Assembly: GCF_009914755.1 (NCBI RefSeq)
Contig: NC_060925.1
DNA length: 64,000 bases
DNA from: the human T2T-CHM13v2.0 reference genome, Homo sapiens
Strand: one strand, 5' to 3'
Each line of letters begins with the position of its first letter. The first letter of the stretch is position 1. Under the pieces are notes generated by a model, which saw only the letters and a program-made list of their open reading frames with translations, did not search any database and was not told the DNA's origin. Positions 1 to 64,000 of the stretch are shown here, in pieces. The position numbers and the translations under genes are program-made.

Positions 1-731
1 TAATGGGTATAGGGTTTAGGAACTTTAGTCTAAGAAAGGAGAATATTGGATGCCAGAAATTCAGTTTTCTTTCTGTTCCAAGATCCCTTTAGCTAGAGCG
101 ACATATTGAAGTCAGAGTTCCTAAGGGAAAATCATTGTGTATGGAGATCATCCTTGTGGATCAAATGTGAATCAATAGTAGATCAAAAGATATTCCACTT
201 TTGCAGATATTGACATTTGTTGGACCCGTAAGATTTTATCTAGTATTAGATAGATAAGATGTGAACCACTTCTCAACGCTGCAGACTCAAATACTAGGAA
301 ATACTAAGAACCTCAGGACAAACAAATAGCCAGTCCAAAAAGACTCACAGACTAGATAAGCTGTCATCTACCACCTAACAGATAATGTATCCCTGTTAAC
401 CACTATCCCCAGATGTTCATTTCATAAAGTCAAAAACAGAATTCCATGTGGATCATGGAAAAAAATGGTTGACAATGTACAAATGAGAGAGAGAAAAAAT
501 ACTTGTCTAAGAATTACATTTAGTGTCTAAAAGCCAAATAGCTCAATTTCTGCTCATGAGATTCAACAGATGAACTGAGGGAACATATGCCAATAGCTCT
601 GAGATTACAGGTCCGCATGGGATGCCCATAAGGTGCAGGATTCTATTAGCTAAGATTATGTCTCAGGTGGGCAAATCTCTGTGGACATAGCAAGAAAAAA
701 GAAAAACTGTCAAGGAATAATATAGAGACAG

Positions 732-1121
732 TGTGATGGTTAATTTTATGTGTTAACTTGGCTAGACCACAGTGCCCAGGTATGTGGTCAAATATAATTC
801 TGGAGGTTTCTGAGAAAGGGTATTTTGGATGAGAGTAACATTTGCATTAGTAGACTTTGAGTAGAGCAGGTTGCCCCATGTCATGTGGGTGGACCTCATC
901 CAATCAGTTGAAGGCCTGAATGGAATGAGATTGACCTTCCTGGAAGAAGAGGAAATTCTACCAACAGAATATCTTAGGACTCAAATAACAACTCTTCCCT
1001 GGGTCTCCAGTCTGCCTGCCTTGAACTTTCACAATCATGTGAGCTAATTCCTTAAAATAAATCAATAAAAATAGATGATAGATGGATGATTCTGTTTCTC
1101 TGGAGAACCTTGACTAATACA
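732..1121 (+). mobile_element. MLT2-type (ERVL) solo LTR
   Basis: Starts TGTGATGGTTAATTTTATGTG and ends GAGAACCTTGACTAATACA; 5-bp TSD-like flanks GACAG/GATAG. Confidence 0.8.
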
Positions 1122-1339
1122 GATAGCATACTAATTCACCCTTGCCATTTATAGAGGAAAGAGTGGAGTAATAAATATCAGAATATCTTCTCCAGACCTG
1201 GTCACCACAGAAACAAATTATAGCTATACAAAATATCTTGGAAGTTTAGCTGAAGAGATGAGGAGATACTCTACTGCTCAATGTGCGCCATGTCATCTGT
1301 TGTACCTCCCCTTAGTTAAGTCAGGAGGGCAACACTCCC

Positions 1340-1656
1340 TTTATTTTTTATTTTATTTTGTATGTATGTGTGTGTGAGATGGAGTCTCACTCTGTGGCCC
1401 AGGCTGGAGTACAGTGGCGTGATCTTGGCTCACTGCAACCCTGCTTCCCAGGTTCAAGTGATTCTTGTGCTTCAGCCTCCCGAGTAGCTAAGATTACAGG
1501 CACAGGCCACCACCTGTGGTAATTTTTGTGTTTTTAGTAGAGATGGGGCTTCGCTATTTTGGCCAGGCTGGTCTCGAACTCCTGACCTCAGGTGATCCGC
1601 CCACCTCGGCCTTCCAAAGTGCTGGGATTACAGGTGTGAGCCACAGCTCTCGGCCC
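1340..1656 (-). mobile_element. Alu (AluS-like)
   Basis: Antisense Alu dimer with T-rich tail on the left. Confidence 0.9.
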
Positions 1657-2395
1657 CTCTATTTATCAGACAGATGTATAGAAAGTTTATTGTGCTAGCA
1701 AGAGTATGAAGAAAAGGATTCTCTGAGTTGAAAAAACAAATTGGAATATAAATTGGTACCACTTCTATGGAAGGCAAATTTACAGGGCTTATTAATTAAA
1801 ATAAAAAATGTGTACTGTAACCACTATGATACAGCAGTTGCGCTTCCAGAACTCTACCCTATAGAAATCCGTGTACAAATAGCAAAAGATATTTGTACAA
1901 GAATGATGACTGCAGCATTATTTGTAATCGTAAAATCATGGAACAAACTTAATTTAAAAAACAACATGTAAAGGGTTAGATGATGGAATAAACAAAAGAA
2001 GAAATGCCTTCATCAAAAATAATGCAGAGGATAATAATAATCTTGAGTCTACTGATAACATTATTGATCGAGCAATTAGTAAATCTAGGCACATCCTGCA
2101 AATGCGGTATTATTACCATCCTCATATTACAGTTGAAAAAATATTGAGGTACAAATAGCTTGTCAATAGCCCAAAGGCACAAAGAGAAGCAAGATTTCAC
2201 CCAGAACCCGTGAACAGATCACACAAAATTTCTCTTGTTCCCTGGTCCAAGGAACTTCTGTACCTTCCAACTACATTTCTTTCCAACAGAGACCTTCTTG
2301 GAGGATGAGAAGCAGCCACTAGTTGACAGGAGGGGAAGTGAGGCATGTAGTCTTCAAGGGAGCAGACCACCGTGGGAGTTATAAAAGACCAGCGA

Positions 2396-2469
2396 CGCCT
2401 CTGGGTGGGTTCGAACCACCAACCTTTTAGTTAACAGCCAAACGCGCTAGCCGATTGCGCCACAGAGAC
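2396..2469 (-). tRNA. tRNA-Asn (anticodon GTT)
   Basis: Reverse complement is GTCTCTGTGGCGCAATCGGCTAGCGCGTTTGGCTGTTAACTAAAAGGTTGGTGGTTCGAACCCACCCAGAGGCG (74 nt). All four stems pair, A and B boxes are intact, and a TTTT terminator lies at 2386-2383. Confidence 0.95.
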
Positions 2470-2939
2470 ATGGCTGAGCTCCTAATTTCGTTCTATAAGA
2501 GGGTAAGCTGTCACTAAACGCTAGCTAGCACCATCCGCCTTTTGCAAAATGACTGGGTAATCTCCAAAGCCTCGGAAAGCCGGAGCAGTCAGAGCGACGA
2601 ATCTACTTGTTTGTCAAGTTTGAAACCTGTGCATTGAGTGATTCCGAAACGCCCCGCACCCCGCCTTGCCTGCCTCAGAAGCCGGCGCTTCCGGAGATGC
2701 CGGGATCGCGACTCCTGTTAGAGCGACTTGGGCCCCAGGGAAGCTGAAACGCCCAGGGCGCTCAATTAGGACTTGTTGAATTAATAATACATTTGAGAGA
2801 CAGAATATACAATCGAACAATGGCCGGACTATACGTAAAAATATAACTCTGATCCACAACCTGGGGCCACCTGCCCAAGAAATCAACTTCCTTATGTACG
2901 AATAAACAACCGGGGAAGCCAGCCTGCTATTATATAAGT

Positions 2940-3344
2940 CAGACTCACAGGGAGCCAGGCAGTTATCTGTAGTAACAAACAATAACATCCATAACAATCG
3001 GCTCCAAATGGCAAGAGCTTGGTTAGTAACTGACACTTTCCCTAATTTATGTTCCCACTTGCAACTTAGGACCAACCAGGGAAAGCCAAATATGCACCCC
3101 TAACCAAGCACACTGGATGTCCCCCTTCTAGTTAGCCCACAGGCAGCTTCCCCACACCAGCAGTCTCCAATCAGGGCACACCTGAAGCCTTCCCTTTCCT
3201 CAGCTATAAAGCTGTCCCACTCCTCTACCTGCCTTCTAAGCTCTGTCAAAATGCAAGTGCCGGTGGCTGATGCCGGTGGCTGACGCCCTTGCGTCAGAAT
3301 AAATAACCATTGCTTTTTTCATTTGATGGGCCTTCGTTTTCACA
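2940..3344 (+). mobile_element. ERV1 LTR remnant (MER67-like)
   Basis: GGACCAACCAGGGAAAGCCAAATATGCACCCCTAACC core, TATAAA, AATAAA near 3298, ends ..CACA; internal 13-bp tandem duplication at 3258-3283. Confidence 0.55.
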
Positions 3345-4639
3345 CTTTGTCATCTTTAAGCTTTTAGCCCTTTGAAGGATTCTGAGACTGGAAAATAAAT
3401 GAAAGGATTTTTCAAAGGGGGAAGTTCTTTTTTTAAAGGCTTTATTCTAGTCAATTGATTTCCAAGTGTGCAATGTCCCATGGGGTAGGCCACAAAGAGG
3501 CCTAGAGTGCACCATCTGTGCGGCTGCAGCTCCTGGCTCTCAACAGAACTGAGATCTAAGTCCTCATGATCTGATCAGCTTCCAAGGGCCTAAACCTCCT
3601 ATTACCACCAACTTGGGGATTAGGAGTTCAACAAATAAATTTGGTGAGGGGACGCAGACACACAAACATTCAGACCATAGCAATGCATAAAGGTAGCTCA
3701 TCACTGAAGTTTTAATTTGTGTTTCCCTAACGAGTAATGATTTTGAACATTTTTCCTACGTCTTTTGGGGTCAGTGGGCAAGATCAGGAAAGGGGCAGGG
3801 ACCAAAGGAGACATGAAGAGGGAAACAGCAGGGACAATGACACCTCCCAGGAGACTTGTGCAGAGGCAAAGGCTGGATCCTGAGAGATGAGAATTGTTTT
3901 TGTCATGTATTTGAATGGGAAGAAATAGAAAAAGGACATGAAAGAGAAAAAACACAAGAACTTGTAGCTATCCAAGAACAAAACAGGAAAATATCGTGGA
4001 TATTTTTGCATCAAAAATATTAAAAGCAGCCCACTGGCAACCCCAGGTTTATGGTGCACCATGATGATATAATAGTTAGTGCTCTTCATTGTGACCGAAG
4101 CAACCTTGGCTGGAATTGGAGCCACAGTAGCATCTGGCTTCCTTCTTGGCAAGATTTGGTATGTGTTACAGTTTCACTTTTTAAATCCCCTTACCAACTG
4201 CACCCAGTAGCTGTGGTCAGAAAGCAGAGTTTACTGTGTCTCCCTGTGACGCAGTCAGGACAAGAGAAGGAAACCCCCACAGTGCACTAACCTACGGCAG
4301 AATCTTTGGGGAAGGTTAGAAGGGACCGTGTGTCTGAGCATGTGCAGGAACCATCTCAAAAGGTAAAGCCCTGACTCTTCAGGAGCCTTGTCTGTAGCTT
4401 CAACTGACGTAATGGTGTGGTAATAACCATTTTTCTGGCTGAGATATTTCAAAGGTCAGTAAGGCCTTTTTAGATGCAATGACAATGAGCTTTGTATGAG
4501 TTCTCATTCAACAGGGTATTTTACAATAAAATCTGATCATATAAAACCCAATAAATGTAATAGAACCTAAACTTGATGCCATCCTCCACCTCCCCCACCT
4601 AATTATTTGGCGGGGGAACGGGAGCGCTAATAGTACATT

Positions 4640-6020
4640 ATTGAAGTATAATTCACATAGAGTAACATGCACAAATCTTAAGGGCATAGAAACGTAACCA
4701 TCGCCTAGATCAAGTTATAGAAAATTTCCATCAGCCCAGAAAGGTCAATAACCTCCTTTAGATTCCCATCCACCTTCCTTTCACTTAGACAAACCATTCT
4801 GATTTCTATCTTCACAGACGAATGTTGACTGCTTCTGAAATTCACATAAATGAATATACTTTTTTGTGTCTGACTTCTAATTTCCTGCAGCATAATGTTT
4901 TTGAGATGCATCCATGTTTTTAGTATATTATTTTGGTGTTATTGATGACTGTTATTTCTGTGTGGATGACTGGGTTATTTCCAATTCTGGCTCTCGTGAA
5001 CAAAGCTGCTATATTCTAGTACAATTCTTTCTGTAGACATATGCACCCATTTTTCTTCAGTTTATACCTGGAAGTGGAGTTGCTAGGTCATGGAGTAGGT
5101 CTAAATTTAACTTTATTATAAACTGCCAAACAGTTGTCCAAAATGGTTGTGCTATTTTACCTCCTCACCAGCAACGAGAGTATAGTTACTCCACATTCTT
5201 GTCAGTACTTCTTGTCTTTCAAATTTCTTCTATTCAAGCTGTTAAAATACCTTAAACTGAGTAGCTTACAAACAACAGAAATTTATTTCTCACTGTTCTA
5301 GAGGCTGGGAAATCCAAGTTCAAGGTGCCAGCAGACTCTGTGTCTGATGAGGGCTCACTCTCTGGTTCATAGGCTGTGCCTTCTCCATGTGTCCTCACAT
5401 GGTGGAAGGGCAAACAAGCTCCCTCCAGCCTCTTTTATAAAGATACTAATCCTATGCATGAAGGCAGAGTCCTCATGATCTGATCAGCTTCCAAGGGCCT
5501 AAACCTCCTATTACCACCAACTTGGGGATTAGGAGTTCAACAAATAAATTTAGTGGGGGGAGGCAGACACACAAACATTCAGACCATAGCAGTGCATAAA
5601 GGTAGCTCATCACTGAAGTTTTAATTTGTGTTTCCCTAACGAGTAATGATTTTGAACATTTTTTCTTATGTCTTTTGGCCATTTAGAAATTTTGTGTGTG
5701 TGAAGAAAGCCTATTCATGTATTTTGCTCATTTTTAAATAGCTTGGCTTTTATTATTAATGTCTAAAAGTTCTCTCTAAATATTCAATATTTGAGTTATT
5801 TTTCAAATAAGCATACTGCAAATATCTTCTCCCAGTCTTAACAAGGCTTACCTTCTTTCTTGTGGTAATTTTTTGATAAGCAGTTTTTAATTTTGATGAA
5901 ATCCAATTTTCTTATTTTTTGTGACCTCTAAGACATCTTTCCTACCCTATGATTGTGAATATATTTTCCTACATTTTCTTCCAGAAACGTGTTTTTATTT
6001 TTATTTTTAAATCTATAATT
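4640..6020 (-). mobile_element. Old L1 (L1M) 3' region interrupted by a MaLR LTR (MLT1/MST-like, ~5240-5592)
   Basis: Typical antisense L1 3' motifs; MaLR motifs AAACAACAGAAATTTATTTCTCAC...AAACATTCAGACCATAGCA. Confidence 0.7.
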
Positions 6021-6423
6021 CTTCTTAATTTCATCTCCTGATCTCAGCACAATGCTTAACCACTATAAAATCCACAACTTGCAGACCAACAGTTCAATCT
6101 CCCAGAAACTTGTATAACCCTTGATGTAACAACATTTACAGTAGTTTCCTGCTGTGCTCTTTGACAACTATAGATCCTTGCGCTTCCACCCCACTGCCCC
6201 CTTGCCTTCTCCCTTCTCTCTCCTCTTTTCACCCCTACAAGGTGAGAAAACCAGAAAGACCTAAAACTGAGGAGAAGAAAGACCTGGTCTAATCTGTGCT
6301 CAAGATATTAGAGCACAAGAAGAAGAAAGACTGGGTCTGATCTGTGCTCAAACCACACCTGTATTCTGGTTTGTAAGTCTAGTTCTGCCCCTGTGTGGCC
6401 TTGGATAAATAACTTAAACTTTA

Positions 6424-6801
<378 letters not shown>

Positions 6802-6949
6802 TCAGTTTGCCATTGTTAGCTGTGTCTGGATATGGTTGACGATTAATTAGTAATCAATCAGAATGATCTTCCTCATTGTCATTTTCCTCTGCATTATTTT
6901 TGAAAGCAACTATGCTGATGTTTTGCATCTTAAATTAGTTTTTCTTCTA

Positions 6950-8130
6950 AGAATTCCAGTAGATGGACTCATGGAGTATGCCCACTGTTATGTCCAGTTC
7001 TTTCTTTCTGCATAAAGTCTCTGAGTTTTATTCACATTGTTGAGTATATCAGATGTTCATTCCTTTTTATTGCTGAGTAGTATTCCATTGAACGAATATA
7101 CCACAGTTTATTTGCCAGTGTCCTGATAATAGACACTTAGATTGTTTGTAGTTTTGGGTATGTGAATAAAACTGCTATGAACGTTCTTGTTATAATTTGT
7201 GTGTGTGTGTGTGTGTACATATGTTTTAAAGTCTCTTGGAAGAATATCTAGGTGAAGAATTGCTAGGAAAAAAAATGTTTATGTTTAAATGTATAGGAGA
7301 CTGTCAAACCAAAGTGATTATAACATTTTACATTCCCTCTAAAAATGTATGAGTTCTGGGTGTTCCACATCTTCACCAAGATTTGGTGGTTTCTGACTTT
7401 ATAATTTTGCCATGCTAAAATGGCGGAGTGGTATCTCAATCTTGTTTAAGTCTATTTCTCTCACAACTAATGATATTGAGCACTCTTTTATGAACTGACT
7501 GGCCACTAGTATATTTTCTTCTCTGAAATGTCTGTTTAAGCTTTTGCCCATTTTTAAAAATGGGTGTTTCCATTTCTAATACTGAATTGTAGGAGCTAAT
7601 TGTATACTCTGGATACAGGTTCTTGGTCAAATATGTGTTGTGAATATTTTCTCCTCGTCCATGGCTTGCCTTTTCAGTTACTTAATGGTGTCTTTGGATG
7701 AAAAGACATATTTCATATCAACAAAGCCTAATTTATCATTTTTCTGTCTTATTTATTTCTCTGTGTAATATTTAGAAAATATTTGCTTTCTGCCAAGTCT
7801 TAAAGACATTTTCATGCATTTTCTTCTAAAACTTCATAGTTTGTATGGTTTGTTCTGTGATCCAACTCAAATTAGCTTTTGTGTATGTTGTGAGGTAGGG
7901 ATTGAGATTTTTTTCCTCACTAGTAGATATCTAGTTGGTCCAGCACTACTCGTTGAAATGACACTTCTTCCCCATTGTATTGCTTTAGTACCTTTTTTGA
8001 AAAAAAAAATCAATTGACCATATAACAAGGATCTGTTTTAGGTGTCTCACTTCAGTTTCATTTATCAATATGTGTATCCTTTTGCCACATTCACACTGTT
8101 TTGTTTATAGTAATAAACAGCTTAATAGTA
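6950..8130 (-). mobile_element. Old L1 (L1M) fragment
   Basis: Antisense L1 ORF2/3' motifs; ORF-track 7436..7630 resembles decayed L1 ORF2 C-terminus. Confidence 0.7.
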
Positions 8131-8989
8131 AGTCCTCTAGGTTTGACAGCTCAATAAACCTGAAATGTGTACATCCTATGGTGCCACCATGAAAATCAAG
8201 ACATGCTGTCACTTAATCGCTCTCATTTCACTAGAGGACACATGAGCTCATGAATAACGGTTGACCCCTTAGCCAAAGATCCTCTATTGTACCCTCTGGA
8301 GAAAATAAATCTCTAGTTACCTTAAAAGCTGATCTAGAGGTAAAATGTCTGCAACATTCAGCAATGAATTTAGATTATCTTTGAAAAAAAGTTCATTTTC
8401 AAGTTGTTTTTTTTGTTTCGTTTTTTTTTTTTTTTTTTTGCCAAAGAATTTCTTTTTTTTTCTGTTACTTAGTAGCATGAAGTACAATGTTTGGTTTGCA
8501 ATTTCTGTTCTTTGTAGGAAGAAAAACTTTAGTGGAAACAACCAGTACTTAAAGACCATTTTATGAGGCTGTCATTTACGTATTATCTCTTTTGCTGTTT
8601 TTGTTAAAATGATATAAGGTGGGCTTTATATGCTTTCTGTATATCCTTTGGAATGTGTATTTAAATTAAAAACTTAAAATTAAAATATTCATCCTAGACT
8701 CAGGTTAAGTTCCACCAACAGTACACTTAAAATAGGATGAGCCCAACCTAAGCGTACAACCTACCTGCTTCAAGTGTGTAGTTGGTGTGTGTGATACATT
8801 CTCAACAGTATTTGTGTTCCCTGGTGTAGTGATTTTCGTGTTCCTCCCACCCTTGAAAGTCCTCGACTTAAAACCCATCTAGAACATTTCCTTTGCTAAG
8901 ACTTTAAAGTATTCTTTCTTCAAGTTAAGGGCAGTTTTTAAATAGTTATCAGTTGCATTCTTGGAATTCACAGAAAGCTTGGGGAGAAA

Positions 8990-10490
8990 CAATCCAACGG
9001 CACAAGTTCAAGTGCCCAACGGGGTGGAGAAGGGACTGCATACTCACTGGTTGCCAGGCCGAGGTTGTCCGCCTTGCCTGCTTTGGCTGAGACTGGAGAC
9101 GGAAACTCCATTCAACAGCGACTGGAGGACTGAAACAGGGCGCAAGAGGGCGGCTGCCCTTCACCTACCGGTCCCTCCCTGCCTTGGCGCCTTCGGAGTT
9201 CGGACTGACCCGGGATGTTGCTGGAGCCCGCAGGAACTGCAAACTCACCGCGCGCGTCCCTGCACACCCGCACCTGCGCCTCGAGAACTCCTGGCCAGTT
9301 GAATACCCGGTCCCCCGCCGAGCTTCGCTGCAGGTCACAGGAAAGAGGTGCAGGGTTGCGTACCCGGCGGGAGAAGCCGCGCGGAGAGGACCAGGTGCTG
9401 CTACTGGCCTCCGAGAAGACAGGCCTAGAGTAGCTGATTTTGACCTGCAGGGCCAAAGTCTAACGGCGGCCTAAAACCCTAACGTCTGGGCGAGCCGCGG
9501 GTAGCGAGTTGAAGCGATCTCTATGCCTTGCTTGTCGTTTGCCAAAATTCAGACCAAGAAAGAGAATAGTTGTGTGGATCAAAGTCTGCAATTAACCAAA
9601 AAAGAAACATGATCCTGTGTTAGCTTACTTAGGAAAAAAGGAAGAAGGAAGGAAAGAAGGAAGGAAGGGAGGAAAGGATGGAGGGAGGGAAGAAAGATGA
9701 AAAAATCAACCAAAAAAAGAACATGATTTCCTAACTAATCGGATGTGGGTCATGAGAGAAAGACCTGCGTCGAGTTTTTGGCCTGAACGTGTGGAGGGTG
9801 GAGTTGCCATTAACTAACGTGGGAAAAGGCAGGTGTAGTACGTTTTAGAGAAAATATCCGGAATTCCGTTCAGGGCCCTGGGGTCTTCCTTGAAAGAGTT
9901 TTCCATCCAGGCCGTCTCGGTTTCCGCATCCGTCTGAGTCGTTTATGATGTCGGGAATGCAGGAATCTGAGTCCTTTATGATGTTGAGGGTGCCACGGTC
10001 TCACCCCGGGCGCCTCCCCGCTCCAGCCTCCTCCCGGAAGCCTGGTGCGCTCTGGCCCCGCCGACCAGCGACAGTCTCTCCACGCGCTGCCGCCTAGCAA
10101 AGGCGCATCTTTAGGTCGGTAGTGAGGTGCGGCCGGGACGCTGCAACTCGCTCCGGGACTTGTAAACCTGGCAGGTGTTCGAAGAGGGCCACTGGCTGGA
10201 AGGAAAGGAGAGAGCTCTGCACGTCGCGTGTGGGCTCGCAACTTGGAGAAAGCAGGGAGAGGACAGCCTTTTGGGACTATTCCTTGGATGGGCGGGTGGC
10301 ACCAGGAAGGGTAGATGGAGCTTTCTAGAGGTCAATGTCAGCGTAATTTCTGCTGAAACAATTGAAGGAGGAAAAAAAAAAAAGTATGTGCTTTGTGGTT
10401 CCCTGGTAGTCTAGTGGCTAAAGTTTGGCGCTTTCACCGCCGGGACTGGTTGATTCCAGATCAGGGGACTGGGTCTCGGCCTCACTGTGA
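8990..10490. promoter_or_regulatory. CpG island adjacent to tRNA-Glu pseudogene
   Basis: Abrupt rise in GC and CpG density; internal purine-rich GGAA tract at ~9633-9700. Confidence 0.8.
10400..10468 (+). pseudogene. tRNA-Glu (TTC) pseudogene
   Basis: TCCCTGGTAGTCTAGTGGCTAAAGTTTGGCGCTTTCACCGCCGGGACTGGTTGATTCCAGATCAGGGGA resembles tRNA-Glu-TTC; only 69 nt, B box broken (GGTTGATTCC lacks the C), D stem disrupted. Confidence 0.85.
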
Positions 10491-11537
10491 GGTATTGTTC
10501 TTTCCTGTGTTTGCCATCTGCCACCGCTGTGGCTCAATTATTCCAAGACTGCTGGAGAAATGGAATTAATGTCGATCCTAAAATTTAAGCTATTTATCTA
10601 GGATAAATTCCAAATAGTGGAACTGCTAGGTGAAATTTATTGTGAATTTAAGATTCCGATGTATACAGCCCTACAACGTATAAGCACCAATTACATTCCC
10701 CAAAGTGTGTGAGACTGCGTCTTTTCCCCAGAATTTGGAACCAATGCTAGAAATTATCAGTCTTTTAGAGATAATTTTAAGCTTATTTATCATCAAAGGA
10801 TTTCTTCATAGTCAATTTCCCCTTAGACTATAAATCCGCAAGAGATGGCAAAGCTGGAAGAACTGCCTAGAATTTCAGCAAACTTGAATTCAATAGTCTC
10901 TCTGTTCTTTCCTGTTTTGGCACCTACCCTTTTCTTCCAGTTAAGATTGGACACAATAGAAAAATAATTAATAAATGTAATAAAAATGTAAGCCTGGACG
11001 TTTTGCTCACAGTGTTCTCACTGGGTCTAAATTTTGTGAATGTGGTTCCTTGGATAGTCTCATGGGTATGCTTGAGACTTTAGGCCCTTGGGACACCTGG
11101 TGCACAGAAGGGTCCCAAAACCCATCTTTGGAAGTGTTGGCAGAGTAAATAGGCACCAGTAATAAAGGCAACGGCGCCTGAAGACCTAAGGCTGGTTTAA
11201 ACCAAAGCAGATTTTTCAAAACCAGAGAGGGCTTGTGTTCATAATTTAATAATTTAATTTTTATTTTGATGAAATTTAAATTTGATTTAAATTTTCATAA
11301 TTTAATTTTCATTTTGATGGCCACTTTATTTTGACAAAGACACTAGTGGAGGAAAGTCTCTTTATTGGATCATCAATTTCCCTATAAATCTTTGTCTCAG
11401 AAAAATTTAATAATAATTTCATAATAAATTATAATAAATAATGTTTCACATCTTACATTATTCACTTTTGATTTAGTTGGCTTGTGCTGTCAATATGTTG
11501 CCCACTGTATAACACTACCTGATGAATTACATTCAAC

Positions 11538-11622
11538 TATGTAGTAATACATATTACTACATATACACACACACGTATACATGTGTATATACATGTATAC
11601 GTGTGTGTGTATATATATATAT
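11538..11622. repeat. Palindromic AT/CA microsatellite
   Basis: Two perfect inverted repeats with 12-bp and 24-bp arms; the larger is alternating purine/pyrimidine. Confidence 0.85.
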
Positions 11623-13577
11623 AACCATATGTAATTTCAAAAGGTAAATTAAATATAATGGGACAGTGTTGGTAACCTCTTAGATAGTGTAGGGCTAAGA
11701 TAGCTGAATTTATGGCATGGTGTTGTATACTTCAGATATCTATGCTGTAATATTAAAATGGCATTTCCTTGGCCCACTAAATTGTCCATTTCCTGGCCCA
11801 AAAAGATACGCGAAAGGAGTGAAAATGGGAAGAAAATAGCCTTTTGAAGGACTTGCCTAATAAACTTCTCCCTTAGCATTACTTGGAGTGACATCAGAAA
11901 ATTGGAATGAAGTAATTGTGTAATGTAAAAAAGACAAATTCTCTGCTGTCTTTCTCCCCCAATCCTTAATAAACAAAGGAGGAAACCTAGACTCAGGTTA
12001 GGTTTTCTCTTCTTATTCTTTACATACCAGGACAAGTACTGAGCTTGTTTGTTACTATATGGGGACTTAGTATATTGTACAAAGGGGTGTGGCTATTACT
12101 ATCCCTTTTCTACCAGAGCATCAAAACTGGTAACTTGGCTGGTGTTAACGGGAGCTTCTAACCTTGAATTCCCACTCCATGTGACTTCTTTCTGGTTCTC
12201 TCTTCTCAGAGAACTTGCAGCCATCAGATTCATTTGGAGAAGTTTGATAAAGGTTACTTTACGCTTAGACAGAAGAAAAAACCCTAAGGTCTTGAACTGA
12301 GCCTTATCCTCTGATACAGTTTACTGGAATTCCCTCCACTGTGGCACAAGCCCTGCTGTAAATTGTGATTATCTATACCTTGTCAGTTTTATCTATGTAT
12401 ATATCTTTTACAGTAATCCCCACATCCACCAGAGAACCTAGGTTATTGGCAGAATGAGGTTTGGGAATTCTGGTCCTCTGGCCAGACACTATCAGTTAGT
12501 ACTCTGATTCCACCATTTTTGAAATTATATACAACAAATTTTAAGTATTGTTTATTTTGGAGAGTTCAGGTTAAAGGAAATGAAGACTATTATTCAGTAT
12601 TATTTCTGTAATTTTGTAATTTTAACCATAACATAGGTTTCTTATCAAAACGTATGGAAGCCAGAAAGCAGTGAAGCAACAATATTTTCTCCAAAACGAA
12701 CAGGCCAAACTTTGGCAGGAGTGACAAATCTGGCATGCAATGGTGGCTTCTATATCAGAAATCAAGTCTTTTACTTTGTGAGAGCACGAGTTTTTAGTTT
12801 TTTGTCTTCCTTTTGGCTGCCAGAGGAATTGAACATTGTGAATTCATTGGCATAGTCCCAAGAAACTTTACTTGGCAAGCAAGCTATTGATTTTGGCGGG
12901 GGTGGGATGGTGTTTATCAGTCACCCCTACTAGCAGAGATGTGATAACACTGCAGTCAGAGTAGTTGAGTTTTAAAATTTTGACTTGCCAACCAACAGAA
13001 CATTATTTATATGGTAAAACTTAGACATCAGAGGCTACAGGCACTCAGGCTAAATTCTGACCCATTCATTGGTGACAAATGTTAAGGGATTTTTGCCCCA
13101 TTAGCCCTTTTTTTACTCATGATGGTACTCTGAACAGAAGAATCTCCTCTAACAATTTAAGACCATTCATTGTATAAGCATGTAAATCATCAATCTCAAT
13201 GACACATTTTCACAACTATACACTGAATTGGCTCAGAGGCTTCACTCATAACTTTAACTTTTTTTCCCCCTTTACTACAAGTTTTACCCAAACTCTGTCA
13301 GTTGAATTCACACTCTACAGGAACACATATCAAGAAGTTTAACACATGCACTTTAGTTACAGCAGCACCTGCCAGGAGAATATCTTACCTCCTTGACTGA
13401 GAGTTCAAGGAGTGCAGGGAGATGTGACCAGCCATCAAGATGCAGTAGAGAGACTTCTTTCGTTAAAGTACCTGAGTCAGGTTGAGGGGAAGAGAAGAAT
13501 TAGGAGCACAAAGAGAGCAGGCACACCACAGGAAGCACAACTCTGCAATTGCTTTTGGTTTTAAGAGGCTGTCCATT

Positions 13578-13881
<304 letters not shown>

Positions 13882-14689
13882 TGTCCATTCAGTTTCAATG
13901 AACTTTAAACAACAAAAAATGCCATTTGGGTGGCTGGTTTCAGTCTTCCCTGTCAATGCTCAGCCTCCAAATATTCACTAACACATAGAACAATAGGAGG
14001 ACTGTTACTCTCCTCTCACACCTACTACTTGGGAGAGAACATCTGCTACCAGATCCTGGAGGCCCTTCTCAAGCCCCCTAACCTGGCCCCATGTGGTTCT
14101 TTCTGTTTTTTCTCCTAGAAGGCATTGTGACCTTACTGGTCCCATGTTGGGCATCAAATCTGTGAATGGCTCACACTTGGACTTACGCACACAGCATAAG
14201 TAATAGGGGATATCTATGCATAAGAAAGATTAGTATGTTGTCAGCTCCCCACACCCATAATTCCACAGCATGACACCAAACTGGAGTTACTAGATGACAA
14301 CCCAAGTGGTGGGTTGCTCTGTCAAGAAGGGGCCAATTTTATATTGCAGCTAGGCAGTTACAGTCTGTAGCTGTACCATTGAGGGGATCGGGGCAAGATG
14401 CAAATTTCCATGGCTTACCAGAAACAGGTGAGAAACTGCCTGCTGGTAGCCTGCTGCAAGACAAGGAGGCCCCCAAAAGAGATGAGTAAGAAATAGTCTT
14501 ATGATAATGGCTCACAAGACTACTTCCCTTACCATGGTCCAGGAGGGCATTTGGTCAAGGTTTGAGTCATAGTATGGTTGAGCCTTGCCTATGTAAAGTT
14601 TAAGCAAAGCCATTCCCTTGTACCTTGTACCTTGAAGAGAGTTTCATTGGATATAATATCCTTAATTTGCACTTTCTTCTTTTTAATGA

Positions 14690-14973
<284 letters not shown>

Positions 14974-15691
14974 AAGGAGTCTCTCTCCCTCCTTGTGTTC
15001 TGGTCTGTGAATGGCTCACACTTGAACTTAGTGTAGGCTCCTAGTGGGAGGAGCAGGGGTGGCGAAAATCCTCATCATATGGATAAACATAACCCAAACC
15101 TCTAGAGGTTTCATAATTTTCCTCTTGCTTCTAAAAACATAGTCATGTCTTATGGGGTGTTATGTACTTTATATCTTAACATTTTCCACTTGCTGCTTCT
15201 TGGTTTGAGGGGAGAAATGCCAGCATGTGGCAAATGGAGAATAAGACTGGTGGAAGCCTCAGGGCAAGGCCTTCACTTCCCAGTGACACTGTTCCCAATT
15301 CCCTCCAGCATGAGCTGAGCCTCCTCAGGCTGTGGTTGTGCAGCAGACAGGGTGTGAGGAAACCCTGCTCAACCCTGGTTACCCAGGATGGCACTGAGTT
15401 CTAAAAAGCAAAGGTTATGTGGTGAGGGGCCTGGCTGAAGACCTGGTGTGGTACTTTTGTGAGCAGTGGCACCAATAGAGGCTGGGTAGGAGAGAGGTGC
15501 AGGGCCTAGCTCCCCAAAAGACCAACAGATAAACTGGGGCAGAGAGAGAGATTCCAGTGTAACCGGGAAGGCTGCAGATCATAACAACTATGGCTGCTGA
15601 TTTGGCATCAAAGATGTGGCATTGTCAAAGCCACAATTGTTGAGAATGGCACCAACATGCTGCAGCTGGAGAGAGTGGGTGACCAACATTT

Positions 15692-16329
15692 TGAAGTGGC
15701 ATAGTTGTCTGGGGTAAATACCCAACGTTTGTTGCCTCACACCAAGGGAACTGAGGATGTGGACACACAAGAAGTGGGTTTAGGAGTGGAGGTTTACTAG
15801 GCAAAAGAAAGAGAAAGGAAAATAGCTCTCTCTCCTGAGAGAGAGAGGGTTGCCAGAGTGGAACTTCTGGTTTTGTGGTGAAGTGCACAGGGTTTTATAG
15901 GCTGGCTTGAGGAGGCAGTGTCTGATTCACATAGGGCCCAAAGATTGGTTGGACCAGGTGTGACATTTACATAGCGCTGGAAGAAGCTGGCCACCCAACC
16001 CTAATCTTCTTCTTATGCAAATGGGTTTTCTACTTTACTCGCACCATGTTGTCTGCTCCTTACTGTACACGTGGTTAGAAAGGAAAAGGGAAGATGGAGC
16101 CACCATGTTGAACATGCCTACCCCCCAGGTAGCCTTGTCCTATTGGCACAGCCGCCAGCAGTCACCTGTGCAAGCTTCCAGCTTGCTTATCTATGTCTGC
16201 AGCTCCATTTTACAGGCTGCTTTTTGTTAGAAAAGAAATTATTTGGTGGCTGCTTTTCATTAAAAGGGAACCTTACCAAGGACTTCCTTACCCTAATGCC
16301 TAAATAATTTCTTTTTAACTCCTATATCA
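15692..16329 (-). mobile_element. ERV1 solo LTR (MER50-like) inserted in the retrocopy 3'UTR
   Basis: TG...CA termini; - strand begins TGATATAGGAGTTAAAAAGAAATTATTTAGGC; 4-bp TSD ATTT at 15688-15691 and 16330-16333. Confidence 0.8.
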
Positions 16330-16444
16330 ATTTGTTTGAAGAACAGATGACACTTTGAATGGCCCAGCCCACAGCCCAGAATTTCAAGGGAAGACCTTGA
16401 ATTCAAGGGAGACAATGTCTCCCGTAAAATCACCTAGGCACTTA

Positions 16445-16820
<376 letters not shown>

Positions 16821-17325
16821 TTAATTCCTTCTGGATCCACTTTAGTGCCATCCTACCCCACTGCTGGGGGCTGGGGTGGCCCAGCCACACTGCACTTTCT
16901 ATATATAAGTTTTTTGAAAATGCTGCTTCACTGTTACCTTGCCTTGTATGTTAGTGCCCATCTAATTCAGTTGCTTTTGTAACTTGTTCCACAGTGATGC
17001 CTGGAGACCTGAGTATGTTTTATCTTTAAAATCTAATAATGTTACTAGGATATTGTCTTGAAGTTGATCATCCTGGTTTAATTTTTGCTGCCACTTTATG
17101 GGCTCTTTCAATGTGCCTCATCACATAAGTAATGTCATTTTCATTTTTGTAAATCAAGTCTCCTAGATTGTTCACCTGAAAGCCTGATTCTCCTTTAGAG
17201 AAAAAAATGCTAAAAAACAAAACAAAACAACAAAAAAAACAAAACATTATATATCGCATTACAATTTTATTCAACAAATACAGAGGTTTCCAGAATAGTT
17301 AAAACAAAGTAGAAAACAACTCTGG

Positions 17326-17903
17326 TGTTATAAGAGCAGTAGGTTCATATGCCCACTGTGCAGTAATAGACCAATACACTAAGACAGCAGTTTGCAACAA
17401 AGAATTTAATGATCACAGGGCAGCCAAGGAGAGAGATATGAGTAGACCCTCAAATCCATCTCCTCAAGAACTTCTGCGTTAGGGTTTTTAAGGGGATTGT
17501 GGAGGGTGAGGGGTTGGAAAATTAAGGTTGTTGATTGGGCAGGGGAAGGGGGATGAAATCATTAGGATTTGGAAACTGCATACTGAGTCAGTTCCTCAGT
17601 GGGGTCCTTCAGACCAGCTGACATCAGTAGTTTCACTGGTACACAGGATCTGAAAGAATATCTCTAACGGGAAACTTAACATTTCATAATCTTCAGGTTG
17701 TTATCTATAGAACAGTTCAGGAGAACTATAATCTAGGGCCTGCCTGATTCTAGCACAAACAGCACCAAACAACTGTGAGGAAGCAGGTCCAAGAGCAGGC
17801 TGCTCTCAAGAGTAATGCAAAATTGCTGCAAGCTTGTTTATTTTTGTTTCTCCCCTTCCCTTCTTCCCTGATTAATTTTATAAAGTTTATAGGGACAGTT
17901 TCA
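17326..17903 (-). mobile_element. ERV1 solo LTR (MER66-like)
   Basis: TG...CA termini; - strand begins TGAAACTGTCCCTATAAACTTTATAAAATTAATCAGGG; TSD-like CTGG/ATGG. Confidence 0.7.
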
Positions 17904-18863
17904 ATGGCTTCAACACAGTATTGCCAGGTAAGGACTTGAACCCAAGAGGCGGAAGTTGCAGTGAGTCAAGACCAAGCCACTGCTGCACTGCCCAGTCTCA
18001 AAAAATAAAAATTAAAAAAAAATCAGGCCAACACCTGTTGACACACATTGCTAGGAATCCCTTTGGGAAAGCAAATGGGCTCACGGAACACACGGAGGCC
18101 ATGGTGGGTGACAATGTTAACTAATTCTGTTCATGGTGTCCAGGGTACAGGCCTGAGGGTCCACTCGCCACCTCTGCCCAAAGCCACGTCTCCACTGCTC
18201 CCCTCATCTCCGCACGGATTCCTCCCCACGTGCCTCCCCTTTTCTTGGACTGCCGACACCTGACACCACCAAGGTGACTGCTCCTCCCCACAGCTTCTCT
18301 CCTTCAGGGGACTTCACTTCTTGTTCCTCGCTCCATAGTGAGGCGTGACCCAGCGGTCAGCCCAAGGTCTAGCATGCGAATCAGGGACGTGATGGTTCTT
18401 TGGGATTCTAGGGATCTACCTGGAGAATAGATGAAAGTAACAAAAGTTTTACATACCAATATTCAAAACTGCATCAAACTACCAGAAACACTTGCCACTT
18501 TCAAAGATAGACTATGCTAAGTAGCTCCAGGTGTGTGCCACCATGCCTGGCAAATTTTTGTATTTTTAGTAGAGACTGGGTTTCACCATGTTGGCCAGGC
18601 TAGTCTCAAACTCCTGACCTCAGGTGATCCACCTGCCTTGACCTGCCAAAGTGCTGGGATTACAGGAATGGCTCTTGACTCTAACTGCAAGGTCCCTAGA
18701 TCATTAGATCATTTCCTGAATATCTTATGCTTCAGGCATTGGCCATCACTTGGGTTACCATTGTCATAAATCAAAAGCCTCCACAACCAAGGCCCTTAAA
18801 CATGGGATAGCCTGTGCAGGGCAGAAGTATAAAGAATATAGAGAAGTGAAGCACAAAACTTGT

Positions 18864-18934
18864 TGCATTGGCCAGGAATTAAACCAGGGTCTCCTATGCA
18901 GGCGGTGAGAATTCTACCACTGGACCACAAATCC
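18864..18934 (-). pseudogene. tRNA-Gly pseudogene (Gly-CCC-derived)
   Basis: Reverse complement is GGATTTGTGGTCCAGTGGTAGAATTCTCACCGCCTGCATAGGAGACCCTGGTTTAATTCCTGGCCAATGCA (71 nt), colinear with tRNA-Gly; anticodon arm, acceptor stem and B box mutated. Confidence 0.85.
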
Positions 18935-21029
18935 GGCTCTTATGTGTGGTCCTGGAGAAACAATTGAAATACAATACTGAAAAAGACAGAAATTGTTCCA
19001 AAAGAAGCTTTTTGCAGTATTGACTAAAAGCTAACAGTAGACATCCAAAACCAAGGTTTTTACAGAATACTTTTACTAGACAAAACTATAAATATTAAAA
19101 TAGCTTATTTGATCAAACTTTAATTCCGAAAAAGGCTCCTTCCAACTGCGTAACAGACTCCTATAGAAAAACATCAGAAATTCATCCAGGTTCCTTGTTT
19201 CTGATCCTAAATCTTCAATTTAGGACCTCAACCTCAAACTGTTGCTTTAGTGGCTCTGGGAAGGAAGCACTAACTGGCAGCATAGGTAAGTAAAGTTTTA
19301 ATCTAGGGAAGAAATAAGAAGCAGAATCAGAATTAGAATTAGAAGAAAGAGGGAATATGCTATACCAGAATATCATAGGCAAAAAAAGAAGACAAAGAAA
19401 GAGGAAATGAAAGGACAGAAGGTAATGCTAATGGAGTTAGTTATTTGTGGCCGTTTTTTGTAAAAGAGTAATGATCAGTCTTGTAATCATTATAATACTA
19501 TTATTTGCTTTCTAAAATGTCTAAAATATTTGAAGGAATTTATGATATAAAAAGATGAATAATGCTTGCAGTCAGTGTTTCATTGTTTGGGAGAACCCAG
19601 TTTCCTCAGTTAATACACTTTCGTGTAATAGCTGTTTAAGGAGTAACATGGTTTAAAGACATATTAATGGCTGAAATATTAACATATTGGTCTTTTGATG
19701 AAGTTCAAATAGAGAGATTTCTTTCCCCAATTTTCCCTGGAAAGATTAAACTGAAGAGAAAAATCTGGAAAGTTTGCCCCACATGTTGGGTCTGGGAGTC
19801 ATTATGATTTTTTCAAAGACAGGAGTTGTGTATGACATGGAATCATGCTTCTTCTCTAGTTGAGAAGCCAAGCTAGGTCCAGGCTGAGTCATAAACTTGA
19901 ACCCAACAAGGAAATCACCCTTCACACTGGCCTTGCAGAGCTTTGGCTCAATCTGTTCTCTGCCCAACACCCAAGACACATACTAGTTCTGGCCAACAAA
20001 CCTTCACATATTGTCTGTGTCAACCAGAGCTACATTTATTCCGAAATCTCTTTCTAAAATACAAACCTGTACTTTCTACTCTCAACCCCAAAATTTACAA
20101 GAGGCCTCATATGCATCTCAGAGTCACAGATGCTAAAACTCAACACACCAGTGAGTTCCCTGTCAGCATCATATACTACCCTCTACCTCAATGATCAGCC
20201 CCAAGCCAGCATCTCCCAAAGAGTAGTGTGTTGCTGTGGGTGTTTCAACAGATCACTAAAACCTGCTTCTACCCCTGCCTAGACACTTATCCTCACTGCT
20301 ATGCATCCTGCTCCTCAAATCAGATCTTGATATCTTCTTTAAACACTCCCAATCTCCCAACACGACAATTCATTTCCAAAGAATTATAGTATTTAAATTT
20401 ATTGGACTCTATACAGACTCATTCCCACTTTGTTACTACGCTGGTCCATCCATCACCTCCATTAACATAAGTAGATCAAAAACTGGCCTCTCTACAGCCA
20501 GTCTTGTCTATTCCAACCCATTTGCCACACTGTATCCTGAGTGACCTTTCCACAGTGTAAATCTGGACATACCTGTAGCCTTAAATCATATCTACCAACA
20601 TAGTAGCCAAGCAACAGCAATCTCTTTTCCTTTGGTCATTAGAGTCCTAGAGACCAAGAGGATGTTGGGAAAAGAATTACCATGGATCAGCTCTCAGAGG
20701 CAGTAGGTTCTGGACTCATGCTGGCTTTGATACGTGTGCATTGGAAAAGCTCAAGTACCTGGCAATACTTGGAGATTAGGAAGAAAGGATGAAAATAAAC
20801 CACTGCACTAAATAACATGACAATAATCACTTATACAAAAATTTTAAAGATAAGGAATATTTAAAGATTTATTAGTTTATTATAGCTTTATAGTTGGAGA
20901 GTGAAGAAGAAAATACCAAAGCTTTTTGTCTTAACAAAATGGTGCAGACAGATTAACATATATTGTCACCTATGATAACCAGTCAGCATAAAAAGTATTT
21001 AGAAAGGAATGGTTATATTCTCTAAGAGA

Positions 21030-22800
<1,771 letters not shown>

Positions 22801-25800
22801 TGTGTAAATTGTTAACAAAACCCTTTTCTCCTTCTGCATGATAATTTGACCTTAATTAACTTTCCAGCTCTGTCCACCTAGAGCCTTCTAATGACAAAAT
22901 GTCAACTATGTTACTAAGCAAACATTGCATATCATAAAAAAGACTCCTAACTGATGGACTACACTTGGACTGGGAAAACTAAGTATCTGGAAGAAGCCAG
23001 ACTTTGAGCTTCTCTGAATGCAGTGACTCCTATAACTTGCATACACCTGGCATGGGCATTGGAAACTACTCTATTAAGTTCTTAACAAGAGATAATGGCT
23101 CCAGGATGGTGCCACATGCACCTCAGCTGTCCCCAAGTAGACAATGAGGGGTGGAGAGTCAAGAGACTATCTCCTAGGTACTGTGTGGACTGCTGCTGCA
23201 GGGACTGCTCCTATAGAAATATCATGCCTGATGCTGCCCTGATAGCAAGCTATAATTCTTATCCTACATCTCTCGGATTAATCTGGTGCCAAGTATGGCC
23301 TCTGAGATTCTTGTGAGCCTGAACGTTAACTTGAAGCTAAGAAAACATCCAAGTGGGCAAAATTCTTCCAAATTTTTGTTTCATGAATAATGTAGACATC
23401 ATTGTTTTGCAGTCTTTCTAATATATCTAATATTTGGGGGCTTGATTTCAACTGCCTGACATGTCTGCTGGTTTTCACACCTGGTTTAGTTTCTTTGGGT
23501 TCATTATTATTTTTGAGTATGTGCCATATCTTGTATCTGGAAAAATATTTTTGGAATAATCTGAGATCTACAATGAAAGCTTTCTTGCCCAGCACCTGGG
23601 GGTACTTCCAGCCCAGAACCACCTTTAATCAAGTAAAAGGTGTGAAAGATGCTCTGAACTTAAACTGTGTAACATAAGGGATGTTTCTTTTATAGTTCAT
23701 TTTTATCCCAAGATTATAGAAATGTAAGGTCCTACCTTATTGTAGGATTATTCTCCTGATAAACTCCCCAACTTGGGCAGACTCTGGTCTTCTATTTCTG
23801 TCCCATTAGTCACAGAAGGCTGTCAAACCCTAATATGCAGGTCAGGAAATGTCCTTAGCCAAAAAATGGCTTCTCTGCTTGCTTACGGCTCTGGGTTCCA
23901 GTTTTTCCTTTACTTCAGGCCTCGTAATTCTTCAGTGTTAATCATCATCTTGATGCTTTTAAAAATATTTGTTTCCTATATATTACCTAAATAGCTTAGT
24001 CAGTGTTACCAGAAATGTATCATCAACTTTTAAAATATACTAAATGCTTAAAAAAATAAAGTCATATTTTACTGCTATGGCTCTGACTTGAAACTAAGTT
24101 GATGAGGCCATGAGCTGGAGCACAAATCAGTCCCCCCACTGTGAAACTGTCAGGTCACCACAAATACAGATTTTATTAGCAATGCAGAATTTTTCTTTTC
24201 CCTCTTAAGTCATCCAGTGACCAATCGGTTCTAGGCCACAAGATCAAAAACTCCGGTCTCAAAATCTAACAACCCCCAGCTGGTAATCTCACACATGTTC
24301 AGATTTTACTTTGTAAAAGAGAATCAAGCCACATCATATAAAATTAAACATTTATTATTTTTCTTAATAGTCTAATAGAGATATACATTTGTGTATATTG
24401 GCCGGAAATTGGGCTAAAATTTTCACAAATGGAAATCAAGAATGTTACCATAGAACTATCAATGCCAACTTTAACTATTTGAATCAGATGGCATAGCCTA
24501 GTTTCCTCTACAACTGACAGCACACTCTTTGGTATTTTGGTATTTTTCAGTGTCCTTGAAATGTTTAACTACCCACTAAAGAACAGGTCACATGGAATTA
24601 ATAAACAAAGGGCTTCAGTTTCCATCAAGCACCTTCAAGTGACAGGAACAGGGATTTAAATAAAAGGATCTAAGTCAGCACAGGAAAGTGACTATGCTGC
24701 CAAAGTGACTCAAACTCAAAAGGACAGGATGAGACTTACTCAGAACTTCGAGGAAGTGTAGAGAAATTATCCACCACTTTTTATCCTAGAGGTGCTTTTG
24801 TGGTTGTGACCATACCGTAGAATGATTTGGGGATCCCTTCCAACTGGAAGGACATCTTAGACTGAGGGAACCCAAGAAACCTGATTTCGGTCACCCCTGA
24901 CCATCATAAATCCCATGCAACAGGTCCATGCATTATCTAATGTTGACTCTGGGAATGGTCATTGTCATTGTTTCCTATTTGAATGGTTGTCACATTTCCT
25001 GCTTCAAATGATATCCAGAAATGATGGCTTGGGACCATATTCTCAATTTTTAGGTGGCAAATAGACTCCAGAGACATCACACATAATAAAATACTTGGAC
25101 TTTGAAAGGAAAGAGTCAAGTCTATGACTTACAAGCTTATAAAGATCCCTCAGATGAGTTATGTACATGGATTGAGAATCAGAAAAGGAAGGATGCTCTC
25201 TCAGGAGATAGAAAAACCAGATAAAAGGAACAACTGAAATTATCTGACCCATCCCCTCATCGCCTGTGTAGAAGGGAAATGCTTACTTTATCTAACCAGT
25301 GGATAACAGACAGCCTCTTTCATTTTGGAGCTACCAAAAAGAAAAATAAATTGTGGTTTGGTTCAGTTCCCTTTTGACCAGTATGTTCTTGAAATTTCGA
25401 AAACATTTTACTCTTTTTCCTTTTAGTGTTTCAGTGTGGATAATTTCATTTGATCTATTTTCAAGTTCATTTTTTAGGCCAAAATTTGTCAAATATTGGC
25501 AATTTCATATGATTCAACTTAATATATTAACCTAATGTGCCAAATTCAAATTTGTTTCTATACTACTAAATAATATCCCCCGAAACGCTTTGCCAATTTA
25601 CTCCTACTGACAGTGTATGAAAATATCCATTTTATTTCATCCTTTACAAGGTGCTATTATCAATAATTTATACTTTTACCAATCTGGGAAGTGAAAAAGA
25701 CATTTAATTGTCTTGACTTGCATCTCCCTTATTACTGGTTAGTTTAAATTTCTATTCTCCGTTCATTTTTCTGTTTATTTTCTTTTGTAGTACCTACTAC

Positions 25801-25880
25801 TTCTTGATATCTTTATTTAAGCTTTATATATTTACTTTTTACCTGTTAATTGTTGTAATCACCCACTAAAGAGTAAATTC

Positions 25881-26160
25881 TGGCTGGGCACAGTAGCTTA
25901 CGCCTATAATCCCAGCACTTTGGAAGGCCCAGGTGAATGGATCACTTGAGGCCAGGAGTTTGAGACCAGCCTGGCCAACATGGTGAAACCCCATCTCTAC
26001 TACAAATAAAAAAATTAGCTGGGCATGGTGATGCACACCTGTGATCCCAGCTACGCAGGAGACTGAGACACAATAAACGCTTGAACCAGGGAGGCAGAGG
26101 TTGCAATAAGCCGAGATCACACCACTGCACTCCAACCTGGGCGAGGAAAAAGAAAAAGAA
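25881..26160 (+). mobile_element. Alu
   Basis: Sense Alu dimer. Confidence 0.9.
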
Positions 26161-27349
26161 TCAGTTCCATCAGAGCATGGATTAAGTCTCATTCACCACT
26201 CTAGTGCCTAGAACATTTTATGTACTCAACATATAATAGTTAAATGAATGAATGAAAGTTAGACTGTAGGGGTGTCCATGAAAGTAGATATTAGCTAAGT
26301 TCCCAGAGATTGACTCCTCTTTTCCTGGTTCTCACACTTCAAGCTCTGTTAAGCCTGGAGGAGGGTGTTTTGTCTTTAAAAAGATACAGCTCCAGGTTAC
26401 CCCTTTGGACCAGTTCCTGTTCTTAGGTATCAGACTTCCTCTATTCATGAATGGTGGATATATATGATTTCCTGTGATGTTTCTTTACATTATGACCATA
26501 ATGAGCGTTGATTTTTAGTTCCTGATCCCCTCATGTAATGACTGTTCAATTAATGACTTTTTGCCATAATGGCTATTATAAAGCTATGTCACTTTTTGGA
26601 CAACTCCTTTTTTATTATAATGATTTGTCACCCCAAAATAAATAAACATGCTATAAGAAATTATATTTTGACATCATGGTTTCAAGCAGACACTATGTAG
26701 GAGGATGTGTATGAATGAGCATGTAGGGAAGTGGCCAAAGAGGGGCCCACCCTCTGTAATCTGCTTTTTGATGCTAAGGTGAGGACTCTGCAAACCACAT
26801 CTTTTTTTTGCTTGCTGGCTTTATTAGTTTCTGTCAGTAAGGGGTGTTAAAAAGAGACTGAAAGGCTGGAGGAGGGATATAGGTCTGGCTGCTTCCTATT
26901 TTGTTTCTTGTTTCAATTAGCATCATCCCAGCCATAATTTTTTACTCTGAGAGTGGTCATTGTTTCCAGTTTCATTTCTTTTCTTTTCTTACAATCCCGG
27001 AGCCAGCCTCATGGCCCCCTCTCAAAGGCATGAGCATCAGCCAGTGGACACCTCTTCTTCAGAGATCTGAGTCCCTGCGACACTAGGTACTTCCTCTGAG
27101 TTCCAAGGCCACCAGCAACCTCCTTCTCAGAAGCCATCCTCCCAGTTATGTGTGGCCCTTCATCCAAGTTACCAAGTTCTAACAACCCAACCATTTTACC
27201 TTTGTTTCTACAACCCTAGGGTTGATCACTGCTTCGCTTTCTACACTTACTATCTCTGTGTTACATCAGTTCCCCTTTTGCCTTCTTAGACCTCCAATAC
27301 CTGTATAATTCCTTGTGTTAAATTCCCTCTGGTATACTGTTCATTTTCT

Positions 27350-27614
27350 ATTTTTTTTTTTTTTTTTTTTTTTTGAGACAGGGTCTTGCTCTGTTACCCA
27401 GACTCAAGTGCTGTGGTGCAATCATAGCTCACTGAAGCCTTAAACTCCTGGGCTCAAGTGAGTGTGCCACCATGCCCAGCTAATTTTTATTTTTTTTAGA
27501 CACAGTGTCTCACTCTTTTTCCCAGGCTAATCTTAAACTACTAGATTCAAGTGATCCTCCCATTTTGGCATCTCAAAGTGTTGAGATTACAGGTGTGAGC
27601 CACCATGCCCAGCC
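27350..27614 (-). mobile_element. Alu (AluJ-like, internally deleted)
   Basis: Poly-T followed by antisense Alu. Confidence 0.85.
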
Positions 27615-27722
27615 CATTTTCCTTTTAGACCCTGAATGACACACAGTACTACTCACCAATTTACCTGACATGACCATTTGTAGTCAGAGAATATTGTGTG
27701 AAACAACTTTGAATTGCATGAC

Positions 27723-29916
27723 TGTATTAGTCTGTTCTCACACTGCTAATAAAGACATACCTGAGACTAGGTAATTTAAAAAGAAAAGAGACTTGATTAA
27801 CTCACAGTTCAGCATGGCTGGGGAGCCCTCAGGAAACTTACAATCATGACAGAAGGAGATGCAAATACATCCCTCTTCACATGGCAGCAGCAAGGAGAAA
27901 TGCAGAGCAAAAGCGGGGAAAAGTCCCTTATAAAACCATCAGATCTCGTGAGAACTCACTATCATGAGAACAGCATGGGGGAAACCACCCCCACAATTCA
28001 ATTACCTCCCACTGGGTCCCTCTCATTATGTGGGGATTATGGGAACTACAATTCAAAATGTGATTTGGGTGGGGACACAGCAAAACCATATCATTCTGCC
28101 CTGGCCCCTCCCAAATCTCATGTCCTCACATTTTAAAACACAATCATACCTTCCCAAAAGTCCCCCAAAATTTTAACTCATCCCATAATTAGCTCAAAAG
28201 TCCAAGTCCAAAATCTCATCCAAAGGCAAGTCCCTTCTGTCTATGAGCCTGTAAAATCAAAAGCAAGTTAGTTACTTCCTTGATACAATGAGAGTACAGG
28301 CATTGGGTAAATACAGCCACTGCAAATGGGAGAGATTGGCCAAAACAAAGGAGCTACAGGCCCCAGGCAAGTCCAAAATTCAATAGGGCAGTAATTAAAT
28401 CCTTAAGCTCCAAAATAATATCCTTTGACTCCATGTCTCAAATCCAGATCACACTGATGCAAGAGGTGGGCTCCCATGATGTTGGGCAGCTCTGACCCTG
28501 TGACTTTGCAGGGTACAGCCCTCTTCCTGGCAGCTTTCACAGCTGGCATTGAGTGTCTGAGTCTTTTCCAGGTGCATGGTGCAAGCTGTCAGTGGTTTTA
28601 CTATCCTGGGGTCTAGAGGATGGTGGCCCTCTTCTCACAGCTTTACTAGGAAGTGTCCCAGTGGGGACTCTGTGTCGGGGCTCCAACCCCACATATCCCT
28701 TCTGCACTGCCCTAGCAGAGGTTCTCCATGAGGGCTCTGCCCTTGCAGCACACCTCTGCCTGGGCATCCAGGCATTTCCACACATCCCCTGAAATCTAGG
28801 TTCCCAAACCTCAGATCTTGTCCTCTGCACACCTGCAGGACCAACACCATGTGAAAGCTGCCAAGGCTTGGGGCTCGCACCCGCTGAAGTCATGACTCAA
28901 GGTGTACCTTGGCCCCTTGTAGCCATGGTTGGAGTGGCTGGGACACAGTGCACCAAGTTCCTAGGCTGTACACAGCAGGGAGGTCTCTGACATGCCCTGA
29001 AGACCTTTTCCCCACTGTCTTGGCGATTAACATTTGGTTCCTCATTACTTATGCAAATTTCTGCAGCCAGCTTGAATTTCTCCCTAGAAAACAGGTTTTT
29101 CTTTTCTACCACATAGGCTGCAAATTTTCCAAATTTTTATGCTCTGTCACCTCTTGAACGCTTTGCTGCTTAGAAATTTCATCTACCAGACACTCTAAAT
29201 CATCTCTCTCAAGTTCAGAATTCCACAGATCTCTAGAGCAGGGGGTAAAATGCTGCCAGTCTCTTTGCTAAAGCATAACAAGAGACCTTTCCTCTAGTTC
29301 CCAACTAGTTACCATTTCCATCTGAGACCACCTCAGCCTGGACTTTATTGTCCATATCACTATCAGCATTTTGGTCAAAGCCATTCAACAAGTCTCTAGG
29401 AAGTTCCAAACGTTCCCACATCTTCCTGTCTTCTTCTGAGCCCTCCAAACTGTTTCAACCTCTGCCTGTTACCCAGTTCCAAAGTTGCTTCTACATTTTC
29501 AAGTATCTTTACAGCAGTGCCCCACTACCCAGTACCAATTTACTGTATTAGTCCATTCTCACACTGCTAATAAAGACATACCTGAGACTGGGTAATTTAT
29601 AAAGGAAAGAGGTTTAATTGACTCACAGTTCTGCATGGCCAGGGATACCCCAGGAAACTTACAATCGCGGTGGAATGGGAAGCAAACGTGTCCTTCTTCA
29701 CATGGCAGCAGCAAGAAGTACAGAGCGAAGTGGGGGAAAAACCCCTTATAAAACCATCAGATCTCGTGAGAATCATTCACTATCATGAGAACAGCATGAA
29801 GGTAACTGGCCCCATGATTCACCTACCTCCCACTGGGTCCCTCCCATGACATGTGGGGATTATGGGAGCTACAGTTGAAGATGAGATTTGGGTGAGGACA
29901 CAGCCAAACCAAATCA
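27723..29916 (-). mobile_element. Full-length THE1 (MaLR, THE1C-like): LTR 27723-28093, internal region, LTR 29544-29916
   Basis: Two direct ~370-bp LTRs (TGTATTAGTC...ATCA) and a perfect 5-bp TSD ATGAC at 27718-27722 and 29917-29921. Confidence 0.95.
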
Positions 29917-30766
29917 ATGACATATTTAGATGAACCCAAAATACTGTTTTTCATACACATGCCAAGCAAAGTGAATGAGAGGGTTGCATCTTCTATGACT
30001 CTTCAATCTGCTGTACATGTTCACCATTTCAATATTCTATAAAGCCTTTTTGTGTTTAGCTTTTATTTGGTCAAAGCCTTAAGGTAAAGGAAATTATTAA
30101 TCACATTAAATTTGATATTGAATGCTGGTCTGGCACTGAATCTTCACTGACTTTGAAAGAATAATCCCCTCCCAGTCCTCCTCTATTGACCATCACCTAT
30201 AACCAAGTCTCCTCTTCCTCCTTTGATGAATACAATAAAAATTCATATGTGAAAACTGTATTTATTTTATTTTTATCTATTATTTACATAAATTTAGTTT
30301 GTTTAATCTATATGTTTTCTATCTTTTGGGTATCTTGGGTTAATTTTTCTGTTTAGAATAACAAAAACTTTTTATTCACTTCACATATTTTCACTTAGTT
30401 GTAAGATTTTCAAACATAAAGTCATTAAGCAAATGTTTGTGTACAAGACACACAGATACAGAAACTGCCAGGAGAGACTCTGATAACTTCCATACTTCTA
30501 ATTTTGCATATAAGCTGTCTTCAGGATACACAAAGACTGAGGGAAGAGAAGATGCTAAATGTAAATAATATACATTTATTTATGTATTCATTATCAAGCA
30601 TATGTTATCTGAATGTCTTTGTAAAGCAATATACAAATAGAATAGGAACGTGATATATTTACTTCCCCAGTTGTGGTGTAAGCATCCTCTAAAAATGCTT
30701 ACACCACAATTGGGGAAGTAAATATATCATGTATATAACGAATAGACTATAAAAAAGAACACATGG

Positions 30767-31060
30767 GGCAGGTACGACGGCTCATACCTGCAATCCAGAA
30801 CTTTGGGAGGCCAAGGCAGATGGATCACTTGAGGTCAGGAGTTTGAGACTAGCCTGGCCAATGTGGTGAAACCCCATCTCTATTAAAAATATAAAAATTA
30901 GCCGAGCGTGGTGGCACAGGCCTGTAATCCCAGCTACTTGGGAGGCTGAGGTGGAGGATCCCCTGAACCTGGGAGGTGGAGGTTGCTGTGAACTGAGATC
31001 ACACCACTGCCCTCCAGTCTGGGTGACAGAGTGAGACTCCATCTCAAAAAAAAAAAGAAA
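30767..31060 (+). mobile_element. Alu (AluS-like)
   Basis: Sense Alu dimer with A tail. Confidence 0.9.
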
Positions 31061-31742
31061 TGAAAAAGCAGGAACACATGATAGGGTAGTCTGAGCTCTG
31101 TACAAATAGGAACAGTAACATAGACAAGGAGTAATTAGAGTAGGCTGAAAAAAAATCGAAAGATCTTCTTGAAAAAGATCCTGAAGAAATTTATGAAACT
31201 GAGTTGACTAAGGGAATAAGGAAGCACGTGAGTAAATACAGCAACATTACCTAAATTCCCTTTCCATCATCTCTCTGTCATCTTCTCCCACCTCTCCTAA
31301 CCAACCCACAGGGATTTAAAAACATTATTGAATTTTTATCTAAATGTGATGGAGGATGGACAGGAAGAGAATTACTGATTACTCTCAGTCAGGATTCATC
31401 CTAGCAGCAATTATTTGTAATTTAACTGAAATAAGTCCATTTGACTGAAGAGACAGCTTGGAAATCACTAAAATGAGAAAGGAGATGTTTTAGAGAGTAT
31501 GACTTCTATAAGTGAATGAAAGAGAAATCACCCTTAAACTCACTGGTTTGGGGAAGTGAAGTTCCCACAAATGTGACACACAGGAAATTGCCTTTCCACA
31601 TGTGAGTTTTCTGAACTGAACCAACTGCCATCGATTTGCACTAGTAAGACAGTATTCCTAACCAAAGCAGGGAAAACAATGATGTGATCCCAAGAAGTCC
31701 TTGCACTCCCAGACTTCTAGTCTCATCTGTTTAATTTGACAT

Positions 31743-32813
<1,071 letters not shown>

Positions 32814-33384
32814 GCATCAAAGGTCATAGTTCCTGAAACTGCAGAGACAGCACTGAAGACTGCCATGTAGGAAACAGGATGTCTCTAAAGTGAAAAGAGC
32901 CAGGACTTGGATCTAGAAGTGAGTAGTAGAATGGGAAAGAATCTAGTCGTAACTTAGAAACCACCTCAGTCCTTCCTGGGTTAGCATTTGTCATCGTTTA
33001 CTTAGGCTGCAGCTGAAGGGATTTGATTCAAGCCTCTGTGACTCAGCAGTGGGCACAAGCATTGCTATCCCCCTTTTTTCTAGGAAAATTGTTCAAAAGA
33101 AAACCTTGACACAAACTGCGCATTAACCCTATATTACAACATCTTCATAGAGTCAGGTGAGAAGAAGGGAGGCCAGAGGATCCAGTCTTGAATGCTAACG
33201 GTATCTTAAACAGGGTCTTTATTGAGTTCTACCTTAGTATGGTAAATTATAGTTGTAAGGAGAATGGTCTCCCCTTTGTCCCTTTTGACTACAAGAAGCC
33301 GGTGCTCACCCTCTGAAAAGTCAGAAGATGTACAACATCTGCTACTCCTACCAAATGCTAAGCCACTATGAGGATATAATGCTT

Positions 33385-33856
<472 letters not shown>

Positions 33857-34432
33857 AACAATGCTTTATTTCTTGACTCTCTTTCTACACCCCTACTGCA
33901 AAAGACTAATTTTCCCCAAAGAGGACCTGATTTTGACTGAATTTTAGCCTCTTCCTCTTCCACGTGATAAAGCTGCTAATTGCCTGAGAGAAGACTGCTG
34001 AGTTACAGTGTAGAGGGAAGCATACTCAGGGACAATTAGCAACAATTCTGTTTCTGTTAAACCTTATAATTCTTATATCACTACTGCACAGAACTAGACA
34101 TGGAGCTAGTTTATGTCTCACTGTACCATTTACTAATTTTTTGACCCTGATGAAGTAACTTAACCTCTTGTAGCTTTATCTCATGTACAAAATTGAGACA
34201 ACAGTAAGATGTTCTCATCTAAGTAAAATGTTGAAATGTTGGAGTGTTCCAGGCTTGTTTAGATAGATGGAAAACACACACACACTCATTCACTCTCTCT
34301 CTCTGTTACTCTGTCTTTCCAATAAGTCTTGTTTTCACTTCTTAAGAATCAGCCTAGAGGTGACTGGAGGAAGAGAAACTAAGTTGTGGTGACAAAGAAC
34401 AAGACTATGAGTAAGGATCACTATTACCCTTA

Positions 34433-34765
<333 letters not shown>

Positions 34766-34799
34766 TTTTTTTCAAGGAATAGAACCACTGCACATGCTC

Positions 34800-34959
34800 C
34801 TCCTGATCCCCCAAAGTGTAAGATTTTCATGCAAATAGCTATCTCCCAGGACTTACATTAGTAAGGTATCTGGATATAAAAATCAGTGTTCCCTAAATCA
34901 GCTGTGTTTCCATTATATCAAAAATAAACTTTTAGAAATTACCATTTGAATTAACAAAG

Positions 34960-35002
<43 letters not shown>

Positions 35003-36770
35003 CCTAGAAAGAAATCCCGTAAGATTTGTGCAGGGCATTTATGAAGAAAACTGTGCAATTTATGGGAAGTTATTAAGAAAGACCACATAATTTAATAGAT
35101 ACATTAAGTTTATGGTTTAGAAGACTCAATGTCATTAAGTACAAATTTTCTTCAAATTTGTTTACATATTCAATGTAAATCATCTAAATCCCAACAAATA
35201 CTAAGAAAGCTGACAACTTGATTCAATGTGTACATTAATGAGCAAAAATCCAAGAATAACTATGAAAATCCTGAGATGATTAAGGAGATGTGCACTACCA
35301 TATATAAGGATGTATTATAAAGCTATAATATTAAGACAATGTGGTATTGAGACAAAGATAAGCAAATTGCTGGTCAAATAGCCTAAGCTCTAAAAACACA
35401 TATATATGAAACTTTGTGATAGAATTGTCAGTTCATATCAAAAACAGGATGATTAGGTCTTTTAAATGGTACTGACACAACTGCTTATACACAAGGGAAA
35501 AAAAAGAAATTAGATACCTGCTTCACATCACCTACAGACATGGACTTAAGACTTAATTGTAAAAGGCAAAACTTTAATACTTTTAGAAGAAAATACTTTG
35601 GAATCAGCAAAGATTTCATAAGCAAGACAAAAATACTAATCATAAAATAAAATACTGACAAATTAAACCTCATCAAAATTAAGAACTTTTGTACATGAAA
35701 AGACAACATAAAGAAAGTCAGGAAATGAGTTGCCAATCAGAAAAAAATAATTTCAACAGAAGTAAGCCATGAGGGTTTGTATCAGACTAAATTTTTAAAC
35801 CTTTATAAACCAATAAGAAATAGACAAAAGTGCCCACTATGAACAAAATAAAAGCCACAAACAGATATTTCATGGAAGAAACTGCATAAATGGTAAATTA
35901 ACATATGAAAAAGGACTCAACCTCATCAGTAATCAGGGAAATCTAAATTAAGTCTACCATAGAGTACTATTTTATAACTACAAAAATGGAAATGGGGACT
36001 AAGAAGTCTTCTTACATTATATAAACCAAAAATAAAATTGTAAGACCCCCCAAGCATCTTAATGGACCCCTCCTCTTGGCCAAGGGCATTCCAAAGTGAA
36101 CCTGAAAAACTAGTTCAGGCCATGATGGGAAGGGGGAGCTGAACATGCCTCATCATACCCTCCTCCCTTTTGGAATTACTGGTAGAACAGACTCTAAGTC
36201 TGATAAAAAAAAAAAAACATTTACAATCTATTCTCTCTGAAGTCTGCTGCCTGGATACCTGGAGGCTTCATCTGAATGACAAAACCTTCGTCTCCACAAC
36301 CCCTTATCACAAGCCAGATATTCCTTTCTATTGATAATAAGGAATTGCCAATCAGAAAATCTTTGAATCTGCCTATGACTTGGAAGCCACCTCACCCCTG
36401 CCTGCTGCTTCCAGTTGTCCTGCCTTTCCAAACTGAACCAATGTACCTTTTACATGTATTGATTGATGTCTTATGTCTCTGTAAAATGCATAAAACCAAG
36501 CTGCATCCTGACCACCTTGAGTACATGTTCTCAGGATCTCCTGAGGGCTGTGTCACAGGCCATTGGTCACTCATATTTGGCTCAGGATAAATCTCTTCAC
36601 ATATTTCACAGAGTTTGACTTTTTTGTTGACAAATACTAAGTGTTGACAAGGGATTTAGTGACATAGAAATCCTTATATCCTATTAATGACAGGGCAAAG
36701 TAGTATAGCCATGTAGAAATTAACTTGGCATCATCTTATAAAATTAAAAATTTACACATCTATAACACCT
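34800..36770 (+). mobile_element. Old L1 (L1M) ORF2 3' fragment with (CA)n at ~34962-35002
   Basis: A-rich sense L1 ORF2-like motifs. Confidence 0.7.
36020..36632 (+). mobile_element. MER4-family ERV1 solo LTR
   Basis: TATAAACCAAAAATAAAATT...CAGAGTTTGACTTTTTTGTTGACA. Confidence 0.8.
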
Positions 36771-37044
36771 TATTTTTCTTTCAGTACCTTTTAAAGATGT
36801 TGTTGCTACATTGTCTTCTCACTTGCATTATTTCCAACAAGAAATCTGATGTTTTCTTTGTGCCTCTGTGTGTAGCATGTCTTTTTATCTCCGATCACTT
36901 TTGAGATTTTCTCTCACTAACTTTCAGTAATTTGATTATTAAATCTTTATGCTGTTTTCTTCATGGTTTTTGTTGTTTGGGGGGTGTTTTTATTTGTTTT
37001 TGTGCTTGGGGTTCATTGAGAATCTTGGATTTATAAATTTATAG

Positions 37045-37524
37045 TGTAGGGGAGAAAAAATAATTTTTCTTCTACCCTTCTGAGTTCTCAGCTGGGACTT
37101 TTATAACAAGATAGATTAACAAGAGAAAAGCAGATAATCAGGGAAAAATGAGTAACTCTCAAAGAGGTGGCCTAGAATTTTGGCTTATGTAGCATCTTCA
37201 ACTAAAAGAAAGAAAGAAGGGTGTTGGGAAAGCAAGCTATGGGAAAGTGTTCAGGAAAATCAAACAAGAGTAAGGTTTATTATGCAGATTTAAATTGGTG
37301 CCTTCTCCATTGGTAAGAGCCTTTTGTGATTTAGTCCTCCTTCTTTTCCCAGCCCAGAGAGGGAGATAGCCTTAGAAATGGAGATTTCTTTTAAAAATGT
37401 AAATTTCCCTTACAGAAGGGTAACTTCTACTGTGTTTTTAGAATTCTCCTGTGTCTACTGTTTCTCAAAATAATCCTTATGCCAAAAAGTCATATTTTAG
37501 GGTGGCACATGCCTGTCTCCTACA
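37045..37524 (-). mobile_element. ERV1 solo LTR (MER34-group-like)
   Basis: TG..CA termini interrupting L1 sequence. Confidence 0.6.
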
Positions 37525-37582
37525 AGTTTTCATCAAGTTTGAAAACTTTTTGGTCATTCTTTGTTCAAATATTTTTTCTATC

Positions 37583-38211
37583 TGTTACCAGGAAGGGGTC
37601 CCAATCCAGACTCCGAGAGGGTTCTTGGATCTCATGCAAGGAAGAAGTTGGAGTGAGTCCATAGAGTAAAGTGAAAGCAAGTTTATTTAAGAAAGTAAAG
37701 AAATAAAGAATGACTACTCCATAGGCAGACCAGCCCCAAGGGTTACTGGTTGGCTATTTTTGTGGTTATTTCTTGATTATATGCTAAACAAGGGTTGGAT
37801 TATTATTCCTTTCCAGGAAAGGGGGGGTGCAATTCCAGGAACTGACAGTTCCTCCTCTTTTTAGACCATATAGTGTAATTTCCTGATGTTGCCATAGCAC
37901 TTGTAAACTGTCATGGTGCTGGTGGGAGTGTCTTTTAACATGCTAATGGTTATAATTAGCATATAATGAGCAGTGAGGACGATCAAAGGTCACTTTCATC
38001 ACCATCTTGGTTTTAGTGGCTTTTGGCCAGCTTCTTTACCATATCCTTTTATCAGCAAGGTCTTTGTGACCTGTTCCTTGTGCTGACCTCCTATCTCATC
38101 CTGTGACTAAGAATGCCTTAACCTCCTGGGAATGCAGCCCAGTAGGTCTCAGCCTTATTTCACCCAGCCCCTATTCAAGATGGAGTTGCTCTGGTTCAAA
38201 CGCCTCTGACA
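37583..38211 (-). mobile_element. MER41 (MER41B-like) solo LTR
   Basis: - strand begins TGTCAGAGGCGTTTGAACCAGAGCAACTCCATCTTGAATAGGGGCTGGG; perfect TSD TATC at 37579-37582 and 38212-38215. Confidence 0.9.
37811..37841. promoter_or_regulatory. Tandem GAS (STAT) motifs in MER41
   Basis: TTCCAGGAA at 37811-37819 and 37833-37841. Confidence 0.7.
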
Positions 38212-38244
38212 TATCCACCTTCCTCTTTTTTCAAGGACTCCAAT

Positions 38245-38944
38245 TGTAACGCTAAAGATTTTTGCCTTAGCCAGACCAAAGAATTGGTGTGGCGGCTGCC
38301 CGTGGCGATGGAAACACGGACCAAGAGAAAAAAGGCTGTAGGCTTTATTGAGCAGAGTGACAGTACAAAGCTTTTCAGCGTGGAAGGGGTTTCGAGCGGG
38401 TAGTCAGAGGTCGATGATGCAGTTGCTTTTGAAACTCTTTAAGGCGGGAAATACGTGTAGAGGGAAGATGTTACCAGAGCGAGAAACAAAGGCAGTAAAT
38501 TATTTTGTGACATGTCTTAGATTTTGAGGAAAACCAGAATTGTAACTTAGGTTTTATTTATTTTATGACCTTGCAGCAGCATGGCAAAGGAAACAATCTT
38601 ACAGGACTTTATAAAGTATGTTTACAAGGAATTGGAATTGGGAGTATAGATAAAGTTCGCTGGTCATAGAAAAACAGGCATTTAATATTCCTTTTAGTTT
38701 TAGGGGAGGGGGAAGGGAGAGAGGGAGAGAGGACACAGGGAAGCTTACAGCAAAATTTTTGCTGTTTATAGCTTTTTTTGGGAAGAAAACACATGCACAA
38801 ATCCTGGTGTTAGGAATATTTTAAGCATATATCTTTAATATTATTCATTCAGGACCGAAGTAAGTTCTGATGCAGAAAATGAGTGAGTTTTACAGCTTTC
38901 TGAGCCCGTTTGACTCAGGAAGCCCAGCTGGCCCCCTCCTTTCA
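38245..38944 (-). mobile_element. ERV1 solo LTR (LTR30-like)
   Basis: - strand begins TGAAAGGAGGGGGCCAGCTGGGCTTCCTG; TG..CA termini; TSD-like CAAT/AAAT. Confidence 0.7.
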
Positions 38945-39331
38945 AAATTACACATATATTAGGCCACTTGAAGTTGTCCCACACCTCACTGATGCTCTTT
39001 TCATTTTTTTTTAACCCTCTGTTTCATTTTGGATTGTTTCTATTGCTCTGTCTTTGCATTCATTAATCTTGTTTTCTGTGGTCTAATGTGCTCTCAATCC
39101 CATCCAGCATACTGGTATTCATCTCTAGAAGTTGGCTTTTAGTGTTTTTCTATTTTCCATGTCTTAATTGAGGTAAGACCCTTCTGGGTTCTCTATCACA
39201 TGCCTTGTGAATTGTGCTCTCCTTTTTTGGGAACTGGCACTATTTCCAGCCCTGTGTGACTGTTGGGTACTGTTCTAGCTAATGCTTTCAAGTGGTTCTT
39301 TCCTGGGGTAGTTTTTTCACACACATGCACC

Positions 39332-39797
39332 TGTGAAATTAAAAAAAAAAAGAAGAAGAAACTTTTTATCTGAGGAATGTGAGCCCCTTTAAATTATCAG
39401 GCTCGGAGAGGCATTGGAATGAAACTGCAGTCACATCACTCCCCCTTGAGTGATTATCTTGTAAAGCCACTTGCTATACGGGCTCCAGACTAACTGATGC
39501 CAAGCAGCCATAAAATACCATATGCTGGACACCACGACTCATATCCTATAGTTCAACAGTGTATAACCAATAACTAATCCATGTCATCTCTGTAAGCCAA
39601 TGAAAATTTCTATCAAAGAACTTTGTATCCATCCACTTCTTCTTACCTTTGCCTTTAAAAACCTGCTTGTAACAAAAGCTGATTGAGCACTCCCTGAGTT
39701 AACTTGGAAGTGTGTCCTGGGCAGCTGTGCTCACTTTGGCTCAAGTAAACTCTTTAAATTATATCTTGTGCTTCAGCCCCTTCCTTCTAGATCAGCA
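39332..39797 (+). mobile_element. ERV1 solo LTR (MER4 group, MER72/MER57-like)
   Basis: TGTGAAAT...TTTATCTGAGGAATGTGAGCCCC...CAGCA; TSD-like CACC/CACT. Confidence 0.65.
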
Positions 39798-41545
39798 CAC
39801 TGATTACTACTCTGCTGAATACTTGGTGGGGACCCTCAGCAGATCTCTGGAATTCTCTCTGTGTGCAGCTTTTTCATTTCCATTTCTTGGATCCATGAGC
39901 TCTAGCCACCTTGGTCTCTCCAGACTCAGCTCTGTCTCCTCAATTCTGGGACTCCACTGGGACCTGCCTGAGTTCCCCTGTACCACAGCCTGGAGACCCT
40001 CTCAATGCAGTAGGTGAGGCAATTGCAGGGCTCATCTTTTTTCTTCCGTATCTCTCAGGGGTGACTGTCTTTTGTTGCCTGATGTCCACAGTTTCAAAAA
40101 ACATTGTTTCATGTATTTTGTTCTTTTGTTTAATTTTGTTTAATTTTGTTTCAGGTGAGAGGATAAATCCAGTCTCTGCTACTCCATCTTGGCTGGAAAT
40201 CTGGTATATCATTAATAATATTCTTGTTGTTAATTTGGGTTGTGGGTTTATAAATGTTCATTTTCTTATTTTGCATCATTAACCATATACACATATATAT
40301 TACACATTTTTTCATTTGCGTAAAATATTAGTCAACTTTTTTAAGTTCTAAAAGAAAGTGAAGAGCCCTGGGGCGGAACAAGGGCAAAGAAGTAGGAAGA
40401 GTCTGTGGCCAACCTCTTAACTCACGTACCTTTCTGACCCCTCTACCTCTTCTACCTAGAGCCCTCCATCTCAGCCAGCTCCCCCTGTCCTTGTCACCAT
40501 GACTCTGAAGGTGCCTTTCTGACACACCAAGATGGTCAAGGAAAAATGGTGCTGGGTTAGGTGACAGGGAAGATCATGAGCTTTCATACTTTATGATCTG
40601 ACAAGCCACTGTAGCCTCTCACATTTATACACTAAGTGAGGGTCTTTCAGAATAGCGCTTCAGTGTCTGCACCTGACTCACACTATTAGGCAGTTAAAAG
40701 CTGGGGAATGAGCTCATGTGAAGAGTTTTTCCATTTCAGATGATAGCTATTTTTAGGAACACAAGCTACATAAATGTTTTAACCCTTTTCCCATCCTTTT
40801 CCTCTTGCTGCTGTGATACAGGAAGAAAATCAAAATGGAGTGACCTTGCTATCTGGGGAAAGATGAAAACTGCATATGCAAAAGCAAACAGACTGAGATT
40901 TATAACGAGTTGATCCCTTAAAAGCTTAGGAAAGAATCTCAAGGGCACATAGGAAAATAAGCAAAGGGCTTGATAGACATATTCATGACAACACAAGAAG
41001 GTGAAGTCGGGAAGAGGAAATGGACAAGGTCATCCCAAATTGAAATAACTTATAAAAGATAAATTATAATATCTCCAGAAATTAACTGTAAACATTCCTA
41101 TAAAATCATAGATGATAATTTTTTAAAATAAAAGATTGAGTAGTAAGAATAACTAAGAATAAAAAATTAATGAGTTCCTAGTGGAAACTTAAAATTGAAC
41201 CACTGGGGGACTTTCTATAATGAATGGCAGTTGAAGAAAAAAATCGGGTAAACTTTATATGAATATTTGAGAAACACCTCAAGCATTAGCAACTACATAA
41301 AAGTTATACATTTCACCTGTCCAAGAGCTGTTACAACAGTATACAAAACATATTAAGCAAAATTGTACTATAGACAATTACTTATATGCAATTCTTTACT
41401 TAAAATTTAGCAGATACATTTGAATAGTTTCTAAAACACATGATCATCAAAGAAGGAATTGAGTAGGAAATAAAGCATTACTGTTTTTTACTCATAAAGA
41501 GATGAAAATAAAATAAATTATTGGTCAATTCTTTATGAGATTTAA

Positions 41546-41869
<324 letters not shown>

Positions 41870-42039
41870 TAAAAAAAACATATCAAATAATTGTTCATAA
41901 ATCATTTTCTGTAGTAGAGAGCAATTTTTCTTAAAATTGGCAAATAAGATTTTGCATCTACCTTTGAGAAAATTGTATTTGTAAAGTGATTTTAAAAGAA
42001 TGAAGCCTATGAGTATGATGGCATTATAAAAGTATCAGT

Positions 42040-42379
<340 letters not shown>

Positions 42380-42408
42380 CTAATTGTTCTTCTGAGCATC
42401 ATGATTTT

Positions 42409-42662
42409 TTTCCATGAATTTTTATTTTAAGTTCCAGGGTACATGCGCGGGATGTGCAGTTTGATTACATAGGTAAACGTGTGCCATAGTGATTTGCTGC
42501 ACAGATCAACCCATCACCTAGGTATTAAGCAAAGCATTTATTAGCTCTTCTACCTGACATTCTCCCTCCCCCAACCCCACCCGACTGGCCACAGTATGTG
42601 TTGTTCCCCCACCATGTGTCCGTGTCTTCTCATCGTTCAGCTCCCACTTATAAGTGAGAACA
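42409..42662 (-). mobile_element. 5'-truncated L1PA 3' end
   Basis: L1PA 3'UTR motifs; 15-bp TSD GAGCATCATGATTTT at 42394-42408 and 42663-42677. Confidence 0.9.
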
Positions 42663-44719
42663 GAGCATCATGATTTTCATTGTCCATCAAATGCTAGAAG
42701 ACTACTCTGCTTTTGTTACTATGTTTGCCCCATTTTTCTAGCTCTTCTTACATGAATTTAAACCTACATCAATGGCTATTTCCTCAACATTTGGAAACAA
42801 CAATACTTATTAGAAAGAAAGTATTTTATCCTTCCAGGCTATAGATCTTACATTCCTCTTACACAACAATCCTAATTCCCTCATGTTATCCTGATCAATG
42901 AAATGATTTCACTTATTTTTCAAAGAAGTAGCTATTTTACTACAAAGCAGGAATCGCAAGGCATGGGGTGGGCACTGTTATACTCCATCAGTGAGTACGT
43001 AAAGGAAATCAAACTGTCTGATTTTGAATCCTGCTTCTATTTTTTACAACCTTGGACAAATTACTGATTTCCTCTTTCACTAGGTTTATCATTTGTAAAA
43101 TGGAGATACTAGTGTCTACTCATGGATTATTGTGAGGCTTAAATAAGAAAACATGTATCAAGCATATTTGTCTGGCATGTAATAAGCACTCTAAAATTTA
43201 TGCAGTGATGAGGATAATGATCATAGACAATCTGATAGCATCTTATCCAAAGGAAAAAATGCGCATTTCCTTTGAGTAAGCACTACTGATTCTAGGAATG
43301 TGTCCTAAGGAAAAAATAAGTCAAATGTTTAAAGGTAGTCACAAGACTATTTTGGTAGTAAGCAGTCTTTTTTACTGGTCACACAGTAAAAAATTAGAAA
43401 TAACCTACATGTTCATGAAGAGAAGTTGGTGAAATAAATTATGGTACATGCATACAGTAGAAAACTTTGGAGACAAAATAGTAAAATAGTTACAGATATA
43501 GGCTTTGAATATAAATTTTAACAAGCTGAGGCTTCTCTCGTCTCTTCAGAACACCCTGAGTTCTTCCCGGCCTTTCTTCCTTGCTTTTCATTTGTGTCAG
43601 TCAGCTCTTGCTCGTATAGCAATCCTCAAATCTCAGTAGCATATAAAGGTAAGCATTTAGTTCTCACTTACAAGTTTGCAGGGCAGGTGAGGCAGCTCTG
43701 CCTCAAGCCACAATGTCTAGGACAGCTCTGTTTCGCACTGTGGCTGACTAGCTAAAAAATGTTCTTGTCTCAGCAATCACAGGAGAACAAGAGGGTGAGA
43801 GATAATGTGTGAAGCTTCCTAAGTGCTAAGTTTGAAATTAGCACCATGTCATTTCCATTCACATTTCGCTGGCCAATGAAAGTCTCATGATGAGCCACAG
43901 TCAAGAGTCAGAGACATACCCTCATGAGGCTGTGGAGAGAGTGTAGATTCAGGGAGCGGTGAGAAACTGGGGCCAGTACACCAACTTACAGCATGATTTG
44001 TCATCATTTTTCATTCTCTGCTAGTAAGATTGCCAAAGTCTCTCTGCACTCATTGAATTCATTTAGCTCTCTTTAGCTCTCTTTTTTTAGCTCTCATTTA
44101 GTTTCCATTTAGCTCTCTTTCTCTCTTACCACAATACCTAAAAATCTTTTTATGGGGTTACAACTCTGTCTCAGGAGCCACCTCAGTTTGGTGGCACAGA
44201 GCTCCCCACTTGTACTCTGAAACTCTTTTCTTGAAGATATTGCTATCCATGTGCATGAGTTATTTTTCTTCTCCATAGCATCCACATTAAACAATTAATT
44301 ACCTTGGATTTAGCCAAAATAAACACTCCAAATTCATGATGTCTTTCAGGAAGAGAGTTTGTTTTCTTTTTTAACCAAAATGGGAGATTGATCCTGTCTG
44401 TGTCCCCTAGAGGAGCAGAGGCTGGTTTGTATTAGGGCAGCTCTTGTAGATGAGTAACTTTTCCCATGGCCTCATAGAGGCTGATATAGAAACTTCTGGA
44501 TTCAAATGATTGTTTGGAGGCATTAGCCAGGCATTGAACCAATTATAAAGAGTGAGGTTTTGCCATATTCTAACCGTAAGAAACAGAAACGGTAGAGGGT
44601 AAAAATAGAATAGAATGTCAATACAACTTTAGCCTTTTCCCTGGATTCTGAGAGTTCATAACCTGAAAATCAGAGATTCAAACTGGGAGAGATGGGCTAA
44701 CAGGTATGAGCATGGGAAA

Positions 44720-44758
44720 AGCATGTTTCAAGAATTTGAGATGTATTTCCCAGAAAAG
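44720..44758 (+). promoter_or_regulatory. FCGR1A: IFN-gamma response region (GRR) of the FCGR1A promoter
   Basis: AGCATGTTTCAAGAATTTGAGATGTATTTCCCAGAAAAG; GAS TTCCCAGAA at 44747-44755. Confidence 0.95.
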
Positions 44759-44784
44759 CAACATGATGAAAATGGTCAGAAAAG

Positions 44785-44805
44785 GCAATTTCCTTCCTCT
44801 TTTCT
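44785..44805 (-). promoter_or_regulatory. FCGR1A: PU.1 box of the FCGR1A promoter
   Basis: AAAAGAGGAA on the - strand at 44803-44794, between the GRR and the ATG. Confidence 0.85.
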
Positions 44806-44889
44806 AATTTGGCTCTGGAGCCACCAGCAGAACCTCTTCAATATCTTGCATGTTACAGATTTCACTGCTCCCACCAGCTTGGAGACAAC

Positions 44890-44920
44890 ATGTGGTTCTT
44901 GACAACTCTGCTCCTTTGGG
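44890..44920 (+). CDS. FCGR1A: Fc gamma receptor Ia (CD64) exon 1, signal peptide S1
   Basis: ATG...MWFLTTLLLW followed by a GTAAGT donor; 31 nt. Confidence 0.98.
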
Positions 44921-45315
44921 GTAAGTTGGACTCAGAGGGGACAGTTAGAAGGGTACAGGCTGTGGCTGTTGTGAGTCAAGAGTTTTGTCTTCCTGTGGTA
45001 ACTCTGGGTAGAACTCATGAGTATGAAGCAACTTGTATCTGTGCTTCCATGGTTTATTAGAGCTTATTTTATGAAAAGGATGGGAAGGGCAACCCTGAGG
45101 TAGCATTAAGCCTGGACGCACCGCAGTGAAGTTTCCTTGATAACCACCTGTAGCTTGTTCAGTTCTGTTAGTACTGGATTTTGAGAAAGAGAAATAGAAA
45201 CTCAAGAGATCTGAGTTGATCCCTCAGAGTCTACATTAATTCTGTCTCCCCAATTCTCTCTTCCTCATTATTTTCCTTGGACCAACTGATATCTTTATTC
45301 TCTGATCTCTTGCAG

Positions 45316-45336
45316 TTCCAGTTGATGGGCAAGTGG
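45316..45336 (+). CDS. FCGR1A: FCGR1A exon 2, 21-nt S2 mini-exon
   Basis: TTGCAG|TTCCAGTTGATGGGCAAGTGG|GTGAGT, encoding VPVDGQV. Confidence 0.97.
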
Positions 45337-45378
45337 GTGAGTGATCTCTAACTCAGCTTCTCCTTCTATGCCACTTTC

Positions 45379-45406
45379 CTACTTCCAAAGGATGGGTCCT
45401 ATTAAC
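45379..45406 (-). CDS. H2BC18: Coding part of the antisense terminal exon of the spliced H2BC18 (HIST2H2BF) isoform
   Basis: TCTTCTGCAG|G TTA ATA GGA CCC ATC CTT TGG AAG TAG = (K)LIGPILWK*, matching the recalled C-terminal extension of the long H2B 2-F isoform; the histone body is not in this window. Confidence 0.75.
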
Positions 45407-46148
45407 CTGCAGAAGAGCATATAGGGAAAGCAGAGAAAGAAGAAAGATTTATAAATTATGTAAAATCTCCCATATTCAGAGCATGATTTTCATAAAAACT
45501 ATGATTTGTAAGCTTTCTTTCTAAAGTTTTCTGAATGAGCTCTTTCCTCTGAGCGAAATGCCTGAATGTATATATAACAGCAGGAAAGGGCCAGAATTGC
45601 ACAAACACTAAAGTAGTCTGCTGACACTGAAGTAGTCTGCTGGGTTTCCCAACATCCCCTAAACCAGTCCCCTTTACAAGAAAGCAGAGTGGGTTTTTTC
45701 TCCTCAGAAAGAGCCAGGCAAATACTGAAGGCTTCAAAGAGAGGAGTTTGAACCTCCGTTTCCAATGTACAAGCTGCTGAAGCCCTGCAATGTACTCTCA
45801 GAGACAGTATAGCTCAGAGGATAAGGAAAACAGCTCCGCTTGGCTTGCCCAAGTCTAAAACCCTGCTTCATTGCTCCCAACAGAAAAACCTACATCAGTA
45901 ATTTAATCCTCAGGAGCCCCAGATTCCCAACACCCAGATGAGGATTTAATAACAATGAACAGAGGTCTCTGCAGCAGGAGGACACTCTTAAAGGCTGGCT
46001 TTTGTAGGTTTCCACTTGCCTATTTTTCAAATAAATCTAAATATGTATTTTTCCCTTGTGCTATCCACAAAAGCCTCACCAGTTGCTCAGAGCCCTCCCC
46101 TTTACTCCACTTGATCTTTTTCTTTTTCTTCTTGTAATCTCCAAGTAG

Positions 46149-46403
46149 ACACCACAAAGGCAGTGATCACTTTGCAGCCTCCATGGGTCAGCGTGTTCCA
46201 AGAGGAAACCGTAACCTTGCACTGTGAGGTGCTCCATCTGCCTGGGAGCAGCTCTACACAGTGGTTTCTCAATGGCACAGCCACTCAGACCTCGACCCCC
46301 AGCTACAGAATCACCTCTGCCAGTGTCAATGACAGTGGTGAATACAGGTGCCAGAGAGGTCTCTCAGGGCGAAGTGACCCCATACAGCTGGAAATCCACA
46401 GAG
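46149..46403 (+). CDS. FCGR1A: FCGR1A exon 3, Ig domain EC1
   Basis: AG|AC ACC ACA AAG...[13 protein letters not shown]...QLEIHR G|GTAATT; 255 nt. Confidence 0.98.
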
Positions 46404-47549
46404 GTAATTATGACTTGGACCAGGAGGGCCGGAAACCACAAGGTCTTCCTCTGCGTTCTCTCCTTTCTGGATGCCAGATGTGTGTGTGTCGATTTATCTG
46501 GGTGCAGGTCTCAGCACTATGTACCTACCAGGTGAAACTAAATCAGTATACTCAAAACATCACAGCAGGGTCCTTAAACTGTGTACCAACAGTACCTCAG
46601 CTAGGCCAGCTCTAAGTAGGATGTCTAGAGTAAGACTTAGGCCCTAAGATTGTATCATTATTCCAAATGTATGCCTGTACATAGTAAATAATAATAATTC
46701 AAACAAATGAGCAATAATGAACAATGAAATATCTTCCTCCCACCCAAAACCTAGATCTGCAGTCACCTTCCACAGAAACAAAACTGCTAATATATATATA
46801 CATATTATGCATATATATGTATATATTAGCATTATTATATATAAACTATATATATATATATACACACATATATATAGTTTTAAAGCTGTGGGTGGTAGAA
46901 CACTTTCTAAGTATTGTCCTATATCTTACTTTTATCACTTAAAATACCTTAAAGTTCTGTTTATATTAATAGAAATCCACTTTAAAATGTCTGCTGCACA
47001 GCTGTACCAGAATTAATTTAACCATTCTGCCTATTAGCAAATTTATAAGATGTTTCCACTCTTTTGATTTTACAAGCATTGCTGCAATAATTATCTTTAT
47101 ACATACATTCCGGGGGCACATTTCATAGGGTATCTGTAAGATAATATTCTGGACATGGAATTATTGTCATATTTTAATAAATGGAAGCAGAAAAGCCCAC
47201 CACCCACTTAAACCTGTAAGGAGTTTCTATTCATCAAGAGATGGAGACTGCAATATTCTTCAGGGAAAAATGCTTCATTCAATATGCAAGACAAAATAAC
47301 CAAATGTATTATTTAGTTATTCAGAAGTGATGAGTTTAAACTTCGTTAAAAATGATAATGCAAAAGTCAATCCACACTGGAGGCAAAATTGCCTTTATGC
47401 AGACATGGTTGCTGTTAGAGGAAATGTGTTTTAGCCAAGGAAATGTTGAGAATGTCTGAGGGAAGGCTTGATGTTCCTCATGTGTCCCTTAGGTCTCTGT
47501 AAATAAGTTCTTAGGATGGAGAGGTTAGGGAAGCTGACAGAGCTGTTTC

Positions 47550-47642
47550 GTTTTTTTTTTTTTTTTTTTTTTTTTTGAGACAGAGTCTCACTCCGTTGCC
47601 CAGGCTGGAATGCAGTGGTGTGATCTTGGCTCACTGCAACCT
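47550..47642 (-). mobile_element. Severely 5'-truncated Alu
   Basis: Pure poly-T plus ~65 nt of Alu 3' end; 16-bp TSD CTGACAGAGCTGTTTC. Confidence 0.9.
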
Positions 47643-49717
47643 CTGACAGAGCTGTTTCAACAAGATACTTTGGGTAATTCAAGCAGAAGTGTTTCATGGT
47701 TCAAGTGACAACAAAAGGACTAGGGCTGGGAAGAGTCCATTTTCTTTACCTCTACACAGACTCTAGGACACTCAGCATCAGTGACTTACTGAGAATCATA
47801 TCTTTTTTATATTACATTTTAATGTGAATTTTCATTGAAATATAACTTATGTACAACAAGCCATAAATGTATGCCACAGTAAATTTTTTCAAAGTAAACA
47901 GCATCCAGATCTATTTTAGACATTTCCAGCACCTCAGAAACTCCTTCTTGCCCATTTCTAGTCCACCCCTGACACTGACTTCCAGCACCATAGGTTTTTT
48001 GCCTATTTTTGAACTTCATATAAAGGGCTACGGTATGGGACAGGATGTACTCTTTTGTGTCTGGTTTATTTTTCTCAACATTATGATTGTGAACTGTATA
48101 CATGTTGTAAATTGAAGTTCATTTGTTCTTATTACTGTATATTTCATATTTTCCCATTCTGCTGAGGGGCTCGGGTTGCTTCTGGTTTTGACCACTTACA
48201 AATAGTAATGCTGTGGATATTTTTGTTTACATGTTTCAAATATTTTCTACCATTACTAATGTTTGACAGTATCTGATGGAGGTATGTTACAATTTCCCAC
48301 TCTTTTGGATATACAAATGCAAATTAAGCATTTCCCTAATGACTATGATATTGACCATTTTTCACGTTTATTACCTATTTGGGTATCCTTTTTTGTAAGG
48401 TCTTTTTGATAATTTTTCTATTGTCTGTCTTTTTCTTACTGACTTACAGGAGTTATTTATATATTCTGGATATAAGTCCTTTTTCAAGTGTCTTAAATAT
48501 CTTCTCCCACTCTGTGGCTTTTCTTTTCACTATAATATTAAAGTTTTGTTTGTTTTCAATGAACAAGACTTGTTAATTTTACTACAGTACAATACACCAA
48601 CATTTTTGGTTGGTGCCGTCTATGCCCTATTTTAAAATGTTTTGCCACAGTCAGCCATGGGGAATTCAATTGCAGCTCACTGACTCTTAGTCATTTCAAT
48701 TTAATCAGTATATGCTAAGACCAAGAAAATGCAGCTGGTTGGTGGACCCGAGCCCTAATCATATGGCTGACACCAAAGTCATGAAGGTAGGGGAATGATT
48801 GTTGAGTAGGAAATTAGTAATGTCTGCTAAAAGCTGCATCTCGTGAGTTTTGATATATAATACTACCATTACCATTTAAGTTTAAAAACTCATAAATTTC
48901 CATTATACATTATTTTATTCATGAATTACTTAGATGTTTTTTGGAGGGTAGTTTTTTGCTATTGATTTCTAATATTATAGCACTTTGGTTAGAATTTGTG
49001 TTAAACATGGTATCAGTTCATTAGTATTTGTTGAAAATTGCTTTGTGGCCTAGTTCACACTTAATTTTTCTAATATTGCATGTGTGTTTGAAAAGCATAT
49101 GAATTTTCTTTCTAAAGTAGAGCATCCACAAAATCAAGCCTATTAATTGTGTCATTCAAATATTTTCTACCATTACTAGTGTTTGACAGTTTCTGATGGA
49201 GATGTGACAGCACTTCCCACTCTTTTGGATATATAAAGCAAAGATGGCAGTGTTTGGGCAGTGCAGTCTTTCAGCATCTGCTGGCTGTGGGTGGGAATAA
49301 GGGAGGGAAGAGAATTAATTCTATTTGGAAGCATTATATCAGTATCCATGACTGTAAAATTCATGCTATGTATAGCATAGAAACACCTGCCTTCCATTCT
49401 TAGATAAGTTCTGGAGGGGGAAAAGGCACTATTGTCTCTTTTCCGCCTTAGTCTCCTAAGAACCCCATTTTTACTTAGCCAAACCAACTGCCTCTGGAGA
49501 AAAGAAAAGTAGTTGAAGCATTTTTGGTTATGTGTAGAGGTGTATGTCGAAAGGAAAAGCCCATTGACTTGGAGCTTGTTTTGCTAGTGATATCATTGAT
49601 CTTACATATGTGAGTATTCATATCAATGTAGTAGGATGTTTATATCTGGATGTTTGCCCTTCTGTGTGTTTGTCTTAGGATGCGTGGTCCTATTAACAAA
49701 TTTGTCAAGAGTTGGAG

Positions 49718-50241
49718 TGTATTTGTTTTCTATTGCTGTGTAACAAATTTAGCAACAACATACATTTAAGATCTTCCAGTTTCCATGGGTCAGGACTCCC
49801 ATCACAGCTTAGCTGAGTGCTCTGCTGAGAGTCTTCCAAGGCTGCAGTTAGGGTGTTGACTTTGCTGTGTTTCTTTTTGCAGCTCTTCCAGGCTCACAAG
49901 GTCACTGGCAGAATTCAGTTCTTTGTGGTTGTAGGACTGAGGTTCCTGCTTTCTTGCTGCCCATCAGTGGGGGGCCACTCTCAGCTCCTAGAGGCCCTTG
50001 CCTTGTGGCACTCTTGTAGGCCCTCTCCTGGCATGGCAGCTTACCTCTTCAAGTTCAGGAGGAGACTTTCCATCCAGACTGCTAAGATAGAGTCTTACAT
50101 AATGTAGCAATCCCAAGAGTGACATTTCATCACCCTTGTCATATTCTGTTGGCTAGAAGCAAGTCATAGGTTCCACCCACACTCAAGGGGATTATGCAAG
50201 GGAGTGAGTCATTGGGATCATTTTAGAATTCTGCCTACCAT
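49718..50241. mobile_element. MLT1-type MaLR LTR in intron 3
   Basis: TGTATTTGTTTTCTATTGCTGTGTAACAAATT...TTTTAGAATTCTGCCTACCA. Confidence 0.7.
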
Positions 50242-50507
50242 GCTGTATGAACTGTTTTTGTTTCAACCAACTTCTGAGATCTGGAAAGGGAAGATAAGAA
50301 AGGGCTGTGTACGCAGTTGCCAGTAAAGATTGCTTTTCTTTCCACCAAAGCTAAAGATATTTGAGGAACTGGATATAGGCCTGAGATTTGGCAGAGCTCT
50401 GAGGCTGGATGTTGCAAGGAGAAAAAATAGGAAGCCCACAGGGCCAAGCTTGGGCCTCCTTGTACCTCCTCCACTGTATACATACATTTTGGGTTCATAT
50501 TTTTCAG

Positions 50508-50759
50508 GCTGGCTACTACTGCAGGTCTCCAGCAGAGTCTTCACGGAAGGAGAACCTCTGGCCTTGAGGTGTCATGCGTGGAAGGATAAGCTGGTGTACA
50601 ATGTGCTTTACTATCGAAATGGCAAAGCCTTTAAGTTTTTCCACTGGAATTCTAACCTCACCATTCTGAAAACCAACATAAGTCACAATGGCACCTACCA
50701 TTGCTCAGGCATGGGAAAGCATCGCTACACATCAGCAGGAATATCTGTCACTGTGAAAG
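50508..50759 (+). CDS. FCGR1A: FCGR1A exon 4, Ig domain EC2
   Basis: TTTTCAG|GC TGG...[11 protein letters not shown]...AGISVTVK G|GTATTG; 252 nt; ISVTVK is A-gene type. Confidence 0.98.
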
Positions 50760-51371
50760 GTATTGTATTGGAATAGTCATAGAACTGATAGTCCCTCCCC
50801 CTGAGGGACCATCATAAATATTCTAAACTCCTCACTTTAATTTACAAGTGAAGAAACCGGGCTCCAGAGAGGTAAACTGCATTACTAAAGGCCACACCAT
50901 GACCAGTAGCTGGAACCAGAACTGAGGTCTCTGGGTCCTAGTCCAATACTCTTTCCAGTGTACCGCAACCCCCATCAACAATCACAGGAGCTAATGTCAA
51001 TGTCAGGGCATAATGGTGATCCATTTCATCCATCATTATTTTAGTTGTAAAGAATACAGACTCACTCTAGGTAGATAGGAGAGTTAGAAAATAATACCAT
51101 GGAATCTCATGGAAGCCCCATAGAAAGAGAAACCTGGAAAATATGAAGAACGGGCTATACTGTCCATCTACCTCTCAGGGACAAAGCAGCCTCTGTGGTG
51201 CCACTTCTTCCTGAGCATCTGCAGGCTAAGCAGTTTGCATATGGCCTTGTTCTGACCCTTTCACGGCCTTTCCTCTTAATACAATCACTAGCAACCTTTC
51301 TCTGTCTGAGAAAAAAAAAAGTTCACTCCTGTGGGAAAGAAATTATTGTCCCAGATTATCTTTTAAAGTCA

Positions 51372-51575
<204 letters not shown>

Positions 51576-51689
51576 TCACTGAAATGGCAAGTGTGTGAGT
51601 CAGGGTTCACTCCTAGTTGACCACTGCCAAAAGGGCATGGTTACTGACCAGATGACACGGTCATTCAGGGAAGGATGGACCTTGTAGAG

Positions 51690-51976
51690 CAGGGGTTCCC
51701 AACCCTTACTGGTCCGTGGCCTGTTAGGAACTGGGCTGCACAGCAGGAGGTGAGCTTCTTCATGAGCCAGCATTACGGCCTGAGCTCCTCCTCCTGTCCA
51801 ATCAGTGGCAACATTAGATTCTCACAGAAACATGAACCCTATTGTGAATTGTGCGTGCCTGATGATCTGAGGTGGAACAGTTACCTTCCAAAACTGTCCC
51901 CACTTCACCCCCCGGCTGTGGAAAAGTTGCCTTCCACAAAATCCATCCCTAGTGCCAAAAAGGTTGGGGACCACTG
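51690..51976. mobile_element. MER1-type hAT-Charlie DNA transposon
   Basis: Terminal inverted repeats CAGGGGTTCCCAACC / GGTTGGGGACCACTG; 8-bp TSD-like TTGTAGAG/GTATAGAG. Confidence 0.85.
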
Positions 51977-52195
51977 GTATAGAGGTATCCTCAGTAGGAC
52001 TCAGCAAGCTGGCAACCCTAATTATGTCTATTAGGACACCCCAAGAATGGCTCTCTGCTGGAAGTAAAAAGGGTTAATGCCTTATGGATGCATTTTCTAG
52101 GGCCAGGTTTCCCAAGGGGGTAAAGGGCATGTCTTTTGTGAAAAGGACCTGGATGCTAAACAGGCAACCTTGTCCCCCATCAACTTTCTCCTTAG

Positions 52196-52480
52196 AGCTA
52201 TTTCCAGCTCCAGTGCTGAATGCATCTGTGACATCCCCACTCCTGGAGGGGAATCTGGTCACCCTGAGCTGTGAAACAAAGTTGCTCTTGCAGAGGCCTG
52301 GTTTGCAGCTTTACTTCTCCTTCTACATGGGCAGCAAGACCCTGCGAGGCAGGAACACATCCTCTGAATACCAAATACTAACTGCTAGAAGAGAAGACTC
52401 TGGGTTATACTGGTGCGAGGCTGCCACAGAGGATGGAAATGTCCTTAAGCGCAGCCCTGAGTTGGAGCTTCAAGTGCTTG
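52196..52480 (+). CDS. FCGR1A: FCGR1A exon 5, Ig domain EC3
   Basis: CTTAG|AG CTA TTT...ELFPAPVL...PELELQVL G|GTGAGT; 285 nt with no stop, unlike the B/C paralogs. Confidence 0.98.
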
Positions 52481-52659
52481 GTGAGTGAGAATGACGGGAA
52501 GCCACTGGCACAGAAGAAGGGACTCCCTTATCTCCCATGGGACTGAGGTTTGTTCAAGGGTTTTTGGCCCAGACAGGAGGGGAAAGTCTCTTCAGGAAAA
52601 GCCCACAAGCAGGCCTTTCCATCCTTGATTCACAACATCACTCTTCTCCTCGCAAACTG

Positions 52660-52850
52660 TTAAATTTCCTTTCCTTTCTTTTTCTTTTTCCTTTGCCTTT
52701 CCTTCCTCCATTTCTTTCCTTCATTTTCTCCTCTGTCCTTCTTTTTTTCTCCTTCATTTTATTTTCCCCTCCCTCCCACTCTTCCCTCCACTCCATGACC
52801 CCCCCTTCTCTCTCTCTCTCTCCCTGCTTCCCTGCCTCCCTCCTCCTCAC
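52660..52850. repeat. CT-rich low-complexity tract
   Basis: Near-pure pyrimidine on the + strand. Confidence 0.8.
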
Positions 52851-53378
52851 CAACAATCTCACCAACAATTTATCAAGTTCTTCCTATCTGTTGTCATACG
52901 TCTGGGGATATAAAGACATTTGAGTATAGTTCTTGCTTCAAGGAGCTCACAAGGTGGATTTATCAGACAGTGATTTTGTAAACTGCAAATCACCACCTCC
53001 CCAAGTATCTCTATTTAACTGAGGCAGAGGGATTGTGAGCTCTAGAACAAAGTCTCCTTGGGGGGGAAAAAAGTTCATCTTCAACCCAAATTCATTTCAA
53101 GTATTAAATGGCACAGAGATATCAGTTGTCTCTGGAACTAGGGAGTAAGTCCACTGACAGGGCCCAGCAATTAAGCTCTTCCAAGGAGCCTGTCCCTGTC
53201 TATACACCATATAGCCAGTTAGAGCTACCGCCAGTTCCTTCCTGCTCCCTGAAATGACCAGTGCCTCCCTGAGGACAGGCACATCAGGTCTCAGCCAACC
53301 TTCCCTTCCAAACATAACTCAGCTAGACCCCTCTGGTCTCTAAATAGTATCTCTTCTCTTTGTCTTTTTCTGTTTCAG

Positions 53379-53659
53379 GCCTCCAGTTACCAACTCCTGT
53401 CTGGTTTCATGTCCTTTTCTATCTGGCAGTGGGAATAATGTTTTTAGTGAACACTGTTCTCTGGGTGACAATACGTAAAGAACTGAAAAGAAAGAAAAAG
53501 TGGGATTTAGAAATCTCTTTGGATTCTGGTCATGAGAAGAAGGTAATTTCCAGCCTTCAAGAAGACAGACATTTAGAAGAAGAGCTGAAATGTCAGGAAC
53601 AAAAAGAAGAACAGCTGCAGGAAGGGGTGCACCGGAAGGAGCCCCAGGGGGCCACGTAG
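53379..53659 (+). CDS. FCGR1A: FCGR1A exon 6, transmembrane and cytoplasmic tail
   Basis: TTTCAG|GC CTC CAG...[25 protein letters not shown]...EPQGAT*; 281 nt. Confidence 0.98.
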
Positions 53660-53791
53660 CAGCGGCTCAGTGGGTGGCCATCGATCTGGACCGTCCCCTG
53701 CCCACTTGCTCCCCGTGAGCACTGCGTACAAACATCCAAAAGTTCAACAACACCAGAACTGTGTGTCTCATGGTATGTAACTCTTAAAGCA

Positions 53792-53797
53792 AATAAA
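53792..53797 (+). terminator. FCGR1A: Polyadenylation signal of FCGR1A
   Basis: First AATAAA after the stop, ~130 nt downstream. Confidence 0.75.
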
Positions 53798-54699
53798 TGA
53801 ACTGACTTCAACTGGGATACATTTGGAAATGTGGTCATCAAAGATGACTTGAAATGAGGCCTACTCTAAAGAATTCTTGAAAAACTTACAAGTCAAGCCT
53901 AGCCTGATAATCCTATTACATAGTTTGAAAAATAGTATTTTATTTCTCAGAACAAGGTAAAAAGGTGAGTGGGTGCATATGTACAGAAGATTAAGACAGA
54001 GAAACAGACAGAAAGAGACACACACACAGCCAGGAGTGGGTAGATTTCAGGGAGACAAGAGGGAATAGTATAGACAATAAGGAAGGAAATAGTACTTACA
54101 AATGACTCCTAAGGGACTGTGAGACTGAGAGGGCTCACGCCTCTGTGTTCAGGATACTTAGTTCATGGCTTTTCTCTTTGACTTTACTAAAAGAGAATGT
54201 CTCCATACGCGTTCTAGGCATACAAGGGGGTAACTCATGATGAGAAATGGATGTGTTATTCTTGCCCTCTCTTTTGAGGCTCTCTCATAACCCCTCTATT
54301 TCTAGAGACAACAAAAATGCTGCCAGTCCTAGGCCCCTGCCCTGTAGGAAGGCAGAATGTAACTGTTCTGTTTGTTTAACGATTAAGTCCAAATCTCCAA
54401 GTGCGGCACTGCAAAGAGACGCTTCAAGTGGGGAGAAGCGGCGATACCATAGAGTCCAGATCTTGCCTCCAGAGATTTGCTTTACCTTCCTGATTTTCTG
54501 GTTACTAATTAGCTTCAGGATACGCTGCTCTCATACTTGGGCTGTAGTTTGGAGACAAAATATTTTCCTGCCACTGTGTAACATAGCTGAGGTAAAAACT
54601 GAACTATGTAAATGACTCTACTAAAAGTTTAGGGAAAAAAAACAGGAGGAGTATGACACACACAGCAACTTGATTCTAGATTATTTGGTTTGATCCGTA

Positions 54700-55700
54700 A
54701 ATGATGGGATGGGGCGTCGCGCTCCGAGCGTGTCCCGCGGCGGGCCCCTGGCGCCACACTGTGGCCGCATGTGCATATTGCAGCCTCCGCCTGTATCTGG
54801 GGGCCGCAGCCGCCAGCGCCCGGGGACCCAGCTGCGGCGAAAGCTGTTGGGCGCGCGCTTCTCCGCAGCTCCGCGCCCCCGCCAAAACCCAGTGAGAAAT
54901 TATTTGCATTCCTGGAGGCTGCAGGAGCGAGAAATGAGCTGTAGGAGTCGGTGGGCAGCAACGGCGGCAGGCGGATGGAAGAGAGCAAGGGGTCGCCGTT
55001 CGTGTCCCATTCGCCCGAGTCAAGGGGCGGCCCCCCAAAATCCCAACGTCATTGTTTCCTCGGGGCCGGCAGGTGTGAAAACCCGGCGGCAGAATGGAAG
55101 TTCGGTAGTCTGCGAGGGCCCGCGGCCTCCCCAGGCGCGTAGCTGAGTCCCTCCAACCCCGCCCCGGGCCCGCCAGCTCCCGGGCCCCGGCGCGGCGCCA
55201 CCTGGCGGCCGTCTGTGGAGGTTGCAGCTGCCGCCAAGCCCCGGGGATGCTGCCGGCCTCAGGTGCGCCCGGCCGAGCCTCCGCGGAGAGGAGGATTGGT
55301 AGATCACAGGAAACGGGAGGACGGCGCTGGGCTCCCAGCAGGCGCCCCATTTTCTTGGCTTGTCGCAAGAGCAGCCGGAGGCGGCGGCGGCAGGGAGGGA
55401 GCGGGTGGGGAGTGGGAGAGGCCGCCCGCCTCCCCGTCCAGCTCGGAGGACCTCCCAGCTGGTTCCCTCACCGTCAAAAGCAGGAAGGGAGCTGGCTCGG
55501 CGGGATCAGCAAGCCAGCGGGCAAGAAGGCTCCAGGCTCCGCAGGGGCCACCCCACATGGACTCGGGAACCGCCGAGCTTCACCCACAAGGGCCCACGGC
55601 CCATCCTATCACGGATGAAAAGATTACAGGACTGACAATGAGGCCCTGGAGGGATCTGATGCAGCTGGCGGGGAGAAAGGTGGGTCGGACTTAGAGGGGT
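54700..55700. promoter_or_regulatory. CpG island 3' of FCGR1A
   Basis: Very high GC/CpG with GC boxes and an octamer ATTTGCAT at 54902-54909. Confidence 0.9.
55194..55228 (-). promoter_or_regulatory. CTCF motif with upstream module
   Basis: - strand CTGCAACCTCC-ACAGA-CGGCCGCCAGGTGGCGCC. Confidence 0.7.
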
Positions 55701-56108
55701 GGTGGGGTGGAGGAATCTTTCTTCTCCCTGGGACCTACCGAGGCTTCACCTGTGAGGGTCTTGGGCCCATCCTTCAATCCGAGAGCTTCCAAGCCAAAGC
55801 ACAGCTCCCCAGAGTGGACAAGTGGAGCAGAACCGGCATTAGGTTGGGAGGGTGGGTCGTTAGGGGTCGTTCTTCACCTTCCAGGCTGGGTATGGAGACC
55901 TCTAAATTCATCCTAGGGCCACAAGAGCTTCTGTAAGAGTTCAGGCCCGTTTCAGAACACTCAGAGGTTCCTAGCCTGAGAAGTAATCCCCAAAGCAGAC
56001 CAACCGGTTTGGGGTAAAACAGGAAGAGTTGGGTCCATTCTGGATCTTTCCTAGCTAAATGCCTTCAGGATTTAGGAATATTTTCCTAGGAGGGCCAAGG
56101 ATTAGCTA

Positions 56109-56264
<156 letters not shown>

Positions 56265-57118
56265 TTAGGAGTCTAGGTGAGAGGCAGCGGCAGCCTGGAC
56301 TAACATGGTAACAGTGGAGCTATTGAGAGTGGTCACATTTGGAAGATGTTTTGTAGGAAGTGTCAACAAAGTTTCTTATTGATTAGATGTAGGGAATGTG
56401 AGAAAGAGAAGGGGGGGGAACACGTAGATTTTGGGTCAAAGCAATAAATATTCCATTGACAGAATTGAGACAGCAAGTTGGTGGAGGAGGGGAACGGGGT
56501 AGCAAGAAGCGAATGTTTCATATTGGACATTTTAAGATTCCTATTTGACATTTAAGTGTAACTCTTGAAAAAGCAATGGATATATGAAGAATCCTAGACT
56601 AGAGATACAAATTTGCCAATCATCATATAGATGTGGTATTTAGAGTCAGGGGACTAGAAAGAACAATGTAAGGGGGAAGTACAGATAGAAAAAGGTCTAA
56701 GGCTGAGCCATGAAATATGCCACATTTTAGAGGTTGCGTAGAAGAGGTGGTAGCAAAGGATATTGATAAGGAGTACCAGTGAGGTAGGAGGGAAAACAGA
56801 GAATAAAACGTCTCAAGAAAGAGAGATCAACTATGTCAAATTCTCCTGAGAAAACTATTGGATTTGGAGTGGGACTGCACTAAATCTGTCGATCTTTTTG
56901 GGGCAGGGGCGGGAGGGAGAGGGTTAGGGAGGATTGATATCATTCCAACACTGACTTTCCAATCCATAAACAAGGTATAACTCTCATTTATTTATGTCAC
57001 TGTTAATGTCTCACAACAATATTATAATATTCTCTCTAGATGTGTTAGATGTATTCTTAGGTCCTTCATTTTTGTGTTATTGTAAATGGTATTGTCAGAA
57101 TCTTCAGAAGTAATTATT

Positions 57119-57396
57119 GGCCAGGTGCGGTGGTTCATGTCTGTAATCCTAGCACTTTGGGAGGCCAAGGTAGGCAGACACTTGAGCCAGGTGTTGGAGA
57201 CCAGCCTGGGCAACATGGCAAACCTCATCTTTATAAAAAATACAAAAATTAGCCAGTGGCACACGCCTGTAGCCCCAGCTACTCAGGAGGCTGAAGTAGG
57301 AGGATCAATTGAGCCCAGGAGGCAGAGGCTGCAGTAAGCCAAGATCGCACCACTGCACTTCAGCCTGGGTGGCAGAGGGAAACCCTGTCTCAAAAA

Positions 57397-57435
<39 letters not shown>

Positions 57436-57436
57436 A
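57119..57436 (+). mobile_element. Alu (AluJ-like) with (AAAT)n tail
   Basis: Sense Alu dimer. Confidence 0.9.
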
Positions 57437-57458
57437 TGATTATTACCAGTCTCACAGC

Positions 57459-58035
57459 TGAGGCAGAAATTTAAAACAAATAAATAATAAGTACTGCATT
57501 TATTCACTCCAAGAAAAGTAAAAGCTAAGGCCCAGAATGTGGCAAGGCAAGGGTTAAAAAGAAGAGAACAAGTTTTCCTCTGCCTAGCAAGCTTACTTCA
57601 AGGACAGTTATAAGATAACGCTGTCCAAATAGCCAAGGTCAAAGGAATAGGCTCCAGACACCCCTCCCTTCCAGAGCAAGGTTGGAGGAAGAAAAAGAGA
57701 AAGATTCTTTTACTCTTACTCTTTCCCCAGGCCTCTTAAGCATTATTTACAAATGTCTGTATTTAGCCAGTTTTTGTTTTTCTTTCGATGCAACTACAAG
57801 GTCACCAGCTATGCAAGGTCACAAGTTATGTTATGCTATAGATTATGTGACCTGTCACTGTATGATTAACTGCTTTTGTTTTGTGTCTGTAAGGCCGCTT
57901 ATAAAAACCCCACTCTGTCTTTGTTCAGTGCTCAGCTTTTTAGATGCAAACCTGCTGAGCCATGCGTACCTAAAATAAACAACAATCCTCCTGTTTTTCC
58001 ATATTGGCCTCTCCTTTCCTCAGTTTACCACAACA
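57459..58035 (+). mobile_element. ERV1 solo LTR (LTR15-like)
   Basis: TGAGGCAGAAAT...CCACAACA with TATAAAA and AATAAA inside; TSD-like CAGC/TAGC. Confidence 0.7.
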
Positions 58036-58979
58036 TAGCCATAATAGTATAAAAACTGAAAGACCCTAAGACACATATACATTAAGCTTGGCAACGGAAA
58101 GCAGGATGTCACACACACACAAAGCTAGTAATGTGAAAATCTGGTCTTGCATAAGGTCTTTTAGGTACAGACTTCTTTGTTAATGCACATTGGCAGGAAA
58201 ATGGGAACAAATAAAATTGCTTGCTGTCCTTCTCTCTTTATTCTCCACTTCTTGTTTTTTCTAAATGTGGGGTCAAAACTTCCATGAGGGTAAGAAGTTC
58301 AGTTTTCTGCCTTTCCCCTTCATCTCCCTATCACACATGTATACTACTCAACACTTAGAGAAGATTAAAAAAAGAATAAATTGTGGAGAGGGAGCATATG
58401 TGAAAGTAAAAGATTCCCAGACATAATATGGGAGTTAATGGAGAAAGAAAATCTCTAAGGAAGACTAGAAATAATTGGGTTAGGGATTCTCGAGAAGTAA
58501 ATTAAATTCCCCAAATGTGGTATTCTCTGAGAAGATAATTTTGAAGAAGCAATGGCGTGATATCCAGTGAAACAGCAGTCCTCTGGAGCCTGGCTGTGAC
58601 TTCAAGGCCCAGTTCTTCTGGAAGGGCAGAAAAATACTTCGAAGAGGAGAAATGAGCATTTATATAGGTTTATAAGTACCATCTTTATTTTAGAAAATAA
58701 TCATTTTCTACCTTGAATTCTAGTTTATTGTGACCAAAGATTGTAAAATTTCAGGATATGGCTGAATTAAAATCTTGGTCCTGCACTTAAGTAGCTCCTT
58801 GAATTGCAATTTCTTATCCCAATTATTTTATCCTTTCATTCCACTGTGAAATCTATATCATGGCACTTAATAGTCAACTTTATTATTTTAACAAATGCTT
58901 ATTTACCTTTCATGGGTTATTTCATTTAGCCTTCATAATATCTGTTGTCATTGCCTCACACTCAGTCGGTGGCTTTTAA

Positions 58980-59350
<371 letters not shown>

Positions 59351-60747
59351 TTGGTGCTATTTTTAAGGATATGTATATCTGATTTTTTTTCTGTTTCTCT
59401 TATTCTTTAATTCTGTTAATTCTTTATTCAGGTATTTTACTTTTCTTAGCTCAACTTTGGTAATTTGTATGGAAAAGTCAACATTTTGTCTACATTCGCA
59501 AATATATATCAAAAATACACATCATTTTAATATCTTCTATATCTAGTATTACTTATGTGCTTTTTCAATAGTAAGTTTACGGAAGGATTAACTCTTAATT
59601 TTCTTTTCAGGGAACACGGTGTTTGGTTTTATAAATTCCATTTTGGTGGAATAGGAAGGTATGATCTGTTTCATTGACTATGCTTTCATCTTACTTTATG
59701 CCTTCTACTTTCCACAGGTTTTTGTTGTGTTCCTTTGTTAGCGTTTGAGTTAAAAACTTAATTCTCTCTCTGTTGCTCAGGCTGGAGTGCAGTGGCATGA
59801 TCTCAACTCACTGTAACCCTCCGCCTCCCAGGCTCAACGATCCTCCTGCCTCGGCCTCCCTAGCAGTTCGAACTATAGGCGTGCACCACGACATCCAGCT
59901 AATTTTTGTATCTGTTGGAGACACAGGGTCCTGCCATGTTGTCCAGGCTGGTCTCCAATTCCAGAGGCAATAATTGGGAGGCCAAGGCGATCTGCCTACC
60001 AATTATTTTCTCTTAAATGCATTTTAAAGCTACAAATTTTCTCCTGACTGCTTCATGTAGGTTTTAATATTATTTGCCATGAAATATATTTCACAGTGGA
60101 ATGACAGATAATTGGGATAAGAAATGGCAATTCAAGGAGTTATTTAAATATAGGGCTAAGATTTGAATTCTAGCTTACTGGGACCAAAGCTTGTGAAGTC
60201 TCAGGGTATGGCTGAATTATAGTGCTCTTGTTATTTCTAAAGAGTGTATAATTTTTATTCTGATATCCCCTTTAACCCATGTGCTTTTTCCTAAGAGTAC
60301 AACTTAAGGAGGGCATGTTTGATTATTTTATTGTTTTATAATCAGTTAACTATGCCCTGGTCCTATATGGTTTCAGCTTTTCAGCACTTGTTGAGACTTA
60401 ATTTGCCATCTCACTTATGGCCAATTTTTGTCAATATTCTATGTGAATTTGAAAATAATGTAACTTTCCTATTTTGAATATAAGATGGTATAGGCATAAT
60501 TATAGTTATGATTAATCTTATTAACCGTGTTCTTCAAATTCTCCATATCCTCAGTAAGTTTCAGTCAACTAGATCTGTCAATTCCTAAGAAAGGTATATT
60601 AAACTTATCACTGTGATTGTTGACTTATATGCACATATGTGTATGTATCCTTGTTAAATGCAAACAATTCATGGTCATTCCTTAATGGAGCACTACCTTT
60701 ATGAATATGATATACCCTTCTAGTGCCATATATAAATGTATTTTTAA

Positions 60748-61050
<303 letters not shown>

Positions 61051-61940
61051 ACATTTTTCTAACTTCTACAGTAATAATATCTATATCCTATTTATTTATA
61101 ACATAAATCTTACTTAGCTTGTTTTACTTCTCTTCACTCTTGCTTTCCCTACCACCCTTCTACATCACCTGGAATTTGAATTCCAGGTTTTCTTTTTAAT
61201 TTTCTAGAATCTAAATTCACTTTGTTTAGCAATATCTTTTACCAAATACATGACCACCTTTGCTTCCATTATCTCACATCTTCCCTTATGATCTTTTTAA
61301 AATTATTGCTGGAATAGAATTCTGAAAAGTCACCCACACTTAAATGATAGTTTAATTGAATTCAAAATTATTTTCCCTAGATTTTAAAAAATAATGCTTC
61401 GTGTCTTCTTATATCCAGTGGAGCCCAAATGAGTTGGATGTAAATTTGACTTCCATTTCTTCATAAGCATTTTCCCTGAATGTGTTTAGAAATTTCTCTT
61501 TGTTCCCAAATTTTGTCACTGTGAATCTAGGTGAGGGTCCTTCTCATCATGTATGCTCAGAATTTAATAGGACCTTGCAATCTAAGGATGTATGTATGCA
61601 TTTAGATCCTGTGAAATATCCTCCTTTTATTCCTTTATTTTCTCATGACTATGGTTGCATACTACACAATAGTAGGTTGTACACTACACATTGGCAAATC
61701 TTACTATTCAAATGACAGCCCCTGAAATTGTGCAGTGCACAATCAGCAAATCTTATTTGGTAGATTTGTATTTTATTTCTTACATGTTTTCAATTCTCCC
61801 CTCCTCTCTAACTCCTCATCCTGTTACATGAGTTTGGAACATCTGGATCTATTTTTCATATCATTTAACTTTTCTTTCATCTCTGCATGCATCTTTTTAT
61901 ATGGCTTTGTGGAGGAATTTCTGGCTTATCTTGATCATCA

Positions 61941-62751
61941 TGAGGACGGAGAAACTCAAACTATGTGTTTCCTGTGCTTTCACACTACAACAATCAACAC
62001 AGAAGACTGACGGCGGAGGGGGGTTCTCCATACAGCAAGCAAGCAATCAGTTCTGCAGTGGACACCAGCTGAGTGTACTCCAATTCAATTTTTACACTAT
62101 TTATCAGGAGATCCCACAGGTTGAGGACTGAGTCTACCAGACTGCCCCCACTTCAAATGCCAGTTCCAAGTCTGGGCCTCCAGAACTTCTGACCAACCAT
62201 TTCCAAGCTGGGGTTCCCATGGCTTCCTCCTTTGCATTGTATTAATTTGCTAGAGCAGTTCATGAAACTCAGAGAAACACTTGGGTTTACTGGTTTATAA
62301 CAAAAAATACAGATGAAAAGATGCATAAGGTAAAGTATGGGGGAAGGAGCATGGAGCTTCCATGCACCTCCACTGGGTGCGCCGCCCTTCAGGAACCTCT
62401 ACATGTTCAGCTATCCAGAAGCTCTCCAAGCCCTGTCCTTTTGGGTCTTTGTATGGAGGCTCCATTGCATAGGAATCACTGATTAAACCATTGGCCATTG
62501 GTGATCGGCTTAACCTTCAGCCCCTCTCCCCTCCCCGGAAGTTGGAGGTGGGCTGAAAGTCCCAACTCTCTAATCCTCCCCTTGTTCTTTCTGGTCACCA
62601 GCCCCCATCCTGAAGCTACCTAGGGGCTGCCAGACATCAGTCAACTCATTAATAAACAAAACGACATCACACTTTGGTGTTTCTAAGGATTTTAGGAGTT
62701 GTATGTCAGGAAGTGGGGTTGAAGACCAAATATATATTTCATAATAGCACA
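61941..62751 (-). mobile_element. MER21-type solo LTR
   Basis: GCAGTGGACACCAGCTGAGTGT..AATTCAATT and GAAGACCAAATATATATTTC motifs; TSD-like ATCA/ATCT. Confidence 0.75.
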
Positions 62752-62841
62752 ATCTTTCAGCTTATTTATTTTCTCTTGGCTTTATCTATCCTGTTCTGGA
62801 TTTATCCCTTGTTGAATTTTTATGTCAATAATCAAATTTTA

Positions 62842-63244
<403 letters not shown>

Positions 63245-64000
63245 TCAGTCACCAAGGTAAGGAGATGGGTGGATATTCCTACTGTGGTACCTGAACTGTC
63301 ATCCTGTCAGTTGCCCCAAGACCAACTTTTGTCTCCTGGTTCCAAAACATGTGGATCATTTTTTGGTCCACTCCTGTCTTCTGCAGAAGTCCTCCTTGGC
63401 ACTCTTCACTGTTACCCCATCTGCCATCTTTGTCAATTTTTTATCATTTCTAGGAATTTGGGGTGGAATATGAGAAGAAAGCAACATATCTTCAGGACAC
63501 AATCTTGAATCAGTAGCTATTTTTCACCTGTGCATTAGAGATGGGAAACTTGCAGAGCACTTAACAGGACTTCCCTACGATCACCAACTAGTATTTATTG
63601 AATTGTTTATTAGTAGGAAACATTAAGCAATTATCCTTCATAAAAACATTATGAAGTAAGCATTACTATAGTCCCAGTTTTAAGATGAGAAAACACAGAT
63701 TAAAAACATCCTAAAGAGCAGAGCCAAGTTACACTCCAGGTGGTCCGTCTCAGAAGCCTGAACTCTTTACTAATACACTATACGATGGCATATCCGGGTG
63801 ATTTTGGGAACACATTATACTTCTACCCTGCCAGGAGGGCCAAATGTATTTACTTTGTCATCTCTGTGCTGTAAGGGGCCACATTTCTACCCATCAACTC
63901 AATCTACATTACTCAAGCATGCTTGTAATTCATAGGTTATTTCCTCATGCCAGGAAGAACAGTCACAGTTCTGTTTCATTACGCTTCTATCTTTGAGACT

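What the first reader, a model, noticed from the sequence alone, without database searches (positions are those of the whole stretch)
37583..38211. MER41 LTR with two perfect GAS motifs 7 kb upstream of FCGR1A: candidate ERV-derived IFN-gamma enhancer
Seen: intact solo LTR (TSD TATC) with TTCCAGGAA at 37811 and 37833, 22 bp apart, plus an IRF-like AAAGTGAAAG at 37668-37677. Knowledge: MER41B LTRs carry tandem STAT1 sites and act as IFN-gamma-inducible enhancers (e.g. at AIM2), and FCGR1A is a classic STAT1 target. Inference: a simian-specific distal enhancer that may be missed because the FCGR1 paralogs are poorly mappable.
Basis: partly seen in the sequence, partly recalled or inferred. Interest (0 to 1): 0.72.

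Follow-up and report, generated by a model that had tools for sequence, protein, structure and literature searches.

The report
MER41B solo LTR upstream of FCGR1A
A real, roughly 40-60-million-year-old retroviral remnant (a MER41B solo LTR) carrying two intact interferon-response motifs lies 7 kb upstream of the CD64 gene FCGR1A; it could respond to interferon, but nothing available here shows that it does, and the gene already has its own interferon switch at its promoter.

Summary
Window 37583-38211 is a full-length 629-bp solo LTR with TG..CA ends and a 4-bp duplication (TATC). It has TTCCAGGAA at 37811 and 37833 and AAAGTGAAAG at 37668-37677. Its sense strand is minus, antisense to FCGR1A.

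It belongs to a large family: 4353 first-look candidates, with scored copies 82-86% identical. Printed features point to MER41B: a 26-nt motif with 1 mismatch and paired GAS sites. Copy-to-copy divergence (K2P 0.164) fits entry into a simian ancestor 45-60 My ago, as printed.

The insertion predates the FCGR1 duplications. Copies 98-99% identical lie 6.6 kb upstream of FCGR1CP and FCGR1BP.

Points against a special role:
- 9 of 27 unrelated copies keep both GAS sites, about the neutral expectation.
- The spacing is 22 bp, against 21 bp typical of the family.
- The LTR differs more between paralogues than its surroundings do.
- FCGR1A has its own promoter GAS.
- No held paper links MER41 with FCGR1 or CD64.

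The AIM2 analogy is loose, because that LTR is ERV-Saru. The enhancer role is plausible but untested.

The parts
37579..37582 (.). Left copy of the 4-bp target-site duplication (TATC on the + strand)
   Evidence: Read. The same flanks appear in LTR-sense orientation, in all three FCGR1 paralogue copies.
37583..38211 (-). Full-length 629-bp solo LTR of the MER41 family (most likely MER41B). Sense strand is minus; TG..CA ends; U3-R-U5 runs from 38211 down to 37583.
   Evidence: 4353 first-look candidates; 37 other copies listed at 82-86% identity, most aligning over 1-629; a printed MER41B-like motif matches; single copy in the window; 3 CpG observed against 29 expected.
38212..38215 (.). Right copy of the 4-bp target-site duplication (TATC)
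   Evidence: Identical 4-bp flanks were seen in 13 of 27 unrelated family copies.
37833..37841 (-). GAS-type site 1 (LTR-sense 371-379), in U3
   Evidence: The homologous site fits TTCNNNGAA in 19 of 27 copies.
37811..37819 (-). GAS-type site 2 (LTR-sense 393-401), 22 bp centre to centre from site 1
   Evidence: Two sites are present in 9 of 27 copies: 21 bp apart in 8 and 22 bp apart in 1.
37774..37799 (-). Match to the 26-nt MEME motif M2 that Schmid and Bucher 2010 say resembles MER41B. It contains a TATA-like hexamer at LTR-sense 431-436 (window 37776-37781).
   Evidence: 1 mismatch, 0 matches in 100 shuffles; position of the TATA-like hexamer.
37682..37687 (-). AATAAA polyadenylation signal of the LTR (sense 525-530). 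It fixes the orientation.
   Evidence: Kept in 20 of 27 copies.
37668..37677 (.). IRF-like decamer (AAAGTGAAAG on the + strand; LTR-sense 535-544), just 3' of the polyadenylation signal
   Evidence: The exact decamer is kept in 15 of 27 copies. Sun et al. 2023 report STAT1 and IRF1 motifs in MER41 (abstract and passages).
44747..44755 (+). Neighbour, not part of the element: the promoter-proximal GAS of FCGR1A, about 90 bp before the RefSeq start at 44840
   Evidence: The review PMC13728925 (passages) ascribes IFN-gamma induction to promoter GAS, ISRE and PU.1 sites.

Best explanation
Window 37583-38211 is a solo LTR of the MER41 family, most likely subfamily MER41B. MER41 is a gammaretrovirus-like class I ERV that entered a simian ancestor. 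The two LTRs of one provirus recombined and left a single LTR between the original 4-bp duplication. It lies antisense to FCGR1A, 6.6-7.3 kb upstream, in an intron of the lncRNA LOC105371406. It was copied along with the locus when FCGR1 was duplicated.

Its U3 still carries the family's promoter-proximal module: two GAS-type sites about two helical turns apart, 30 bp before a TATA-like box, and an IRF-like site after the polyadenylation signal.

Inferred mechanism, not shown here: after IFN-gamma, phosphorylated STAT1 dimers can occupy the two sites, possibly cooperatively, and induced IRF1 can occupy the IRF-like site. I put STAT1 occupancy in IFN-gamma-treated myeloid cells at about 0.5.

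The most likely outcome is an auxiliary or redundant distal site at most. The gene's IFN-gamma induction is already accounted for by the GAS and PU.1 sites of its own promoter. The motifs are kept by descent, with no sign of selection.
For: Element and family:
- Ends and duplication.
- Copies: 4353 candidates, and 37 other listed copies at 82-86% identity.
- The printed MER41B-like 26-nt motif matches with 1 mismatch, against 0 expected.
- Print says the MER41B consensus has two GAS sites 21 bp apart. Of the 9 of 27 copies with two sites, 8 show 21 bp.
- A full-length copy (515 of 606 aligned positions identical, GAS pair 21 bp apart) and a second, interrupted copy lie 18 and 23 kb from IFI6. 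Raviram 2018 describes two MER41B elements at about that distance (passages).
- 4-bp duplications occur in 13 of 27 copies. That length is listed for the group I ERV types in Frith 2025's table.

Age:
- Mean K2P is 0.164 over 351 copy pairs, or 0.082 per lineage. At recalled neutral rates of 1.5-2.2e-9 per site per year this gives about 37-55 My. Print gives 45-60 My and a simian ancestor.
- CpG count is 3 against 29 expected.
- The insertion is older than the FCGR1 duplications: copies 98-99% identical with the same flanks lie 6.6 kb upstream of FCGR1CP and FCGR1BP.

Competence for STAT1 and IRF binding:
- Both GAS sites and the IRF-like site are intact in all three paralogue copies.
- MER41B is enriched in IFN-gamma-induced STAT1 sites in HeLa, in IFN-stimulated enhancers, and in chromatin opened in infected macrophages.

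At most an auxiliary role:
- The promoter GAS sits at 44747, and print ascribes the induction to the promoter.
Against: - No binding, accessibility or acetylation data could be consulted.
- RefSeq has no enhancer feature on the FCGR1A copy.
- Motif presence predicts occupancy poorly. Of 298,431 high-scoring non-repeat sites in HeLa, only 15,993 carried 6 or more tags (Table 3). Most captured MER41 elements overlapped no ChIP peak: 327 of 1687 did.
- Subfamily B was not tested against a Dfam or Repbase model, because none was available. The 43-bp segment said to separate B from A (a secondary source) is inferred only from the presence of the GAS pair.
- The spacing is 22 bp, not 21 bp.
- The 27 copies used for counts are the best matches to this LTR, so they are a biased sample.
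Confidence: 0.6

Rival explanations
1. One reading: the LTR is a working, IFN-gamma-inducible distal enhancer that measurably raises FCGR1A (CD64) induction in simians, and has been overlooked because reads map to three paralogues.
For: - The GAS pair and IRF-like site are intact.
- The position is 7 kb upstream of an IFN-gamma-induced gene.
- Print, in passages citing Chuong 2016, reports MER41 elements that contribute to induction of IFI6, APOL1 and SECTM1.
- Mappability is poor: 27% of 36-mers are diagnostic.
- A reporter-based hESC enhancer feature in RefSeq covers LTR-sense positions 1-495 of the FCGR1CP copy, GAS pair included.
Against: - Keeping both sites matches neutral expectation. 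At 0.082 changes per site over 12 fixed positions, about 0.37 of copies should keep them; 9 of 27 do.
- The LTR differs 1.1-1.3% between paralogues, against 0.44-0.69% for the rest of 10 kb.
- The spacer length varies: 22, 22 and 20 bp.
- The promoter GAS already explains induction.
- Recalled, not checked here: mouse Fcgr1 is IFN-gamma-inducible without any MER41.
- No held paper links MER41 with FCGR1A, FCGR1 or CD64.
Confidence: 0.2
2. Inert relic: the LTR is never occupied in FCGR1A-expressing cells (closed or methylated chromatin) and has no regulatory effect. The motifs are simply not yet decayed.
For: - Most MER41 copies show no ChIP signal: 327 of 1687 overlapped any peak.
- High-scoring GAS sites are seldom occupied.
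- RefSeq has no regulatory feature on the FCGR1A copy.
- Strong CpG depletion suggests long-term germline methylation.
- There is no sign of constraint.
Against: - The copy is among the better-kept third of the family.
- It lies in a locus that is active and IFN-responsive in myeloid cells.
- The near-identical FCGR1CP copy carries an experimentally derived enhancer feature, although in stem cells.
Confidence: 0.35
3. The LTR acts in another setting, not as an interferon element for FCGR1A. It could be a stem-cell or placental enhancer, as described for constitutively active MER41 enhancers, or an element of the surrounding lncRNA LOC105371406.
For: - RefSeq's 'OCT4-NANOG-H3K27ac hESC enhancer' lies on the FCGR1CP copy.
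- Sun et al. 2023 describe MER41A/B/C enhancers in trophoblast that are bound by GATA2/3 and MSX2 and are distinct from the IFN-stimulated ones.
- The LTR lies in an intron of LOC105371406 (annotation supplied with the finding).
Against: - The feature is on the paralogue copy, not on this one, and assigning it to one of three near-identical copies is itself uncertain.
- I did no motif analysis for GATA or MSX.
- No annotated transcript starts in the LTR.
Confidence: 0.15
4. It is an LTR of a family other than MER41B: another MER41 subtype, or a look-alike such as ERV-Saru.
For: - No curated repeat library could be searched.
- MER41E also has a GAS pair 21 bp apart in its consensus.
- Look-alikes exist: the AIM2 LTR has the same layout at 70% identity.
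Against: - The family is large (4353 candidates), unlike ERV-Saru with about 14 copies.
- The printed MER41B-like motif matches 25 of 26 positions.
- The nearest relatives include the copies near IFI6, placed where print describes MER41B elements.
- The GAS-bearing segment is present, which a secondary source says separates B from A.
Confidence: 0.08

Closest known systems
MER41B LTRs (MER41 family, gammaretrovirus-like class I ERV of simians)
   Same: - Length is about 630 bp, with TG..CA ends and a 4-bp duplication.
- The GAS pair sits in U3, before a TATA-like box.
- The printed 26-nt MER41B-like motif matches.
- Divergence fits the printed age.
   Different: - GAS spacing is 22 bp, against 21 bp in the printed consensus and in 8 of the 9 two-site copies.
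- Neither GAS site contains a CpG here.
- Subfamily assignment was not checked against a curated model.
MER41B elements near IFI6, reported in print to contact the IFI6 promoter and to contribute to its induction
   Same: - Full-length homology: 515 of 606 aligned positions identical.
- A GAS pair is present.
- The element is distal to an IFN-induced gene.
   Different: - That copy has 21-bp spacing and printed functional evidence. This one has none.
- The paper says 'about 20 kb downstream', whereas the only matches I found within 30 kb either side lie 18 and 23 kb beyond the 5' end of IFI6 as annotated. The identification is therefore probable, not certain.
The AIM2 enhancer LTR ('MER41.AIM2'), named ERV-Saru by Frith 2025
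   Same: - Same layout: GAS pair at 376 and 397, and AATAAA at 542 of 644 bp. This LTR has them at 371, 393 and 525 of 629 bp.
- Global alignment score is 210, against 89 +/- 11 for shuffles.
- Both are simian class I solo LTRs next to IFN-induced genes.
   Different: - Identity is only 396 of 563 aligned positions (70%). BLAST finds nothing at E <= 1e-3.
- It belongs to a low-copy family: 12 long matches besides itself, about 14 copies in print.
- It lies about 300 bp from the AIM2 start and in sense orientation, not 7 kb away and antisense.
- RefSeq marks it as an active region.
The promoter-proximal IFN-gamma response region (GAS plus PU.1 site) of FCGR1A
   Same: A GAS-type STAT1 site serving the same gene.
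   Different: - It is a single site about 90 bp before the start, of host rather than retroviral origin.
- Print supports it as the element that mediates induction (passages). I recall the original 1991 promoter study, but it is not held.

Membership tests
Retroviral solo LTR, class I (ERV1) | TG..CA termini | tested here: met
   Also 20 of 27 family copies, taking BLAST ends as boundaries.
Retroviral solo LTR, class I (ERV1) | 4-bp target-site duplication on both sides of a single LTR | tested here: met
   TATC on both sides. 13 of 27 copies have identical 4-bp flanks. Frith 2025's table lists a 4-bp TSD for its group I ERV types.
Retroviral solo LTR, class I (ERV1) | U3-R-U5 layout with a TATA-like box and a polyadenylation signal on one strand | tested here: met
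   The TATA-like hexamer is at sense 431 and AATAAA at sense 525, both on the minus strand. AATAAA is kept in 20 of 27 copies.
MER41B | Full-length homology to a high-copy LTR family about 630 bp long | tested here: met
   4353 candidates, and 37 other listed copies at 82-86% identity. Print gives 7190 MER41 copies in six subfamilies.
MER41B | Sequence printed as MER41B-like (MEME motif M2 in Table 1 of Schmid and Bucher 2010) | tested here: met
   one match at 37774-37799 on the minus strand, 1 mismatch, 0 in shuffles.
MER41B | Two high-scoring GAS sites 21 bp apart, centre to centre | tested here: inconclusive
   Two perfect sites are present, but 22 bp apart. The family copies show 21 bp in 8 of the 9 with two sites. 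The difference lies in a C-run that also varies between the paralogues.
MER41B | Presence of the 43-bp segment that MER41A lacks | tested here: inconclusive
   This is inferred only from the presence of the GAS pair. The criterion comes from a review's account of Chuong 2016. No MER41A copy was identified for direct comparison.
MER41B | Best match to the curated MER41B model among all human LTR models | not testable with these tools
   No Dfam or Repbase library was available, and the RefSeq masking track carries no family names.
MER41B | Insertion shared by simians and absent from other primates | not testable with these tools
   No non-human primate genome was available. Age is inferred from divergence and from print.
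IFN-gamma-inducible ERV-derived enhancer (Chuong type) | Induced STAT1 and/or IRF1 occupancy | not testable with these tools
   No ChIP data. Supplementary site lists (Schmid and Bucher Files S1 and S2; Chuong 2016 tables) are closed or not held.
IFN-gamma-inducible ERV-derived enhancer (Chuong type) | Enhancer chromatin or an annotated regulatory feature on the element | tested here: not met
   RefSeq lists no enhancer feature on the FCGR1A copy, only a masked-repeat stretch. The FCGR1CP copy carries a stem-cell enhancer feature. The RefSeq set is sparse, so this is weak evidence.
IFN-gamma-inducible ERV-derived enhancer (Chuong type) | Lies near an IFN-induced gene | tested here: met
   6,629-7,257 bp upstream of the FCGR1A start (supplied annotation). 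The paralogue copies lie 6.6 kb upstream of their genes.
IFN-gamma-inducible ERV-derived enhancer (Chuong type) | The gene's induction depends on the element | not testable with these tools
   This needs experimental evidence. Nothing in print was found.

The most novel reading that the evidence does not exclude
The MER41B solo LTR is a genuine IFN-gamma-induced STAT1/IRF1 docking site that loops to the FCGR1A promoter and raises CD64 induction in simians above what the promoter GAS alone gives. It was triplicated with the FCGR1 locus. It has escaped notice because only about a quarter to a third of short reads over it can be assigned to one paralogue. The C-run between the two GAS sites sets their spacing at 22, 22 and 20 bp in the three copies. 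It could then make the three paralogue copies differ in STAT1 cooperativity.
Probability: 0.2. Interest if true: 0.5.

Novelty: new member of a known kind. Interest (0 to 1): 0.3.

Why it matters
CD64 (FCGR1A) is one of the most strongly IFN-gamma-induced myeloid genes and is used as a marker of interferon and infection states. If a simian-specific retroviral LTR adds to its induction, it would be one more case of MER41-type co-option at a medically watched gene. It would also show how regulatory elements in recent segmental duplications are hidden from short-read assays.

As it stands, the element is an ordinary, well-preserved MER41B copy. Its motifs are explained by descent, so the finding is a reasonable candidate for a look at existing data, not a discovery.

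One by-product is useful to readers of this literature. The textbook 'MER41B at AIM2' example is, at the sequence level, a different low-copy LTR (ERV-Saru). Arguments by analogy from AIM2 to MER41B copies should be made with care.

Tried and rejected
1. I expected the AIM2-upstream LTR to be a near relative, which would have named the family directly. BLAST of the LTR against 2 kb upstream of AIM2 found nothing at E <= 1e-3. A permissive run gave only a 32-nt, 81% match at the GAS pair. The AIM2 element proved to belong to a low-copy family and is 70% identical overall. Frith 2025 explains this. I dropped AIM2 as a naming anchor.

2. I looked for the print-named MER41B 'about 20 kb downstream of IFI6' on the 3' side of IFI6, over 30 kb. 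There was no match there. The only two matches lie on the 5' side. I use them as a probable anchor only.

3. Chuong et al. 2016 could not be read (not held), nor could the 1991 FCGR1 promoter paper (not held). What I say about them comes from passages of other papers or is marked as recalled.

4. I could not score the two GAS sites with the published STAT1 weight matrix, because the matrix is in a figure that is not held.

5. Literature link between MER41 and FCGR1. MER41 with FCGR1A, with FCGR1 and with CD64 each gave 0 papers. FCGR1A + 'transposable element' + STAT1 + enhancer gave 1 paper, judged unrelated from its title and abstract start in the listing and not opened. FCGR1A + 'kb upstream' + STAT1 + ChIP-seq gave 0. 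MER41 + Fcgamma gave 2 papers held and 1 listed, and its two passages are unrelated. Supplementary tables, which may list this locus, are closed.

6. Provirus check. No second arm or direct repeat of the LTR lies in 36000-44800; only Alu-like repeats at 41.5-42.3 kb were found. I did not look for a core gene of a full-length relative, because the LTR and print sufficed for naming.

7. Constraint test across paralogues.

8. Considered and rejected: chance co-occurrence of the two motifs (they are a family feature), and a promoter role towards FCGR1A (the LTR is antisense, and no annotated transcript starts in it).
Full report
THE OBSERVATION. One search shows an element that starts with TG at 37583 and ends with CA at 38211. 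It is flanked by TATC at 37579-37582 and at 38212-38215. TTCCAGGAA occurs three times in the 64-kb window (937, 37811, 37833) against 1.23 +/- 1.06 expected, and 14 of 100 shuffles reach three. Two of the three lie 22 bp apart inside the element. AAAGTGAAAG is at 37668-37677. Generic GAS-type sites (TTCNNNGAA, a recalled consensus) are not enriched in the window: 30 against 26.7 +/- 4.8 expected.

ANATOMY AND ORIENTATION. The only AATAAA lies on the minus strand (LTR-sense 525-530, window 37682-37687). It is preceded by a TATA-like hexamer at sense 431-436 and followed by a U5-like end. So the LTR reads from 38211 down to 37583 and is antisense to FCGR1A. In sense coordinates:
- The two GAS-type sites are at 371-379 and 393-401, 30 bp before the TATA-like box. 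This is where a retroviral U3 keeps its enhancer.
- The IRF-like decamer is at 535-544, just after the polyadenylation signal.
- The LTR has 3 CpG where 29 would be expected from its base composition, as in old, germline-methylated repeats.
- There is one copy in the window and no second arm within 36000-44800.
Together with the duplication on both sides, this makes it a solo LTR. It lies in an intron of the lncRNA LOC105371406 (supplied annotation). No annotated transcript starts in it.

FAMILY. A search of the same genome gave 4353 first-look candidates. The 40 listed matches are the LTR itself, two copies at 99% and 98%, and 37 others at 82-86% identity, most of them aligned over positions 1-629.

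Naming rests on print, because no curated repeat library was available.
- Schmid and Bucher 2010 (PMC2897888, passages) state that the MER41B consensus has two high-scoring GAS sites 21 bp apart. They also state that their 26-nt MEME motif M2 resembles MER41B.
- That motif matches window 37774-37799 on the minus strand with one mismatch. No match occurred in 100 shuffles.
- Among the 27 unrelated full-length copies I fetched (L004-L030, the best matches to this LTR and so a biased sample), 9 have two GAS-type sites at the homologous place. They are 21 bp apart in 8 copies and 22 bp apart in 1.
- Raviram et al. 2018 (PMC6292174, passages) describe a MER41B element about 20 kb from IFI6 and a second one further on. 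Within 30 kb either side of IFI6 I found only two matches to this LTR. One is a full-length copy 18 kb from the 5' end (515 of 606 aligned positions identical, GAS pair 21 bp apart). The other is an interrupted copy at 23 kb. The paper's word 'downstream' does not fit the annotated strand, so this anchor is probable, not certain.
- A review's account of Chuong et al. 2016 (PMC9963469, passages) says that MER41A differs from B by a 43-bp deletion that removes the STAT1 motif. This LTR has the motif-bearing stretch.
- The 4-bp duplication, also seen in 13 of 27 copies, is the length that the table in Frith 2025 lists for its group I ERV types. That paper states that Dfam classes all MER41 subtypes as Gammaretrovirus (PMC11905727, passages).
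I put MER41B at about 0.85 and the MER41 family at well above 0.9.

AGE. The mean Kimura distance between the 27 copies is 0.164 (351 pairs, range 0.119-0.202). Between this LTR and those copies it is 0.147 (0.123-0.169), or 0.138 without CpG sites. Half of 0.164 is 0.082 changes per site per lineage. At recalled neutral rates of 1.5-2.2e-9 per site per year this is about 37-55 My. Print gives 45-60 My and entry in a common ancestor of simians. I could not test the orthologous site in other primates, because none was available.

The insertion is older than the FCGR1 duplications. Copies with the same flanks lie 6,602 bp upstream of FCGR1CP and 6,604 bp upstream of FCGR1BP. Over 10 kb the three paralogous regions differ by 0.44-0.69% outside the LTR. 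That suggests a few million years, or less apparent time if gene conversion has acted.

DOES THE SEQUENCE POINT TO A FUNCTION? The motifs are family features.
- The homologous GAS site 1 fits the pattern in 19 of 27 copies.
- Two sites are present in 9 of 27 copies.
- The exact IRF-like decamer is present in 15 of 27.
- AATAAA is present in 20 of 27.
With 0.082 changes per site and 12 fixed positions in the two sites, about 0.37 of copies should keep both by chance alone (my arithmetic). The observed share is 9 of 27 (0.33). So this copy belongs to the better-kept third of the family, and its state needs no selection to explain it.

All three paralogue copies keep both sites, but that is trivial at about 1% divergence. 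The LTR is in fact more diverged between paralogues than the rest of the 10 kb:
- 7 of 629 against 41 of 9331 positions (Fisher p = 0.03).
- 8 of 627 against 57 of 9325 positions (p = 0.065).
- 8 of 628 against 64 of 9325 positions (p = 0.14).
The C-run between the two sites varies, giving spacings of 22 bp (FCGR1A), 22 bp (FCGR1CP) and 20 bp (FCGR1BP). Schmid and Bucher report that induced paired sites prefer 18-21 bp, with 18-22 bp moderately enriched outside repeats. So 22 bp is at the edge of the favoured range.

WHAT PRINT SAYS ABOUT SUCH ELEMENTS.
- MER41B shows the strongest IFN-gamma induction of STAT1 tags among repeat types in HeLa (Table 2).
- It is enriched in IFN-stimulated enhancers of trophoblast stem cells (PMC10069462, abstract and passages).
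- It is enriched in chromatin opened in infected macrophages (bioRxiv 10.1101/707612, passages).
Motif presence is nevertheless a poor predictor of occupancy.
- Of 298,431 high-scoring non-repeat sites, only 15,993 carried six or more tags (Table 3).
- Only 327 of 1687 captured MER41 elements overlapped any HeLa ChIP peak.

FCGR1A has its own GAS-type site at 44747-44755, about 90 bp before the RefSeq start, followed by a purine-rich stretch. A 2026 review ascribes IFN-gamma induction to promoter GAS, ISRE and PU.1 sites (PMC13728925, passages).

RefSeq carries no regulatory feature on the FCGR1A copy. The FCGR1CP copy is covered over LTR-sense 1-495 by an 'OCT4-NANOG-H3K27ac hESC enhancer' feature. 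That points to some enhancer potential of this sequence, but in stem cells, and its assignment to one of three near-identical copies is uncertain.

No held paper contains MER41 together with FCGR1A, FCGR1 or CD64. Three further searches gave nothing relevant. Supplementary tables, which may list the locus, were closed.

THE AIM2 ANALOGY.
- The LTR about 300 bp upstream of the AIM2 start (chr1:158214100-158214743, minus strand) has the same layout: GAS pair at 376 and 397, and AATAAA at 542.
- It is only 70% identical to this LTR (396 of 563 aligned positions). The alignment score is 210, against 89 +/- 11 for shuffles.
- It belongs to a small family, with 12 long matches besides itself at 69-79% identity.
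- Frith 2025 names it a full-length ERV-Saru LTR of about 14 copies, 'thought to be a MER41 element'.
The analogy holds for architecture, not for family.

MAPPABILITY. The share of k-mers overlapping the LTR that differ at all from both paralogue copies is:
- 178 of 664 36-mers (27%).
- 234 of 678 50-mers (35%).
- 351 of 728 100-mers (48%).

VERDICT. The element is real, full length, and of the MER41 family (most likely MER41B). It is simian in age, older than the FCGR1 duplications, and competent in sequence for STAT1 and IRF binding.

Its use as an interferon enhancer of FCGR1A is plausible but not shown. I put induced STAT1 occupancy in myeloid cells at about 0.5 and a measurable contribution to CD64 induction at about 0.2. 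Several results here weigh against a special role: neutral-level motif retention, no constraint between paralogues, off-consensus spacing, and a promoter that is itself sufficient according to print.

It is a new candidate member of a well-known kind. Interest is modest (0.3).

Noticed in passing
L031:501-1144 (chr1:158214100-158214743, minus strand), upstream of AIM2: The LTR known in the literature as MER41.AIM2 is only 70% identical to the FCGR1A LTR and belongs to a low-copy family (12 long matches besides itself). Frith 2025 names it ERV-Saru. Reviews still call it MER41B.
   Followed up: yes
chr1:142939678-142940236 (FCGR1CP paralogue copy, L002): A RefSeq 'OCT4-NANOG-H3K27ac hESC enhancer' feature covers LTR-sense 1-495 of the paralogue copy, GAS pair included. 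The FCGR1A and FCGR1BP copies carry no such feature.
   Followed up: partly
window 37820-37832, and the homologous places in L002 and L003: The C-run (G-run on the + strand) between the two GAS sites differs in all three paralogue copies. This gives spacings of 22, 22 and 20 bp, and it is one of the few places where short reads can tell the copies apart.
   Followed up: partly
window 33000-42999 compared with L051 and L052: The three FCGR1 upstream regions differ by only 0.44-0.69% outside the LTR, while the LTR itself differs by 1.1-1.3%. The duplications are very recent or homogenised by gene conversion.
   Followed up: partly
window about 38240 to beyond 38900: About 25 bp to the right of the LTR another repeat family begins. 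Its copies are 84-90% identical, and some pairs lie about 4.8 kb apart on one strand elsewhere in the genome, which suggests another LTR-type element. No second arm lies within 36000-44800. I did not characterise it.
   Followed up: partly
window 37045-37525: The left flank is an older, unrelated repeat whose copies are 70-78% identical. The MER41B LTR therefore sits between two other repeats, not inside one.
   Followed up: partly
window 36268-36468: RefSeq annotates a 'silencer' (peak406 fragment used in an MPRA reporter construct) 1.1 kb from the LTR.
   Followed up: no
window 37583-37947: The RefSeq soft-masking track (stretches of 100 bases or more) covers only 37948-38213 of the LTR. The half that bears the GAS pair and the IRF-like site is not masked in that track.
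   Followed up: no
window 55255-56019: A second RefSeq stem-cell enhancer feature ('OCT4-NANOG-H3K27ac-H3K4me1 hESC enhancer', chr1:148917255-148918019) lies inside FCGR1A and overlaps the uncharacterised gene LOC124905738.
   Followed up: no
L049:8436-9058 and L050:3188-4335 (chr1:27531435-27532057 and 27536187-27537334): Two copies of the same LTR family lie 18 and 23 kb beyond the 5' end of IFI6, the second split by an insert of about 600 bp. They are probably the two MER41B elements that Raviram 2018 describes, although that paper's 'downstream' does not fit the annotated strand.
   Followed up: partly
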